Translations under genes and position numbers: made by a program
Shown here: positions 1-64,000 of the stretch, piece after piece
Layout: every line of letters begins with the position of its first letter
How positions within the stretch are numbered: position 1 is the stretch's first letter
The notes under the pieces: generated by a model
What the model was told of the DNA's origin: nothing
What the model saw: the letters and a program-made list of their open reading frames with translations, nothing else
Databases searched by the model: none
Origin: Gammaproteobacteria bacterium
GTDB lineage: Bacteria > Pseudomonadota > Gammaproteobacteria > GCA-001735895
Direction of reading: 5' to 3'
NCBI GenBank assembly: GCA_022340305.1
Contig: JAJDOF010000027.1
Span: 12,682 to 76,681, forward strand
Length of the DNA stretch: 64,000 nucleotides

Positions 1-342
1 CAGGCGGCGGGCGCGCGCAACAGTGGCAACGCGGTCAAACGAGAGCCGGGCATCGACTTCAGTCGACACGCGTCCGGGTACGCTTTTCTGGATTTCCAGG
101 CCAATGCTGACCGCGAGATAATCGCAGGCAGCCGCGGCACGTGCGGCCGGGCGAGTACCCTGGTCACGACCCCAGCGCTGCGCCTCGTCCAGCAATGGCT
201 GGTAGCGTGGCAAATCGGCGGCCTTGAGTAACAGCGACGGATTGGTAGTGGCATCCTGTGGCTGGTACTGAATGATGGCGTCCAGATCACCGGTATCGGC
301 GACTACCTGGGTCATGGATTTAAGTTGATCGAGTTTGTTCAT
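1..342 (-). CDS. tal: transaldolase, N-terminal part (gene runs off the left edge of the window)
   Basis: Manual reverse-strand translation from the ATG at 342 gives [57 protein letters not shown]. This matches the conserved TalB N-terminus ([17 protein letters not shown]). It is absent from the ORF track because it is truncated. Confidence 0.85.
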
Positions 343-429
343 TAGGCGCTGCTTGAGTAACATGGATTGAAAGACTGGCTGGACGCAGAGAATACCAGAA
401 AATCCGCGCGCGGATTAGGCTAAATCGCA

Positions 430-1200
430 ATGAAAGAAATCACCGCCATTATCCTGCTGCTCATCGCAATTTATCTGCTGATGGCCGCCTGTCTCTACCT
501 GTTTCAGCGTAAGCTCATCTATTATCCAGTTCCGCCTGATCCCGACTTCCAGGCCGAGGAAATCACCCTCACCAACGACGGCGTCAAGTTGCATGGCTGG
601 ATCCTGAACCCGGGCAAGGCAAAAGCCTTGATCTATTTTGGCGGGAATTCGGAGTTGATCACGCACCGGCAGGAATATTTTGAAACCGTTTTCGCCGACT
701 ACAGTGTCTATCTGGTTGATTACCGTGGATACGGCAGCAGCGAGGGCAGCCCTGACGAGGCTGCGCTATTTGCCGATGCCCTGGCAATCTACGATCACAT
801 CCGCGGTCAACACCATTCCATCAGCGCCTACGGACGCAGCCTCGGTAGCGGGGTCGCGGTTTACCTGGCGGCCAATCGTCCGCTCACGCAACTCATTCTG
901 TTGACGCCATACGACAGCATCGCCGAGGTCGGGCAAAAACTTTATCCGCTATTTCCTGTGCGCTTTCTGATCAAGGATCGTTTCGACTCCGCCGCTCGCG
1001 CCGCGGACATAACCACCGAGGTATTGATTGCAAGTGCTGAACTGGATCGCGAAATCGGTCTGCAACACACCCTTGCGCTGCGCCAGCGCTTTACCCGGGC
1101 TAAAGTTGAGTATCAGCAAATTAAAGGCGCCGCGCACAACGACATCATCGATTTTCCACAGTATCGAGCCCTGGTCGAACGCTTTATTGCCGAGAAATGA
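430..1200 (+). CDS. alpha/beta hydrolase with hydrophobic N-terminal anchor
   Basis: 256-aa ORF with nucleophile elbow GRSLGSG, DYRGYGSSEG and a C-terminal GAAHND catalytic-His region. Confidence 0.8.
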   Translation: MKEITAIILLLIAIYLLMAACLYLFQRKLIYYPVPPDPDFQAEEITLTNDGVKLHGWILNPGKAKALIYFGGNSELITHRQEYFETVFADYSVYLVDYRGYGSSEGSPDEAALFADALAIYDHIRGQHHSISAYGRSLGSGVAVYLAANRPLTQLILLTPYDSIAEVGQKLYPLFPVRFLIKDRFDSAARAADITTEVLIASAELDREIGLQHTLALRQRFTRAKVEYQQIKGAAHNDIIDFPQYRALVERFIAEK

Positions 1201-1202
1201 AA

Positions 1203-2378
1203 TTAAGCCTGGCGACTTTTGAGGTGTGCCTTGATACCGGAGAACACGGCCTTTGCCAGCTTTTGCTGGTGCTTCGGATTACGCAGTTTCTGCTCTTCCA
1301 CTGGATTTGACAGGAAGGCGGTTTCGATCAGGATCGAGGGCATGTCAGGTGCCTTTAATACGGCAAATCCGGCTTGCTGAACCGTCTTGTTGTTCAGTTT
1401 TGAAACCTTGCTGATTTGCGACAATACATCCGTTCCCAGTTCCAGGCTGTCCTGGATGGTGGCAGTTTGTGACAGGTCGAGTAACACGGAAGCGATCAAG
1501 TCGTCTTTGTCATCGAGGCTGATACCACCGATCAGATCGGATGCGTTTTCCTTTTTCGCAGCCCAGCGCGCGGCTTCCGAACTGGCGCCACTCAACGACA
1601 GGGCGTAAACAGACGCCCCTTTGACAGTCGACTTGTGAAAGGCATCGGCGTGCACTGACACGAAGATATCCGCCTCGGCTTCACGCGCTTTCTTGACACG
1701 ATTGCGCAACGACACAAAGCGGTCGGCATCGCGGGTCAGAATCGCCCGGTAGCCCGGTGTGCGGTTGACCAGGGTCTTCATTCTCTTACCTACCGCAAGC
1801 GCAATATCTTTTTCACGGGTACCCTTATGGCCGATAGCGCCCGGATCGCGACCACCGTGACCGGGATCGATGGCGATCACGAAGTGATCCTTGCGCTTGC
1901 TGCGTTCCTGCTCACTGGTCTTGATCGGGGTGGGACTCAAATTGGTGGCGTGCAGATCGACAACCAGTCGGTGTCCCGCGGTTCCGTCGGGTTTGAGTGC
2001 GAAGCTGCGAGGGCGAACCTTACCATTCAGGTCGAGTACCACGCGCAAGCGATCATTATTTTTACTCGCGGAACGCAGTCCAGTCATCAGGTTGGTGGTT
2101 GTCGAACTGACGTCGATAGCCTCACTCCTGCGAGTTCCCTTCAAATCGATAACTACGCGGTAGGGGTCATCCAGGGTGAAAAGGTCATGTTCGAATTCAC
2201 CGGTCAGGTCAAAAACGACGCGTGTATGGTCGTCCGCCGATTGAGAAATACGGATACCGGTCAAAGTGGTCAGCGGTTTGGAAAAGGCTGGTTTCGCGCC
2301 AAGCATTAGCGCTACCGATAACCCGTAACGGGATATCCGCTTCATGAAAGCTCGCCTGGCGATTAACAGTGGATCCAT
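1203..2378 (-). CDS. N-acetylmuramoyl-L-alanine amidase (AmiB/AmiC type, AMIN domain plus amidase_3 domain)
   Basis: Contains IAIDPGHGGRDPGA and VSVHADA motifs. The N-terminus ARRAFMKRIS followed by a hydrophobic stretch resembles a Tat/Sec signal. It lies downstream of nnr-tsaE, as amiB does in enterobacteria and pseudomonads. Confidence 0.88.
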   Translation of the reverse strand: MDPLLIARRAFMKRISRYGLSVALMLGAKPAFSKPLTTLTGIRISQSADDHTRVVFDLTGEFEHDLFTLDDPYRVVIDLKGTRRSEAIDVSSTTTNLMTGLRSASKNNDRLRVVLDLNGKVRPRSFALKPDGTAGHRLVVDLHATNLSPTPIKTSEQERSKRKDHFVIAIDPGHGGRDPGAIGHKGTREKDIALAVGKRMKTLVNRTPGYRAILTRDADRFVSLRNRVKKAREAEADIFVSVHADAFHKSTVKGASVYALSLSGASSEAARWAAKKENASDLIGGISLDDKDDLIASVLLDLSQTATIQDSLELGTDVLSQISKVSKLNNKTVQQAGFAVLKAPDMPSILIETAFLSNPVEEQKLRNPKHQQKLAKAVFSGIKAHLKSRQA

Positions 2379-2496
2379 GATTCGTTTATTTTTGCTTAAA
2401 TTCCGGGCTATTTATAGAGAAAATATCAAAAAAAATCAACACTTTTTCTATATTTATTATATAGATATTGAAGATATCTAAAATGGAAGTGAGGAT

Positions 2497-2985
2497 TTAT
2501 CGTGAATCCGAGGCATTTAATCGCGATAATAGCTCGAGTCCCCAGTCACTGCCCGCCGTAAGCTCGAGACGGCGCCCAGCGCTGTCATAATCAAGATCGA
2601 TCGCGAGATCCACCGCGTGCAGATAGCCAACAGCCCGTTCGGGCCACTCGATCAGGCACAATGTCTGCGGATTCAGGTAATCGCGATAGCCGAGATACTC
2701 GAGTTCCTCGCCATCGCCGAGCCGATACAGGTCAAAGTGCGCGACCGCCAGATGCCGCAAAGGATAATATTCCAGCAGAGTGTAGGTCGGACTGCGCACG
2801 CCGGAGTCGATCCCTTGTGCCTGCAAGGCGCCGCGCACCAGCGTAGTCTTGCCAGTACCGAGTTCACCCGAAAGCGTAATCACGCCACCGTGGTCGCAGG
2901 CGCCGATCAATCTTGCACCAAAAGCGCGCATTTCCTGTTCATTACGGATCAACACTTGATTGCTCGCAAAAAAATTATCCGGCAT
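2497..2985 (-). CDS. tsaE: tRNA t6A37 biosynthesis ATPase TsaE (YjeE)
   Basis: P-loop GELGTGKTT plus HFDLYRL and EWPE motifs, with nnr-tsaE-ami synteny. Start taken at the internal ATG (MPDNFF), which overlaps the nnr stop by 11 nt. Confidence 0.88.
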   Translation of the reverse strand: MPDNFFASNQVLIRNEQEMRAFGARLIGACDHGGVITLSGELGTGKTTLVRGALQAQGIDSGVRSPTYTLLEYYPLRHLAVAHFDLYRLGDGEELEYLGYRDYLNPQTLCLIEWPERAVGYLHAVDLAIDLDYDSAGRRLELTAGSDWGLELLSRLNASDSR

Positions 2986-4435
2986 CCCTGAGTTGCTTGA
3001 TAACGCGAGGGATAGCATCGACAACATCGCTTGCGATCAGCCCGGTCTGGTCGCTATCGACACTGTATAGCTCGGCACAAAGCGCATGGATATAAACCGC
3101 CGAGCGTGCCGCGGCGAAAGGCGCAAGCCCCTGCCCTAACAATGCGGCGATGATACCGCTGAGCACATCACCCATGCCCGCGCTCGCCATACCGGGGTTG
3201 CCGCGCGTATTGATTGCCGGCAACGCATCGCCAGGCCCGGCGATGATGGTACCGGAACCTTTCAGTACCGTGGTCGCGCCAAACAAATCGAGCAGGCGCT
3301 CACAGCTCAGCAATCGATTTGCCTGGATTTCTGTCGAGCTGGTCGACAATAACGCTGCCGCTTCGCCTGGATGGGGCGTTATCACGCGTTGCCGGCTGGC
3401 GAGCGATTTCAGGAAATCGGCTTCGAGAGCGCTGGCGTCGATAACCATCGGTTGTCGAGCACCACGCAGCGTCTGCAGACAGTGTTGCGCATCCACGGAG
3501 CGGCCCAGGCCGGGGCCAACGACGACCACGGTAGCATCGGCGAGCTTCGCCTCGAGCGCATCCCAGCCCAGCACCATGATTTCCGCAAATGCCGCAAGAC
3601 TATGCCGGCAGTCTGGATGCACCAACGCGGTCACCAGCCCGGCACCACTGCGCAGGGCAGCCTGTGCCGCGAGCGCAACTGCCCCGCTCATACCCTGGTC
3701 ACCGCCGATAATCAGCAGATTGCCATAGTGGTTCTTGTGCGAATTACGTTTGCGCGGCGCCGGCAACTCGCAGGACTCGATCACCTCGAGTGCCGCGGGC
3801 ACGCTGGCGCGTACTTCGCTGGAAACGCCGAGATCGTCAAATTGCAGTTCGCCACAATAATCGGGGCCGTCGGCGAGGTACTGTCCGGTCTTACGTCCGA
3901 TAAAGGTAATCGTCAGCTGTGCTTGCACCGCAACAGGCTGTGCAATACCACTTTGGCCATGCAGGCCGGAGGGAATGTCAATCGCCACGCGGGGCTGTGG
4001 CGCCGCGTTGATCGTCGTTACCAGGTCTTGCCAGTGCGCATCGAGCTCGCGTCGCAGACCGATACCGAGCAAGCCATCGACAATCACTTCACCAGCAATG
4101 CTTTGTCCTTGCCAGGCTTCACAGCTGCCTCCGTCCTGTTCCCACAGATCGCGGAAATGGCGCGAGGTCGCAGACTGTCGTGACAGGTCCCCCTGCACCA
4201 GCAGATGCACCGTGACGCCCTGGGTACGCGCGCACAGGGCGACTACAAACGCATCACCCCCGTTGTTGCCGGCACCTGCGAACACTGTCAGGCTGGACAG
4301 ACCGGGCCAGCGCAGGTCAATCGCCTGCCATACGCGGGCACCCGCGCGCTGCATCAATTCGACTTCGCTAACAGCGTCGGTGACGACCGCTGCGCGGTCC
4401 AGCCGATAGACCGATTCGGGTGTGTATAGAAACAT
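2975..4435 (-). CDS. nnr: bifunctional NAD(P)H-hydrate repair enzyme Nnr (epimerase / ADP-dependent dehydratase, YjeF)
   Basis: N-terminal YjeF_N motif GAGNNGGDAFV and a C-terminal carbohydrate-kinase-like domain (HKNHYGNLLIIGG, GNPGMASAGMGDVLSG). Start chosen at MFLYTPESVYRLDR. The track ORF extends to 4465 with a TTG start. Confidence 0.9.
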   Translation of the reverse strand: MFLYTPESVYRLDRAAVVTDAVSEVELMQRAGARVWQAIDLRWPGLSSLTVFAGAGNNGGDAFVVALCARTQGVTVHLLVQGDLSRQSATSRHFRDLWEQDGGSCEAWQGQSIAGEVIVDGLLGIGLRRELDAHWQDLVTTINAAPQPRVAIDIPSGLHGQSGIAQPVAVQAQLTITFIGRKTGQYLADGPDYCGELQFDDLGVSSEVRASVPAALEVIESCELPAPRKRNSHKNHYGNLLIIGGDQGMSGAVALAAQAALRSGAGLVTALVHPDCRHSLAAFAEIMVLGWDALEAKLADATVVVVGPGLGRSVDAQHCLQTLRGARQPMVIDASALEADFLKSLASRQRVITPHPGEAAALLSTSSTEIQANRLLSCERLLDLFGATTVLKGSGTIIAGPGDALPAINTRGNPGMASAGMGDVLSGIIAALLGQGLAPFAAARSAVYIHALCAELYSVDSDQTGLIASDVVDAIPRVIKQLRDAG

Positions 4436-4593
4436 GCTGAATTTATACCCCAGCAATCGTGTCAATGCTACCGCCGTCGGTGATATTTCACCACGCCATG
4501 ACGATCTCGCACCGCAGTTTTAAGTAAACGCACTGGCTGGCTTTGATATACTGACCGTGTCCTCTGCTCTGGTTCATTCCCCGGTTATCGTTT

Positions 4594-7419
4594 ATGTCTA
4601 TTCCCGCTACGCCCTTCCAGGAAAAATCCGACAAGGATTTACGTTCGCGCGTAAAGCTGCTCGGCAAGCTGGTGGGCAACGTGTTACTGAAACACGAAGC
4701 GCCGGAAGTATTTCACGCGGTTGAATCGCTGCGCACCGGGTTCATCCAGTTACGCAAGCGCGACAGTGAGGCGAAGCGCAAGACCCTGATAAAGCTGATC
4801 AATGGTCTCGAACCCGCCGTCATCAGCCAGGTCGTACGCGCGTTTACGCTTTACTTCAACCTGGTGAATATCGCCGAGGAAGACTATCTGCATCGGCTGC
4901 GTCGCAACTCGGTGCAGCAACAGGGCCATGCCGCCTGGGTCGGATCGTTTTATCACACCCTGGAAGAGTTCAAGGATCAGGGTATTGCTGTCGACGAATT
5001 ACAGGCCATGTGCAATCGCCTGTTATACAAGCCGGTATTTACCGCGCATCCAACTGAATCGCGGCGGCGCACTATCATGCACCACCAGCGCGAAGTGTTC
5101 AAAATCATCGACCAGCTAACCGATCCGCGCCTCAGCCAGTTCGATCGCGACGATCTGGTCGATACCCTGCAACTACAGATCGAAACCCTGTGGCTGACCA
5201 ACGAGGTGCGTGCCAGCAAACCGACGGTGATCGATGAAATCAAGATGGGGCTGCACTACTTTCAACGCAGCCTGTACGAGGCCGTGCAGGTTGACTACCG
5301 CTATCTCGAGCGTGCAGTGCTGAACACTTACGGTGAAGACGACCACGGTAACCCGGTGGTTACCATTCCGAGCTTCATCCAGTTCGGCTCCTGGATCGGC
5401 GGCGACCGCGACGGTAATCCCTTCGTGACCGCGCAACTGACGCGCACGGCATTGCGCATGCAGGCCGAAGAAATCCTCAGCGAGCACTTGCGCCTGGTCA
5501 GTCGACTTACCCAGGTACTGACCATGTCGACACGCTGGTTCTCACCCAGCGAAGAATTCCTGCTCAGCCTTAAACGGGATGAAGCGCTCGGGGTAAAAGC
5601 CTTCGACCAGCGCCGCGATCAGTTCGAAGACGAAGTCTACCGGCGCAAGCTCTACCACATGCATTATCGGCTGCGTAAAAACCTCGCATGTGTTCGCAAC
5701 CAGCTGCGCGGTGAGGAAACTCCCGACAGCGAACACGCCTACCCAAGCGCAGATGATTACCTCGCCGATCTCTACTCGATACGTGATTCGCTGATCTCCC
5801 ACGGCGATTTCGCCGCGGCTAACGGTGATTTGAAAGACGCGATTCGCATCGCCGAAACCTTCGGTTTTCACCTGGTATCGCTCGACCTGCGACAGGAATC
5901 GACGCGCCATAGCCAGGCGGTTGCCGAGATACTGCGTCAGGATGGGACAACTGGCTATCTGCAGCTCGACGAGGCCGGTCGGCTGGCAACGCTTGCGGCG
6001 GCCATAGAAGACAGCCGCAAACCCGATTTCGACGCGCACAAATTGACCGACGAAAGTCGCGAAGTGCTCGACGTATTCGCGACGATTGGAGAAATGCGCG
6101 CGCAGATCGGCCAACGCTGCATCGGCAGTTACGTCATTTCGATGACCCACGATGCCAGCCATATCATGGAAGTCATGTACCTCGGTTTTATTACCGGTCT
6201 GGCCGGCAAGTTCGAGGGCGACTATTTTTGTGAACTCGAAATCGCCCCGCTGTTTGAAACCATCGATGACCTTGGCCATATCGACAGCGTGCTCGACAGG
6301 CTATTACAGAACCCGGTGTACAAGGCGCTGCTGGGCAAGTCCGGTGATATGCAGGAAGTGATGCTTGGGTATTCAGATTCCTGCAAGGATGGCGGTATTC
6401 TGTGTGCCGCCTGGGGCCTCTACCAGGCCCAGCAAAAAGTGGTGCGGATCAGTACCCGCCATGGCATAAACTGTCGAATTTTTCACGGTCGCGGTGGCAC
6501 CATCACCCGCGGTGGCGGGCCGACACACGATGCCATCATGTCACAACCGCAAAATACCGTTCAGGGGCAAATCAAGTTTACCGAGCAGGGCGAAGTCCTG
6601 TCTCACAAATACGGCAACGCCGAAACCGCAATTTACGAATTGACCATGGGGATTACCGGCCTGATGAAGGCAACCATGGCGACGCTGCAGGCGGATCGCG
6701 AAAATTACGACGAGTTCCATCCGGCAATGCAGCAGCTGGCCGATTACTCGGAAACCTACTACCGCGAGTTGACCGACCACACCGCCGGATTCTTCGAGTA
6801 CTTTTACGAGACCACACCGGTCAGCGAAATCGGCCTGATGAATATCGGCTCGCGGCCATCGCATCGGCGCAAGGGCGACATGTCCAAGACCTCGGTGCGT
6901 GCCATTCCCTGGGTGTTCGGCTGGAGCATGTCGCGCACCACCATGCCCGCCTGGTACGGCGTTGGCTACGCGATCGACCAATGGAGCAAGGGCGACCCCG
7001 CACGGATCAAAATGCTACGACGCATGAATCGGCGCTGGCCATTTTTTGCGGCGATGATCAGCAACCTGCAAATGTCATTGTTCAAATCGGATATGCGCAT
7101 CGCCCGCGAGTACAGCGGGCTGTGCGACAATCGCAAACTGGCCGACGGTATCTTCAAACTGTTGCGCGAAGAGAACAGGCGCAGTATCGAAGGCGTGCTG
7201 CAGGTAGCTGGCAGCAAGAATCTGCTGGCGAAGGATTCGTTACTCAAACTGTCACTGACGCGACGCGACCCCTACCTCGACCCGCTGGCTTATCTGCAAA
7301 TCGACTTGCTGCGTAAGTATCGCGATGAAAGCCAGAGCGAGGCCGATCGCATGCAATGGCAGGCAGCCCTGTTGAGTTCGATCAACGGCATCGCCGCGGG
7401 CCTGCGCAACACCGGCTAG
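4594..7419 (+). CDS. ppc: phosphoenolpyruvate carboxylase
   Basis: 941 aa with signature motifs VFTAHPTE, GYSDSCKDGG, FHGRGGTITRGGGP and C-terminal LRNTG. Confidence 0.97.
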   Translation: MSIPATPFQEKSDKDLRSRVKLLGKLVGNVLLKHEAPEVFHAVESLRTGFIQLRKRDSEAKRKTLIKLINGLEPAVISQVVRAFTLYFNLVNIAEEDYLHRLRRNSVQQQGHAAWVGSFYHTLEEFKDQGIAVDELQAMCNRLLYKPVFTAHPTESRRRTIMHHQREVFKIIDQLTDPRLSQFDRDDLVDTLQLQIETLWLTNEVRASKPTVIDEIKMGLHYFQRSLYEAVQVDYRYLERAVLNTYGEDDHGNPVVTIPSFIQFGSWIGGDRDGNPFVTAQLTRTALRMQAEEILSEHLRLVSRLTQVLTMSTRWFSPSEEFLLSLKRDEALGVKAFDQRRDQFEDEVYRRKLYHMHYRLRKNLACVRNQLRGEETPDSEHAYPSADDYLADLYSIRDSLISHGDFAAANGDLKDAIRIAETFGFHLVSLDLRQESTRHSQAVAEILRQDGTTGYLQLDEAGRLATLAAAIEDSRKPDFDAHKLTDESREVLDVFATIGEMRAQIGQRCIGSYVISMTHDASHIMEVMYLGFITGLAGKFEGDYFCELEIAPLFETIDDLGHIDSVLDRLLQNPVYKALLGKSGDMQEVMLGYSDSCKDGGILCAAWGLYQAQQKVVRISTRHGINCRIFHGRGGTITRGGGPTHDAIMSQPQNTVQGQIKFTEQGEVLSHKYGNAETAIYELTMGITGLMKATMATLQADRENYDEFHPAMQQLADYSETYYRELTDHTAGFFEYFYETTPVSEIGLMNIGSRPSHRRKGDMSKTSVRAIPWVFGWSMSRTTMPAWYGVGYAIDQWSKGDPARIKMLRRMNRRWPFFAAMISNLQMSLFKSDMRIAREYSGLCDNRKLADGIFKLLREENRRSIEGVLQVAGSKNLLAKDSLLKLSLTRRDPYLDPLAYLQIDLLRKYRDESQSEADRMQWQAALLSSINGIAAGLRNTG

Positions 7420-7494
7420 CGTCAGGACTGTACATAGCATTATAGTCAGGCACCGGGATAACCAGGCCTGGCGACCGCTTCAGGAGAAATCACT

Positions 7495-8370
7495 GTGAAA
7501 TTATTGAGTTATCAAAGCGCAGATGGGCAATCGCATCTCGGGGTGCTGCGCCAGGAACGCATCATCAACCTGCAGCAGGCAAGTGACGCCGCGCTGCCCG
7601 ACGATATGCTCGAATTTCTGCGCCTGGGCGCTGCTGCAATGGCATCTGCCCGCATCCTGGTGGCTGAGCAGGCGGGTGATATCGCCCTCGATTCGGTCAG
7701 GCTGCTGGCGCCCATCGTGAACCCGGGCAAGGTCGTCGCCATTGGCCTGAACTACATGGATCACGTGCGCGAGGGCGGATTCGAGGTACCCGAATTCGCC
7801 ACCATGTTCTGCAAGTATCCCTCGTCCATCATCGCCAGCGGCGAGGATATTCGGTGGTCGTCACAACTGACACAACAGGTGGACTACGAAGCTGAACTGG
7901 CCGTGGTGATCGGCAACACCGCACGCAACGTCGCCGCCGCCGATGCGTATGATTACATTGCCGGCTACCTGAACTGTAATGACGTCAGCGCGCGCGACCT
8001 GCAATTCAGGAAGGGCGACCAGTGGTTGCGCGGTAAATGCCTGGACAGCTTCTGCCCGCTCGGGCCTTACCTGGTCAGCGCCGACGAAATACCGGATCCG
8101 CATGCATTATCGATCCAGTGCCGCGTCAACGGGGAATTGCGACAGAATTCAAACACCGGCGAGATCATTCACCGCATTCCGCAACTGATCGAATACTTGA
8201 GCGCGGCGTTCACCCTGCAACCCGGCGACGTGATCATCACCGGAACCCCGCCCGGCGTCGGCGCCTTCCACAAACCGCCGCTGTGGCTCGAAGATGGCGA
8301 CCTGGTCGAGGTCGAGATCGAGGGCCTTGGCCTGCTGCGCAATCGCTGCGCGGTGGACACCGCGCAATAA
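7495..8370 (+). CDS. fumarylacetoacetate hydrolase (FAH) family protein
   Basis: GTG start. Motifs GLNYMDH, VDYEAELAVVIG, NDVSARDLQ, GKCLDSFCPLGP and GDVIITGTPPGVG. Confidence 0.88.
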   Translation: MKLLSYQSADGQSHLGVLRQERIINLQQASDAALPDDMLEFLRLGAAAMASARILVAEQAGDIALDSVRLLAPIVNPGKVVAIGLNYMDHVREGGFEVPEFATMFCKYPSSIIASGEDIRWSSQLTQQVDYEAELAVVIGNTARNVAAADAYDYIAGYLNCNDVSARDLQFRKGDQWLRGKCLDSFCPLGPYLVSADEIPDPHALSIQCRVNGELRQNSNTGEIIHRIPQLIEYLSAAFTLQPGDVIITGTPPGVGAFHKPPLWLEDGDLVEVEIEGLGLLRNRCAVDTAQ

Positions 8371-8455
8371 GGCAGACGCGAATTGTCAGATTGGAATGGC
8401 ATTCGGCGGGCGAATTTGCATAATAAGTAGAACCATAAAATAGACGGGGCATATC

Positions 8456-9505
8456 ATGAAGATCCACGACAATATTCTCGGCACCATCGGCAATACACCG
8501 ATCGTCAAGATCAACAAGCTGGGCCCGGCCCATGTCAATCTGTATGTGAAAATCGAATCCTTCAACCCGATGAGTTCGGTCAAGGACCGGCTTGCGCTGG
8601 GTATTATCGAAGATGCCGAAAAATCCGGTGCGCTGAAGCCAGGGCAGACCGTGGTCGAGGCCACCAGCGGCAACACCGGCATCGGGCTCGCAATGGTCTG
8701 CGCACAAAAGGGTTATCCACTGGTAGTCACCATGGCCGAGAGCTTCAGCATCGAGCGGCGTAAGCTGATGCGCTTCCTGGGTGCGCAGGTGGTGCTGACA
8801 CCGGCGCCGCTAAAAGGTAGCGGCATGGTGCAGAAAGCACGCGAGCTCGCCGAAAAACACGGCTGGTTCATGACGCGCCAGTTCGAAAACGAAGCCAATG
8901 CCAACATGCACTCAAAGACGACAGCACCGGAGATACTGGATGCCTTTGACGGCATCTCGCTCGACTACTGGGTGACCGGTTACGGCACCGGTGGGACCCT
9001 GAAAGGAGTATCGCGAGTGCTTCGGGAGAAAAGTCCCGGTACCAAAATCGTCGTCTGCGAACCCGAGGCAGCCCCGCTGTTGAAAGACGGTATCGAGCAG
9101 AAACGCAACGACGACGGCTCAGCCGCGGAAAGTCATCCCAGTTTCAGTCCACACCCGATGCAGGGCTGGACTCCCGATTTTATTCCCAAGCTCGCCGGCG
9201 ACTCGGTCGATGCAAAAAATGCCGATCATATCCTGACAGTTACCAATCCGCGCGCAATGGAGTGTTCACGCAACCTGGCGCGACGGGAAGGCATCTTTGT
9301 CGGCATCAGTGCCGGCGCGACGTTGGCGGCAGCACTGGAGATCGCCGAATCGGCGCCCGCGGGTTCCAATATTCTGGCGATGCTGCCGGATACCGGTGAG
9401 CGCTACCTGAGCACACCCCTGTTTGAAGGTATCGAAATAGAAATGTCCGCTGGCGAGAGTGAACTGTCGGCGTCAACGCCAGGCTGCCAGTTCCCGGCGA
9501 GCTGA
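8456..9505 (+). CDS. cysK: cysteine synthase A (O-acetylserine sulfhydrylase), long form
   Basis: GNTPIVKINKL, PLP-lysine region NPMSSVKDR, and TSGNTGIGLA. At 349 aa it has an internal insertion relative to the ~320-aa forms. Confidence 0.88.
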   Translation: MKIHDNILGTIGNTPIVKINKLGPAHVNLYVKIESFNPMSSVKDRLALGIIEDAEKSGALKPGQTVVEATSGNTGIGLAMVCAQKGYPLVVTMAESFSIERRKLMRFLGAQVVLTPAPLKGSGMVQKARELAEKHGWFMTRQFENEANANMHSKTTAPEILDAFDGISLDYWVTGYGTGGTLKGVSRVLREKSPGTKIVVCEPEAAPLLKDGIEQKRNDDGSAAESHPSFSPHPMQGWTPDFIPKLAGDSVDAKNADHILTVTNPRAMECSRNLARREGIFVGISAGATLAAALEIAESAPAGSNILAMLPDTGERYLSTPLFEGIEIEMSAGESELSASTPGCQFPAS

Positions 9506-9518
9506 CCAGGCGCTAATC

Positions 9519-10703
9519 TCAGGCCGGCTCCCTGGCCGGCCTGAAAACGGTTTCCATGCCACGCTCCGGTGCCGCGGGAATCAGTTGCGACAACAGCAGC
9601 GACACCACGGCAAAACCGGCACCGACGAGAAATACCATCGCCGGTGAAATAATCCACACCATGCCCAGTGCAAACGGCAGAATCACCGCGGCGATGTGAT
9701 TGATCGAGAATGACACGCCGGCAGTCGCGGCCATGTCCCTGGGGTCGGCGATCTTCTTCAGATAACTCTTGAGCGCAATCGCCATGGCGAAAAACAGGTG
9801 GTCGAAGATGTAAAGTATGGAGGCGAACCAGGCGCTTTCGGCAAAGGCGTAGGCAGTGAAAATAATCACCAGCCCGACGTACTCGAGGGTCAGTGTGCGG
9901 CGCTCCCCCCAGAAAATGACCAGGCGACCGATGCGTGGCGCCAGGTAGATCGACAACACCCCGTTGACCAGAAACAACAGGGTCATCTGCGACACCGTGA
10001 AACCGAATTTTTCGACCATTAAGAAGCCGGCGAAGACGACAAAGATCTGACGGCGAGCACCCGACAGAAAGGTCAGCAGGTAGTACAACCAGTAACGTCG
10101 ACGCAGCACCATGGTCTTGTGTTGTTCGGCGTCGCCGCTGAAATGCGGGCAGCCAAAATACATGACCAACGCGATCACCAGGGTGAAGCTGCCGAACATC
10201 AGGTAAATCCACAGGTAATCCAGCGCCAGCCATTCAACCAGCAAATAGATACCGGCAAACACCGCGAGCCCGGTAAACGAGGTCACCGCGATCTGCCGGC
10301 CGAGCACCAGCGGTAATCGTTCGGTGCTGATGAGTTGCAGGGATAGCGACTGTACGATGGTTTCGGCGTAGTGGAAACCAACCGACATCAGCACCGTGGT
10401 GCAGTAAAGTCCAAGCACCGATGGCAGCATGCCGGTAATGGCGGTACCGATGCCCAGGGCCAGCAGCGACACGAAAGCGATGGTTTGTTCGCGCATCAAC
10501 ACCAGCAGGAACACCACGCCAAAGGCGAGAAACCCAGGGACTTCGCGCAGGCTCTGCAGTATTCCCATTTCGATACCGCTGAAAGCAGCCTGTTCCACCG
10601 CGAAATTATTGATCATCGACTGCCAGGCGGCAAAGCTGATCGGTACCGCGGCGGCGAACAGGTATAAATAGATCTCGGGTTTTTGCAGTTGCTGTCTTAA
10701 CAT
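9519..10703 (-). CDS. MFS transporter
   Basis: About 12 hydrophobic segments along the ORF. Start taken at the internal ATG (MLRQQLQKPEIYLYLF) to avoid overlapping the divergent LysE gene. The track ORF extends to 10790. Confidence 0.75.
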   Translation of the reverse strand: MLRQQLQKPEIYLYLFAAAVPISFAAWQSMINNFAVEQAAFSGIEMGILQSLREVPGFLAFGVVFLLVLMREQTIAFVSLLALGIGTAITGMLPSVLGLYCTTVLMSVGFHYAETIVQSLSLQLISTERLPLVLGRQIAVTSFTGLAVFAGIYLLVEWLALDYLWIYLMFGSFTLVIALVMYFGCPHFSGDAEQHKTMVLRRRYWLYYLLTFLSGARRQIFVVFAGFLMVEKFGFTVSQMTLLFLVNGVLSIYLAPRIGRLVIFWGERRTLTLEYVGLVIIFTAYAFAESAWFASILYIFDHLFFAMAIALKSYLKKIADPRDMAATAGVSFSINHIAAVILPFALGMVWIISPAMVFLVGAGFAVVSLLLSQLIPAAPERGMETVFRPAREPA

Positions 10704-10737
10704 GCAGGAATTCTGTACGTTAATCGCGCATTGTTCA

Positions 10738-11337
10738 ATGGATGCTTTACTGTCTGGTTTTTCACTGGGATTCTCACTGATACTCGCCATCGGTGCGCAG
10801 AATGCGTTCGTGCTGAAACAGGGCCTGAAGGATGAGCACGTTTTCCTGGTCTGCCTGATCTGCGCGCTGTCGGATGCGCTGCTGATACTGATCGGCGTGA
10901 GCGGTTTCCATCTGCTGGTAGCAGCCTACCCCGAGGCGATCATCGCGGCCCGTTACGGTGGCGCCCTGTTCCTGTTTGCCTATGGCATGCTCAGTTTCTG
11001 GCGCGCAGTGCGCGTACAACAGGGCCTGCAACCCAGCGAGATCAGCAGCAACAGTGCGTGGCAGGCGGCATTCACCTGTCTCGCCTTCACCTGGTTAAAC
11101 CCGCACGTCTATCTCGACACGGTGGTTTTGCTGGGCTCGATATCGACACAGTTTCGCGGCAGTATCACCTGGTTTGCAGGTGGCGCCATAACCGCATCCT
11201 TCGTGTTTTTCTTCGCGCTGGGTTACGGCGCGCGACTGCTGCGTCCGCTATTCGCTGCCGCCAGGGCCTGGCGTATTCTGGACTTCCTGATCGGTATCGT
11301 CATGTGCACAATCGCGGCGCGACTGCTGGCTCTCTAG
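10738..11337 (+). CDS. LysE/ArgO family amino-acid exporter
   Basis: N-terminus MDALLSGFSLGFSLILAIGAQNAFVLKQG and NPHVYLDTVVLLG are typical of ArgO/LysE. About 200 aa with 6 hydrophobic segments. Confidence 0.85.
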   Translation: MDALLSGFSLGFSLILAIGAQNAFVLKQGLKDEHVFLVCLICALSDALLILIGVSGFHLLVAAYPEAIIAARYGGALFLFAYGMLSFWRAVRVQQGLQPSEISSNSAWQAAFTCLAFTWLNPHVYLDTVVLLGSISTQFRGSITWFAGGAITASFVFFFALGYGARLLRPLFAAARAWRILDFLIGIVMCTIAARLLAL

Positions 11338-11786
11338 CGCATCAACCGTTTGCGGGCCTCGGCAATACGTTGCTCAACCTCTGCGGATAGCTGGTTGCAG
11401 TCTTCACCAAACTGAAGCAGAAACTGGGCATACATACCCTGCTCGAACATCTGGTTGGCCTCTGCGATACATTCGTCGCGGCAGGCAATCACCCGAGAGA
11501 CCAGTTCAGCCCGATCGGCAACCGGGTTGAAGCTGAAATCCGAGATGAGCTCTATGCGCGTGAGCGTTTCAAGAATTACGCGGGCTTCGGCCCAGTGCCC
11601 GCCAAACGCGGCGCGCGGGAAATGCCGCTGAAACACCTCGCCATCCGCCATCACCACCTCGATAAAGGGTTTGCGAAACATCACGCTGCAGGCGCGGACG
11701 CTGATCATCCGCGCAGATTTCGCCGGCAGAAAAACCAGTTCATCGATAATCGGGTTATCCGCCAGCTGCTCGAGCGCGAGTTTCAT
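11334..11786 (-). CDS. hypothetical protein (~150 aa), translationally coupled to the upstream phosphatase gene
   Basis: Its ATG overlaps the phosphatase TGA (ATGA at 11783-11786). No motif recognised. Confidence 0.6.
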   Translation of the reverse strand: MKLALEQLADNPIIDELVFLPAKSARMISVRACSVMFRKPFIEVVMADGEVFQRHFPRAAFGGHWAEARVILETLTRIELISDFSFNPVADRAELVSRVIACRDECIAEANQMFEQGMYAQFLLQFGEDCNQLSAEVEQRIAEARKRLMR

Positions 11787-12319
11787 TCCGAGGTACCCTG
11801 AGCCGGCCGTTTCATCATATGGGTTATGACCCTGCAATTGGCCTGCAACCAGGCACCCTGCTGCGCGGTTTCCGGCACTCGCCTGCCCCGTACCAGGCTG
11901 ACCTGCGCAAACGCCGCGCGGACATCTTTACCGCCGTGCAATAACACCGCAGCCGCCAGTAGTCCCGAACGTCCGATGCCACCCCGGCAATGGATCAGGG
12001 TGTTGGTTCCACCGTCAATCTGAGTGAATAACAGCTGCGCAAGCTGCGCGAAATCGGCGCTACAGGCAGGCAGGCCCATATCGGGAATGGCAAAAGAAAC
12101 AAATTTCATCGACTTCGCCGCGACCAGTTCGGCTTCCCGAGCGAGCCCAAGCGCATCAGCTTCCGCGGGTTCCAGCAACGAGACCACCTGGTGAAAGCCC
12201 GCCGCGGCTATTTCGTCAATGGTGGTGGCGACACTGCCAGCGCTCGCCGGATGCGCCATGATCGCGAGGCAACCCCTGCCGATCGAGTCGACCCTGAACA
12301 CTTCGGCCTGGTCTGTCAT
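11783..12319 (-). CDS. Cys-based protein-tyrosine / dual-specificity phosphatase family protein
   Basis: Active-site loop HCRGGIGRSG (CX5R-S). ATGA overlap with the upstream GNAT gene. Confidence 0.8.
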   Translation of the reverse strand: MTDQAEVFRVDSIGRGCLAIMAHPASAGSVATTIDEIAAAGFHQVVSLLEPAEADALGLAREAELVAAKSMKFVSFAIPDMGLPACSADFAQLAQLLFTQIDGGTNTLIHCRGGIGRSGLLAAAVLLHGGKDVRAAFAQVSLVRGRRVPETAQQGAWLQANCRVITHMMKRPAQGTSE

Positions 12320-12819
12320 TTTTCAGCTGTGACCTGCTTTTCCATAAACACGCTGAGCGGGTCGGCAAGATAAGCGCCAAAAGGGCCGCGCTCGTGGTAG
12401 CCGAGTTTGCGATAAAGCCCCAGTGCCGCGGGCTGCAGCACACCGGTCTCCAGTCGCAACAACTTGACTCCACGTCGATATAACTCGGCTTCCAGATAAT
12501 TCATAAGCTGGCCTGACAATCCCTGGCCACGATGATCGTCGCGCACAAAAACGCGCTTGATCTCGGCATAAGTATCGTCGTCGTCCATCAGCTTGGCGGC
12601 ACCACTGGCCACCAGCTCGCCGTCAATCCGGCAACCGATGAATAACACATCTGGTTTATTCAGGTCCTCGAGCGCTTCCAGGTGGGTACTTGCCGCGGGA
12701 TAGAGGCCATCGTAGAAAGCATCCGCCAAGGCACCCAGTGCCTGCACGTCGGGCGCCCCCGGGTCGAGGGATTCAATCTGGATATCGGGCCGGGTATCAG
12801 GAATTTTCATTGCCGCCAT
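12316..12819 (-). CDS. GNAT family N-acetyltransferase
   Basis: The acetyl-CoA binding segment RVFVRDDHRGQGLSGQLM matches the Q/RxxGxG/A motif. 167 aa. Confidence 0.85.
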   Translation of the reverse strand: MAAMKIPDTRPDIQIESLDPGAPDVQALGALADAFYDGLYPAASTHLEALEDLNKPDVLFIGCRIDGELVASGAAKLMDDDDTYAEIKRVFVRDDHRGQGLSGQLMNYLEAELYRRGVKLLRLETGVLQPAALGLYRKLGYHERGPFGAYLADPLSVFMEKQVTAEK

Positions 12820-12911
12820 TTGATGATCGGGTAGATCTCGAGGTCGCCGTGCTGCAGCACGCCATCGTGACAGGGGATTTGCAGGTTACCATAGCGCATG
12901 TGCCCGAAACG

Positions 12912-13355
12912 CTAATCCTGGTCCAGATCGGCCGGCTGTCGCAACAGCTTTGCCAGCGTATCGGCATCGGGCATCTCGTCGAAATGCTCGCCCGCATCGG
13001 CGATAACATCCCAGGGCGCACGCGAGCCGACAAACAAATGTGCGCCCAGGCGCAATCCATTACCCGCTTCCAGCAAACCGACCGGCACCCACCAGGCACT
13101 GTCATTCGCAGTCAGATTCGGTAACGGCGAACCGCAGCGCGAACAGAAATGAGATTTGAAACCCGTATCCGATTCGTATTTCCGCACCAGTTCCTCGCCC
13201 GCAATCCAGCTCAGTTGCGACAGGTCGATCCTGAACGCGGCATTCGCCGATGACCCGGTAACCTTGCGACACAACGAACAATGACACTGATACAGGTCAG
13301 GCAACTCGCCCGACAAGGCAAACTGAACCCCGCCACACAGACATTTACCCTGCAT
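12912..13355 (-). CDS. GFA (glutathione-dependent formaldehyde-activating enzyme-like) family protein
   Basis: Cys-rich Zn motifs MQGKCLCGGVQF, CHCSLCRK and HFCSRCGSPL. Start taken at the internal ATG 13355. The upstream part of the track ORF overlaps the GST gene. Confidence 0.85.
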   Translation of the reverse strand: MQGKCLCGGVQFALSGELPDLYQCHCSLCRKVTGSSANAAFRIDLSQLSWIAGEELVRKYESDTGFKSHFCSRCGSPLPNLTANDSAWWVPVGLLEAGNGLRLGAHLFVGSRAPWDVIADAGEHFDEMPDADTLAKLLRQPADLDQD

Positions 13356-13372
13356 TTTCAACTCCCGGACAG

Positions 13373-14017
13373 TCAGAATTCGCTGCGCCCTTCCAGCTCT
13401 GCAAAGGGTTGCATAATGGTATGACGAAATCCTCTGCGTTGCGACAGCTGTCGATACCAGCGCATGACCTGCGACGGCTCCTCGACTGCCAGTCCCATAT
13501 TGAAATAGCGAAACAGGCACACACCGCAGGCTATATCGGCGAGGCTGAAGAAATCACCGGCAACAAAAGGCTGCGCCCTGAGCTGGCGATCCAGCGCGGC
13601 AAAATGCAGGCGGCACTGCCGTTGCGCGCGGTCGATCGCCGCTGCATCGCGCAGCGCGGGCGGTGTTCGGTAATAACCCCAGAACAGATCGATGAATGCC
13701 GGCTGCAGGCTCGCCAGCTCCCAGTCCATCCAGCGTTCTACCTGCGAGCGCTGCAAGGCATCATCGGGATAGAGCGCTGACGCGGCAAAAATAGTGGCGA
13801 GATAACGCAGGATCGAGTTTGACTCCCAGACGACGGCAGCGCCGTGCTTTAATACCGGAATACGCGCCTGCGGGTTGAGTTTCAGGAACTCGGGTGTCTC
13901 GAGATCACCAGCCCGGCTGCCGATGTCATGCTGCTTGAAGTCGATGCCCAGTTCCGCCAGTAACCACAGGGGTTTTTGCACGTTATAGGCATTGCTCCGT
14001 CCCCACAGCTCGATCAT
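13373..14017 (-). CDS. glutathione S-transferase
   Basis: N-terminal thioredoxin-like fold MIELWGRSNAYNVQKPLWLLAELGIDF...IPVLKHG...VWESNSILRYL. Start at the internal ATG 14017. The track ORF's 125-aa N-terminal extension overlaps the PhzF-like gene. Confidence 0.88.
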   Translation of the reverse strand: MIELWGRSNAYNVQKPLWLLAELGIDFKQHDIGSRAGDLETPEFLKLNPQARIPVLKHGAAVVWESNSILRYLATIFAASALYPDDALQRSQVERWMDWELASLQPAFIDLFWGYYRTPPALRDAAAIDRAQRQCRLHFAALDRQLRAQPFVAGDFFSLADIACGVCLFRYFNMGLAVEEPSQVMRWYRQLSQRRGFRHTIMQPFAELEGRSEF

Positions 14018-14028
14018 CACCTGTTTCA

Positions 14029-14883
14029 CTAAAGCCACAAACTGCCTTCGATCAGAATATGGGTTTGCCCGCCAATCATCACGTTGGTCGCACCGACCGG
14101 GCGCATCGACACCCGGCCATGACGATTGATTTTCGTTCCCTGCGCCACGGTAACCGCCCGTTGCAGGCGTCCCTCGGCCTGCAGCCAGTGCGCCAACGCC
14201 GAATTCAGCGATCCGGTGATCGGATCCTCGCTCATGCCACTGGATGGCGCCAGCATGCGCACCTCGTACTGGCATTCGCCGCCATCGGGGTGGGCGCCGA
14301 TAAAGCCCAGCGCCTTGAACTGGGGCCAGCGCACACGCGCCGAATCGAGCGCCAGTACGCTGGCGGCCGAATCCAGCTGAAAAGCTTGCCAAATCGGGCC
14401 ATTGTCGAGCTCAGCCGTGTGCAATATGCATTCCTGCGGGATTTCCAAAACGTCGACAATGGCTGCGAAATTAGAATCCTGCATCGGCCTAATTGCCGTC
14501 GGCGGCGCCACGAAGGCCGGTAGCTGCGGATCACTGATATCGATATCGACGATGCCGATAGCACACTCCTGGCGTACCAGGCCCGGCTGCTTTGGCTGTC
14601 CACCGCTGTGTAGCCAGGCGGCACAACTACCCAGCGTTGGGTGGCCGGCGAACAGCATTTCCCGGGCGGTGGTGAAGATACGCAGGCGATAATCCGCCTC
14701 AGGCACACTCGGGGGTAACATGAAGGTAGTTTCGGCAAGGTTGGTCCAGGCAGCAAAGGTCTGCATCTGCGTATCGCTCAAGCCCTCGCCATCGACCACC
14801 ACCGCGAGCGCATTGCCGAGCGTCGGCGTCGGGGTGAATACGTCGCATTGAATGAAACGTCGCTGCTGCATGGAAGTCTCCAC
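14029..14883 (-). CDS. PhzF family isomerase/epimerase-like protein
   Basis: FIQCDVFTPTPTLGNALAVVVDGEGLSD, FAGHPTLGS and EDPITGS motifs. About 280 aa. Confidence 0.85.
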   Translation of the reverse strand: METSMQQRRFIQCDVFTPTPTLGNALAVVVDGEGLSDTQMQTFAAWTNLAETTFMLPPSVPEADYRLRIFTTAREMLFAGHPTLGSCAAWLHSGGQPKQPGLVRQECAIGIVDIDISDPQLPAFVAPPTAIRPMQDSNFAAIVDVLEIPQECILHTAELDNGPIWQAFQLDSAASVLALDSARVRWPQFKALGFIGAHPDGGECQYEVRMLAPSSGMSEDPITGSLNSALAHWLQAEGRLQRAVTVAQGTKINRHGRVSMRPVGATNVMIGGQTHILIEGSLWL

Positions 14884-14892
14884 GGTAGACTG

Positions 14893-15516
14893 CTAATAAA
14901 TCGTTTTCTTCAGTTGGTCTGCATAGCTTTCATCGTAGGCCTCGGCGTCCATTTCCACACCATGTTGAGCACTGAAATGTTGCGCCAGCTCTCCGGCAGT
15001 GGGTAATTGCGGAGGTCTGCCACTCGACTCCGGGTTCCACAATCTCGAACGTGCCAGAGCCTTTTGGCACTGGTAATATACCTTGTCCACCTGGATCGAT
15101 AAAACACTGCTGGCCGGCTTACCGCTAACCGCAAATGATTCACACAGATCCTTGTCCACCAGAATCTCGGCCCGGCCACTGATACGCAGCGTCTCGGAAA
15201 CATTGGGAATCAAAAAGATGATGCCGACGCTCGGGTTTTGCAGGATATTACGCATGGAGTCGAGGCGATTATTGCCCTTGCGGTCGGGTATCTGGATACA
15301 TTTCGGCGACACCACGCGCACGAACCCGGGGGGATCACCGCGTGGCGAGCAATCGACGCCGTTGTCCCCGTAGCTCGCCAGGATCAGGAACGGAGCTGCC
15401 TCGATAAAGCTGCGATACAGATCATTAACGTGATCGATTTCTTTCCATAACGAACGCTCGCCAACCTCAGCGCTGTATACCTGTTCGAGGATTTGCTTGG
15501 AATTTATTGTTTGCAT
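14893..15516 (-). CDS. pyridoxamine 5'-phosphate oxidase-like FMN-binding family protein
   Basis: FLILASYGDNGVDCSPRGDPPGFVRV, GNNRLDSMRNILQNPSVGIIFLIP and ETLRISG resemble the PPOX-class split-barrel family. Confidence 0.75.
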   Translation of the reverse strand: MQTINSKQILEQVYSAEVGERSLWKEIDHVNDLYRSFIEAAPFLILASYGDNGVDCSPRGDPPGFVRVVSPKCIQIPDRKGNNRLDSMRNILQNPSVGIIFLIPNVSETLRISGRAEILVDKDLCESFAVSGKPASSVLSIQVDKVYYQCQKALARSRLWNPESSGRPPQLPTAGELAQHFSAQHGVEMDAEAYDESYADQLKKTIY

Positions 15517-15991
15517 TGTTAACCTTTTGGATCAGAGAAGATTAGTCCCCGGTAGACCAGTGCCAGGTGATGAATTCTGCCCACTCCGGGAGCATTCTGC
15601 AATTGATCTAACCGACTTTACCGGCCACATCACTGCCATTTATCCAGCCGTGTCTGGTCAGGCCTGGCGAGTATCCAGACACGGTCATCGGGTATGACTG
15701 CTGAAGCAATCCGGGTAGCACCCGGCAGCGGGATAATACCCTTTTAGTGCAAAAACAAAACCCGTCATTCACCGCGACAAGCGCGATTACCTGGGAATCA
15801 CCCGGGTGAACCTGGGCGGGAGGTGCCTCACCGGGCGCAAACTGTTCGATGATCAAATATAAAGTGATTTCTTAGATACCTTATGTATCTATCTGATTTT
15901 AATTGATTAAATTTCGAAAAAATTATGTTTTTTTAGCTGTGGGGCGGGCTCGTTCAGCGAGGTCAGATCTGACCCGGGAACTCTATCCTGC

Positions 15992-16963
15992 TCAGGAAAT
16001 CATCTGGTAATAGACATTCTGCGGATGCTCGGCCTCGATAAAGAAGTACCAGCGTTCGGCCAGCAACCCGAGAAATTGCAGCAGCAGTGCCGCCGCGCAG
16101 ACCAGCAGGCTATCCGCCTCACTGAAAAACAACAGCAGGAGTGGCAAAACGAATCCACTGATGAGGAAAAATCGACGTCCCAGGCGAACGACACCGGCAC
16201 CGTAAGTATGCATAAAGGCGCGCGTATTGAAACTGCCGCCCATGGCGCCCTGCGCCATCTGGCGAATCGTGGGATGATGCACACCAATCGCCGATTGTAG
16301 TGTCGATGGACTGCGCAGGTTGAGGTTACGCGACAGGCTGAACAAGCGCGACATCAGGGCGGCCAGGGTCAGGAATACTGCCATCGCAGAAAAGTAACCG
16401 AAGGGCCCGGCGCTAGTGGCGACCGCAAGTACAGTCGCCAGAGTAAAACCCGAGGCCATTCCCATCAGGAAAAAATTCAACACGGTCAACGGACTATGCC
16501 ACTGGCGCAGAAACTTCAGGCTCGCATATATCATCGCTGTACAGACAAACAGGGCGATGATCGCGAGCATCGCCATAAAGCCCACCAGGGTCGACAGCGA
16601 CACGGGGATGCGGCCGAGCGTCAAGACCTGCAAATCGAGCCCGAAGTAGCGAATCACGGCGTAGGCGAATACTGTCGCCATCGCCGCTGGCAGGGCGATG
16701 ACCTCACGGGATAACCACGAAGTACGCCACATCGCAGCTGCTCGCCAGGCACGTTCAGGATGACCGAGATGAAAGAACGAAGCCAGCAATCCAGCCACCA
16801 GCAACAAAAAGCTTATGCTCGCGGCAAGGGTCGTGTAATCACTGCCGGCCGGCTGCAGCATGTTCAACATGACCAGCCACTCGGCACTGTAATAGGCGAG
16901 GAACAAACCCTGCCCGGCACCGATCAGGGTAGTCAGGAAAATGACAGAAAAAGCAGGCTTCAT
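15992..16963 (-). CDS. soeC: DmsC/NrfD-like membrane anchor subunit of a Mo-bisPGD oxidoreductase (SoeC-like)
   Basis: About 8 hydrophobic helices with a DmsC-type N-terminus MKPAFSVIFLTTLIGAGQGLFL. Last gene of a three-gene operon. Start at the internal ATG 16963. Confidence 0.7.
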   Translation of the reverse strand: MKPAFSVIFLTTLIGAGQGLFLAYYSAEWLVMLNMLQPAGSDYTTLAASISFLLLVAGLLASFFHLGHPERAWRAAAMWRTSWLSREVIALPAAMATVFAYAVIRYFGLDLQVLTLGRIPVSLSTLVGFMAMLAIIALFVCTAMIYASLKFLRQWHSPLTVLNFFLMGMASGFTLATVLAVATSAGPFGYFSAMAVFLTLAALMSRLFSLSRNLNLRSPSTLQSAIGVHHPTIRQMAQGAMGGSFNTRAFMHTYGAGVVRLGRRFFLISGFVLPLLLLFFSEADSLLVCAAALLLQFLGLLAERWYFFIEAEHPQNVYYQMIS

Positions 16964-16976
16964 TGTTGCTGCACCG

Positions 16977-17708
16977 TTACCAGGATGTCGAATCGTCGAG
17001 CGTGGTGCGTGTCGTCGGCGCGCGCTGACCACGATCTTCCTTACGCAGCGGATTATCCACGCGCTGCAGGTCTTCTTCGTGCACCGCGATACTCACCTTG
17101 CGTCGCGGCAGGTAATGATTGGCCGGCTGAGTGCCCCATTCGGGCATTAACTGGTAACCACCGGCGGCGTTGATTGCTCGAGAAGCATCCGATTCCGGAT
17201 CGTGGATATCGCCATAGATGCGCGCACTGGTCGGGCAGGAAAGAACGCAAACCGGTTTGCGCTCTGCTTCCGGCAGGCTTTCATCGTAGAGCCGATCGAC
17301 GCACAGGGTGCATTTCTTCATCACCTTTTGCTGTTCATCGATTTCCCGTGCGCCATATGGACAGGCCCAGGAACAGTATTCACAGCCGATACACTTGTCG
17401 TAATCGACCAGCACGATTCCATCCTCGGGACGCTTGTAGCTCGCTCCGGTCGGGCACACCGGAACACAGGGCGGGTCTTCGCAATGCAGACAGGATTTGG
17501 GGAAATGTATCGTCTGTGTATCTGGAAATTCACCGACTTCAAAGGTCTGCACGCGATTGAAAAAAGTCCCGGTCGGTTCAGCCCCGTATGGATTACGGTC
17601 CACCATCGGGCCTGCATCACCCGAGGTATTCCATTCCTTGCAACTGGTCACACAGGCGTGACAGCCGACACAGGTGTTGAGATCAATCACCAGGGCGAGT
17701 TGTGTCAT
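16977..17708 (-). CDS. soeB: 4Fe-4S ferredoxin-type iron-sulfur subunit (DmsB family, SoeB-like)
   Basis: Four Cys clusters (CVGCHACVTSC, CLHCEDPPCVPVCP, CIGCEYCSWACP, CTLC...CVLSCP). Its ATG overlaps the stop of the catalytic-subunit gene (ATGA at 17705-17708). Confidence 0.8.
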   Translation of the reverse strand: MTQLALVIDLNTCVGCHACVTSCKEWNTSGDAGPMVDRNPYGAEPTGTFFNRVQTFEVGEFPDTQTIHFPKSCLHCEDPPCVPVCPTGASYKRPEDGIVLVDYDKCIGCEYCSWACPYGAREIDEQQKVMKKCTLCVDRLYDESLPEAERKPVCVLSCPTSARIYGDIHDPESDASRAINAAGGYQLMPEWGTQPANHYLPRRKVSIAVHEEDLQRVDNPLRKEDRGQRAPTTRTTLDDSTSW

Positions 17709-20578
17709 TTGCTTAACCCTCGCACAAAGGCCTGCCACTTGCCACGCGCCGGTTCCATGCCCGGGACCCGGGCTTGCGTCGCAAACTGTGGTGAGGTTTC
17801 CTGTGGCTCGTGGGCATCAGCCTTGTAGACGCGTACGCGCAGATCGTACCAGGCGGCCTGCCCGGTAATCGGGTCGGAATTGGAGTAACGATGCTCGCCC
17901 GCTGCTGCCGGTATTTCTTCGCTGATCAGGTGATTCAGCAGGAATCCTTTTTTCGACTCGTTCGCACCGGCCTCGAGCCCCCAGGCACCGGATGCCTTGC
18001 CGATCGCGTTCCAGGTCCACACGGTCCCAGGCTCCACGGCTTCACTGAAACGACACATGCAACGCACCCGGCCGTGTGCGGATTCGACCCAGATCCAGTC
18101 GCCGTCGCCGAAACCCTGCTGCGCACCGACAAGCGGACTGACGAACAGGTAATTATGCGCATGAATCTGGCGCAACCAGGCATTCTGGGAATCCCAGGAA
18201 TGATACATCGCCATCGGCCGCTGGGTGATCGCGTTTAACGGATACATGTCTTTGTCGATGGCCTGGGTTTCCAGAGGTTCGCTGTAAAACGGTAACGGAT
18301 CGAAATGGGTGCGCACGCGTTCGCGCAGGTAGTCTGGCGGCTGGCGTCCGGCGCTTTTGCCCTCGGCAGCAAGGCGGAAGCGTTGCAGCACTTCAGAATA
18401 AAGATGCAGGTTGACCGGGTCGGTGTAACGGATCAGGCCATGATCCTGTGCCCAGTGCAGATAGCCCCGATTCCAGTTGCGCATGTATTGGTAGGATCGC
18501 GGCAACTTGTGCTCGTAGACACAATTGTTCTTCGCATACATTTCCCACTGGTTGGGGTTGGGCTCGCCTCGCATGAATTTTTCGCCGCCCTTGCCGCGCC
18601 AGCCCGCCAGGAAACCGATACCCGAACCGGGCTCGGTTTCGTAGTTGATCACCAGGTCCTTGTAGTCCTTGAACTTGCGCGTGCCATCCGGATTAAGAAA
18701 ACGCGGCAGCTTTAGCCGGGTTGCGAGCTCCACCAATACATCCTGGAAGGGCCTGCAGTCACCCAGCGGCGGCACCACCGGCACCCGTACCGAATCAATC
18801 GGGCCTTCAAAATCGGAAATCGGACGATCCAGCATCGACATTGCATCATGCCGTTCCAGATAGGAGGTATCGGGTAACACGATATCAGCGAAGGCGATGG
18901 TTTCCGAGTGAAATGCATCGCAGACTACGAGGAAAGGAATCTTGTACTCGCCGTCATCGTTCTTGTCGACCAACATATCGCGCACGCCACTGGTGTTCAT
19001 CGACGAATTCCACGCCATGTTGGACATGAACAGCAACAAGGTATCGATAGGATAGGGATCGCCGCGCCAGGCATTGGTAATGGCGTTGTGCATCAGCCCG
19101 TGCACCGACAGCGGATATTCCCAGGAGAAACCCTTGTCGAGGCGCACCGGACCGCCCTCATCGTCGACGAACAGGTCTTCTGGTGAGGCTGGAAAACCGA
19201 GCGGCATCCCTTCCAGTGGCGCTCCGGGCTGCACCGCGTCAGGTGACCTGGGCGGCTTGGCACAGGGCGGAATCGGTCGCGGAAACGGCGCCTTGTGACG
19301 AAAACCGCCGGGACGATCGATAGTGCCCAGTATCGTCATCAAAATTCCGAGCGCGCGCACGGTCTGAAAGCCGTTGGAATGGGCCGCCAGCCCACGCATC
19401 GCGTGGAACGACACCGGGTTGCCGGTAATCGATTCATGCTCACGTCCCCAGGCGTCGGTCCAGGGTATCGGCAGTTCGATGGTCTCATCGCGCGCGGTAA
19501 TGCCCATTTCATGCGCCAGGCGACGAATCGTCTGTGCCGAAATCCCGGTAATACCCTCGGCCCACTCCGGCGTGTATTGCTCGACTCGTTCCTTCAACAA
19601 CTGAAACGCCGGTTTCACCTTACACCCCTGCTCCGTTTCGAACTCACCCATCAAGCGCGCATCCGCGCCCTCGGCGTGTGCCTGCACCGCCGTATCCCGA
19701 TGACGGTCCCACCACATCTTGTTGTCCGGATCGATACAGGATTCCTTGATCTCCTTGTCAGAGCGCAGGAACAGGCCGAAATCGTCGCTGTCAGCATCGG
19801 CGTTCACCAGGTCCGGTGAATTGGTGTAGTGCAACAGAAAGTCACGATCGTAGAGTCCGAGGGCAATCATTTCGTGAATGATGGCGAGCAACAGCGCGCC
19901 GTCGGTGCCCGGTTTGATCGGAACCCACTCGTCAGCGATCGCCGCATAGCCGCTACGCACCGGGTTGACGGCGATAAACTTACCGCCATTGCGCTTGAAT
20001 TTGGCCAGTTCGATTTTCATCGGGTTGGAATGGTGATCTTCGGCCGTACCGAACATGATAAACAGGCGCGAGCGCTCCAGATCAGGCCCGCCGAATTCCC
20101 AGAACGAACCGCCGATGGTATAGATCATCCCGGCCGCCATATTGACCGAGCAAAAGCCACCGTGCGCCGCATAGTTCGGGGTGCCGAACTGCTTGGCGAA
20201 CAGGCCGGTCAGCGCCTGCATCTGGTCTCGGCCGGTATAGAAGGCGAACTTGCGCGGGTCAGTATCGCGAATCTGCTGAAGGCGTTCGCTGATCGTCGTA
20301 AAAGCCTCTTCCCAGGATATCTCCTCGAACTCGGAAGTACCGCGTTCCGCGCCTGCTTTGCGGCGCAAGGGTTTGCTCAAGCGCGCCGGCGAATACTGTT
20401 TCATGATGCCCGACGCTCCCTTTGCACAAAGCACACCCTTGTTGATCGGATGTTCGGGATTGCCCTGGATAAAGCGCACCTCACCATCTTCGACGGTGAC
20501 ATTGATACCGCAACGACAGGCGCACATGTAACAGGTCGTCGATTTGACTTCACGTTTTAGGGCTGGTTTGGCAGCCAT
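17705..20578 (-). CDS. soeA: molybdopterin (Mo-bisPGD) oxidoreductase catalytic subunit without a Tat signal; probable cytoplasm-facing sulfite dehydrogenase SoeA
   Basis: 957 aa with an N-terminal FeS motif CYMCACRCG...C. No twin-arginine motif in MAAKPALKREVKSTT. Subunit sizes and gene order resemble SoeABC as I recall it from Allochromatium vinosum. The Mo-enzyme call is firm (0.95); the Soe identity is an inference. Confidence 0.65.
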   Translation of the reverse strand: MAAKPALKREVKSTTCYMCACRCGINVTVEDGEVRFIQGNPEHPINKGVLCAKGASGIMKQYSPARLSKPLRRKAGAERGTSEFEEISWEEAFTTISERLQQIRDTDPRKFAFYTGRDQMQALTGLFAKQFGTPNYAAHGGFCSVNMAAGMIYTIGGSFWEFGGPDLERSRLFIMFGTAEDHHSNPMKIELAKFKRNGGKFIAVNPVRSGYAAIADEWVPIKPGTDGALLLAIIHEMIALGLYDRDFLLHYTNSPDLVNADADSDDFGLFLRSDKEIKESCIDPDNKMWWDRHRDTAVQAHAEGADARLMGEFETEQGCKVKPAFQLLKERVEQYTPEWAEGITGISAQTIRRLAHEMGITARDETIELPIPWTDAWGREHESITGNPVSFHAMRGLAAHSNGFQTVRALGILMTILGTIDRPGGFRHKAPFPRPIPPCAKPPRSPDAVQPGAPLEGMPLGFPASPEDLFVDDEGGPVRLDKGFSWEYPLSVHGLMHNAITNAWRGDPYPIDTLLLFMSNMAWNSSMNTSGVRDMLVDKNDDGEYKIPFLVVCDAFHSETIAFADIVLPDTSYLERHDAMSMLDRPISDFEGPIDSVRVPVVPPLGDCRPFQDVLVELATRLKLPRFLNPDGTRKFKDYKDLVINYETEPGSGIGFLAGWRGKGGEKFMRGEPNPNQWEMYAKNNCVYEHKLPRSYQYMRNWNRGYLHWAQDHGLIRYTDPVNLHLYSEVLQRFRLAAEGKSAGRQPPDYLRERVRTHFDPLPFYSEPLETQAIDKDMYPLNAITQRPMAMYHSWDSQNAWLRQIHAHNYLFVSPLVGAQQGFGDGDWIWVESAHGRVRCMCRFSEAVEPGTVWTWNAIGKASGAWGLEAGANESKKGFLLNHLISEEIPAAAGEHRYSNSDPITGQAAWYDLRVRVYKADAHEPQETSPQFATQARVPGMEPARGKWQAFVRGLSK

Positions 20579-20674
20579 GTCGTCGTTGCTCGAGGTGATG
20601 GGTATCGAAGCCTAGTGTGAATTTTTCCACGGCGATATGCAAAACAATAAAATTGATCGCGGTAATAGTATATT

Positions 20675-20693
20675 TAATAAATTAAATTTATTA
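20675..20693. promoter_or_regulatory. perfect 19-bp palindrome TAATAAATTAAATTTATTA (copy 1), candidate operator
   Basis: Read directly. Positions i and 20-i are complementary around the central A. It lies in the AT-rich divergent soeA / DAHP-synthase intergenic region. Confidence 0.4.
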
Positions 20694-20704
20694 GTTATGC
20701 TTGG

Positions 20705-20723
20705 TAATAAATTAAATTTATTA
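20705..20723. promoter_or_regulatory. perfect 19-bp palindrome TAATAAATTAAATTTATTA (copy 2), candidate operator
   Basis: Identical to copy 1, with centres 30 bp apart. Confidence 0.4.
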
Positions 20724-20885
20724 ATATTGGGTGATTCGAATTTAAAGTTTCGACGCAGCCGGTGGATAGCCGCAGTCGAAGTAAAAACAAAAGAATCACC
20801 GTATTTTGCTGGCGTTCCGGCGCAAATTCAGGCATTTTGCACTGTTTTCTGCAGCCCGAAATTCAATCCCTTCTGTGATGACAGC

Positions 20886-22259
20886 ATGACCCGTAAATCC
20901 TCGCCTGGCAGCTGGCGACAATTCCCTGTCCAACAACAACCGGACTATCCCGACAAGGCGCAGCTCGAGCATGTCGAAAGCCAGTTGCGCGCGCTGCCAC
21001 CGCTGGTTTTTGCCCAGGAGATCCGCGACCTCAAGCAACAGTTGGCCGATGTCGGTCATGGCAAGGGTTTCCTGTTGCAAGGGGGTGACTGTGCCGAATC
21101 CTTCAACGAATTCAGCGCCAACAAGATTCGCGATACCTTCAAAGTGTTGCTGCAGATGGCGGTGGTGCTCACCTTTGCCGGCCGGCGCCCGGTCACCAAG
21201 ATAGCGCGCATGGCCGGCCAGTTCGCCAAACCGCGTTCGGCCGACTACGAAAACGTCGATGGCGAATCGCTACTGAGCTTTCGTGGCGATATCATCAATT
21301 CCGCAAGCGCCAATGCCGCGGCCAGGATCGCCGATCCACAGCGCATGTTACGAGCCTATAACCAGAGTGCATCGACCCTCAACCTGCTGCGCGCCTTCGC
21401 CCAGGGCGGCTTCGCCGACCTGCACCAGGTGCATCGCTGGAATATGAGTTTCGTCGAGGCCAGCCCCAGCAAGCAGCGCTATCTCCAACTCTCGGAACGC
21501 ATCGAGGATGCGCTCGCTTTCATGGAAGTCTGCGGCGTCAATTCACAGACCGCGCCGACGCTTCGCGAGACCCAGTTGTTTACCTCGCACGAAGCGCTGC
21601 TGTTAAATTACGAGGAAGCGCTGTCGCGTATCGACTCGTTCACCGGCAAACGTTATAACTGTTCGGCTCATTTCGTCTGGATCGGAGAGCGCACTCGCCA
21701 GCTGGACCATGCCCACGTGGAGTTTTTCAAGCACATCGAAAATCCGGTCGGCGTCAAAATCGGTGCATCCATAACCCCGGATGAACTGCTGCGCCTGATC
21801 GATGCACTCAACCCCGACAACGAGGCGGGCCGGCTGACTCTGATTACGCGCATGGGTGCTGACCAGCTGGCTGACAGGTTACCGCCGCTAATCCGCGCAG
21901 TGCAGCAGGAGGGACGTGAGCTGGTCTGGTCGTCAGACCCGATGCACGGTAATACGGTCGAATCCAGCAACGGTTACAAAACGCGACAGTTCGACGATAT
22001 CCTGCGTGAATTAAACCAGTTTTTCGCAGTGCATCAGGCCGAGGGTAGTTATCCCGGCGGCATCCACCTCGAGATGACCGGCGAGCACGTCACCGAATGT
22101 ACCGGCGGCGCTTACCAGATAACCGATTCGGATTTGTCCACGCGCTATATGACCAGCTGTGATCCACGGCTGAATGCGGACCAGGTGCTGGAACTGGCTT
22201 ACCAGATTGCGGATGCCTTCGTCCACACGGCGCCCGCTCAACCTAACCTTCAACCCTGA
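20886..22259 (+). CDS. class II (plant/AroA-II type) 3-deoxy-7-phosphoheptulonate (DAHP) synthase
   Basis: 457 aa from the ATG at 20886. [39 protein letters not shown] and DPMHGNT are typical of class II DAHPS. The track ORF's upstream 83 codons lie in AT-rich non-coding DNA. Confidence 0.92.
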
Positions 22260-22270
22260 ATCACTGGAAC

Positions 22271-23200
22271 ATGCCTATGACCGATTCGCTGCCGAGCAAG
22301 CTCGCCCAGGTATTGCAAGCAGGCCAGTTTGCGATGACCGCCGAAACCTCACCACCGGACGCCGCTTCACCCGACGTCGTGCTGCAGCGAGTCGCCTGTC
22401 TCAAGGGCGTTGCCGACGCGGTCAATGTGACCGACGGTGCCAGTGCCAGGGTGCATATGTCGGCGCTTGCCGCCGCCGCGATCATGGCGCGTGAAGGTAT
22501 AGAGCCGGTATTGCAAATGACCACGCGCGATCGCAATCGACTCGCGCTACAGGGCGATGTGCTCGGTGCCGCAGCACTCGGTATACACAACTTCCTGTGC
22601 CTCACTGGCGACAAGATGTCGGCCGGCGACCAGCCCGCGGCCGCCGAGGTGTTCGAGATTGACAGTGGCGAACTGATGCGGCAGATGCGCGCCATGCGCG
22701 ATGCCGGGACCTACCCCTCGGGGCGCAGCATCGATCCACCGCCTGCGCTGTTTCTCGGTGCTGCCGAAATGCCCGCCGAACCGGGTGAGCACTGGCCTGC
22801 GGCACGCCTGCAGGCCAAGATCGATAATGGCACGCAGTTTTTCCAGACACAGTACTGCTTCGACCTGGGCAAGGTGAAGCGCTACTGCCGCGCACTGGTC
22901 GATGGCGGTTTTACCGAGCAGGCGCACTTCCTGATCGGCATCGGTCCGTTGGCGTCGGCCAAATCGGCGCGCTGGATGACCGCTAACCTGTTCGGCGTCG
23001 AAGTCCCCGAAACCATTATCAAGCGACTTGAAGGCGCCAGGGACCAGAAAGCCGAAGGTCGCGCCATCTGTGCCGAATTGTTGCAGGGCATGGCTGAAAT
23101 CGAAGGCTGCGCCGGCGCGCATTTGATGGCGCCCCATCAGGAAGCCGCCTGTGCCCAGGTCATTCGCGAATCGGGCCTGTTAAAACTCAGGCAGGCGTGA
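22271..23200 (+). CDS. methylenetetrahydrofolate reductase family protein (MetF-like)
   Basis: FAMTAETSPP, NVTDGASARVHMS, LQMTTRDRN and FLCLTGD resemble the MTHFR TIM barrel. It starts 11 nt downstream of the DAHPS stop. Confidence 0.75.
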   Translation: MPMTDSLPSKLAQVLQAGQFAMTAETSPPDAASPDVVLQRVACLKGVADAVNVTDGASARVHMSALAAAAIMAREGIEPVLQMTTRDRNRLALQGDVLGAAALGIHNFLCLTGDKMSAGDQPAAAEVFEIDSGELMRQMRAMRDAGTYPSGRSIDPPPALFLGAAEMPAEPGEHWPAARLQAKIDNGTQFFQTQYCFDLGKVKRYCRALVDGGFTEQAHFLIGIGPLASAKSARWMTANLFGVEVPETIIKRLEGARDQKAEGRAICAELLQGMAEIEGCAGAHLMAPHQEAACAQVIRESGLLKLRQA

Positions 23201-23364
23201 GGCGAATTCTCGTTGCCGGCGCCCCGAGCGCGCATACCCGGCCAATGACCCGAGCCTGTCTATCGGCTTGCGCCTGCAAATGACGACCCATTGACGCTGT
23301 TTAGGGTGAATAGCCGGTAAATTTTGCTGTGGCATTATGCGTGCAGCTTTTGTACTGTTAAGCC

Positions 23365-24510
23365 ATGTTTAGCCTAACCCAGCCTTCGCCACTGTATCAC
23401 CACATCCTGCTGTTGCTGACGACCCTGTGGTCGAGTGGCGCCGCAGCGCAATCCTTTGTCGATGTCGAACAGTCCAATCCCGGCATTCGTGTCGAGCAGC
23501 TTTTCAACAACCTCGGCGTTCCCTGGGGCATGGCATTTGTCTCGCCGCAGCGAATGCTGATCACCGAGCGTGATGGGCAGGCGCGCCTGCTGGACCTGCA
23601 AACCGGCTCGGTAAAAGCCTTGCAGGGATTGCCGGAAATAGTTGCCGAAGGCCAGGGTGGCCTGCTCGACGTGGTGGCCGGACCCGATTATAAAAGCGAT
23701 GGCTGGATCTATTTCACCTACAGTAAACCTGAAAATGCAGAGGCCGCCACCACGCTGGCGCGCGCGCGCCTGGACGACTTGCGCCTGGTCGACTGGCAGG
23801 ACTTACTGGTCACCGATTCCGCAACCTCGAGTCGACACCATTTCGGCAGCCGTATCGCCTTTGATCGAGAGGGTCATGTCTTCTTTGGTGTTGGCGATCG
23901 TGGTGAACGCCACGAGGCGCAAAACCTGGAAAATCACCAGGGAAGCATCATGCGTCTCAATCTCGATGGCAGTGTCCCCGTCGACAACCCGTTTTTGCGC
24001 GATGCGCCTGCGCGCGCGGAAATCTGGAGCTATGGACATCGAAACCCGCAAGGCATGGCCTATGACCCACTGCATCAAAGGCTCTGGTCGATCGAACATG
24101 GACCGCGCGGCGGCGACGAAATCAACCGCGTGCTGCCAGGGCGAAACTATGGGTGGCCGGTGATTAGCCACGGCAAGGAATACTGGGGCCCCATTGCCAT
24201 CGGCGAAGGCACCAGCAAAGCCGGCATGGAACAGCCGTACAAGGTTTATATCCCGTCGATAGCGCCAGGCAGCCTGATGTTGTATCGCGGCGCTGCCTTC
24301 CCCGAATGGCAGGGCAGTCTGTTCGCCGGCGCGCTCAAACTCCGCCACCTGAACCGCATCAGCCTGTCGGCCAATGGCGAAGTGACCGGTGAACAACGTC
24401 TGCTCGAGGATCTGCAGGAGCGCATTCGAGCCGTCATCCAGGGCCCCGAAGGCTGGATCTATTTTTCAACTGACAGCGGGCGCATATTGCGCATTCGCCC
24501 GGCATCATGA
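23365..24510 (+). CDS. PQQ-dependent soluble sugar (aldose/sorbosone) dehydrogenase, secreted
   Basis: Signal-like N-terminus. Beta-propeller motifs GQGGLLDV, HFGSRIAFD, HQGSIMRLNLDGSVPVDNPF, SYGHRNPQGMAYDP, EHGPRGGDEIN and GRNYGWP (YliI/Asd family). Confidence 0.88.
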   Translation: MFSLTQPSPLYHHILLLLTTLWSSGAAAQSFVDVEQSNPGIRVEQLFNNLGVPWGMAFVSPQRMLITERDGQARLLDLQTGSVKALQGLPEIVAEGQGGLLDVVAGPDYKSDGWIYFTYSKPENAEAATTLARARLDDLRLVDWQDLLVTDSATSSRHHFGSRIAFDREGHVFFGVGDRGERHEAQNLENHQGSIMRLNLDGSVPVDNPFLRDAPARAEIWSYGHRNPQGMAYDPLHQRLWSIEHGPRGGDEINRVLPGRNYGWPVISHGKEYWGPIAIGEGTSKAGMEQPYKVYIPSIAPGSLMLYRGAAFPEWQGSLFAGALKLRHLNRISLSANGEVTGEQRLLEDLQERIRAVIQGPEGWIYFSTDSGRILRIRPAS

Positions 24511-24701
24511 TCAACCAGCTTATTGAAACCAGGGTGCAGTGCCCCTATTGCTGGGAAAGCTTCACGATACTGATCGACGGTTCCGTCGAGTCCCAGGAAT
24601 ACGTCGAGGACTGCGAAGTCTGTTGCCGGCCGATCGATTTTGTGGTCGCGGTGGACGATCTTGGCGAGGTAACCGTGGCAGCACGCCTGCAAGATGAGTA
24701 G
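24507..24701 (+). CDS. CPXCG-motif cysteine-rich mini-protein (zinc-ribbon-like)
   Basis: 64 aa with CPYCWESF...CEVCCRPI. ATGA overlap with the PQQ-DH stop, and 8-nt overlap with the next ORF. Confidence 0.75.
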   Translation: MINQLIETRVQCPYCWESFTILIDGSVESQEYVEDCEVCCRPIDFVVAVDDLGEVTVAARLQDE

Positions 24702-26733
24702 GCGGTTTAAAACACTCATTCTGTTGCTGTTATTGATCGCTGGTAACGCGGTGCTGGCTGCACCGCAATGGGTCGCGCACACCTCCATAGCGAGTCCCGA
24801 CCTGCCGCCTGGGGGATGGTCACGTTTCGACGATCTCTTTAGGGACGCCAGCGGGCAATACCAGATACCCTACCCGTTTGCCGAGCTGGTGAGATTTCTC
24901 GAAGCAAGAGTCGACAATGGCCAGCGTAGCGGAGTTCGCCAGGTCTTTATACCCATCGGTAGATCGCTGCAACGCAATGCCCCGGCACCGGATTTCTTTC
25001 ACTTCCCACGCGCTCTGATCGCGCTGCAGGGCGAACCGGCAGCAGGCACAAGGGTGCTTGAATACCGGTTGTTTATCGCCCACCAGCCCAGTACCGCAAC
25101 ACTCGAAGTCATCAGTTACAATGACATCGCCGGCCGTTTTGAATTCCAGGTTGTCGATGCCTATGACGCCCGGCAACGTCCGCTGGTGCGCCAGGCCAAC
25201 CGGCTGATGTGCCTGAGTTGCCATCAAAATGCAGCACCGATATTTGCCATGCGTCCATGGAGTGAGACCAACTTCAACGTCGAGGTCGCCGCCCGCTTGC
25301 ATGACGCTCTGCCGGCACGATTCAAATCGTTTGTCGGCAGCTTGTCGGCGGACGCCGGCGCCATCGACCTGCTCGCCGAGCGCGCAAATTACCTGGCGGC
25401 GGCACAATTGATCTGGCAGCAGGGCTGCAGCGATGCCAGCTGTCGCGCTGCTGCGTTACTCGCGCTGTTGCAATACCGCCTGAGTGGGGAAACAAATTTC
25501 GCGCGTAGCGATTCCGTTTATCGTAGCGATTACGTCGCAAATCTGCGACGCAACTGGCAGCGCAACTGGCCCGACGGACTGGCGCTCGCAAATAGCCGCA
25601 TCGTCGACCGCGACCCGTTCGCCGAGGAGCCGCTGACGCGCACCGAGGACGCCTTGTCGTTGCGTCCGCCGCACGCCACCTGGCGCGATGTCGACGCAAT
25701 AGTCGCCGGCGGCATCATTATTCGTCTTGCCGGATTTATGACGCAGGCCGATATTCTCCGGCTCGACCGCCATCTGATCGCGAAAGGTAATCGGTCGGTG
25801 CAAAATAATGAACGGCTCGAAGCCCGTTGCCGGTTGTCTAACCACACTGAATCGACGCGTTTGCTGAAATGCGCCAACGGCGCGAGCAAGGCATCCCTGC
25901 GAGCAACAATCGAGCTTGAATATAGCCTGGGAAAGGTGCAATCGATGCGCCTACTTTCGCTGCGTCTTGCCGACGAACCCGGCCTGTTAGAGCCCACTAT
26001 CGTTAACCTTACGAGACTCGCCGATGGACTGCAGGCCGACCTGGAGAATGCAGATGGTGCAATATCGATGCGCCTGCCCAGCGGCGATCGCCTCCACTCA
26101 CTCAAGTTGCACTGGCAGGACGATTCGCTGCAGCGGGAGATTCACCTGGAAATCGAAATAGCGCGCGAATTCCAGATCATCGAACAGGCGCTCGCCAGTA
26201 TGTTGCTGAATCATCGCAAGGGTAACGGCGCCAGCCTGAGTACCGGGCCCTTCCAGCGTGAGGTGATAATGGCCGAACTCGGTAAAGCATTGGGGCTGGC
26301 AGCAGACCACAACGAACCTCCGCAAGCAAGGCGCCAGCAGCATGCACAAATTCCAGCGCGGACGTTACCCCTGTTGAAGGGCGAGCAAGCTGGCGATCTG
26401 GCGCTGTTACAGCCCTATTGCGGCCACTGTCATGGCGCTGATACGCTTGCTCCACCTGGCTTTCTGGCCGGTAACGATACGACTCGTCACATCGAGCAGT
26501 GCGCAGCACGCATACTGGCCCGCCTACTGGCCTGGCACGACCCGAGCGAGCAGGCAATCGCACCCATGCCACCACCGGCGAGCATCGACGCGAACTGGTC
26601 GCAAAGCGAAGATTATTTCAACCTGACTGCAGCCATAGGGGAACAGCTTGCGGCAACCCGGGGGTCTGCCGCTGTTATCGCGGCAACGGCTGGCAGCTAC
26701 GATCTGCTACCGCCTTGCATGACGATCGACTAG
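24694..26733 (+). CDS. secreted protein of unknown function with two CXXCH haem-c binding motifs (putative dihaem cytochrome c)
   Basis: 679 aa with signal peptide MSRRFKTLILLLLLIAGNAVLAAPQ. CLSCH is encoded at 25210-25224 and CGHCH at 26419-26433. No other family recognised. Confidence 0.6.
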   Translation: MSRRFKTLILLLLLIAGNAVLAAPQWVAHTSIASPDLPPGGWSRFDDLFRDASGQYQIPYPFAELVRFLEARVDNGQRSGVRQVFIPIGRSLQRNAPAPDFFHFPRALIALQGEPAAGTRVLEYRLFIAHQPSTATLEVISYNDIAGRFEFQVVDAYDARQRPLVRQANRLMCLSCHQNAAPIFAMRPWSETNFNVEVAARLHDALPARFKSFVGSLSADAGAIDLLAERANYLAAAQLIWQQGCSDASCRAAALLALLQYRLSGETNFARSDSVYRSDYVANLRRNWQRNWPDGLALANSRIVDRDPFAEEPLTRTEDALSLRPPHATWRDVDAIVAGGIIIRLAGFMTQADILRLDRHLIAKGNRSVQNNERLEARCRLSNHTESTRLLKCANGASKASLRATIELEYSLGKVQSMRLLSLRLADEPGLLEPTIVNLTRLADGLQADLENADGAISMRLPSGDRLHSLKLHWQDDSLQREIHLEIEIAREFQIIEQALASMLLNHRKGNGASLSTGPFQREVIMAELGKALGLAADHNEPPQARRQQHAQIPARTLPLLKGEQAGDLALLQPYCGHCHGADTLAPPGFLAGNDTTRHIEQCAARILARLLAWHDPSEQAIAPMPPPASIDANWSQSEDYFNLTAAIGEQLAATRGSAAVIAATAGSYDLLPPCMTID

Positions 26734-26999
26734 CGCGTGGCAAAGCCCTGGCAAGCGGCGAGATCTTGCGGCGCATCCAGGCTCACCGCGCCAACCCGCG
26801 CGTGTTGCGGGCCAGAGCGAATCATTTCGATAACCCGTTCGACCGCTTCCGCTTTGCCCTGTAGCAGGAATTCGACGCGGCCATCGGCATGATTATAGGC
26901 GTACCCACAAAGCCCATTTTGCTGCGCCGCGGTGCGTACGAAATAGCGAAAGCCAACCCCTTGCACCCGACCGCTGACATATCCTTTCACGCTATGCAT
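26730..26999 (-). CDS. acyP: acylphosphatase
   Basis: 90 aa from the internal ATG. The signature VSGRVQGVGFRYF is present, and GYAYNHADGRVE. Confidence 0.88.
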   Translation of the reverse strand: MHSVKGYVSGRVQGVGFRYFVRTAAQQNGLCGYAYNHADGRVEFLLQGKAEAVERVIEMIRSGPQHARVGAVSLDAPQDLAACQGFATR

Positions 27000-27279
27000 G
27001 ATGTTGGGCGATGAAGATTTTAAGCTGATCGACGATATCGCCCAGTGCGGCCTCGTCGACCCCGGTGAAAAAAGGTCCTGCCGGTGCAAAGCGCAGCACC
27101 GGGCCTTCTTCGCAACGACCCAGGCATTCACGCCGCTGCACCGGCACGGCGAGCTTTTCAGCAGCAATCATCGACTCCAGCTGGTGGATCAGCGCGAGGC
27201 TACCACTGGCGACACAGGAGCGTTGACCGGCACCAAGCCGCTCATTGATGCAGACGACCAGTCGTACCGGTCGGGACAC
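26992..27279 (-). CDS. thioredoxin-like [2Fe-2S] ferredoxin family protein
   Basis: Cys ligand pattern VCINERLGAGQRSC...ECLGRCEEGPV. Start probably the GTG at 27279, one nt after the upstream TGA. The track ORF extends to 27321. Confidence 0.7.
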   Translation of the reverse strand: MSRPVRLVVCINERLGAGQRSCVASGSLALIHQLESMIAAEKLAVPVQRRECLGRCEEGPVLRFAPAGPFFTGVDEAALGDIVDQLKIFIAQHHA

Positions 27280-27280
27280 G

Positions 27281-27730
27281 TCAGCCAGGTTCCAGCAAGA
27301 GCATGATGGTCTCGCCTTCAAGCGCCCAGAACTCGCCCCAGCGTGCCAGCAATTTCAGACCCTTTAGTTGTTGCTCCCTGTCTCCCGCCTCGATCCCGAG
27401 ACGGTAATTCTCGACGCCGGCAATGAAGTAGCGTTGAAAGTTTTTACCTAGCCGCAGATCGAGCCGATCCAGCGCCTCGCGCTTGACCTGGAAGGCGAGC
27501 TTCAGGCCCTGGTCGAGCACGCCGAGCGCAGCCCTTACCCCGGCTTCATCGATATCTGGTGCCTGTAGCTGCCGGCCGCCGCTTTCGACCTGCCTGAGTG
27601 CCTCAACAAAATAGTAGGCCTGCTCCTGCGATATTGGCAGGTCTTTGTCGGAGGAACAGGCCAGCAACTGGCCCAGCAACAGCGCCAGCAACAGTTGCAG
27701 CAGCAGCCGCTGCCAGCCTCGTGGATTCAT
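27281..27730 (-). CDS. lipoprotein of unknown function
   Basis: Lipobox [10 protein letters not shown] after a hydrophobic leader. ATGA overlap with the argG stop. Confidence 0.65.
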
Positions 27731-28935
27731 CGCTTGCCGGCGATCCGCATGCGCAGCGCGTTCAGCTTGATAAAGCCCTCTGCGTCCTTCTGGTCGTAAG
27801 CGCCGCGATCGTCTTCGAAAGTGACGATGGCCTGGTCGAACAGGCTGTCGGTTGCCGACTTGCGCCCTACGGTGCTGACCGAACCCTTGAACAGCTTGAC
27901 GCGAACTTCGCCATTGACGGTAACTTGCGAGGCGTCGATCATCTGCTGCATCATCTTACGCTCCGGACTCCACCAGTAACCGTTGTAGATCATCGTGGCA
28001 TACCGTGGCATCAACTCATCCTTCAGGTGCGCCACTTCGCGATCGAGCGTAATCGATTCGATGGCACGGTGCGCCTTTAGCATGATCGTGCCGCCCGGGG
28101 TTTCATAGCAGCCACGCGACTTCATGCCGACGTAACGATTCTCGACGATGTCGAGCCGCCCTACCCCGTGCGCGCCTCCGAGCTCATTGAGCCGGGTCAA
28201 TACCTGCGCCGGACTCATGCGTTCGCCGTCGATAGACACGATATCACCGTGCTCGAAGCCGAGCTCCAGGTACATGGGCTTTTCCGGTGCATCCTGCGGC
28301 GATACCGAACGCAGCCACATCTCGTCGCGGGCTTCGTACCAGGGATCCTCCAGTTCACCGCCTTCATAGGAGATGTGCAACAGGTTTGCGTCCATCGAGT
28401 AAGGCGATTTGTTGTGTTTCTTCTCAATCGCGATACCGGCTGCATCAGCGTAGGCGAGCAGGCTTTCGCGCGAGTTCAAATCCCACTCGCGCCACGGTGC
28501 GATGACGCGAATATCAGGATTGAGCGCATAGGCACCGAGCTCAAAGCGTACCTGGTCGTTGCCCTTGCCGGTGGCGCCATGGGAGACGGCATCGGCGCCA
28601 GTTTCGGCGGCAATCTCGATCAGGCGCTTGGCAATCAAGGGTCGCGCAATCGAAGTGCCGAGCAGGTATTCGCCTTCGTAAACCGTGTTGGCGCGAAACA
28701 TCGGATAAACGAAATCACGCACAAACTCTTCCTGCAAATTCTCGATGTAAATCTCCTTGACACCATATTTTTCGGCCTTGCGCCGTGCGGGTTCGAGTTC
28801 TTCACCCTGGCCGATATCGGCGGTAAAGGTGACCACTTCACAGTGGTATTCGTCCTCCAGCCACTTGAGGATTACCGAGGTGTCCAGCCCCCCGGAATAC
28901 GCAAGTACCACTTTATTTACCGATGAATTTCCCAT
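27727..28935 (-). CDS. argG: argininosuccinate synthase
   Basis: [16 protein letters not shown]-PPase motif, plus [13 protein letters not shown] and [14 protein letters not shown]. Start at the internal ATG 28935. Confidence 0.96.
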
Positions 28936-29054
28936 GTTATTTCCGTTGCGTTGCGGCCGCTCGATCACGGCTTCAAAAAAAGGGGGCTATTGTCTTTACA
29001 AATGGCACAAAAATCCAGCCCATCAGCGTATAATACCCGCTTCAAAAACCTGGA

Positions 29055-29780
29055 GTGAAGCTTATGTCAGATTCCGGATTCAAAGTACATGCCATGGAAC
29101 TCGGACCCATGGAAAATTTCGTATACCTGGTCGAGGATATCGCCAGCCGTCGCTGTGCCGTCGTCGACCCGGCCTGGGAAGTTGACAAGATCGTCAGCCG
29201 CGCCGCGCAACTCGACCTCAGGATCACCGACATCCTGTTAACCCATAGTCACAACGATCACATCAATGGCATCGAGGGTCTGCTGAATCATGCCAGCGCC
29301 GAAGTACACCTGCTCAAACCCGAATACGAATTCTGGGATCATGAACTCGAAAAACCCAGCCTGCATCATGGTGGCGACGAACTGCGGCTTGGCGGTACCA
29401 GCATCACAATGCTGCATACGCCCGGACATACCCCGGGCTCGGCCTGTTACCAGCTCGGCAATGAAATCATCACCGGCGACACCCTGTTCGTCTTCGGCTG
29501 CGGCCGTTGCGATATGAAAGGTGGTAGCCCTGAAGACATGTTCGCCACCTTGAAGCAGATGAAAGAGCGTTTACCCGAAGACATGCTCATACATCCCGGA
29601 CACAATTATTCGGTAAAGCCAACCGCGACCTTCGGCGAACAGATCGATGGTAATCCTTTCCTGCACTACGATGATTGTGACAGTTTTGTCAATTTCCGCA
29701 TGCATGTGCATGACAAGATGCGTGACGAACCCTATGCCCCACTCAACAAGCAACAACTCAAAATTGCCAACCTGCTTTAG
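29055..29780 (+). CDS. MBL-fold metallo-hydrolase (glyoxalase II-like)
   Basis: THSHNDHINGIE (HxHxDH), HTPGHTPGS, GDTLF and HPGHNY motifs. Confidence 0.85.
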   Translation: MKLMSDSGFKVHAMELGPMENFVYLVEDIASRRCAVVDPAWEVDKIVSRAAQLDLRITDILLTHSHNDHINGIEGLLNHASAEVHLLKPEYEFWDHELEKPSLHHGGDELRLGGTSITMLHTPGHTPGSACYQLGNEIITGDTLFVFGCGRCDMKGGSPEDMFATLKQMKERLPEDMLIHPGHNYSVKPTATFGEQIDGNPFLHYDDCDSFVNFRMHVHDKMRDEPYAPLNKQQLKIANLL

Positions 29781-29798
29781 GCCAACTTACCGAGAGAT

Positions 29799-30248
29799 AT
29801 GAGTCGTATGTCAAGACAACCAATAGCCGTATTTGGCTACCTGCTGTTCGCTGCCATGCTCGCTGCCTGTGCGAGCGTCGCCGTGGTAGATGTGCCGGAT
29901 ACCAAACCCGGCGACCAGATACAGAACGAGTACCTGGTAGGTAAATGGTGCACCAACCGCGAGCAAACTGCCACGTCGAACCAGGCTGCCGGATTTAGTG
30001 GTTTGCTCAACGTGAGACCGGTGTTCTGGCGTTTTGGGGCCGAAGGCGAATGGGACATTTCGACCTCGGGCTTTCTGTACGAAAACTATGGCAGCTGGCA
30101 AATCGACGGTCTCGACAAGCTGTTGATCACAAAAAAGAATATGGAGCCGAAACCTTACCAGGTCTACTTTAAAAACGATGAAGGCGTCACCGACCTGTAT
30201 CTGGTCGACGACAAGGGCCAGTTCACCGTGCTGTCACGCTGCGACTAG
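29799..30248 (+). CDS. lipoprotein of unknown function
   Basis: Lipobox FAAMLAAC-AS. 149 aa. Confidence 0.6.
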   Translation: MSRMSRQPIAVFGYLLFAAMLAACASVAVVDVPDTKPGDQIQNEYLVGKWCTNREQTATSNQAAGFSGLLNVRPVFWRFGAEGEWDISTSGFLYENYGSWQIDGLDKLLITKKNMEPKPYQVYFKNDEGVTDLYLVDDKGQFTVLSRCD

Positions 30249-30261
30249 AGCGAGCAATCCG

Positions 30262-30954
30262 CTAGTCCAGACTGCCGAATACCCGCTTCATCAAGCGTGA
30301 GCTGCGCGCCGAGGATATGGTACGGATGCGTGCTTCTTCCTGCGCCATCAGCAGGAAAAGTCCATCGACCGCCTTTTCGGTGACATAGTCGGCCAGGTCA
30401 GGATCAACGTCGAAAACCAGTGGCAGTGCATTGTAGCGCTTGACGATATCGCTGTAATAACGAGTCGCGCTGGTTTCATCGAGGGCTTCGACGACAATCG
30501 GTCGGAATTGATCGTATAGCTCATCACTGGAATTATCGATCAGGTAATCGGTGGCGGCATTGTTTTCACCATTCAGGATGTCAAAGGCATCATCGATAGT
30601 CATCGCGGTTATCGCTTTGATGAAAACGGGTTTGGCACGCGCCGCGGCTTGTTCTGCGGCGCGATTCATTTGCAGTATGGAGCGATCGATCTGTGTGCCA
30701 AAGCCAAGCTTGCGCAGTGTTTTCTCCAGTTTTTCAGCATCTTTCGGCAACCCGATCTTTAAGCGCGGATTGGCGAAGTAGCCATCGATCTTGCTCGCGT
30801 TGGCGGCACTGCGCGCGATGCCATAGGAAAGCGCGTCCTTGAGTGCCTGGGTCACCTCTACCTCGGTCAGGGGCGCCAGGCCGAGCTCCTGCAAATCCTT
30901 GCCTGAACAGCCAAACAGCGACAGCAACGCCAAACCAATTAGAAATATTCTCAT
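30262..30954 (-). CDS. DUF4197-like lipoprotein
   Basis: Lipobox LSLFGC-SG. LTEVEVTQALKDALSYG...DGYFANPRLKIGLP resembles what I recall of the DUF4197 family. ATGA overlap with the HAD gene stop. Confidence 0.65.
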   Translation of the reverse strand: MRIFLIGLALLSLFGCSGKDLQELGLAPLTEVEVTQALKDALSYGIARSAANASKIDGYFANPRLKIGLPKDAEKLEKTLRKLGFGTQIDRSILQMNRAAEQAAARAKPVFIKAITAMTIDDAFDILNGENNAATDYLIDNSSDELYDQFRPIVVEALDETSATRYYSDIVKRYNALPLVFDVDPDLADYVTEKAVDGLFLLMAQEEARIRTISSARSSRLMKRVFGSLD

Positions 30955-31598
30955 TCCATCTCCTCGAGATACTGGATAATTTCGCCCAGATTTTCGACCC
31001 TGAGGTCGGTGACTCCTGACCAGTCGACGTTACCACGGGTATCGAGATGTACCGTCGCCACACCGGCACCCTTGCCCGCTTCGAGATCATACAGGTAATC
31101 ACCAACCATAACGCTATCACCGGCATCGGCATGCCACATTTGCAGCAATTGATTGATGCCATCGGGTGATGGCTTGGGAATGCAGGAATCTCTATCAAGA
31201 ATGTAGTCTAAAGGGAAAAAATGTTCGATGGCGCAGGCCTTTAATGTGTGTTTTACCACCGGCATGGTGTTGCGTGTCAGGATCGCGAGCCGATAACCCC
31301 TGTCATGCAAACATTGCAACAATTCCGGGGCCCCCTGCATCAACGATGCTTTGCCGGCATAGTGGAACTCGAGTTCGTTGAGCAGTTGCCAGAGCGGGGC
31401 CGCCTCGGCCGGCGGCATGGCGTGCAAGGCCTCCAGTATAGGCACTTCGGGCGCAAGCCCAAGCTCACGACGCATGTGTTCAAAATCGTGCGCACTGACA
31501 GTCAAAGTGCCATCCATGTCAAAAATCCAGTGACGCCGCCGTAAAATCAGCGGATCGAACACGGGTCTATCGATGTCTTGGGGATTGGTTAATTTCAT
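30951..31598 (-). CDS. HAD superfamily hydrolase (phosphatase)
   Basis: Motif I WIFDMDGTLT, motif II LAILTRN, motif IV MVGDYLYDLEAG. Start at the internal ATG 31598. Confidence 0.85.
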   Translation of the reverse strand: MKLTNPQDIDRPVFDPLILRRRHWIFDMDGTLTVSAHDFEHMRRELGLAPEVPILEALHAMPPAEAAPLWQLLNELEFHYAGKASLMQGAPELLQCLHDRGYRLAILTRNTMPVVKHTLKACAIEHFFPLDYILDRDSCIPKPSPDGINQLLQMWHADAGDSVMVGDYLYDLEAGKGAGVATVHLDTRGNVDWSGVTDLRVENLGEIIQYLEEME

Positions 31599-31632
31599 TG
31601 TAATATCACGCCTCCACAATTTAGCACAGGAA

Positions 31633-32121
31633 ATGATGATGGCAATCCAGGTAGGCGATAAAATTCCCTCGATAAACCTGCAGCACATGGGTGTCGATGG
31701 CGTAGAAACAATCAACAGCAATGAATTGTTCGCTGGCAAAAAAGTAGTACTTTTTGCACTGCCGGGCGCATTCACCCCGACTTGTTCTGCTTCACACCTG
31801 CCCGGCTACGTAGTTTCATCGGACGATCTATTTGCCAAAGGCGTCGACCGCATCGTCTGCCTGTCGGTTAACGACGCGTTTGTCATGGATGCCTGGGGCC
31901 AGCAGCACAATGCCGATGATCGAGTTATGATGCTTGCAGATGGCAGTGGTCACTTTACCCGCGCGCTGGGGCTGGAACTGGATCTGGAAGCTGCCGGTAT
32001 GGGTATCCGCTCGCAACGCTACGCAATGGTCGTTAATGATGGCGTGGTCGAAGTGCTCAACGTGGAAGCCCCCAAGGAATTCAAGGTCAGCGATGCACAA
32101 ACCATTCTATCCACTCTTTAA
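31633..32121 (+). CDS. peroxiredoxin, Prx5 (glutaredoxin/glutathione-dependent) subfamily
   Basis: Active site LPGAFTPTCS. About 160 aa. There are three consecutive ATGs at 31633-31641 after an AGGA, so the exact start is uncertain. Confidence 0.88.
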   Translation: MMMAIQVGDKIPSINLQHMGVDGVETINSNELFAGKKVVLFALPGAFTPTCSASHLPGYVVSSDDLFAKGVDRIVCLSVNDAFVMDAWGQQHNADDRVMMLADGSGHFTRALGLELDLEAAGMGIRSQRYAMVVNDGVVEVLNVEAPKEFKVSDAQTILSTL

Positions 32122-32765
32122 TGCCCGCCGATAACCCCGCGACGAAGGCACCCAGCGACTTTGTCGATGAAGCCTATCATCTCGACAACGCGCAGGAGAT
32201 GGTCGGCTTTTATCGCAAGTGGGCAGCCGACTACGATCACCAGATGCTCGACCAGCTCGGTTACACAGCGCCCGCTACCATTGCCGAGATACTCGGCGAG
32301 CAACTGACCGATACCCGGGCGTCGATCCTCGATATCGGGTGTGGCACCGGGCTAACCTGTCGTCTGCTCGCGGAACGCGGTTTCAGTAAACTCGATGGCA
32401 TCGATTTGTCGGGCGAAATGCTCGGCGTCGCACGTGAACGTGGTATTTACCGCGACTTGCTGCAGGGCGATGTCAACCAACCACTAGCGCTGCCAAGCGC
32501 CAGTTATGACGGCGCGATCTCGTCGGGTACCTTTACCCACGGGCATGTCGGTCCGGAACCTCTGGACGAAATTTTCAGGGTACTGAAGCCCGGCGCGATA
32601 CTGGCCTGCACGGTACATCAGGACCTGTGGCAAGAGATGGGCTTCGAAGCCAAATTTGCCGATCTGGAAAAACAGGGCATCGCCAGTTTGATCAGCCTTA
32701 AGCTGGACAGCTATTACCGGGACAGACCGGCCGAAGGCTGGTTTTGTGTTTATCGTAGGACTTAG
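32121..32765 (+). CDS. class I SAM-dependent methyltransferase
   Basis: Motif I ILDIGCGTGL and post-I DGIDLSGEML. Confidence 0.85.
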   Translation: MPADNPATKAPSDFVDEAYHLDNAQEMVGFYRKWAADYDHQMLDQLGYTAPATIAEILGEQLTDTRASILDIGCGTGLTCRLLAERGFSKLDGIDLSGEMLGVARERGIYRDLLQGDVNQPLALPSASYDGAISSGTFTHGHVGPEPLDEIFRVLKPGAILACTVHQDLWQEMGFEAKFADLEKQGIASLISLKLDSYYRDRPAEGWFCVYRRT

Positions 32766-32893
32766 CCCGCATCTCTTACCTGATTCCTGCTCGACAACTT
32801 CTCCATGCTTTGCCCTGTCCTGATGTGTCGGAACGCCGCATCGGACTGCATGCCTGGAGTTCTACGGACGCCTTAAATCGCTGAGATATGGGG

Positions 32894-33913
32894 CTAGCTC
32901 GCATCTTCCAGGCGCAGAAAATGATCGAGCATGGTGGTTACATAAGCGCCTGTCGGCAGGCTAAGCTCAAGCTGCAGCAGGCCAGCGGCAGAATCGTATT
33001 CGAAATTGAAAGATTCTGCTGCGACGCGCAGCGGTCGCATCTGCAAGCGGCTGTCGTGGCGCTGCAGACAATTCGTGATATCCGCATTTTCAGTGAATAC
33101 CTGTTGTTCGATTTCAGCCGCTCTGGTGGACATCATATTGCGCCCGGACCCGTAAAGACTTGCGCAGTTCGAGATATCCTGCAGCCGGAATCGTTCCAGC
33201 AGGGCAGTATCCAGCGGCTCGGAAAAAATCGAGTGGCTGCCACGCAACATAAAGACATCCCCTTCCAGCGGCTCTTGCCAGTGTCCGTGTTCGATACGGG
33301 CGGCCAGAATTTGATTAAACAAATAGCTGCGCAGCGACGATAGCAGCATGCTCTTGCGATTGCGGGAAAGCCTGCGCGTACCCAGTTGTGCCAGGGCCTG
33401 CTCAACATTATCCTGTTGGCGCCCAAAGCGTTGATGGCCGAAATAATTGGCAAATCCCTGCGTCCTGATACTTTCGATTTGTTGCAGGGTTGCCTCGGGT
33501 AGTTCATGTATTTCTCGCAAACGAAGCCGAAACTGGTTGAACTTGTGCGTCCCTGGACGCAGCTTCTTATGATGCCTCAGTTGACGTAACACCCGGTAAC
33601 CCTCGCCCGCCGGTTCGGTAAAAGGCGCCCCTTTACCTGGCAGGTGCAGGCTCAGCCATTGCCGGGTCAATGCATGCTTGTCCTTCAACCCGCTGTAACC
33701 GAAGGCATTGGTGGGCAGATTGTGCTCTTTCGCCATTCGCGCGATTAACTCGTGAGTACCCAGCCCGCATTTTTCCACCCAAAGAAAAAGATGCTCGCCT
33801 TCGCCACCGGGTTCAAAGCCGAGTATTTCTTCGACTTCGAAATCGGCCGGGCTGGATTTCAGTACGGCGGCGGCCTGCGGCGCCCCGTAGGGATAAATCA
33901 AGGTCTGCTGCAT
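32894..33913 (-). CDS. truD: tRNA pseudouridine(13) synthase
   Basis: 339 aa. FEVEEILGFEPGGEGEHLFLWVEK, YSGLKDKHA (catalytic Asp) and NYFGHQRFG. Confidence 0.93.
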   Translation of the reverse strand: MQQTLIYPYGAPQAAAVLKSSPADFEVEEILGFEPGGEGEHLFLWVEKCGLGTHELIARMAKEHNLPTNAFGYSGLKDKHALTRQWLSLHLPGKGAPFTEPAGEGYRVLRQLRHHKKLRPGTHKFNQFRLRLREIHELPEATLQQIESIRTQGFANYFGHQRFGRQQDNVEQALAQLGTRRLSRNRKSMLLSSLRSYLFNQILAARIEHGHWQEPLEGDVFMLRGSHSIFSEPLDTALLERFRLQDISNCASLYGSGRNMMSTRAAEIEQQVFTENADITNCLQRHDSRLQMRPLRVAAESFNFEYDSAAGLLQLELSLPTGAYVTTMLDHFLRLEDAS

Positions 33914-34578
33914 CAGCCGCGTGCTTTTTCAGCAACCCGGTTGCGCAGGTAATTGATGCTGATATCGCCCGCGCCGACCGCACGCTGTTGCTCGACAGCT
34001 CGCTTCGCCAGGCTGAGCAACGAACGGGCATCCGGCAACAGCGACGCGTCGACCGGAATTGCCGCGGCACTGCTCAATCCGGCCAGCCAACCGTGCCCGG
34101 CGCCGCACTCGACAGCCTCATCGCAACGAATATCGGCGGCTGCGCTGAGCTGCTCGCTACCGCTCAAACTTGCACAGCCGTTTTCATCACGACGGTACAA
34201 CGCCCAGTAGATCTCCTGCATGCGCGCGTCCAGTGCAACCAGCACGTTGTTATAGGGATGGCGATCGAAACAGGTCTGTGCCAGCACCGCGAGGGTTGAA
34301 ATCGGTAACAGCGGAATATCGAGACCGACTCCGATTCCCTGCGCCTGGGCTGCGCCGATGCGGATACCGGTAAAAGCGCCCGGGCCGTTGCTGAAGGCAC
34401 AATGCGACAACATCGATTTGCTCACGGCGGATTCCACCAGCACCCGCCGCATCATCTCCGGTAGCAGGCGCATGTGCTCACGCGGAGCGATTTCAAACTC
34501 ACCGAACACCTTCCCGTCTGCACGCAACAGCGCGACGGAACAGGCTTCGGTAGCGCTGTCGATGGCGAGAATATTCAC
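33913..34578 (-). CDS. tsaB: tRNA t6A37 biosynthesis protein TsaB (YeaZ)
   Basis: (V)NILAIDSATEACSVAL N-terminus and GPGAFTGIRIG. GTG start at 34578 chosen; the track ORF starts at TTG 34617. Confidence 0.88.
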   Translation of the reverse strand: MNILAIDSATEACSVALLRADGKVFGEFEIAPREHMRLLPEMMRRVLVESAVSKSMLSHCAFSNGPGAFTGIRIGAAQAQGIGVGLDIPLLPISTLAVLAQTCFDRHPYNNVLVALDARMQEIYWALYRRDENGCASLSGSEQLSAAADIRCDEAVECGAGHGWLAGLSSAAAIPVDASLLPDARSLLSLAKRAVEQQRAVGAGDISINYLRNRVAEKARG

Positions 34579-35068
34579 GCGCCTATGATAGGGCTGAGGT
34601 TTGTCAGTGGCTAGCAAAAATCATAAGCATGCCTGAATGATTTAAGCGACAGATACAGCATCATAGCCGTGAAACAGGCCTGGGGCGCTGCGAGCCGGCC
34701 GGCGGGAGTACGACCTGTCACAGGAAGCATATCGTTGGCCGCAGCGGGAAGGCAGTGGGAACTGCGAGCTTCTCGATAAGCGGATTGGTACCTTTTGCAG
34801 TGGATGAGTCGTATCATCCTCGATGAACTGTTGCATGGCAGCCAGGGACTACCCGGTGTTACCGAGACCAGCCAGGCCTGTGCGTTGTCGAATAATGCGC
34901 CTGGACGCAGGTTGCTTTGCACATACTCGCCGAGAAAACTGTCTTAGGATTTAACTGCAGATTTGAGTTCACCGCGGTCCATCCTGAACTGTGCCAGGCG
35001 GTAATTCTGCGCTATCGAGTTCGCCATAAACGCGGGCGTCTCTAAGCAGGGGGCCAAACCGAAGCACG

Positions 35069-35839
35069 CTATCTGGCGATTCCTCTTTTGCTGTTTTTTA
35101 CAAAACTGACGAACAGCTCGACTTCCGCGAATTCAGCACAAAGCGGCTCGAGATGTTTAAACGCACCCTGCCTCGGAACTCTCGATTTTAGTAGTTCGCG
35201 AAAGGATTTGTGTAATGCGCGTATCAATTCCGGTGAAAAACCCTTTCTTTTCAAACCTTCCTTGTTGATTCCGATCACCCTGGCGCGATTTCCGGCGGCA
35301 GTCGAGAAGGGCGGAATATCCTGGGTGACAACTGAACCGAGGCCACAAAAAGCCCTCGTCCCGATCTGGGTAAACTGGTGTACCGAGGTAAAGCCACCCA
35401 GCGTTGCGTGGTCACCCACTTCAACGTGTCCGGACAACGAGGCGGCATTGGCAAAGATACAATGGTCACCGACGATACAGTCATGCGCGACGTGGCTATA
35501 GGCCATGAAAAGATTGTCACTACCGATCACCGTCTTTCCCAGGCCGTCATCGGTACCGCGATTGAGGGTGACGTATTCACGAATGACATTGCGATCGCCG
35601 ATTTCCAACAGGGTCGGCTCGTCATTATATTTTTTATCCTGTGGCGCTTCACCAACCGATGCAAACTGGAAGATGCGGTTATCACGGCCAATCCGGCAGG
35701 GTCCCATAACCACGACATGCGGACCTATAACCGTGCCTGCACCGATCTCTACCTGCGCACCGATGACACTGTATGGGCCAACTTCGACATCGCCTGCAAG
35801 TTGTGCGGCAGGGTCGATTATCGCGGTTGTGTGAATCAT
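35069..35839 (-). CDS. lpxA: acyl-ACP--UDP-N-acetylglucosamine O-acyltransferase
   Basis: [10 protein letters not shown] start, hexapeptide repeats, and fabZ-lpxA synteny (4-nt overlap with the fabZ stop). Confidence 0.95.
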
Positions 35840-36279
35840 GTTTTGCGCTCCTGGGAAGAACACATCATCTCTGCCTCGGCAACCACCTTACCATCCACCA
35901 GTGCCTGGCAATCGAACATCCCGATGCCACGCATGGTGCGTTTCAGCGAAATTTCCAACTGTAGTTGATCCCCTGGCAGCACCTGGCCACGAAACCGGGC
36001 CTTATCGATGCCGACCAGCAGGTACAGGCTGGACTTGTGTGCACCGTCCATGCCTGAAAATGCGAGCAAACCGGTAGCCTGGGCCATGGCTTCAAGCAGC
36101 AAAACGCCGGGCATGATGGGCTGACCGGGGAAATGACCCTGGAAAAAGGGTTCGTTGAAGGTGACATTCTTGATCGCCGACAAACTTGCCCCCGGCTCTA
36201 CCGCCGTTACGCGATCGACCAGCAGGAACGGGTAACGATGCGGCAGTAACTCCATGATTTTGTTTATATCAAAATTCAA
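35836..36279 (-). CDS. fabZ: 3-hydroxyacyl-ACP dehydratase
   Basis: [32 protein letters not shown] and LEAMAQ. Confidence 0.96.
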
Positions 36280-36321
36280 CGTGGATCCCCGGTTATTGGA
36301 AGTTAATTGGCGTCACTCTGG

Positions 36322-37341
36322 TCACTTGCTCGACTTGTCAAGTTTCGCCACGGTTAGCGCAAGCCTGTCCAGCGCCTTGTAGCGCGCATTGGCGCGATGC
36401 CACAGCGAGTTGGCAAGCAATGGAGTACCCGAGGAATACACCCCGGCCTTGCGGATATCTTTGGTCACCAGCGACATCGCCGTAATCGTAACATGATCGG
36501 CTACGCTCAAATGGCCGAGTACGACGGCGGCACCGGAGATTTTACAGGAGCGCCCGATAATCGCACTACCGGCAATACCGACACAGGCAGCGATAGCGGT
36601 ATGCGCGCCGATGCGCACATTGTGTCCGACCTGGATCTGGTTATCGAGTTTGCAGCCCTGCTCGATCACGGTATCGTCGAGGGCCCCGCGATCGATCGTG
36701 GTATTGGCGCCTATCTCGACGTCATCTGCGATGGCAACACTGCCAAGTTGCGGGATTCTGTGCCATTGGCCTGCATGCAGCGCCAACCCAAAACCATCGG
36801 CACCGACCACCACCCCGGAATGCAGGATACAGCGATTTCCGATTCGGATTGAATGCGCCAGGGTAACCCTGCTGTGCAAGCGACAATGACTACCAACAGA
36901 CGTCGCACGTTCTATGATGCAACCCGGCCCGATTACCGAATCAGCACCGATTTCCACATCCTCTTCGATGACTACATTGGCGCCGATACTGACACCACCG
37001 GCGAGACGAGCACTCGGGGCAATCTGCGCCGAAGGGTGTATTCCGGGCAAACTGGTCACGACATCGAGCCCTAGCGCTGCGATTGCCTGGACGAAGCTGT
37101 ACTCGGGGTTTTCCGACAGCAACAGGCCTTTGCCGGTAACCTCCGCGGCCAGTTCATGCGGCACTATGACCGCGCTGCAGTCGCTGCCGACGATATTAGC
37201 CAGATGCCGTTTGCGCTGAATAAAACACAGGTCACCGGCGCGCGCGCCAGACGGCGACGCTACGCCGTTAATCAACATATCGGCATCGCCACGAAACTCG
37301 CTTTGCAGCGCTATGGCCAGTTGTTTCAGGCTGAGACTCAT
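36322..37341 (-). CDS. lpxD: UDP-3-O-(3-hydroxymyristoyl)glucosamine N-acyltransferase
   Basis: 339 aa with an extended hexapeptide-repeat LbH domain, in skp-lpxD-fabZ synteny. Confidence 0.94.
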   Translation of the reverse strand: MSLSLKQLAIALQSEFRGDADMLINGVASPSGARAGDLCFIQRKRHLANIVGSDCSAVIVPHELAAEVTGKGLLLSENPEYSFVQAIAALGLDVVTSLPGIHPSAQIAPSARLAGGVSIGANVVIEEDVEIGADSVIGPGCIIERATSVGSHCRLHSRVTLAHSIRIGNRCILHSGVVVGADGFGLALHAGQWHRIPQLGSVAIADDVEIGANTTIDRGALDDTVIEQGCKLDNQIQVGHNVRIGAHTAIAACVGIAGSAIIGRSCKISGAAVVLGHLSVADHVTITAMSLVTKDIRKAGVYSSGTPLLANSLWHRANARYKALDRLALTVAKLDKSSK

Positions 37342-37393
37342 GTTCGATGAATACCTGGGCTAACGCTGGTGCAGCGACCGGACCGGGCAGCAG

Positions 37394-37924
37394 CTACTGC
37401 GCACCTTCACCACTGTCAGGAAGCTTTTTCAGCATTTCAATAGTTTGCGTGGTGATGTCAATCTGATCGGATACATAACTGACGCCTTCGGTAAGGATCA
37501 GATCGAACGCACCCGTATCACCCTGCTTTTTCAGCACGTTGGAGATAACCTGCTGCAGCTCGCGTATTTCCTCGTTCCGCCGCAGATTCTGGTCTTCGCG
37601 AAACTCCTGTTCAAGAAATTTGAGCTGGCTCACTTTGAGCCTGATCTCACGCTCGAGTTTACGGCGCGTGCTGGAGCTAGGCGGATCGTCCGCTTTCAGC
37701 ATGTCTTCGAGTTCCAGAATCTCGAGGCGCTTTTCCTTGAGTTGCGCTTCCCGGGGTCCGAACTCAGCCTTGAGGCGCTCCTCGACCTTGCGCGCCTGTG
37801 GCGCCTCCTTGAGTACCCTGGCAGTATTCACGAAACCGATCTTGTAACTGCCATTCTGGGCAATTGCAGGCAAACTGAAGCTCAGCAGCAACAGGATTGG
37901 GAATAGGCGCATCAAATTGTTCAA
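37394..37924 (-). CDS. skp: periplasmic chaperone Skp (OmpH family)
   Basis: Signal peptide, KIGFVN start of the mature protein, and a K/E-rich coiled body. Located between bamA and lpxD. Confidence 0.9.
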   Translation of the reverse strand: MNNLMRLFPILLLLSFSLPAIAQNGSYKIGFVNTARVLKEAPQARKVEERLKAEFGPREAQLKEKRLEILELEDMLKADDPPSSSTRRKLEREIRLKVSQLKFLEQEFREDQNLRRNEEIRELQQVISNVLKKQGDTGAFDLILTEGVSYVSDQIDITTQTIEMLKKLPDSGEGAQ

Positions 37925-37932
37925 TAGTGTCT

Positions 37933-40242
37933 CTAAAAAGTCGCTCCAAGCGCGAACTGAAAATTCTGGGTGTTGTCACCCGGCTGATCATTTAAGGGCC
38001 ATGCGTAGCTGAACTCGATCGGACCGATGAAAGAGAACCACTTGGCCGACAGGCCCACCGATTGCCGCAACTCGTCCGTTTGGAACTGGTCGGCGTCCGC
38101 AAACACGTTACCGGCGTCGAAGTATAACCCAAGCCTGAAGGTTTCTGAACTGCCAAGCGCCTCGAGCGGAAATAATACTTCGGCGGTAGTAATCACCTGC
38201 AGATTGCCGCCAATCGGGTCGCCATTGCTATCCAGGGGTCCCAGGCTGTTAAACTCATAACCCCTGACCGAGCGCACGCCACCGGCGGTAAACTTTTCGA
38301 ATATGGGTAAATCGACCGAATCGCCGTAACTGTCGCCGTAACCAATTCTACCCTTGAAGGAAAAGGAGACGTCGTCAGTTAAGGCGTACGCGGTTTGATG
38401 GCGATACCTGACTTTGTAGAAATCGAGATCACCGCTATTCACTTCGAGGCTGATACTGTTGAGATAGCCGCTATCAGCGAAAATCCGCCGATTTCGCGTA
38501 TCTTTGGCAAAACTGATGCTGCCGAACAGCGTGTCGAACACATCACCATCGATATCGGAATTCGGGGTCGACTCGTCGTACTCGTCGCTGTTGTTACGAA
38601 TAAAATCAAATACTTCGTCGGCAGAACCATCGGTCACTCTAAGATCGTTACGCAGTACGCCGATTTCGAGCCGTAGCCTATTGTATTCAGAAAGCGGGAT
38701 ACCGTAATCGACGGACAGGCTAATCTGGTCAATCAGATAATTACTGGTATTGTTTTCAGCCGCATCGGTAGCGGTATACCTGAAATTAAACCCACGACTG
38801 ATACCTTCCGGCGTGTAATAAGGGTTTTCATAAACCAGCTTGTATTGCTCTGACGCTGCCGAGTTGTTGAACGTAAATTCAAGCTGATTCCCGGTGCCAA
38901 ATATATTCTCGTGGGCAAACCCGAGATTTATCAACGCTCCCTGTACCTGCGAATAACCGATGCCGACCTGCAGATTACCCGAGAAGCGCTCGGTCACCTG
39001 AACTTCGAGGTCGACCTCGTCCAGCGAATCAGTCACTTTTTGCGAGGTGATATTTACCGATCCCAGGTAATTCAAGCGTTGCAGGCGCACCTTGGAACGA
39101 TCGATCTTCGAGGTCTGATACATCGCTCCTTCAATTTGGCGCATTTCACGCCGCAACACGTTATCCTGGGTTTTCTCATTTCCCCTGAAATGGATATACC
39201 TGACCCGCATCTTGCTTCCCGGCACCAGCAGAAAGCGTAAACCGACTGTTTTATTGACTGGATCCGGATCGCTCAGCAGCCTTATATCAGCGAAGGCGTA
39301 ACCGTCTTCACCTAGCCTCTTCTGCATTGCACGGATCACCTTGTTGATTTCCTTGCGTGAAAATACGTCACCTTCGCGGAAACTGATCAATGGCTTTAAC
39401 TCTGTGTCGGGTACCACCATTTCTCCACCGACCTCAACATTGCTGACTCGAAACTGCTCACCCTCGCGAATATTGATTGAAATGCTGATGTCCTTGCGAT
39501 CCGGGCTGATGGTGACCTGCTGCGAGCTGACTTCAAATTGAATAAACCCACGATCCAGGTAATAGGATTTCAGGTTCTCGAGGTCGGCGGTAAGCTTTGA
39601 ACTCGAATACTCGTCATCGGCGAAAAATCCATCGCTACTCGATTCCAACTGAAACAGATCGAGCAGTTCCGCGTCATCAAAATTACGGTTACCGATCAGG
39701 TTGATCGATTTGATTCGCGCCGAGATGCCTTCTGAAATCGTAATATCGATGGCTACCCGATCTTCATCCAGTTTGCGCCACTTGGCGTCTATCCTGGCGG
39801 CATATTTACCCATGGAGTAGTACACCTGCTGCAATTCAAGCTCGAGTTTTTCCAGCTTGTTCTCGTCGAAGATACGGCCTTTGGACATGCCGACCCCGTC
39901 CATCGCCTGCTCCAGTGCCTCGTCCTCGATATCGTCATTACCTTCGAAGTTGACCTCCGCGATCGAGGGCCGCTCGACGACCCTGATGACCAGCACATTG
40001 TCACGCCGCAGCAACTCGATATCATCGAAAAACCCGGTGGAAAATAGCTCACGAATGATTTCAGGCGTGCGTTCGACATCCAGCGATTCGCCGACATTGA
40101 CCGGCAGGTAACTCAACACGGTGCCCAGCGTGATTTTTTTTATGCCATCGATTTCAATGCTGTCGACGACAAAGCTGTCAGCCTGCGCCAGGGACGACGC
40201 CAACAACAGCAGCAAAGCACTGATTCCAGACTGGATTCGCAA
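37933..40242 (-). CDS. bamA: outer membrane protein assembly factor BamA
   Basis: POTRA repeats followed by a C-terminal beta-barrel ending FQFALGATF. Start probably the TTG at 40242, which gives a 21-aa signal peptide ending AQA. The track ORF's start at 40296 overlaps rseP. Confidence 0.94.
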   Translation of the reverse strand: MRIQSGISALLLLLASSLAQADSFVVDSIEIDGIKKITLGTVLSYLPVNVGESLDVERTPEIIRELFSTGFFDDIELLRRDNVLVIRVVERPSIAEVNFEGNDDIEDEALEQAMDGVGMSKGRIFDENKLEKLELELQQVYYSMGKYAARIDAKWRKLDEDRVAIDITISEGISARIKSINLIGNRNFDDAELLDLFQLESSSDGFFADDEYSSSKLTADLENLKSYYLDRGFIQFEVSSQQVTISPDRKDISISINIREGEQFRVSNVEVGGEMVVPDTELKPLISFREGDVFSRKEINKVIRAMQKRLGEDGYAFADIRLLSDPDPVNKTVGLRFLLVPGSKMRVRYIHFRGNEKTQDNVLRREMRQIEGAMYQTSKIDRSKVRLQRLNYLGSVNITSQKVTDSLDEVDLEVQVTERFSGNLQVGIGYSQVQGALINLGFAHENIFGTGNQLEFTFNNSAASEQYKLVYENPYYTPEGISRGFNFRYTATDAAENNTSNYLIDQISLSVDYGIPLSEYNRLRLEIGVLRNDLRVTDGSADEVFDFIRNNSDEYDESTPNSDIDGDVFDTLFGSISFAKDTRNRRIFADSGYLNSISLEVNSGDLDFYKVRYRHQTAYALTDDVSFSFKGRIGYGDSYGDSVDLPIFEKFTAGGVRSVRGYEFNSLGPLDSNGDPIGGNLQVITTAEVLFPLEALGSSETFRLGLYFDAGNVFADADQFQTDELRQSVGLSAKWFSFIGPIEFSYAWPLNDQPGDNTQNFQFALGATF

Positions 40243-40244
40243 CG

Positions 40245-41624
40245 TTAACTTACCAGGCGCAACAAGTCGTTGTACAAGGCAATAGACATCAAACAAAACA
40301 GCAACGTGATGCCGATCTTCTGCCCGATAATTTCGGTTGTTTCCGACACCGGGCTACCCTTGAAAATTTCGATCAGGTAATAAAACAGGTGGCCGCCATC
40401 CAGCATCGGTACAGGCAACAGGTTCAATACTCCAAGACTGATACTGATGATCGCCAGGAAACCGAGAAATGGCTCCAGACCGATGCGCGCCGATACGCCG
40501 GCATAATGTGCGATGGTGATCGGACCACTCAAATTGCGCACACTGGCTTCCCCGGTGACCAGTTTCGCCAGCACGCGCAGGGTTAGCCAGCTCATGCGCC
40601 AGGTCTTGTCGAGCGCCTGACCCATTGCCGCCAGCGGGCCAAAGTGCTCGGTTACCGACATTTTTTCACGTAGTTCAGCGGGTATTTCGATACGGTTACG
40701 AACTCCGATATAGCCATAGTTTTCACCAGCTTCGGCACGCAGACGCGGTGTTATGCTGAGTTCTACCGACCGACCTTCGCGCAATACCATGAGCGACATT
40801 GGAACGCCTGCATTGTCACGAATCTGCTGCACCCACTGGCGCGCATTTATAATGTCATGGCCGTTCAACGACAGGATTTTGTCCCCGGCCAACACACCCG
40901 ACTCGGCGGCCGCACCATCCGCCAGAACCTCGGCGATTGTCGGCGCTATATTCGGTCGCCAGGTCGACAGGCCCAGGTCGCCCATCAGGTCGATCTGCTC
41001 CTCTTTCAGCAATGGCAGATCTGCTATGTCAATCACACGCTCATGGATCTGCAAATCGCGGCTCTGCACTCGCAGTACGATCTGCGGACTGCTGACCGAT
41101 TCTTCAAGCATGGCAAATCGTGCTCTTTCCCAGGTTGCGGTTTCGACCCCATTGACCGCCAGTATCAGGTCACCTTGCTGAACCCCCGCTGTATAAGCGG
41201 GACCGGCAACGCTGACCTCGCCGATAACGGGTTTCATACCGCTCACCCCGGCGATGAATATCAGGTAGTAGGCCAGAATCGCGAACAGGAAGTTGAAGAC
41301 GGGCCCGGCGGCGACAATCGCAAATCGACGCCACACCGATTTACGATTAAAGGCACGAGGCAAATACTGCGGCTCAACCTCACCCTCGCGTTCATCCAGC
41401 ATTTTCACATAGCCACCGAGGGGGATTGCGGCGATCACGTACTCGGTCTGGTCGGGCCCTGCTTTACGCATCCACAAAGGCCTGCCGAAGCCGACCGAGA
41501 AGCGCAACACCTTGACGCCGAGCCTGCGTGCCACCCAGAAGTGTCCGAATTCATGCACCGTAACCAGCACACCGATGGCGACTATGAAGGCAACAATACT
41601 ATAGCTGATACCGAGAAAATCCAT
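40245..41624 (-). CDS. rseP: sigma-E regulated intramembrane zinc metalloprotease RseP
   Basis: HEFGHF zinc motif, two PDZ regions, and NLLPVPMLDGGH. Confidence 0.95.
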   Translation of the reverse strand: MDFLGISYSIVAFIVAIGVLVTVHEFGHFWVARRLGVKVLRFSVGFGRPLWMRKAGPDQTEYVIAAIPLGGYVKMLDEREGEVEPQYLPRAFNRKSVWRRFAIVAAGPVFNFLFAILAYYLIFIAGVSGMKPVIGEVSVAGPAYTAGVQQGDLILAVNGVETATWERARFAMLEESVSSPQIVLRVQSRDLQIHERVIDIADLPLLKEEQIDLMGDLGLSTWRPNIAPTIAEVLADGAAAESGVLAGDKILSLNGHDIINARQWVQQIRDNAGVPMSLMVLREGRSVELSITPRLRAEAGENYGYIGVRNRIEIPAELREKMSVTEHFGPLAAMGQALDKTWRMSWLTLRVLAKLVTGEASVRNLSGPITIAHYAGVSARIGLEPFLGFLAIISISLGVLNLLPVPMLDGGHLFYYLIEIFKGSPVSETTEIIGQKIGITLLFCLMSIALYNDLLRLVS

Positions 41625-41629
41625 AATGA

Positions 41630-42805
41630 TTACAACCGCGTCTTAACGAGTTCAGAAGCAAGCCGGCGTGCCCCGGCATCCGCTTCGAGAATAGCCGCCA
41701 GATCGCCTGCCGGTCCGCCTGGTGTCCTTTCCATTACTTCATTAATCAATTTAGCTATCTCGGTAAAGCGGATATGTCGTTCAAGGAAATGGGCGACGGC
41801 CACCTCGTTGGCGGCGTTCAAAACGGCTATGCTGTCGCCACCTTGCTGCCAGGCCTGGCGCGCCAGGGCGAGACAGGGATAACGTCGATCATCGGCGAGT
41901 GTGAAGTCTAATTGACTGACCTGCAACAAGTTCAATGGTTCCACCCCACTTTTAATGCGGTCGGGCCAGGCCAAAGCGTTGGCGATCGGAGTACGCATAT
42001 CGGGGTTGCCCAACTGGGCGATAACCGAACCGTCATCGTAGGAAACCATCGAATGAATGATACTTTGCCGGTGTAGCAGAATTTCGACATCGCTGTGATC
42101 TACGGAAAACAACCAGCAGGCTTCGATCAACTCGAGACCCTTATTCATCATGGTTGCCGAATCCACCGAAATTTTCGGGCCCATGTCCCAGTTGGGATGC
42201 GCGCAGGCCTGTTCCGGGGTGACATCCTCGATAGCACGTAGATCAATGTCCCGAAAGGGCCCACCCGATCCCGTCAGAATTATCTTGCGCACACCCTTGC
42301 CACTAATACCAGCACCGACAGATCCCGCGGGCAGGCACTGGAATATGGCATTGTGCTCGCTGTCAACCGGCAACAGCTCGGCACCAGAGCGGCGCACCTC
42401 GTCCATGAACAACGCGCCCGCCATCACCAGCGACTCCTTGTTAGCAAGCAAAATACGCTTGCCGGCCCGAACCGCTGCCAAAGTGGGCATTAACCCGACC
42501 GAGCCGACGATTGCGGCAACGACGATATCGACCTCACTGGCAGCAGCAACCCGGGTGAGTCCCTCGTCGCCAGCCAACACCACGGTGGGCAGATCGGCGA
42601 TTGCCCGATGCAATTCCTGTGCGCTATCGGCGTTACTCATCACCGCAAAATCCGGCGTAAAGCGACGACACAGGGTTTCCATTTTGGCGCGATTGTCATT
42701 CGCCGTCAGCGCAAACAGGTGATAGCGTTCGGGGTGCAGCGCGACGATATCGAGCGTCGACTGTCCGATCGAACCAGTGGCACCGAGTATGGTTAGCTGT
42801 TTCAC
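41630..42805 (-). CDS. dxr: 1-deoxy-D-xylulose-5-phosphate reductoisomerase
   Basis: [31 protein letters not shown] and HPNWDMG. Confidence 0.97.
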
Positions 42806-43617
42806 AGCTGCCCCGCGAATATGAGACCACTGACATACACCGGCGTCGCCGCGATCAAGCTATCAACACGATCGAGCACTCCACCGTGGCCGGGCAGCAA
42901 GCTACCGCTGTCCTTGACGCCTGCCTCACGCTTCAACACGCTCTCGAACAGGTCGCCAACGACCGATATCAAAGACGTCGCAACGCCAACCAGCAGAAAT
43001 GGCAATAGTGCAATTCCCCAGCCCTGGCTTATCCAGTAAACCACCAGCATCCACAACAGATTGGCAAGCAATCCCCCGATCAGCCCTTCGCGCGTCTTGC
43101 CCGGACTGATGGCCGGTGCAAGCTTGTTACGCCCGAAGCGGCGGCCACTGAAATAGGCACCAATGTCCGCCACCCACACCAGACTGAGCAGATAAAGCAG
43201 CATGACGCCCCCATAGGTCGCGTGCAGATATAACAGCCCATGCACGCATATCCACAACAAGTCGAGGCCCACTGCGAGCAGCACAACACGCCCCATCAGC
43301 GGCCAGCTACCGCTGTGGCGATAGAAAAACAGACCCACCAGGACCAGCGCCCACAACGCGACCCCGGCGAGGGATTGCCAGAGAACCAGCCCGGCACTGA
43401 CCACCGACCCGGACCACCAGTAAAGCGCGACATACAGAGTCGCGACCGACACGGCGGCAAGCGTCGTTGTGCGCAAGGTGAGCAGGATCAACTCCCACGA
43501 CGCCGCAAACAAAAAAAACGCGAGCAAGACCCGGGTCCACAGGGTATCGGCCTGCAGGATACTGCCGACGACGACAATCGCCAGGACAATGGCGGTTATA
43601 ATGCGTTGCCTTAACAT
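42802..43617 (-). CDS. cdsA: phosphatidate cytidylyltransferase
   Basis: Multi-pass membrane protein with a C-terminal CDS signature ([28 protein letters not shown]). Confidence 0.94.
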
Positions 43618-44357
43618 CCAGGAGGAACCTCGACCTGATCCCCGGTCTTACCATAGCGGCGTTGCCGCCGGTGATATTCGTCAAGCGCGAGTTGCATTTC
43701 ACGATCGTCGAAATCGGGCCACAGGCAGTCGCAGAAATAAAACTCGGTGTAGGCCAACTGCCACAACAGGAAATTACTGATACGCTGCTCGCCACCGGTG
43801 CGAATGAAAAGATCGGGACTTGGTACCTCCCCAAGCGCTAGCCCGCTGGCGAATTGTCGATCATCGATCTGCGCGATGCTGATTTCGCCGTCTTGTACGC
43901 GGGTTGCCAGCTCGCGCGCGGCATTGACGATATCCCAATGACCACCATAATTAGCTGCAATAATCAGCGTCATGCCCCGGTTGTCGACCGTTTTCAATTC
44001 GGTTTGCTCGATTTGCTGGCGTAATTTGTCGGCAAAGCGATCGCGGTTACCGATAAAGCGAATACGCAACCCTTTTTCGTGCAATTCATCGGTATAACGC
44101 TGCAGTGAGCGGATGAACAGCTCCATCAGGTTGCTCACCTCTTCCTCTGGACGCTTCCAGTTTTCACTGCTGAACGCAAACAAGGTTAGATAATCGACGC
44201 CCGCACCGGCAAAAAACTCGACGCAACGTCGCGTCGCGTCGACACCTTGACGATGGCCAAAGCTGCGCGGCATCAGTCGCTGCCTGGCCCAGCGCCCATT
44301 GCCATCCATGATGATGCAGATGTGGCCGGGATTCGATGCCTGGGATTGCACGGTCAT
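43611..44357 (-). CDS. uppS: isoprenyl transferase (undecaprenyl-diphosphate synthase)
   Basis: HICIIMDGNGRWA, TLFAFSSENWKRP and RTGGEQRISNFLLWQ. Confidence 0.96.
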   Translation of the reverse strand: MTVQSQASNPGHICIIMDGNGRWARQRLMPRSFGHRQGVDATRRCVEFFAGAGVDYLTLFAFSSENWKRPEEEVSNLMELFIRSLQRYTDELHEKGLRIRFIGNRDRFADKLRQQIEQTELKTVDNRGMTLIIAANYGGHWDIVNAARELATRVQDGEISIAQIDDRQFASGLALGEVPSPDLFIRTGGEQRISNFLLWQLAYTEFYFCDCLWPDFDDREMQLALDEYHRRQRRYGKTGDQVEVPPGC

Positions 44358-44610
44358 GGATCCGGATGCAGCGAAGGATTAGCCCGCATGTTGCAACGCT
44401 ATCGCCAACGCTGTCGTGCGCGAGGGAATGCCATAGCCCGGACTATGGACCGAGGAAAATCCGGGTTCGGTTGTATGCGCACAGGTCAGGGGCACGACAG
44501 GGCCCGGGCCAGTGACAAAATGAAAATTTATTTTCACCCGTGAAATCACCACACTATTATCATTCAGGTAGATAGATCAAGGCAGGAGACCGACTGCTGC
44601 GAAACGCAGG

Positions 44611-45168
44611 TTAGATTTCCATCAACTCCTTTTCCTTGATCTGCAGTAGTGCCTCAATCTCGTCGGTCGATTGATTGGTCACCTGCTGCACCAGGTCCTC
44701 TCCACGATGTTCTTCGTCTTCGGAAATATCCTTATCTTTCAGCAGCGTCTTGAGATCACTGTTAGCATCACGACGAATATTCCTGACCGCAATACGTGCA
44801 TTTTCGGCTAACTCACGCACCACCTTGACCAGCTCCTTGCGACGCTCCTCGGTCAGCGGTGGCATCGGCACACGAATAACGGTACCGGCCGTGGACGGGT
44901 TGAGGCCGAGATCGGAGGTCATTATGGCCTTTTCGATAACCGACACCATGCTCTTGTCCCAGGGAGACACCGCGAGGGTACGTGCGTCCTCGACAGTAAT
45001 GTTGGCCGACTGTCCAATCGGCACTTCACTGCCGTAAAAATCGACGGTAATGTGGTTGAGCAGGCTCGGGTGCGCACGACCGGTACGAATCTTGCTGAGT
45101 TCGGCCTGGAACGCTTCGATGCTCTTGCTCATACGATTGCGCGCATCCTTCTTGATGTCTTCTATCAT
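44611..45168 (-). CDS. frr: ribosome recycling factor
   Basis: 185 aa; [12 protein letters not shown] and [11 protein letters not shown]. 4-nt overlap with the pyrH stop. Confidence 0.97.
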
Positions 45169-45896
45169 TTTTCTACCTCGTTTCGACTGACCCGGGTGCC
45201 CACCAGTTCACCCCTGGCCAGATCCAGTAATGCACCAGACTGGTTGATGTCACAAACGACCAGTTGCAGCGCATTATCATTACATAAAATCATCGCGGCG
45301 ACATCCATCACCGCCAGGCGCTGGTCAATCGCCTGATCGTAATTCAGTTGTGCGAATCGTCGCGCATCGGCATGTTTCATCGGATCCTTATCGTAGATGC
45401 CATCCACTTTGGTCGCCTTGATCAACAAGTCCGCCTGTACTTCGACCGCGCGCAAACTGGCCCCGGTATCGGTGGTGAAATAAGGGCTACCGGTTCCAGC
45501 AGCGAAGATAACGATGTCACCGGCCGCTAGATGCTGACGTGCATGTCGTTGGGTATAGGTTTCACACACCTGGGGAATGGCCAGGCCCGACATGACCAAA
45601 GCTGCGGCACCCTGCCGCAACAAACCATCCTGCAGCGCAAGTGCATTCATCACGGTCGCCAGCATGCCCATGTGATCCGCGGTTACCCGATCGAGGCCAC
45701 CATCGGCCAGGCTGGCGCCCCGCATCAGGTTGCCGCCACCTACCACACAAGCCACTTCGACGCCGGCATCGCGCAGTCCAACCAACTCTGCAGAGAGCTT
45801 GTCGATCATTTTTGGGTCAATACCGGAGACTTGATCACCCAGCAGAGCTTCACCGCTGAGCTTTACCAGGATGCGCTTATACTTGATTTTTTGCAT
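45165..45896 (-). CDS. pyrH: UMP kinase
   Basis: [19 protein letters not shown] and [13 protein letters not shown]. Start at the internal ATG 45896. Confidence 0.96.
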
Positions 45897-46033
45897 AGGA
45901 TTTGACTCACAATGGCAGATTACCAGTGTCAGCATTCCACCCGGTCCGCAGACCCTGACACCAGGGCGGAGTTTATAGCTAAATTCAGCGGATGATAAGG
46001 CCGATTTTTGGCCGCGCGCCAGCGCTGCAAACG

Positions 46034-46061
46034 AAAAAAAGGCCGCGAAGCTCGCGGCCTT
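46034..46061 (-). terminator. rho-independent terminator downstream of tsf
   Basis: The minus strand reads AAGGCCGCGAGCTTCGCGGCCTTTTTTT: a 7-8 bp GC stem, short loop and a 7-T run. It begins 9 nt after the tsf TAG. Confidence 0.8.
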
Positions 46062-46069
46062 GTCGAATG

Positions 46070-46942
46070 CTAGGCATTTAGCTGCGATGCAACTTCGGCA
46101 GCAAAATCCTCGACTTTCTTTTCGATACCTTCACCGACTTCGTAACGGATGAAACCCTTGACCTCGGCACCCGCCGTGGCGAGCAGTTTACCCACCTTTT
46201 GATCTGGGTCCTTGACGAATGGCTGCCCCATTAACGTGACTTCGGCGAGAAACTTGTCAAGTCTGCCCTCAATCATCTTTTCGATGATCTCGGGTGGTTT
46301 GCCGCTGGATTCTGCCTGAGCAATCAATATGCCCTTCTCCTTTGCAACAAACTCGGCGGGGATCGCATCCTGATCGACAAATTGCGGATTAACCGCGGCG
46401 ATGTGCATTGCAATATCACGCGCAAGACCTGTTTCCGCGCTGGAATCGACCAGCACACCGATGCGAGAACCGTGGGCATAGGACGCAATGGCTGCGTCCG
46501 ACTCAATGCGCTGGAAACGCCGTACCTGTATATTTTCACCGACCTTGGCGATCAGGGCCTGACGCGCTTCTTCGACGCTTTGCCCACCTTGCAGTTGCAT
46601 ACCCGCCAACTGCTCGACCGACTCTGGCTGCTGTTGGTCAATCACTGCCAGCACCTGGTCGGCAAACGTCTGAAAATTATCATCCTTGGCGACAAAATCG
46701 GTTTCCGAGTTGATTTCCAGGATCACCGCGGAGTGACCATCATCGCTGACCAACAGCTTGATGGCACCATCGGCTGCGACGCGTCCAGCCTTCTTGTCAG
46801 CCTTGGCGGCACCGGACTTACGCATCAGTTCGGCGGCAGCTTCGATATCGCCGTCGGTTTCTACTAATGCTTTCTTACATTCCATCATGCCCGAACCGGT
46901 GCGTTCGCGCAGTTCTTTCACTTGAGATGCTGTTATAGCCAC
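46070..46942 (-). CDS. tsf: translation elongation factor Ts
   Basis: [25 protein letters not shown]-terminus. 290 aa, in rpsB-tsf synteny. Confidence 0.97.
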
Positions 46943-46984
46943 TTCATTACCTCGTTGGTTTCCTGCTCAAATACCAGCTGTGAA

Positions 46985-48172
46985 CTACTCGGCGCTGGCG
47001 TCGGTTTTGTCAGCCGCCTTGCTGGCAGCGGCTTTCTTGGTTGCTGCCTTCTTGGTGGCGGCTTTCTTGGGCGCGGCCTTTTTACTTGCCGACTTTTTGA
47101 CTGCCGCTTTTTTCGGCGCCGCGGCAGCTTTTGCCGGCGTCTCATCGTCAGCATCTACTGCGGCGCTTTCAACCGGCGCAGCAGCCTCTGCAGGAGCTTC
47201 AGCCGATGCACTCACTTCGTCGGCCACGACAGATTCATCGGCTGCGGCGACTTCAGTGTCAGCAGCAGGGGCTGCTTCGGTTACGGCTTCGGTTACGGCT
47301 TCGGTTACGGCTTCGGTTACGGCTTCGGTTACGGCTTCGGTTACGGCTTCGGTTACGGCTTCGGTTACGGCTTCGGGGGCTTTCGCCGCTGCGGCGCTTG
47401 CCTTTTTAGCCGTGATCTTGACTGAAGGTTTCACTACCGCCTCATCCGGATCGACTTCGATCAATTCGGCATCGGCGTCGGCGGTCACGATGCTCTGCTT
47501 GGCGTCGAGAATGGCATCAGCCACCATGCGCGTATAGAGCTTGATCGCACGCATCGAGTCGTCGTTGCCAGGCACGATGTATTCGATATTTTCAGGGGAA
47601 TTATTAGTATCGACGATACCAACTACCGGGATACCCAGCTTGGTCGCTTCCTGCACCGCAATTTTCTCGTAGCCGACATCGATGACAAACAGGACATCCG
47701 GCAATCCGCCCATTTCCTTGATGCCACCGAGGGTTTTATCGAGTTTTTCCCGCTCGCGCGACAAATTCAGAATTTCTTTCTTGCTGATTTTTTCATAATT
47801 GTTGCTGGCCTCCATGTCCTCGAGTTCCTTCAAACGCTTGATTGAGGCGCGCACCGTACGGAAATTGGTCAGCATGCCACCGAGCCAGCGATGGTTGACG
47901 AAAGGCATGCCGCAACGCAGCGCTTCTTCCTTGATCGAATCGCTGGCGGCACGCTTGGTACCGACAAACATGACCTTGCCTTTCTTTGCCGCGACCTTGC
48001 CCAGATAATTAACCGCGTCGCGGCACATCGGCATGGTCTGCTCGAGATTGATGATGTGGATCTTGTTGCGCTCACCGAAAATAAAGGGAGCCATTTTAGG
48101 ATTCCAGAAACGGGTTTGGTGTCCAAAATGGACGCCCGCTTCCAACATTTCACGCATGGTGACGTTAGACAT
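46985..48172 (-). CDS. rpsB: 30S ribosomal protein S2 with a ~150-aa low-complexity C-terminal extension
   Basis: The N-terminal ~240 aa are canonical S2 ([34 protein letters not shown]). The ORF then continues in frame through (EAVT)x8 and an Ala/Lys-rich tail to 395 aa. Confidence 0.93.
47275..47376. repeat. 12-bp tandem repeat, 8.5 copies (plus strand CTTCGGTTACGG; encodes EAVT on the minus strand) inside rpsB
   Basis: Eight perfect units were counted directly at 47275-47370, followed by a partial unit. Confidence 0.95.
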
Positions 48173-48368
48173 GAGTTTCTCCAGATGTCTGTGGATAGTA
48201 TTTGTTGTAACTATCCCGGGTTAGGCCTCCACATGCCCGACGCTTACGACCTGCTCTCTGGTAATCGCAGGCACCCATAAACGCGTTATGACATGTGTGT
48301 GTCGTTTAAAACCGGGAATTACCCTCGGTTTCGATTAATTTTGCCTGGCAGTTGCCGAAGGCGCGCGC

Positions 48369-48397
48369 TTTATACCATAATCCCGTATCTTCAACAA
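48369..48397 (-). promoter_or_regulatory. candidate sigma-70 promoter of rpsB with extended -10 (TTGTTG-N17-TATAAA, TG at -15/-14)
   Basis: The minus strand reads TTGTTGAAGATACGGGATTATGGTATAAA. I recall the E. coli rpsB promoter also having an extended -10. It would give a ~190-nt leader. Confidence 0.4.
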
Positions 48398-48416
48398 CCA
48401 GCCAGTCTGAATATTT

Positions 48417-49184
48417 ATGGGTGTTACGATCAAATCCCCCGAGGAAATCGAAAAAATGCGCGTCGCCGGGCGTCTTGCCGCGGATGTACTGCGCATGATC
48501 GAACCCCACGTCGTGCCGGGCATCACGACCCAGCAACTAAACGACATCTGCCACGATTTCATGGTAAATGAGCAGTCGGTGGTGCCTGCTCCACTCAATT
48601 ACCGCGGCTTCCCGCGCTCAATTTGTACCTCGGTCAATCATGTCGTCTGTCATGGCATTCCCGCCGACAAGACATTAAAAAACGGTGACATCATCAATAT
48701 CGACATCACCGTGATCAAGGATGACTATCACGGCGACACCAGCCGCATGTTCATGGTCGGTAAACCGACGGTACAGGGTGAGCGCATCTCACGCATTGCC
48801 TACGAGTGCATGAAAATCGGAATTGAAATGATCAAGCCTGGAGTGCGCCTCGGCGACATCGGCCACGCAATTCAGCAACATGCTGAAAAAAATCGCTGCA
48901 GCGTCGTACGTGAGTACTGTGGCCACGGTATCGGCAAGGTGTTTCACGAGGACCCACAGGTATTGCACTACGGCAGGCCGAATACGGGCCTGATGCTCGA
49001 AACGGGGATGACCTTTACCGTGGAACCCATGATTAACCTGGGCCGCCGCCACGTAAAATTATTGCCCGATGAATGGACCGTGGTCACCAAGGACCACAGC
49101 TTGACTGCCCAGTGGGAGCACACCAACCTGGTCACCGACGATGGCTTCGAAATCCTGACGCTACATCCAGACTACGGATTCTGA
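48417..49184 (+). CDS. map: type I methionine aminopeptidase
   Basis: IKSPEEIEKMRVAG, metal ligands in DIINIDITV, HGDTS, YCGHGIG and the EP region. 255 aa. Confidence 0.96.
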   Translation: MGVTIKSPEEIEKMRVAGRLAADVLRMIEPHVVPGITTQQLNDICHDFMVNEQSVVPAPLNYRGFPRSICTSVNHVVCHGIPADKTLKNGDIINIDITVIKDDYHGDTSRMFMVGKPTVQGERISRIAYECMKIGIEMIKPGVRLGDIGHAIQQHAEKNRCSVVREYCGHGIGKVFHEDPQVLHYGRPNTGLMLETGMTFTVEPMINLGRRHVKLLPDEWTVVTKDHSLTAQWEHTNLVTDDGFEILTLHPDYGF

Positions 49185-49188
49185 GGCG

Positions 49189-51834
49189 ATGTCCAAAGAA
49201 CTCGCGCAGTTGCTGGAACAGGCAAGCTCCGGCGGCATATTGCAGGCTGGCGAAATCGCTGCCGGGCTCCACGCCGCACGCGAACGGATTTTTCGCCAGT
49301 TTGACGATGGCGCCTCCGTAGCAATACTGATTCACGAGGCTTCGGCGCAAATTGACCATGTGCTGGAAGTCTGCTTTGCGCAATTTATCGACCTGGGTAA
49401 GCACAGCTGTGCCCTGGTCGCAGTTGGTGGTTACGGTCGTTCGGAGCTATTACCGGGATCGGACATCGACCTGATGATACTGCTCGATCGCAAACCCGAT
49501 CGGGCGAAGCAGGAGCAACTTTCGTCTTTTCTGACCTTCCTGTGGGATATCGGCCTCGAAGTCGGCCATAGCGTGCGCACCATCCGCGACTGTGTGCGCG
49601 AAGGTAAGGCCGATGTTACCGTGATGACGACGATGATCGAATCCCGCCTTATCGTCGGCAATACCAAGCTCTACGACGAATTTCAGCAGGCGATATCGCC
49701 ACGCAAGATCTGGTCATCGCGGAAATTCTTCGAGGCCAAGCTTGCAGAGCAGCACAATCGTCACCTGCGTTTCAACGATACCGCCTACAATCTCGAACCG
49801 AACATCAAGGAAGGACCCGGCGGTTTGCGTGATATCCAGATGATCGGCTGGGTCGCCAAGCGCCATTTTGGTGCCAAATCATTTCGCGAACTGGTCGATC
49901 ACGAATTTATCACCGAAGCCGAATATCGCCTGCTCGATGCCGGTCAGCAACATCTGTGGCGGGTCCGCTTTGCGCTGCACCGGATAACCGGACGCGGCGA
50001 AGACCGCCTGCTGTTCGACTATCAAAAGAAGATTGCCGGGATATTCGGCTTTACCTCGGGCGAGTACAACCTCGCCATCGAGCAGTTCATGCAGCAATAC
50101 TATCGCACCATTATGGAGTTGGAGCGCCTGAGCGAAATGTTACTGCAGATATTCCGCGAAGAAATCCTGCTAACCGATGCTCAGCGCCGGTTGACCCCGC
50201 TCAACGAGCGCTTCAATCTGCGCAATAACTACATCGAAGTCGCTCACCCCGATGTTTTCAAACAGCAGCCATCGGCCTTGCTGGAACTGTTTGTGCTGAT
50301 TTCACTGAATGAAAAATGCGAAGGTGTCACCGCCTCGACCATTCGCCTGGTGCGCGAACATCTTTACCTGGTAGACGATAGCTACCGCAACAACGACGAG
50401 GTCAATCGTTTGTTCATGCAGTTGATGAGTGCACCCAACGGTATGACACACCAGATGCGTCGCATGAATTCCTACGGTTTCCTGGCGGCCTATATACCCG
50501 CCTTTGGCAAGATCACCGGGCGTATGCAATACGACCTGTTCCACGCTTACACCGTCGATCAGCACACCATTTTCGTGATTCGCAACCTGCGTCGCTTTGC
50601 GCTCGACAAGCACCAGGATGAGTTTCCTTTCTGCAACCTGGTGTACAGCAAGCTGGAAAATCCCCGCCTGCTTTACCTGGCGGCACTGTTCCACGATATT
50701 GCCAAGGGCCGCAACGGCGATCATTCCGAGCTGGGAGCCGAAGAGGCCACCCACTTTTGTCTGCAACACAAGTTGAATCGCAAGGAGACACGTATCGTCT
50801 CGCAACTGGTGCGCGACCACCTGTTGATGTCGGTTACCGCACAACGCAAGGATATTAGCGATCCTGACGTGGTGCGCGATTTCGCCCAGCAGGTGGGCAG
50901 CATGAATATGCTCAACTATCTCTACCTGCTGACCGTGGCCGACATTCGCAGTACCAATCCCAAACTGTGGAATAACTGGAAGGATGCATTGCTGCAGCAA
51001 CTTTACCGCGCCACCAAGACAGTCATCCGGCGCGGTATCGATCACGCGCCCGATATCGACGAAATTATTCAGGAAAACCGTGATGCTGCATTTGAGGAAA
51101 TGGCCGACCTGCCTTACAGCGCCGAGCAGATCAATTCGGTCTGCGACCGGGTGCCTGGCGACTACTTCCTGCGTCACCATACACTCGAAATCAAGTGGCA
51201 CGTCAACGCCATCCTCAGCAACCCGGACAAGGATCGATTAGTCAGCATTCGCCAGTCGACCCATACCGGCAATACCAAGCTGTTCATTTACGGTGACGAG
51301 GCAGCGCATACCTTTTCACAGGTCACCGGTACCCTCGGCGCACTCGGCCTCAGCATCCTCAACGCCGAAATATTCACCACCAGCGATAACAAGGTAATGG
51401 ATACCTTTATCATCCAGGACCGCAACGGGCAGGCGATCACCGATACCCAGGTCATCGCACAGATCGAAAAACGCCTGCTGAAGGCACTGCAATCGGACTC
51501 CATCTACAAGGGACAATACAACACGCGCAAGCCTCGACAATTGAAGGCTTTCGATCACCCTACCGAGGTGCAGTTCGAACAGGATTGTCGCAATAGCCGT
51601 ACCGTGATGGAGATCAGCGCGATCGATATGCCGGGGCTGTTGTCGGTGATTGCCAACGTGATCGCCGAGAAAAACATCAACATCACCCATGCCAAGATTT
51701 CGACCCTGGGTGAAAAAATCAACGATATCTTTTACCTCACCACGCCGCGAGGTGACGCCATCACCGACCAGGCGATACTGAATGCGCTGCGCAGCGACCT
51801 GGTGCAGGCCCTGGAAGCCAAGAAGGCCGCCTGA
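49189..51834 (+). CDS. glnD: [protein-PII] uridylyltransferase / uridylyl-removing enzyme
   Basis: 881 aa with a nucleotidyltransferase GGYGRSELLPGSDIDL, an HD domain (LFHDIAKG) and two C-terminal ACT-like regions. map-glnD synteny. Confidence 0.95.
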   Translation: MSKELAQLLEQASSGGILQAGEIAAGLHAARERIFRQFDDGASVAILIHEASAQIDHVLEVCFAQFIDLGKHSCALVAVGGYGRSELLPGSDIDLMILLDRKPDRAKQEQLSSFLTFLWDIGLEVGHSVRTIRDCVREGKADVTVMTTMIESRLIVGNTKLYDEFQQAISPRKIWSSRKFFEAKLAEQHNRHLRFNDTAYNLEPNIKEGPGGLRDIQMIGWVAKRHFGAKSFRELVDHEFITEAEYRLLDAGQQHLWRVRFALHRITGRGEDRLLFDYQKKIAGIFGFTSGEYNLAIEQFMQQYYRTIMELERLSEMLLQIFREEILLTDAQRRLTPLNERFNLRNNYIEVAHPDVFKQQPSALLELFVLISLNEKCEGVTASTIRLVREHLYLVDDSYRNNDEVNRLFMQLMSAPNGMTHQMRRMNSYGFLAAYIPAFGKITGRMQYDLFHAYTVDQHTIFVIRNLRRFALDKHQDEFPFCNLVYSKLENPRLLYLAALFHDIAKGRNGDHSELGAEEATHFCLQHKLNRKETRIVSQLVRDHLLMSVTAQRKDISDPDVVRDFAQQVGSMNMLNYLYLLTVADIRSTNPKLWNNWKDALLQQLYRATKTVIRRGIDHAPDIDEIIQENRDAAFEEMADLPYSAEQINSVCDRVPGDYFLRHHTLEIKWHVNAILSNPDKDRLVSIRQSTHTGNTKLFIYGDEAAHTFSQVTGTLGALGLSILNAEIFTTSDNKVMDTFIIQDRNGQAITDTQVIAQIEKRLLKALQSDSIYKGQYNTRKPRQLKAFDHPTEVQFEQDCRNSRTVMEISAIDMPGLLSVIANVIAEKNINITHAKISTLGEKINDIFYLTTPRGDAITDQAILNALRSDLVQALEAKKAA

Positions 51835-51848
51835 AGCGGCTTGCGCAG

Positions 51849-53426
51849 ATGCAGGAGTCACTCGGAAACCCAATCGACCAGGTCACAGACGGCGAAAACA
51901 ATGCAGTCGAATTTGATGCGGCTTACGCATTGCGTGGTGATCCCGCAACTGCCCTACGACAACTGCGAGCCATACACGGTGACGCAATCCATCTGCTGCC
52001 GATGTCAGCGACGTCAAGTGGTGGCGGCATTTTTCAGCATCACGACAAACCCGACGGCAGCGTCATCGGTCTGCGCTTCGACGCACCGCTCACCCCTCGC
52101 CTGCGCTTTGCCGCGCAGCCAGAGCTTGGCGAGATCGAGCAGGATGAAATCGTCATCGATCGCGCACTGCAGCAAATCAGCGCAGGCAGTGCAATCACGC
52201 TCGACCAGCTGAATCGCGCACTCGCCAACGAACTCGGACATAGCTACAAAGTGCCCGGCGCCGATCTTACCAGCTACCTGTACGCCGCGGTCGGCGCGAC
52301 TTTCATGACCGGGGGAATGGGACCACAGCGCCGTTACTTCAGTGACAGCGTAATCGAAGCCGCTATATTTGACGGCACGGAAACCATCAGCGTCGAGGGC
52401 GCTGCGTTACCGGGCTATGCCGGCACCTACGGCTGGAGCGGCATAGTCTGTGCAGTACGCTGCAATTATTTCCGCTTTCCCGCAAACGAAATCGCCTTTG
52501 CACTGCCGGTGTCGAGCGAGGCGCCGCGCCTCGCCGGATTGCTGGCCCACCTCGCACCCTATGTTTACCTCGAGCTCAAGCCCCAGCGGGTGACATCGCG
52601 TGGTGGCGGCGATGACTTGATACTGGGCATCGAACACGTCAGTTGCGCAGCGATGCAGCCGCTGTTACAGGGCGCAGTCGATCATCCTGCTCACAACAGG
52701 GCATTACAGCTGCAGCGTAAGTGCACAGCCGCAGGCGCGGATGGGCTGGTGTTTATCAATGGTTTCAGTGAGCGTAGTAGCGATGAATTTCTGCTCGACC
52801 TGGCGGACGACCTGGATGCCGAGTCACTCAGCATTGCCGGCATCGATATTGAATTCGCCGAGGTATTCAACGATCCCGAGGAAATGCGCGCAGTGCGCGA
52901 GGCGGTTCCCTATGCCGCTCGAACTCAGACCGGCAGTGGTAAGCTGGTCTACAAAAATCATTCCGATGCCAACATCCGCCTCGCACCCGACGAAGTGGCC
53001 GAGGGTAGTGAGCGCCTGTGGCGGATCAACAGCAGCTACGTCGAGCGGGTGCAACAGTATTTCGCCGCAGATCCCATGATTACCGGTCAGATTCTGGTCT
53101 ACGGCCACCTCAACCCCTACGGTATCGATCCGCACAATCGTGTCACCATTAGCGCTGACGACGAGGATGCGTTTAAGCGTTGTCGCGATTTCCTGGTCGA
53201 ACAGCGCGCGCAATATTATCGCGACCTGGCCGAATTGTGCAGCGACAGTAAAGCAGTCTTTATCGGGGGTGAAAAGAGCGCCGATTCCGAAATCGCCATA
53301 TACCGGGCGTTGGCAGGGCCGCAGAATGCGCCAGCTGCTCTGTATGAGCACTTCAACCAGCAGCGACAAACCATTGCCGCGGCGTCCCCGTTGTTCAACT
53401 GGCGAGCCCTGGCGCCTTATCGCTGA
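51849..53426 (+). CDS. hypothetical protein; weak resemblance to FAD-linked (PCMH/Dld-like) oxidases
   Basis: 525-aa ORF starting 15 nt after glnD. LLPMSATSSGGG and GATFMTGGMGPQRR loosely resemble the two Gly-rich FAD-binding segments of the PCMH fold. No firm family assignment is possible by eye. Confidence 0.55.
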   Translation: MQESLGNPIDQVTDGENNAVEFDAAYALRGDPATALRQLRAIHGDAIHLLPMSATSSGGGIFQHHDKPDGSVIGLRFDAPLTPRLRFAAQPELGEIEQDEIVIDRALQQISAGSAITLDQLNRALANELGHSYKVPGADLTSYLYAAVGATFMTGGMGPQRRYFSDSVIEAAIFDGTETISVEGAALPGYAGTYGWSGIVCAVRCNYFRFPANEIAFALPVSSEAPRLAGLLAHLAPYVYLELKPQRVTSRGGGDDLILGIEHVSCAAMQPLLQGAVDHPAHNRALQLQRKCTAAGADGLVFINGFSERSSDEFLLDLADDLDAESLSIAGIDIEFAEVFNDPEEMRAVREAVPYAARTQTGSGKLVYKNHSDANIRLAPDEVAEGSERLWRINSSYVERVQQYFAADPMITGQILVYGHLNPYGIDPHNRVTISADDEDAFKRCRDFLVEQRAQYYRDLAELCSDSKAVFIGGEKSADSEIAIYRALAGPQNAPAALYEHFNQQRQTIAAASPLFNWRALAPYR

Positions 53427-53448
53427 CCAGGCGGTCATCGGCGCCGAG

Positions 53449-55248
53449 CTATGGCTTTTGCAATGGCAATAATCGGGCTAACGCTGGCAAGCCCGCAGCG
53501 GGATGCATCCCCAGGGCTGTGAGTTCTTCGACTACCGAAACCGGTAGTGCCTGACCATCGATTTTTTGATTCAGGACGCCACCCATGATGACCGGCAAGT
53601 CGATAGTGTCGCTTGCCAGTAGCTGCTTTAACTGGTTTGCGTATTCGAGCGCCATGCCGTTATGGGTACTGAGCAACAGCGCGTCGGCAGGCTGTCGGCG
53701 CAGTGCATCAAGCAAGTCCTGCGGATCCTGTTCGGCCCCAAGGTAAACGACTTCGGCGCCGGCTTCATCGAGCAGTTGCGCCAGTGCTCCGGCTGCGTGT
53801 TCATGCACATCGCTGGAGGCGACCAACAAGCGCATGCCTTTCACCCGAGCACGAAATGCGGCATCGCTGAACATCGGCCGATGCTCGTCGACGACTTCCT
53901 GCGACAAGGCGTACATATCCGTTGGCGGCGATTGCAGGTTTTCTATCTCGCCCGCAAACAGGGTTTCGAAGCCCTGCGCACCGAGTTGCTTCAGCAGGTA
54001 AAGCAACTGTAGCGGGTCACGCACATCAGCTCCGAGTTCATCCAGGCCGGCAAGCGCGTTAGCGAAGATCTCGCGCCCTTCCCGACAAACCGTGGCGGCA
54101 AACTGCTCAGCGGCCGAAAAATCGACATGCGGGTAGAGGCGTCGGGCACTCGCTTCAACCTGGCGACCGAATAATTGCGCCTCGATTATTTCATCAGTAG
54201 AGGGAATACGAATCGCCTCGGTGACCGGCAGCGGTAATACGGCATGGCCACAGGGCGCGTGCAATTGCACGAGAATGTCCCACAGCAGGTACTCGGCGGT
54301 AAGCGCGCGATTCTTCTCGAATTCGCGACCAAAAGAAATAGTATCGCCGTAAATCATCGAGCCGACCTGCTCGCCCTGATGAATATCGTGCAGCGCCAGC
54401 ACCCAGCCGGCACGTTTGATTGGATCGCGCGTCAGGCCACCGATGCAATGCGCCAGGCGCGCGCCTGTCAATTCCTCGACGATGTGACGCTCCAGCATGG
54501 CCCAGGCGGCGACACTGGCGCAATTTTTGAAAAGTGCGCCAAAACCATCTTCCAGGTATGAGTGCAGCATCACCCCCTGCGCGCGAAATTGGGCCAGCAC
54601 AAACATCGCCTGGCAAGTCTCGGCCGCCGTCGCAGCAGCGTCCCTCCAGCCCGGCGCTTCGAAGGTAAAATATTGCGACAGATTGCCGATGGTGGTGCAA
54701 CCGATGCGCAACGCCTCGATGCTGTTGGTAACCGAAGCCGGTTGCCCGATCATGAAATCGCCGAGGTGTGGCTGAACCGGTGCCGTCTGCGCCAGTGCAC
54801 TCCAGTCCTCGCGAGTGACCAGCATGGGGCCTGTTTCTGCGGCGGCAGCGGCGCGTCGCTGCGGCGGCAGGCCCATACGCCGATCCAGCGCAAAACCGGC
54901 GCGATCGAGGCGAAACTGACGGCTATCCAGCTCCGCGTGTATACACCGCAGTGCGGCGGCGGTGGCATCAATATCATTCATGCCGATATGTGCGTGATAC
55001 ATAATGCGCCCGTCCTGCATCGCCTGCTTTTTATACTCGTATTCGGATTCCACTTCGAAACGGTCGAGAAAAGCGGAGCGACCGGGGCGCACACTACTGG
55101 CGAGAATACGGGCCTGTTGACGCAGGTCGTTGCTGTTCGGCAGGCTTGCGCCGAGCGCTTGCCGAATGACGCCAATGGCGGCTGTCGTAGTGGTCACCGC
55201 CGGTTCAGGTCCGGGACCCGGGCTCGATGACAGTGAACTGCCAGGCAC
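53449..55248 (-). CDS. cobalamin (B12)-binding-domain fusion protein: ~450-aa N-terminal domain of uncertain family plus a C-terminal Rossmann-like B12-binding domain
   Basis: The C-terminal ~130 aa read MRLLVASSDVHEHAAGALAQLLDEAGAEVVYLG...ALLLSTHNG...PVIMGGVLN. This follows the DxHxxG / SxL / GG layout of B12-binding domains, with the motif Gly replaced by Ala. Only the N-terminal domain's size recalls the glutamate mutase E subunit. Confidence 0.6.
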   Translation of the reverse strand: MPGSSLSSSPGPGPEPAVTTTTAAIGVIRQALGASLPNSNDLRQQARILASSVRPGRSAFLDRFEVESEYEYKKQAMQDGRIMYHAHIGMNDIDATAAALRCIHAELDSRQFRLDRAGFALDRRMGLPPQRRAAAAAETGPMLVTREDWSALAQTAPVQPHLGDFMIGQPASVTNSIEALRIGCTTIGNLSQYFTFEAPGWRDAAATAAETCQAMFVLAQFRAQGVMLHSYLEDGFGALFKNCASVAAWAMLERHIVEELTGARLAHCIGGLTRDPIKRAGWVLALHDIHQGEQVGSMIYGDTISFGREFEKNRALTAEYLLWDILVQLHAPCGHAVLPLPVTEAIRIPSTDEIIEAQLFGRQVEASARRLYPHVDFSAAEQFAATVCREGREIFANALAGLDELGADVRDPLQLLYLLKQLGAQGFETLFAGEIENLQSPPTDMYALSQEVVDEHRPMFSDAAFRARVKGMRLLVASSDVHEHAAGALAQLLDEAGAEVVYLGAEQDPQDLLDALRRQPADALLLSTHNGMALEYANQLKQLLASDTIDLPVIMGGVLNQKIDGQALPVSVVEELTALGMHPAAGLPALARLLPLQKP

Positions 55249-55251
55249 GCC

Positions 55252-55614
55252 CTAATCCGCCTGCAGTGGCGACCAGACGGCAAACTCATTGCCGCTGGGT
55301 TCAGAGAAATGAAACCGGCGACCGCCGGGGAATTCGAAGATCGGTTTCTCGATGCGTCCACCAGCCCTTTCGATGCGAGCCTGAGTGGTTTCCAGGTCGT
55401 CGCTGTAAAATACCAACAGCGCCCCACCGTTGCGAGTATCCGAGTACAGCTCGGACCGATAAAAACCCCCATCGAGCCCCTGCCCCGCAAAAGCGCAGTA
55501 ATCAGGACCAAACTCCTCGAATTCCCATCCGAAGGCGGCGCTAAAGAAAGCTCGCGTGGAGGACAGATCACGGGCTGGAAATTCAACGTAGTTCAGTTTT
55601 TCGTGCTGGTGCAT
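55252..55614 (-). CDS. VOC (glyoxalase/bleomycin-resistance/dioxygenase) family protein
   Basis: 120 aa from the internal ATG. KLNYVEFPARDL...FGWEF...GGRRFHFSEPSGNEFAVW is typical of small VOC proteins. Its stop lies 3 nt before the B12-domain gene. Confidence 0.8.
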   Translation of the reverse strand: MHQHEKLNYVEFPARDLSSTRAFFSAAFGWEFEEFGPDYCAFAGQGLDGGFYRSELYSDTRNGGALLVFYSDDLETTQARIERAGGRIEKPIFEFPGGRRFHFSEPSGNEFAVWSPLQAD

Positions 55615-55848
55615 GCGATCGCTCCTGCTGGATTCATATTCTCGTGGCCTGTTATACCGGTCTGGCAGCCGGTAATACAGAGGCATTGCAGCTATGGTCG
55701 GCGTGTTAGCAGGTCATATTCTGCAAGATTGATCGGCCTGGCGCCAGCATCTCGGTGTTTGCCCGGAATTTGTCGCTTCACATCTATTAATTTGTCTTAC
55801 TAATGATAGAATTGCGATCTTTTAAAATCCGATACCCTGGGGAAACAG

Positions 55849-57018
55849 ATGAGCGCCAATGATGACCAAGATTTCAAAACACGCGAGGTACATGCAGGTG
55901 TCAGCCCGGATCCAGTTACCGGTGCTATCCTGACACCGATTTACCAGACGACCACTTACGTTCAGGAATCAGTCGACAGGTATCTCGAGAAAGGCTACTC
56001 CTACAGCCGTTCCGGCAACCCAACGGTGACGGCACTGGAAAACAAGATTACCGCGCTCGAAGGCGGCGTCGGCAGCCTGTGTTTTGCCACCGGCATGGCC
56101 GCGACCAGTTGCACCATCATCGGCATGGTCGGCACTGGCGATCACATCATCCTGTCGGACGTCGTGTATGGAGGCACGCATCGCGTCTCCACCAAGGTGT
56201 TGAATCGCTGGGGTCTCGAGTGCAGCTTTGTCGATACTTCCGACGCGGCCAACGTCAAGAACGCCATCCGCGACAACACCAAATTGATTTTTACCGAAAC
56301 ACCGGCCAACCCGACCCTCAAGCTGACCGATATCGCGGCTGTTTCCGCAGTCGCCAGGGCCGCTGGAATACCGCACGTGGTCGACAATACTTTCCTGACC
56401 CCCTATTTCCAGCGCCCACTCGAACTCGGCGCCGACATTACACTGCACAGCACCACCAAGTTCATGGAAGGGCATAATGTCAGCGTCGGTGGATCGATTA
56501 CCGCGGCCAACCAGGAGCACCTCGACAAGATCATGTTTGTACGCAACTGTCTTGGCAGCAACATGTCACCAATGGTCGCGTTCTACACGCTGCAGGGCGT
56601 CAAAACCATGAGTACGCGCCTCGAGGCGCAGTCCGCCAATGCGCTGAAGGTCGCACAATTCCTCGAGACCCACGCCAATGTAGAGCGCGTCTGCTACCCG
56701 GGGCTCGATTCCTTCCCGCAGAAAGAACTCGCCGATCGCCAGGCCAGTGGCCATGGTTCGATGCTGTGGTTCGAAGTCAAGGGCGGTGTCGAATCGGGTA
56801 AAAAATTAATGGACCGCCTGGAGCTATGGAGCCTCGCAGAGAATCTCGGCTCGGTCGAATCGCTGGTGACACATTCGGTCACCATGACCCACGCCGACAT
56901 GCCGCGCGCAGAGCGACTTGCAGCCGGCATTACCGATGGCCTGGTACGATTGTCAGCCGGACTCGAATCCGCTACCGATTTGATTGCCGATCTGAAGCAA
57001 GCCCTCGATTCACTCTAA
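55849..57018 (+). CDS. Cys/Met-metabolism PLP-dependent enzyme (cystathionine gamma-lyase / gamma-synthase / beta-lyase family)
   Basis: YSRSGNPT, DNTFLTPY and the PLP-Lys motif HSTTKFMEGH. 389 aa. Confidence 0.88.
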   Translation: MSANDDQDFKTREVHAGVSPDPVTGAILTPIYQTTTYVQESVDRYLEKGYSYSRSGNPTVTALENKITALEGGVGSLCFATGMAATSCTIIGMVGTGDHIILSDVVYGGTHRVSTKVLNRWGLECSFVDTSDAANVKNAIRDNTKLIFTETPANPTLKLTDIAAVSAVARAAGIPHVVDNTFLTPYFQRPLELGADITLHSTTKFMEGHNVSVGGSITAANQEHLDKIMFVRNCLGSNMSPMVAFYTLQGVKTMSTRLEAQSANALKVAQFLETHANVERVCYPGLDSFPQKELADRQASGHGSMLWFEVKGGVESGKKLMDRLELWSLAENLGSVESLVTHSVTMTHADMPRAERLAAGITDGLVRLSAGLESATDLIADLKQALDSL

Positions 57019-57030
57019 GACCTTGCGGCC

Positions 57031-58140
57031 GTGCTGATTTCCAGCATCGAAACCTTTGCCAGCGAGTACGTGACGCTGGTGCGGGTACGCACCGACGATG
57101 GCGATGAAGGTTGGGGTCAGGTGTCCCCTTACAATGCCGATCTGACCGCCCAGGTAGTGCACCGCCAGGTTGCCGGGCACGTGCTCGGTATGGACGCCAA
57201 CGACATCGATGCGGTCACCGCCATGGTCCTCGACCGCGAGCACAAGTTTCAGGGCACCTATCTATACCGCGCGCTGTGCGGCGTCGATACCGCATTGTGG
57301 GACATCCGTGCTAAACGTGCAGGTCAGAGCGTACAGCGCCTGCTGGGCGGCACGGTCGATGAGTTTCCGGTTTATGCCTCGAGCATGAAGCGCGACATCA
57401 CAGCTCAACAGGAGGCTGAACGCATGCTCGCGCTACGCGAGCAATTCGGCTACCACTCCTTCAAATTCCGCATCGCTCGCGAATGCGGGCACGACATCGA
57501 TCAATGGCCAGGGCGCAGCGAGGAAATCGTCAAGACCATGCGCGAAACACTCGGTGACGAGGTCACCCTGATGGTCGATGCCAACAGCGGCTACACGCCG
57601 AAAAAAGCCATCGAGATGGGTCATCTGCTCGCCGACTACGGTATCAGCCATTACGAGGAACCCTGTCCCTACTGGGAACTGGACTGGACCCGCGAAGTGT
57701 CGTCAGCGCTTGACATCGACGTCAGCGGGGGGGAACAGGACAACAACATGATCGTCTGGAAGCAGATGATCGACACGCACGCCGTCGATATCGTACAGCC
57801 CGATATCTGCTACATGGGCGGCATCACGCGCACCCTGCAGGTAGCGAACTACGCGCAACAGGCGGGTATTCCCTGCACCTTGCACTCGGCCAATTTGAGC
57901 CTGGTCACTTTGTTCTCGGTGCACTTCATGGCAGCCATTGAAAATGCTGGCAAATACGTCGAGTTTTCGATCGAGGGCAGCGATTACTACCCGTGGCAAA
58001 ACAATATTTTCACCCCCGAGTTTGAAATCCGCAACGGCAATGTCTCGATTTCGGACAAACCGGGCTGGGGTATCGAAGTAAACCCCGAGTGGCTGGCGCT
58101 GAGCGATTATCGCATCAGTTATATGGGCTCCCGATTCTAA
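57031..58140 (+). CDS. enolase-superfamily enzyme (mandelate racemase / muconate lactonizing enzyme family)
   Basis: GTG start. Metal-ligand pattern MVDANSGY...YEEPCP...SGGEQD, plus the capping-domain N-terminus. 369 aa. Confidence 0.82.
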   Translation: MLISSIETFASEYVTLVRVRTDDGDEGWGQVSPYNADLTAQVVHRQVAGHVLGMDANDIDAVTAMVLDREHKFQGTYLYRALCGVDTALWDIRAKRAGQSVQRLLGGTVDEFPVYASSMKRDITAQQEAERMLALREQFGYHSFKFRIARECGHDIDQWPGRSEEIVKTMRETLGDEVTLMVDANSGYTPKKAIEMGHLLADYGISHYEEPCPYWELDWTREVSSALDIDVSGGEQDNNMIVWKQMIDTHAVDIVQPDICYMGGITRTLQVANYAQQAGIPCTLHSANLSLVTLFSVHFMAAIENAGKYVEFSIEGSDYYPWQNNIFTPEFEIRNGNVSISDKPGWGIEVNPEWLALSDYRISYMGSRF

Positions 58141-58161
58141 TCCCGATCAAGGTAACTGATT

Positions 58162-59529
58162 ATGGCTATTGTTAACTCCGTACTCGAACTCATCGGCAAC
58201 ACGCCGATTCTCAAACTCAGCAAGTTCGACACCGGTCTCTGCGATCTGTTCATCAAGCTGGAATCCGAAAACCCTGGCGGCTCCATCAAGGATCGGATTG
58301 CGGTCAGTATGATCGAGGCGGCCGAAACGGAAGGCAAGATCCAGCCCGGCGGCACCATCATCGAGGCCACCGCGGGTAATACCGGACTCGGCCTCGGCCT
58401 GGTCGCCGCGCAAAAAGGCTACAAGCTAATCCTGGTCATACCCGACAAGATGAGCCCGGACAAGATTCGCCATATTCGTGCGATGGGCGTGGATGTGCGC
58501 CTGACTCGCTCCGATGTGCAAAAGGGGCATCCCGAGTACTACCAGGATTACGCCAAGCGGCTTGCGGCTGAAATCCCGAACTCGTATTTTATCGATCAGT
58601 TTTCCAATCCCAACAATCCGAAGACCCACCGCGTCAGCACCGGGCCCGAGATACTGCAGCAGATGGATAACGACCTTGACGCCATGGTCATCGGCGTCGG
58701 TTCAAGCGGCACCGTTACCGGTCTGGGACAGTTTTTCCATGAAAATCACCCTAAATGTGAAATGATAGTCGCCGATCCGGAGGGTTCGATCCTGGCGGAG
58801 ACCATTAATAACGGCACCACACCAAAAGCCGGTTCGTGGCTGGTGGAAGGTATCGGCGAAGACTTCATGCCGCCGATCTGTGACATCAGCCTGGTGAAAA
58901 AAGCATACGCTATCAGCGATCGCGAGGCTTTCCAGACACAGCGCGAACTGTTGCGCCTTGAAGGTGTTATCGCTGGTTCATCGACCGGTACCCTGTTAGC
59001 TGCTGCGCTGCGCTACTGCCGGGAACAAACCACAGCGAAACGCGTACTGACCTTTGCCTGTGATACCGGCAACAAGTATCTGAACAAATCGTTTAATGAC
59101 TCCTGGCTGGCCGACCAGGGATTGCTGGAACGCACCAATCACGGTGATCTGCGCGACATTATCGCCAGACCAATGGATAGCGGCGACATGGTAACGGTCA
59201 CTTCCGACGACAATTTGATTACCACCTACAAACGCATGCGTATGTTCGATGTATCACAACTGCCGGTCGTCAATGCCGGAAAGATCGTCGGCCTGATCGA
59301 CGAATCCGATATTTTGCTGGGACTGTTCGAAGACAAGGACAGCTTCCAGATGAAGGTGTCCTCGGTAATGGTCACTGACCTGGTGACGGTAGCGCCCAGC
59401 GCGAGCATCGATACGATTGTCGAACTTTTCAAGCAGGACAAGGTCGCGATCGTCGCCGACAGCGACACTTTTTACGGTTTGATCACCCAGATCGACCTGA
59501 TCAATCACTTGCGCCAGACCACGACCTGA
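58162..59529 (+). CDS. cystathionine beta-synthase-type PLP enzyme (CysK/CysM fold plus a C-terminal CBS-domain pair)
   Basis: GNTPILKL, PGGSIKDR and TAGNTGLGLG, followed by ~120 aa with two CBS-like repeats. 455 aa. Confidence 0.85.
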   Translation: MAIVNSVLELIGNTPILKLSKFDTGLCDLFIKLESENPGGSIKDRIAVSMIEAAETEGKIQPGGTIIEATAGNTGLGLGLVAAQKGYKLILVIPDKMSPDKIRHIRAMGVDVRLTRSDVQKGHPEYYQDYAKRLAAEIPNSYFIDQFSNPNNPKTHRVSTGPEILQQMDNDLDAMVIGVGSSGTVTGLGQFFHENHPKCEMIVADPEGSILAETINNGTTPKAGSWLVEGIGEDFMPPICDISLVKKAYAISDREAFQTQRELLRLEGVIAGSSTGTLLAAALRYCREQTTAKRVLTFACDTGNKYLNKSFNDSWLADQGLLERTNHGDLRDIIARPMDSGDMVTVTSDDNLITTYKRMRMFDVSQLPVVNAGKIVGLIDESDILLGLFEDKDSFQMKVSSVMVTDLVTVAPSASIDTIVELFKQDKVAIVADSDTFYGLITQIDLINHLRQTTT

Positions 59530-59680
59530 TCGGGAAAGGGGTTGCATCGTGCATCTTATACCGGCGGCCCCGCTCTGCTCGCAGCAGCGTACCATTTTGA
59601 CTTCCTGTGGAAAACATTATTAAATGCCGTGGCATGTCTGCCCGGTTATTCAGACTCACTTTCAACCAGAGACCCACGCG

Positions 59681-60628
59681 ATGGATATCAAGCGTCTGCT
59701 TACCAGTCTTAGCAACAAAATTCTTTCCCAGTTTTTTATTGTAATCGCGGTTGCCATCGCACTGATCGCCTTCAACTTCGGCTCGGTCTATCCGTTCTAT
59801 ACCCAGAATCAACTGACCAACACCGGTATAATCATCAACAGCGCCATTGTGGCGTTGTTTCTGCTCGGTATCGGCAATATCTTTTTCCACCTGCTGCGCT
59901 ACCGTCGTGAGGAGGCCGCCATTGCCACCTTCGTCAACAACATGGAAGCTCAGAATCCAGACTATTTCGAAGGCGTGCCAGTCGATTCGATCATCGCACA
60001 GCGTCACGGCACCATGCGCACCATTCAGACTGCGCGTGGCGAAATCGATCACAGTGCTCTGGCGGCAATGCTCAATGCCGATGAGGCAACCCAGTTCGGC
60101 CTGATCCGCTTCATTAATAATATACTGATCCTGACCGGCGTGTTCGGCACCATCGTGTCATTGTCTATCGCGCTGCTCGGGGCTTCCGACCTGATCGATT
60201 CGGCCGATGCCAGCCTTGGTGGCATGGGCCTGGTGATTCATGGCATGTCGACCGCCCTGTCGACCACCATCACCGCAATCGTCTCCTATGCCATCTTCGG
60301 CTATTTCTACACGCGCCTCGGCGACGTGCAAACCCATTGCCTGAGCGGTATCGAACAGCTGACCTCGATCTACCTGTTGCCGCGCTACGTGAAGGCCAGC
60401 GATGAGATCGTGCACAAGCTGAGCGACCTGATTAAATCCGTCATTCATGCCGCGGACAAGCTCGGGCAAACCCAGGACACCTACCACGACGCGGCGATCA
60501 CACTTCAACAGACGATCGGCGCCAACCAGCAGCAGGCCGACCGCTTCGCAGACGAACTGGCGCAGATACGGCAGATACTGCGTGAGGGCTTCCGCCTGCC
60601 GGCGGATCGCAACGACGAAAACCTGTGA
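59681..60628 (+). CDS. MotA/TolQ/ExbB-family ion-channel protein (4 predicted TM helices)
   Basis: LILTGVFGTIVSL and HGMSTALSTTITAIVSYAIFGYFY match the conserved last two helices of the family (GxxGTV ... SxALxTT). Start taken at MDIKR (ATG 59681). Confidence 0.75.
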   Translation: MDIKRLLTSLSNKILSQFFIVIAVAIALIAFNFGSVYPFYTQNQLTNTGIIINSAIVALFLLGIGNIFFHLLRYRREEAAIATFVNNMEAQNPDYFEGVPVDSIIAQRHGTMRTIQTARGEIDHSALAAMLNADEATQFGLIRFINNILILTGVFGTIVSLSIALLGASDLIDSADASLGGMGLVIHGMSTALSTTITAIVSYAIFGYFYTRLGDVQTHCLSGIEQLTSIYLLPRYVKASDEIVHKLSDLIKSVIHAADKLGQTQDTYHDAAITLQQTIGANQQQADRFADELAQIRQILREGFRLPADRNDENL

Positions 60629-61623
60629 ACAACGGCTTCGCCCAGATTGGTAGCAGCCACTCGGGGATTGGCGGAGAGAACAGTTTCTGGCCGTCCTTCA
60701 CCGACGTGATGATGGTGATTACCCTGATCTTCCTGATGGCCACCAGCCTTCTGGTCGTGCGCAACTGGCAACTGGTCGCCGAATTGCAGGAAAGCATCGC
60801 TGCCGAGCGTATGGCCACGCAGATGATCGAATCCACCTCGCTGGAAAACGCCACCCTGGAAGAACGCCTCGCTAACGCCGAGCAAAGTAACTCCATTCTG
60901 CGCCTGCGCCTGATGAAGAAAGACGAGGAACTGTCCAGCGCCCAATCGACGATCAGCGAGCAGGAGTCGAGTATCGCCTCGCTGCAGCAGGAAAATCGCG
61001 CAATGCAATCGTCATTGCAGCAAACGCGCGACGAGCTTGCGGCCGCCAACCTTGAAATCAATGCGACGACCGCGCAGTCCAATGAAATGGCGCGCCAGCT
61101 TGCGCAACTGCAGCAGCAACTGGCCCAACAGCAGCAGGCCGGTGAGGAAATCCGCGCCGAGCTCGACAGCGCACGCCTGCAGATTTCCGAACTGACCACA
61201 TCGAGCACTCAGCAACAACAGGCCATCAGCCAGCTCACCGAAGAAAAGGCGCAGTTGTCGCAGGAAATCATTGCCTATAACCAGCAACTGCTGACCTTGA
61301 AAGGCGAGTACGAAACGGTTAAATCACAGTACGAGGAACTGATCAAACCCGCGCGCAGTGCGAAAGGCAAGCACATCGCCCAGGTGTACTACGTCAAGGA
61401 CGAGTCCGGCCCCGTGATTCGCTATCGTCAACCCGGCGATGCGGGTTTCAGCCGGCTTAACCTGGCCGAAGTCGAAAAGCGTCTGGCGCAGCTCAAGCGC
61501 GAATACGGTAAAGATCTCTACATCAAGATCATCATCCCCGAGAACAGTGGACTCACCTATAACGAGGCCTGGGAATTCATGCGCAACCTGCTGGTCAAGT
61601 ACGATTACTATTACCAGGAGTAA
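60625..61623 (+). CDS. ExbD/TolR/MotB-like single-pass protein with a ~190-aa Gln-rich coiled coil inserted between the TM helix and the C-terminal domain
   Basis: GTG start overlaps the upstream TGA (GTGA). FWPSFTDVMMVITLIFLM resembles the ExbD/TolR TM helix with its conserved Asp. A long Q/E/L/A heptad-like region follows (QLAQLQQQLAQQQQAGEE). The C-terminal DLYIKIIIPENSGLTYNEAWEFMRNLL resembles the ExbD periplasmic domain. No OmpA-like motif is present. Confidence 0.65.
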   Translation: MNNGFAQIGSSHSGIGGENSFWPSFTDVMMVITLIFLMATSLLVVRNWQLVAELQESIAAERMATQMIESTSLENATLEERLANAEQSNSILRLRLMKKDEELSSAQSTISEQESSIASLQQENRAMQSSLQQTRDELAAANLEINATTAQSNEMARQLAQLQQQLAQQQQAGEEIRAELDSARLQISELTTSSTQQQQAISQLTEEKAQLSQEIIAYNQQLLTLKGEYETVKSQYEELIKPARSAKGKHIAQVYYVKDESGPVIRYRQPGDAGFSRLNLAEVEKRLAQLKREYGKDLYIKIIIPENSGLTYNEAWEFMRNLLVKYDYYYQE

Positions 61624-61676
61624 TCTCCTGCGGGAATGTCAATGCGCAGCCCCGCTGTCTTGAGAGGTCGGGTCCA

Positions 61677-61889
61677 ATGTCGGCAATAATCCTGGAATCG
61701 ACGCTGACCTGTCCGCATTGCGGCTATCGAAAAACCGAGATCATGCCAACCGATGCCTGCCTGTATTACTACGAATGTGAATCCTGCCAGATGCTGCTGA
61801 AACCTGCAGCGGGCGACTGCTGTGTGTTCTGCTCCTTCGCGGACGTCGAATGCCCATCAATCCAGCAAGCGCAAGCCCTCGGCAAATGA
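61677..61889 (+). CDS. GDCCVxC-motif cysteine-rich mini-protein (probable metal-binding)
   Basis: 70 aa with CPHC...CESC...GDCCVFC...C. I recall a family named after the GDCCVxC motif, some of whose members are selenoproteins. This recollection needs verification. Confidence 0.7.
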   Translation: MSAIILESTLTCPHCGYRKTEIMPTDACLYYYECESCQMLLKPAAGDCCVFCSFADVECPSIQQAQALGK

Positions 61890-62140
61890 TTCCTGGGCAC
61901 TCAAATCCGATGCAGCTCGATACGCCCACATAACATCCCGTTAGAGATGCTTATCCCCTGCTGTTAGCCTTACTTACAGGTGTGCGTCTGAAAAACTCGA
62001 CGCCTCCGGCTGGTCAGGGCATCCAATAGCGCGGTGCCGGGGTACAATCGACCCTGTCGCAATTTTAACCGTTAGTTTACTGCTGACAAGATCCCTGCAA
62101 TTCCCTGTACGCAAGCTTGCTGCTACAATTCTGCGACAAT

Positions 62141-62217
62141 GTCCCCGTGGCACAATAGGATAGCGCGACGCCCTCCTAAGGCGTAGGTTGCCCGTTCGAA
62201 TCGGGCCGGGGACGCCA
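62141..62217 (+). tRNA. tRNA-Arg (anticodon CCU)
   Basis: Hand-folded cloverleaf. Acceptor GTCCCCG/CGGGGAC, anticodon stem ACGCC/GGCGT with loop CTCCTAA, T-arm GCCCG-TTCGAAT-CGGGC, discriminator G and encoded CCA. There is one A-C mismatch in the D stem. Confidence 0.92.
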
Positions 62218-62266
62218 ATCAATAACGGTGTAGCATGCTTTCGGACCTGAACTCATTGGGCGCATC

Positions 62267-63604
62267 ATGAGTGACGCAGCCTACCAGCAGAAAAGCGCAC
62301 AACTCAGTCGCCAGCTGCGCGCGCAAACCGACGCCATACGCCTCGAAAAAACAACTTCCAATTTATTCCGTACACGCACACAACCGGCTGGCAGCAAGCT
62401 CGATGTGCGCGCGCTCAACCAGGTCATCAATGTCGACAACGAGAGGCAGGTGGTCGAGGTCGAAGGCATGACGACCTATGCTGACCTGACCGATGCCTGC
62501 CTCGCGCACAACTGCATGCCGCTGGTGGTTCCACAATTGAAGTCGATCACCATCGGCGGTGCGGTGTGCGGTATCGGTATTGAATCGACCTCGTTCCGCT
62601 ACGGGCTGCCGCACGAGACAATCAATCGCATGGAAGTACTGCTGGCCAACGGCGACGTGGTCGACTGCAGCCCCGACAACGAGCACAGCGACCTGTTTTT
62701 CGGCATCCCCAATTCTTACGGAACGCTGGGCTATATCCTCAAGCTCGAAGCCCGCACCTTGCCGGTTAAACCTTATGTTGAACTGCAACACATTCGTTAC
62801 AGTGATATCGATGCCTATTTCGCCGCAGTCGCCGATGCCTGTCAAAGTGACGTTGATTTCGTCGACGGCTCGATCTTCGATAAAAACGAAATGTACCTGA
62901 CGCTCGGTCATTTTCGCGATAGCGCTCCCTACACCAGTGACTACAGCTGGCTGAAAATGTATTTCCGCTCGATCCAGCAGCGCAGGCAAGACTTCCTCAG
63001 CGTGCACGACTATATCTGGCGCTGGGATACCGACTGGTTCTGGTGCTCGAAGAACCTGTTCGTGCAAAACATGCCGATGCGATTACTGCTCGGCAGAAAA
63101 CGCCTGAACTCGATCTCCTACCAGAAGGTAATGCGCTGGAACAACCGGGTTGGCCTCACCAAACGCATCAATCGCCTGCTTAACAGGGAACCCGAGGGCG
63201 TGGTGCAGGACGTCGACATCCCGCTCGAGCATGCGCCCGAATTCCTGCGCTTTTTCCTGCAGGAGATTGGCATTCACCCCGTATGGATGTGCCCGATCGG
63301 TGGGCACAATCTTGCTCACAATTTTCCGTTTTATCCCCTTCACGGCAGTGGTCTGTTTGTCAATTTCGGCTTCTGGGACATCGTACCCAACCCGCAACAT
63401 CACGAGCCCGGCTACTTCAACCGCAAGATCGAAGCCAGGGTCACCGAGCTGGGCGGCATCAAATCGCTCTATTCCGATTCCTATTACGACGAAGATCGAT
63501 TCTGGGAACTTTATAACGGCGAACGCTACCGCGAGCTGAAACAGCACTACGACCCCGATGGACGCCTGCGGAATCTCTACCAGAAGTGCGTATTACGCCA
63601 GTAA
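62267..63604 (+). CDS. FAD-binding oxidoreductase (PCMH-type FAD domain, DWF1/delta24-reductase-like)
   Basis: SITIGGAVCGIGIESTSFRYGLPHE and NSYGTLGYILKLE. 445 aa. I recall this family often lying next to cfa. Confidence 0.8.
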   Translation: MSDAAYQQKSAQLSRQLRAQTDAIRLEKTTSNLFRTRTQPAGSKLDVRALNQVINVDNERQVVEVEGMTTYADLTDACLAHNCMPLVVPQLKSITIGGAVCGIGIESTSFRYGLPHETINRMEVLLANGDVVDCSPDNEHSDLFFGIPNSYGTLGYILKLEARTLPVKPYVELQHIRYSDIDAYFAAVADACQSDVDFVDGSIFDKNEMYLTLGHFRDSAPYTSDYSWLKMYFRSIQQRRQDFLSVHDYIWRWDTDWFWCSKNLFVQNMPMRLLLGRKRLNSISYQKVMRWNNRVGLTKRINRLLNREPEGVVQDVDIPLEHAPEFLRFFLQEIGIHPVWMCPIGGHNLAHNFPFYPLHGSGLFVNFGFWDIVPNPQHHEPGYFNRKIEARVTELGGIKSLYSDSYYDEDRFWELYNGERYRELKQHYDPDGRLRNLYQKCVLRQ

Positions 63605-63642
63605 ACAGGGTCACGGCAGACATGACCCCAATAACAGCTTGT

Positions 63643-64000
63643 TCAGGCTTCGGCCGGCTCTTCTGCAGGTTCCGGGATAGTTGTTTTCGGCGCATTCTGT
63701 GGGTAGAGATGCGCCCGCGACCACGCCAGCTGGTTGTTTTGCTCCCGTGAAAAAACCACCTGGAATAACTGCAATTCACCAACATTGAACGCCGCGATCG
63801 ATCCAGCCAGGTAGAGCCGCCAGGTCCTGACAAAGGTCTCGTCCATCATCTCCCGAATTTCCGCGCTGTGCTGCTCGTAACGCGCCAGCCAATGTTGCAG
63901 TGTCAGCGAATAATGCAGGCGCAGGTTTTCCACGTCGAGCACCGACAGGCGATTAGGCTCGAAGATCGCCATCATTTCCTTCAGGCTGGGGGGATAGGCC
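63643..64000 (-). CDS. cfa: cyclopropane-fatty-acyl-phospholipid synthase family methyltransferase, C-terminal part (runs off the right edge)
   Basis: ENLRLHYSLTLQHWLARYE...FVRTWRLYLAGSIAAFNVGELQLFQVVF is the conserved CFA-synthase C-terminus. The frame stays open to position 64000. Confidence 0.85.
   Translation of the reverse strand, partial: AYPPSLKEMMAIFEPNRLSVLDVENLRLHYSLTLQHWLARYEQHSAEIREMMDETFVRTWRLYLAGSIAAFNVGELQLFQVVFSREQNNQLAWSRAHLYPQNAPKTTIPEPAEEPAEA

Follow-up and report, generated by a model that had tools for sequence, protein, structure and literature searches.

We asked whether two overlapping genes in a 64,000-nucleotide stretch of gammaproteobacterial DNA (the window) encode an ion-driven motor in which one subunit brings its own periplasmic stalk, as a sequence-only reading of the window had proposed. 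Under current annotation gene A is a ‘hypothetical protein’, whereas the coiled coil of gene B has earned it the names ‘chromosome segregation ATPase’ or ‘SbcCD ATPase’. Both genes lie on the plus strand, as do all features described below. Gene A (59681..60628, 315 aa) opens with an ATG at 59681 (MDIKRLL...) and closes with a TGA at 60626-60628; gene B (60625..61623, 332 aa) runs from a GTG at 60625 to position 61623. The proposed overlap of the two ORFs was borne out, as a GTGA common to the stop of A and the start of B can be read directly in the sequence. The gene coordinates given earlier are exact, because the equivalent Met is the start in all homologues. Among 76 related loci with readable sequence downstream of A, B adjoins A in all but two (L073 and L074), and the genes overlap or nearly do so. 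The architecture is real. It also appears to be undescribed: no description of an ExbD-like subunit with a long coiled coil was found in the searchable literature, and the heterogeneous non-flagellar homologues described in a 2025 survey of MotAB proteins do not include it (PMC12505986).

To which family does A belong? The expected match to the MotA_ExbB profile (PF01618) held for the family but not for the A protein of the window alone, which reaches only 15.1 bits (E=0.02) where the cut-off is 22.9, whereas 70 of 86 diverse A-family members match PF01618 at E<=0.01 (best 3.5e-7). An AlphaFold model of A, built from the 86 diverse sequences, reached a pLDDT of 91 and a pTM of 0.75 (a model from a 24-sequence alignment at >=73% identity gave a pLDDT of 46 and was discarded). 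According to this model and Foldseek, A has the ExbB/MotA-type fold, a helical membrane core with long helices reaching into the cytoplasm. The best 44 Foldseek matches in the PDB were all ExbB, TolQ, PomA, MotA or ZorA (best E=5e-4, prob 1.0, TM <=0.59 on target length). When A was compared with an ExbB/TolQ profile by HHalign, the alignment extended over 182 columns with P=1.5e-4 and a moderate probability of 51%; a profile search of PDB sequences with A returned coiled-coil or chance matches only. The motifs that had suggested a MotA/TolQ/ExbB protein in the first place are present, in agreement with the family PF01618 matches, the predicted structure and HHalign, which together support the membership of A in the MotA/ExbB/TolQ family.

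Hydropathy predicts four membrane helices in A. TM1 (residues 18-36, 59732..59788) is a predicted additional N-terminal helix that, by hydropathy, the model and HHalign, is absent from ExbB; the HHalign alignment to ExbB starts only at A residue 42. TM2 (residues 50-68, 59828..59884) corresponds to ExbB TM1 by hydropathy and HHalign. TM3 (residues 141-169, 60101..60187, LILTGVFGTIVSL), which corresponds to ExbB TM2 by HHalign and family conservation, carries T157 and has the highest conservation in the family (0.75). TM4 (residues 181-205, 60221..60295, GMSTALSTTITAIVSY) corresponds to ExbB TM3 by HHalign, hydropathy and conservation, and carries T196. HHalign pairs T157 with ExbB T148 and T196 with ExbB T181, and each of the two threonines is conserved in at least 90% of the 86 sequences. 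In ExbB these polar residues sit on the two inner helices and face the Asp of the B subunit. The protein ends in a predicted cytoplasmic helical tail of variable length (residues 236-306, 60386..60598, from the model and conservation), in which residues 240-304 form a helix in the AlphaFold model and the tip carries the motif LREGFRL (conservation 0.77). Across the family the tail length is 149-150 in most members, and the longer ones are mostly near 149 + 7n. One family member, P0308, has a repetitive A tail of ~370 residues.

Next, we considered the membrane helix of B. The ExbD/TolR-type helix with a conserved Asp that had been recognised in the sequence is present at residues 21-45 (60685..60759, FWPSFTDVMMVITLIFLMA), as delimited by conservation and HHalign, with Asp27 encoded at 60703-60705. 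Asp27 is invariant among 20 diverse B proteins and aligns with ExbD D25 (HHalign P=1.4e-4), TolR D23 and MotB D32; against a 12-sequence ExbD/TolR profile its register was the same. Weak ZorB1 matches also fall on this stretch. The N-terminal tail of B is devoid of positive charges, so that the orientation of B is taken from homology, by which it would be N-in with the stalk in the periplasm.

The C-terminal domain of B was harder to place. It is a putative alpha/beta domain (residues 242-332, 61348..61620, PARS...YDYYYQE), for which an ExbD-like identity had been suggested over ~85 aa. This suggestion gained support in profile comparison: against an ExbD/TolR periplasmic-domain profile, HHalign gave a moderate Prob of 77.9% and P=1.9e-5 over 46 columns (B 276-324 to ExbD 79-124), and the score of 31.1 compares with 10.0 +/- 2.2 in column shuffles, none of 150 of which reached it (maximum 22). 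The profile was made from 12 sequences in public records, and the signal emerged only with it; single-sequence HHalign runs with ExbD and TolR of E. coli stayed short of significance (E=0.22 and 0.51). The suggestion found no support in Pfam or among PDB sequences. The ExbD family (PF02472) gave no match in the window's B at E<=1 and matched two of the 20 diverse B proteins at E<=0.1 (best 0.012); B C-terminal domains searched alone had no match in Pfam and none among PDB sequences, and a C-terminal profile run against PDB sequences returned coiled-coil or chance matches only. The proposed lack of an OmpA or peptidoglycan-binding motif was confirmed, as OmpA and MotB_plug profiles had no match in the window's B or in 20 diverse homologues. 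Some family members are without the C-terminal domain (two in Mariprofundus, L071 and L072, and also L078).

Between the membrane helix and the C-terminal domain lies the feature that sets B apart. The long heptad-like segment described earlier proved to be a continuous coiled coil at residues ~57-240 (60793..61344), with ~26 heptads in one unbroken register over ~180 residues, as judged from heptad and periodicity analysis and from heptad-multiple indels. Its hydrophobicity has a 3.5-residue periodicity (z=6.3 versus shuffles), the stalk segment contains one Pro and two Gly among 196 residues, and length changes among B homologues are mostly multiples of seven (65 loci). The coil is conserved from its base to about residue 100 and variable in the middle. 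Across the family the stalk ranges from ~198 to 359 residues, which fits poorly with a simple ruler of periplasm width or a single envelope width. In the window's clade a lengthened A tail is accompanied in every lineage by a lengthened B coil. Further lineages break this coupling, as B coils of 207 occur there beside A tails of 192 and 184, and therefore we did not use it as evidence for a physical interaction between A and B.

We then asked in what surroundings the pair occurs. In agreement with the sequence-only reading, no Ton, Tol (including TolB/Pal), flagellar, gliding or Zorya (including ZorC/ZorD) genes lie within ~10 kb of it, and E. coli TolQ, TolR, TolA, ExbB, ExbD, MotA and MotB used as queries found no match in the window. 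Nor does a TonB- or TolA-like gene adjoin the pair, either in the window or at any of the related loci examined, although a partner may be encoded elsewhere in the genome. No conserved third gene stands next to the pair, and the neighbours differ between clades; the linkage to a GDCCVxC gene that had been considered did not hold up, with co-occurrence in one of 76 loci. The contexts are those of housekeeping genes: after CBS, between mnmE and mnmG, and between proA and nadD. An origin from a mobile element or defence island was also considered and rejected, as searches of plasmid and phage sequences for the pair gave no match. These observations support a stand-alone two-gene module. The family comprises ~460 cluster representatives at 50% identity. 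It occurs widely, with strong conservation, among marine and sediment Gammaproteobacteria, in symbionts that oxidise sulfur and their free-living relatives (among them Olavius Gamma 3, Sedimenticola and Thiolapillus) and in Zetaproteobacteria. In two Mariprofundus genomes A is retained but has no B beside it.

How might the two proteins work together? Conservation is highest in TM3 and TM4 of A and in the membrane helix of B, and the alignments support the view that the pair retains the putative ion-path residues of ExbBD and TolQR. We think it probable, though by no means certain, that the two proteins make up an ion-driven motor of the MotA/ExbB plus MotB/ExbD class, one that is complete in itself, inherited with the chromosome and nearest to ExbB-ExbD and TolQ-TolR, with B as its own stalk. 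On this reading the architecture would be a novel form of the 5:2 motor class, in which the B subunit would itself provide the periplasmic stalk. As in relatives whose structures are solved, two B membrane helices would be enclosed by several A subunits, and a 5:2 stoichiometry may be expected on the same grounds. Protons (or Na+) would pass between Asp27 of B and Thr157 and Thr196 on TM3 and TM4 of A, and this flow would move A relative to B. The B stalk would be a parallel dimeric coiled coil of ~180 residues, ~27 nm if straight. With a coil of this length between helix and head, the head would come to lie well away from the inner membrane, level with the cell wall or past it, with no separate TonB or TolA; B could in this way transmit force or torque. 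As to the cellular role, some envelope-maintenance task seems the most likely, and we favour it because of the housekeeping contexts and the strong conservation. A more ambitious proposal, on which we place rather little weight, is that the pair is a minimal trans-envelope machine: an ExbBD-type rotary motor whose ExbD-like dimer serves as a coiled-coil drive shaft or tether of 30-50 nm, linking the proton gradient directly with a target at the cell wall or the outer membrane without an adaptor of the TonB or TolA class, while the LREGFRL-tipped A tail would act as a second, cytoplasmic output.

The same two proteins could be read in other ways. As the ZorA2 models of PADLOC are the best library matches of A (7e-5), the pair might be a Zorya-like envelope sensor, in which the B stalk would report perturbation of the outer envelope and the ion-driven motion of A would be read out in the cytoplasm through its tail and conserved LREGFRL tip, recruiting factors encoded elsewhere. 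The matches recur in the family (any one ZorA model is matched by at most 16 of 86 A-family members), the cytoplasmic tail of A is helical, comes in quantised lengths and has a conserved tip, and the ~370-residue repetitive tail of P0308 is ZorA-like. Such a sensor is nevertheless unlikely in our judgement: the A tail has ~70 residues as compared with ~500 in ZorA (PMC11946911), B is without the peptidoglycan-binding domain that ZorB needs, no ZorC, ZorD, ZorE or other effector-like gene is conserved beside the pair, and its housekeeping contexts, its vertical inheritance and the lack of plasmid or phage copies in our searches all speak against it. Alternatively, the pair may have derived from a motor and no longer transduce energy, acting as a static tether or spacer or as a gated ion leak, with the coil as an envelope strut or positional marker. 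The stalk does dominate B and varies greatly in length, the C-terminal domain or the whole of B is lost in some lineages, and no target of the pair is known. Yet in both proteins conservation is strongest on the ion-path helices and residues (TM3, TM4, T157 and T196 of A, D27 of B). Such a pattern would be expected under continued selection for ion flow and argues against a static tether, which we therefore regard as improbable.

Finally, the charges flanking the B membrane helix, with no Lys or Arg in the N-terminal tail and an Arg after the helix, would also suit an inverted B, whose coil would lie in the cytoplasm and bundle with the A tail; the longer A tails that always accompany longer B coils inside the window's clade point the same way. 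This arrangement is very unlikely. The co-variation breaks elsewhere (A tails of 192 and 184, B coils of 207), and the N-terminal tail of ExbD, a protein of N-in topology, is likewise uncharged or acidic. Moreover, Asp27 sits at the N-proximal end of its helix, as in all relatives, and the C-terminal domain of B appears to resemble the periplasmic domain of ExbD/TolR.

To our knowledge, ion-driven 5:2 motors (Mot, Ton, Tol, Gld/Por and Zorya) are the only Gram-negative route by which energy is carried beyond the inner membrane, and every 5:2 motor variant newly understood so far has revealed a distinct cellular process. The A/B family is invisible to present annotation, and A and B define two families that could be named. 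Should the ExbD-like subunit itself transmit force through its stalk, nature would here have fused motor and transducer, and the pair would offer a simpler system for asking how rotation becomes work at a distance.

Compared with known systems, the pair is most like ExbB-ExbD and TolQ-TolR. These include the best structural matches of A, the GxFGT and TM3 threonine signature of A aligns with theirs in register, the Asp helix of B aligns best with ExbD, the C-terminal domain of B appears to resemble the ExbD/TolR periplasmic domain, and the order of A then B with translational coupling is shared. The pair differs from them in that no TonB or TolA gene adjoins it in any locus, B has at least ~180 residues of coiled coil between helix and head where ExbD and TolR have a short linker, and A is extended by one membrane helix at its N-terminus and by a longer, GFRL-tipped tail at its C-terminus; in addition, the A and B sequences of the window fall under the curated Pfam and NCBIfam thresholds. 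Zorya ZorA-ZorB is resembled through weak, recurrent matches to ZorA and ZorB models (7e-5 and 0.003) and through the C-terminal cytoplasmic helical tail of A, which is very long in the relative P0308. ZorA crosses the membrane with three helices and carries a tail of ~70 nm, about 500 residues, and ZorB has a peptidoglycan-binding domain, with soluble ZorC/D effectors encoded alongside (PMC11946911). In contrast, four membrane helices are predicted in A, the extension here belongs to B and would lie on the opposite face of the membrane, the A tail has ~70 residues, B has no peptidoglycan-binding domain, and no locus contains effector genes.

With MotA-MotB and PomA-PomB the pair shares the predicted four-helix topology of A and the alignment of Asp27 with MotB D32, and both MotA and PomA are among the fold matches of A. 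Unlike these stators, B has no OmpA-like peptidoglycan-binding domain, no flagellar genes lie near A and B, and the cytoplasmic domain of A is of the compact ExbB type. B also matches, weakly (E=3e-4), the PRK09039 ‘peptidoglycan-binding protein’ models (NF006542 and NF006543) over residues 18-140, that is, the membrane helix and the beginning of the coil, which suggests another annotated yet uncharacterised family in which a membrane helix is followed by a coiled coil; B scores ~20 bits against cut-offs of 305-388, and that family is set apart by its peptidoglycan-binding annotation. Lastly, GldLM and PorLM differ in detail: GldL has two membrane helices as compared with the four predicted in A, GldM and PorM are built of helical and Ig-like domains where B has a canonical coiled coil leading to an ExbD-like head, these motors occur in Bacteroidota beside other gld/por genes, to which the neighbours of A and B are unrelated, and the GldL and GldM profiles of Pfam have no match in A or B. 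Conceptually, they are the closest precedent for a self-spanning B subunit, as GldM and PorM themselves cross the periplasm as dimers, without a TonB-like adaptor. Given GldM and PorM, a B subunit that crosses the periplasm is, as an idea, not unprecedented.

Gene A (59681-60628, + strand, ATG start) encodes a MotA/ExbB-like subunit of 315 aa, and the adjoining gene B (60625-61623, + strand, GTG start) an ExbD-like subunit of 332 aa. The start/stop overlap claimed by the sequence-only reading is seen directly in the sequence: GTGA is common to the A stop and the B start within AACCTGTGAACAAC. A longer A ORF from 59624 finds no support, because all homologues begin at the Met of MDI(K/Q)RLLT. 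A search over 5.8 billion proteins returned 3087 relatives for A and 1758 for B; in each set the top 120 showed 72-100% full-length identity and came from many metagenomes and MAGs. They are annotated as 'hypothetical protein' (A) and as 'chromosome segregation ATPase' or 'SbcCD ATPase subunit' (B); a protein identical to B is LJE92_03410, from an uncultured Gammaproteobacteria MAG. A and B are real proteins under strong constraint.

Searched alone, A remained under the 22.9-bit threshold of the MotA_ExbB profile PF01618 (E=0.02, 15.1 bits), had no match in NCBIfam and gave weak ZorA2 matches in PADLOC (7e-5). In contrast, 70 of 86 diverse full-length members of its family (25-45% identity to the window A) matched PF01618 at E<=0.01, with a best value of 3.5e-7. 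A profile search run exhaustively over 1.84 billion cluster representatives yielded ∼460 A-family representatives, nearly all of 300-350 aa. With the 86-sequence alignment as input, AlphaFold modelled A confidently (pLDDT 91, pTM 0.75), and all 44 best Foldseek matches of this model in the PDB were ExbB, TolQ, PomA, MotA or ZorA chains (best E=5e-4, probability 1.0). HHalign comparison with an ExbB/TolQ profile, whose sequences came from records of E. coli K-12 and of plasmids, placed A 42-229 on ExbB 7-218 (182 columns, P=1.5e-4, Prob 51%). The assignment of the first ORF to the MotA/TolQ/ExbB family thus holds, although by Pfam it is the relatives that match and not the window protein itself.

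Hydropathy and the model point to four membrane helices in A (residues 18-36, 50-68, 141-169 and ∼181-205). Because the last three (the latter two being TM3 and TM4) match ExbB TM1, TM2 and TM3, helix 18-36 is an addition with respect to ExbB, and it should make the A N-terminus cytoplasmic, as it is in MotA. After TM4, one helix runs to ∼residue 236 and a second spans 240-304. Conservation peaks in TM3 (0.75), TM4 (0.72) and the C-terminal LREGFRL tip (0.77), while the tail helix is poorly conserved (0.26). In the HHalign alignment G153-V-F-G-T157 of A lies on ExbB G144-L-F-G-T148, and T196 on ExbB T181; T157, T195 and T196 are each at least 90% conserved in the A family. In the Ton and Tol systems, the threonines at T148 and T181 are those of the inner helices that face the ExbD or TolR Asp.

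In B, the most conserved part (0.72) is the N-terminal helix FWPSFTDVMMVITLIFLMA, whose D27 was invariant in 20 of 20 diverse homologues. Library searches with B returned coiled-coil noise (SMC, crescentin, JetC and similar) and weak matches to ZorB1 models (residues 17-69) and NCBIfam PRK09039 (residues 18-140); ExbD, MotB_plug and OmpA were not matched, in line with the lack of an OmpA/peptidoglycan-binding motif noted earlier. However, HHalign with the B N-terminal profile put D27 on ExbD D25 (P=1.4e-4), MotB D32 (P=2e-3) and TolR D23 (P=7e-3), and a 12-sequence ExbD/TolR profile gave the identical register. The ExbD/TolR-type helix with its conserved Asp is therefore borne out by profile comparison and not by a library match to ExbD. 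The evidence places the strongest selection in the pair on ion-path residues.

The head of B, the ∼90 C-terminal residues PARSAKGK...LYIKIIIPENSGLTYNEAWEFMRNLLVKYDYYYQE, is conserved at 0.55 and had no match in Pfam or PDB sequences. Against single ExbD or TolR sequences HHalign stayed below significance, with both alignments on the same equivalent segment. Against 12 ExbD/TolR periplasmic domains, B 276-324 aligned with ExbD 79-124 (46 columns, Prob 77.9%, P=1.9e-5); the score was 31.1, whereas 150 column shuffles gave 10.0 +/- 2.2 (max 22.0) and reversing the alignment gave 16.3. On this profile score and these controls the head is likely, if not proven, to be ExbD/TolR-like.

Between helix and head, the ∼190-aa heptad-like segment noticed earlier stood up to analysis. 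Gln, Glu, Leu, Ala and Ser abound in residues 48-243, which contain 1 Pro and 2 Gly; one heptad register holds over ∼57-240, the hydrophobicity period peaks at exactly 3.5 residues, and the a/d-position score has z=6.3 over shuffles. The distance from the membrane-helix motif to PARS is 221 in most of 65 loci and otherwise mostly 221 +/- 7n (207, 214, 228 ... 263, 319), the exceptions being a spacing of 218 in eight loci and three values on 7n+4 (288, 302 and 316). Such heptad steps are what a continuous coiled coil requires of the stalk. As a coiled coil rises ∼0.15 nm per residue, 180 residues would measure ∼27 nm.

The A tail varies similarly: most of the family has 149-150 residues between GVFGT and GFRL, and longer spacings are mostly near 149 + 7n (e.g. 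156, 163, 170, 184). Over the 65 loci both the B coil (∼21-242) and the A tail (∼153-303, window numbering) are mostly quantised by seven residues. In the window clade, a longer A tail always comes with a longer B coil. As evidence for contact this association was dropped because it fails in seven further lineages (where B coils of 207 accompany A tails of 192 and 184), and we treat it as lineage-specific repeat expansion. One A relative, P0308 (669 aa, locus L080, 6001-8010), has a repetitive coiled-coil tail of ∼370 residues that recalls ZorA; its partner B (439 aa) has the normal layout, and a Fic-domain gene comes after the pair.

Distant relatives retain the B layout (Asp helix, coil, PARS..., YDYYYQ) with coils of about 198 to about 359 residues. 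Headless B proteins, which end after the coil, occur in two Mariprofundus MAGs (L071, L072) and one other lineage (L078), where the distant short B (1102-1635, 177 aa) comprises an Asp membrane helix, a short coil and a Lys/Tyr/His-rich tail, KYKHQGKYKHKGYKNH..., where the ExbD-like head would stand. In Mariprofundus L073 and L074, the latter from a pure culture (strain EBB-1), nadD directly follows A and the DNA retrieved holds no B-like ORF. With stalk lengths so widely spread, and with the head lost in some lineages, a picture in which B simply crosses the periplasm to reach the outer membrane calls for caution.

Scanning a single genome for each species gave 76 loci, in uncultured marine and sediment Gammaproteobacteria, Cellvibrionaceae, Pseudohongiellaceae, the Olavius algarvensis Gamma 3 symbiont, Sedimenticola, Thiolapillus brandeum, Chromatiaceae and the zetaproteobacterial Mariprofundus; a few bins named Polaribacter, Acidimicrobiia or Haliangium are taken to be binning errors. 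B directly follows A (overlap or at most about 20 nt) in all but two loci with readable downstream sequence. MAG MO_140.B7 carries the pair on two contigs (L058, L070; A 58% and 65% identical to the window A), which points to paralogues within a single genome or to mixed binning.

Flanking genes differ from clade to clade. Cystathionine gamma-lyase, MR/MLE enzyme and cystathionine beta-synthase genes lie 5' of the pair in the window clade; in L096, L098 and L099 the pair is just 5' of mnmG (gidA), following yidC-mnmE in the first two, a classical origin-proximal housekeeping cluster, and a DUF4145 gene and an integrase-like fragment in L099; in Mariprofundus (L071-L074) the locus sits between proA and nadD in an obgE-proB-proA / nadD-rsfS housekeeping array. 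No gene is kept with the pair across clades. The GDCCVxC-domain (seleno)protein gene 54 nt 3' of B (61677-61889, +, 70 aa; NCBIfam NF041374, E=5e-29), whose co-occurrence had been proposed as a check, has a homologue near the pair in only 1 of 76 loci and is therefore unlinked. None of the loci examined had TonB-, TolA-, Pal-, flagellar-, gliding- or Zorya-like neighbours, and E. coli TolQ, TolR, TolA, ExbB, ExbD, MotA and MotB matched nothing in the window or the loci, so the stand-alone setting claimed for the pair extends to its relatives.

Other genes of the region were also recurrent. A 525-aa ORF lacking a Pfam match (51849-53426, +) converges with a 599-aa protein (53449-55248, -) whose sole match is a C-terminal B12-binding domain, and the two are kept together in many related loci (62-86% identity). 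An FAD_binding_4 oxidase gene (+) and a minus-strand cyclopropane-fatty-acid-synthase-like (CMAS) gene at 62267-63975, with counterparts in L005, L015, L017, L022, L023 and L032, probably form a separate lipid-modification operon; ORFs of ∼112, 446 and 257 aa come next in the relatives, and a CMAS paralogue lies directly 5' of A in other loci.

The pair belongs firmly within the MotA/ExbB and MotB/ExbD motor superfamily, with ExbBD and TolQR as nearest kin. The most economical mechanism would be an ion-driven motor, its stoichiometry, topology and rotation assumed by analogy, in which a parallel coiled coil extends the ExbD-like B dimer and keeps its two ExbD/TolR-like heads well away from the inner membrane; the extended B would thereby replace a separate TonB or TolA adaptor, and the A tail with its GFRL tip may form a second, cytoplasmic interface. 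This motor fits more observations than does any of three possible alternatives: a Zorya-like sensor that signals via the A tail, a static tether or an inverted topology. Against a mobile defence island stand the clade-variable chromosomal contexts and the lack of any tblastn match to A in 72,556 plasmids or 50,697 phage records; therefore, the module looks like vertically inherited chromosomal equipment.

Known motor classes have been described along with heterogeneous uncharacterised non-flagellar homologues (PMC12505986, PMC9389320, PMC12204202, PMC11946911). In the searchable literature, whose coverage is incomplete, we found no stand-alone pair whose ExbD-like subunit carries a long coiled-coil insertion, which agrees with the initial impression that the architecture is not a described system. 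Its interest is moderate, and would rise should the stalk turn out to act as a drive shaft. GldM/PorM, a B-type subunit that spans the periplasm on its own, offers a precedent for what is proposed for B here; therefore, a periplasm-crossing B subunit is not new as a kind, and we rate the pair as a variant.
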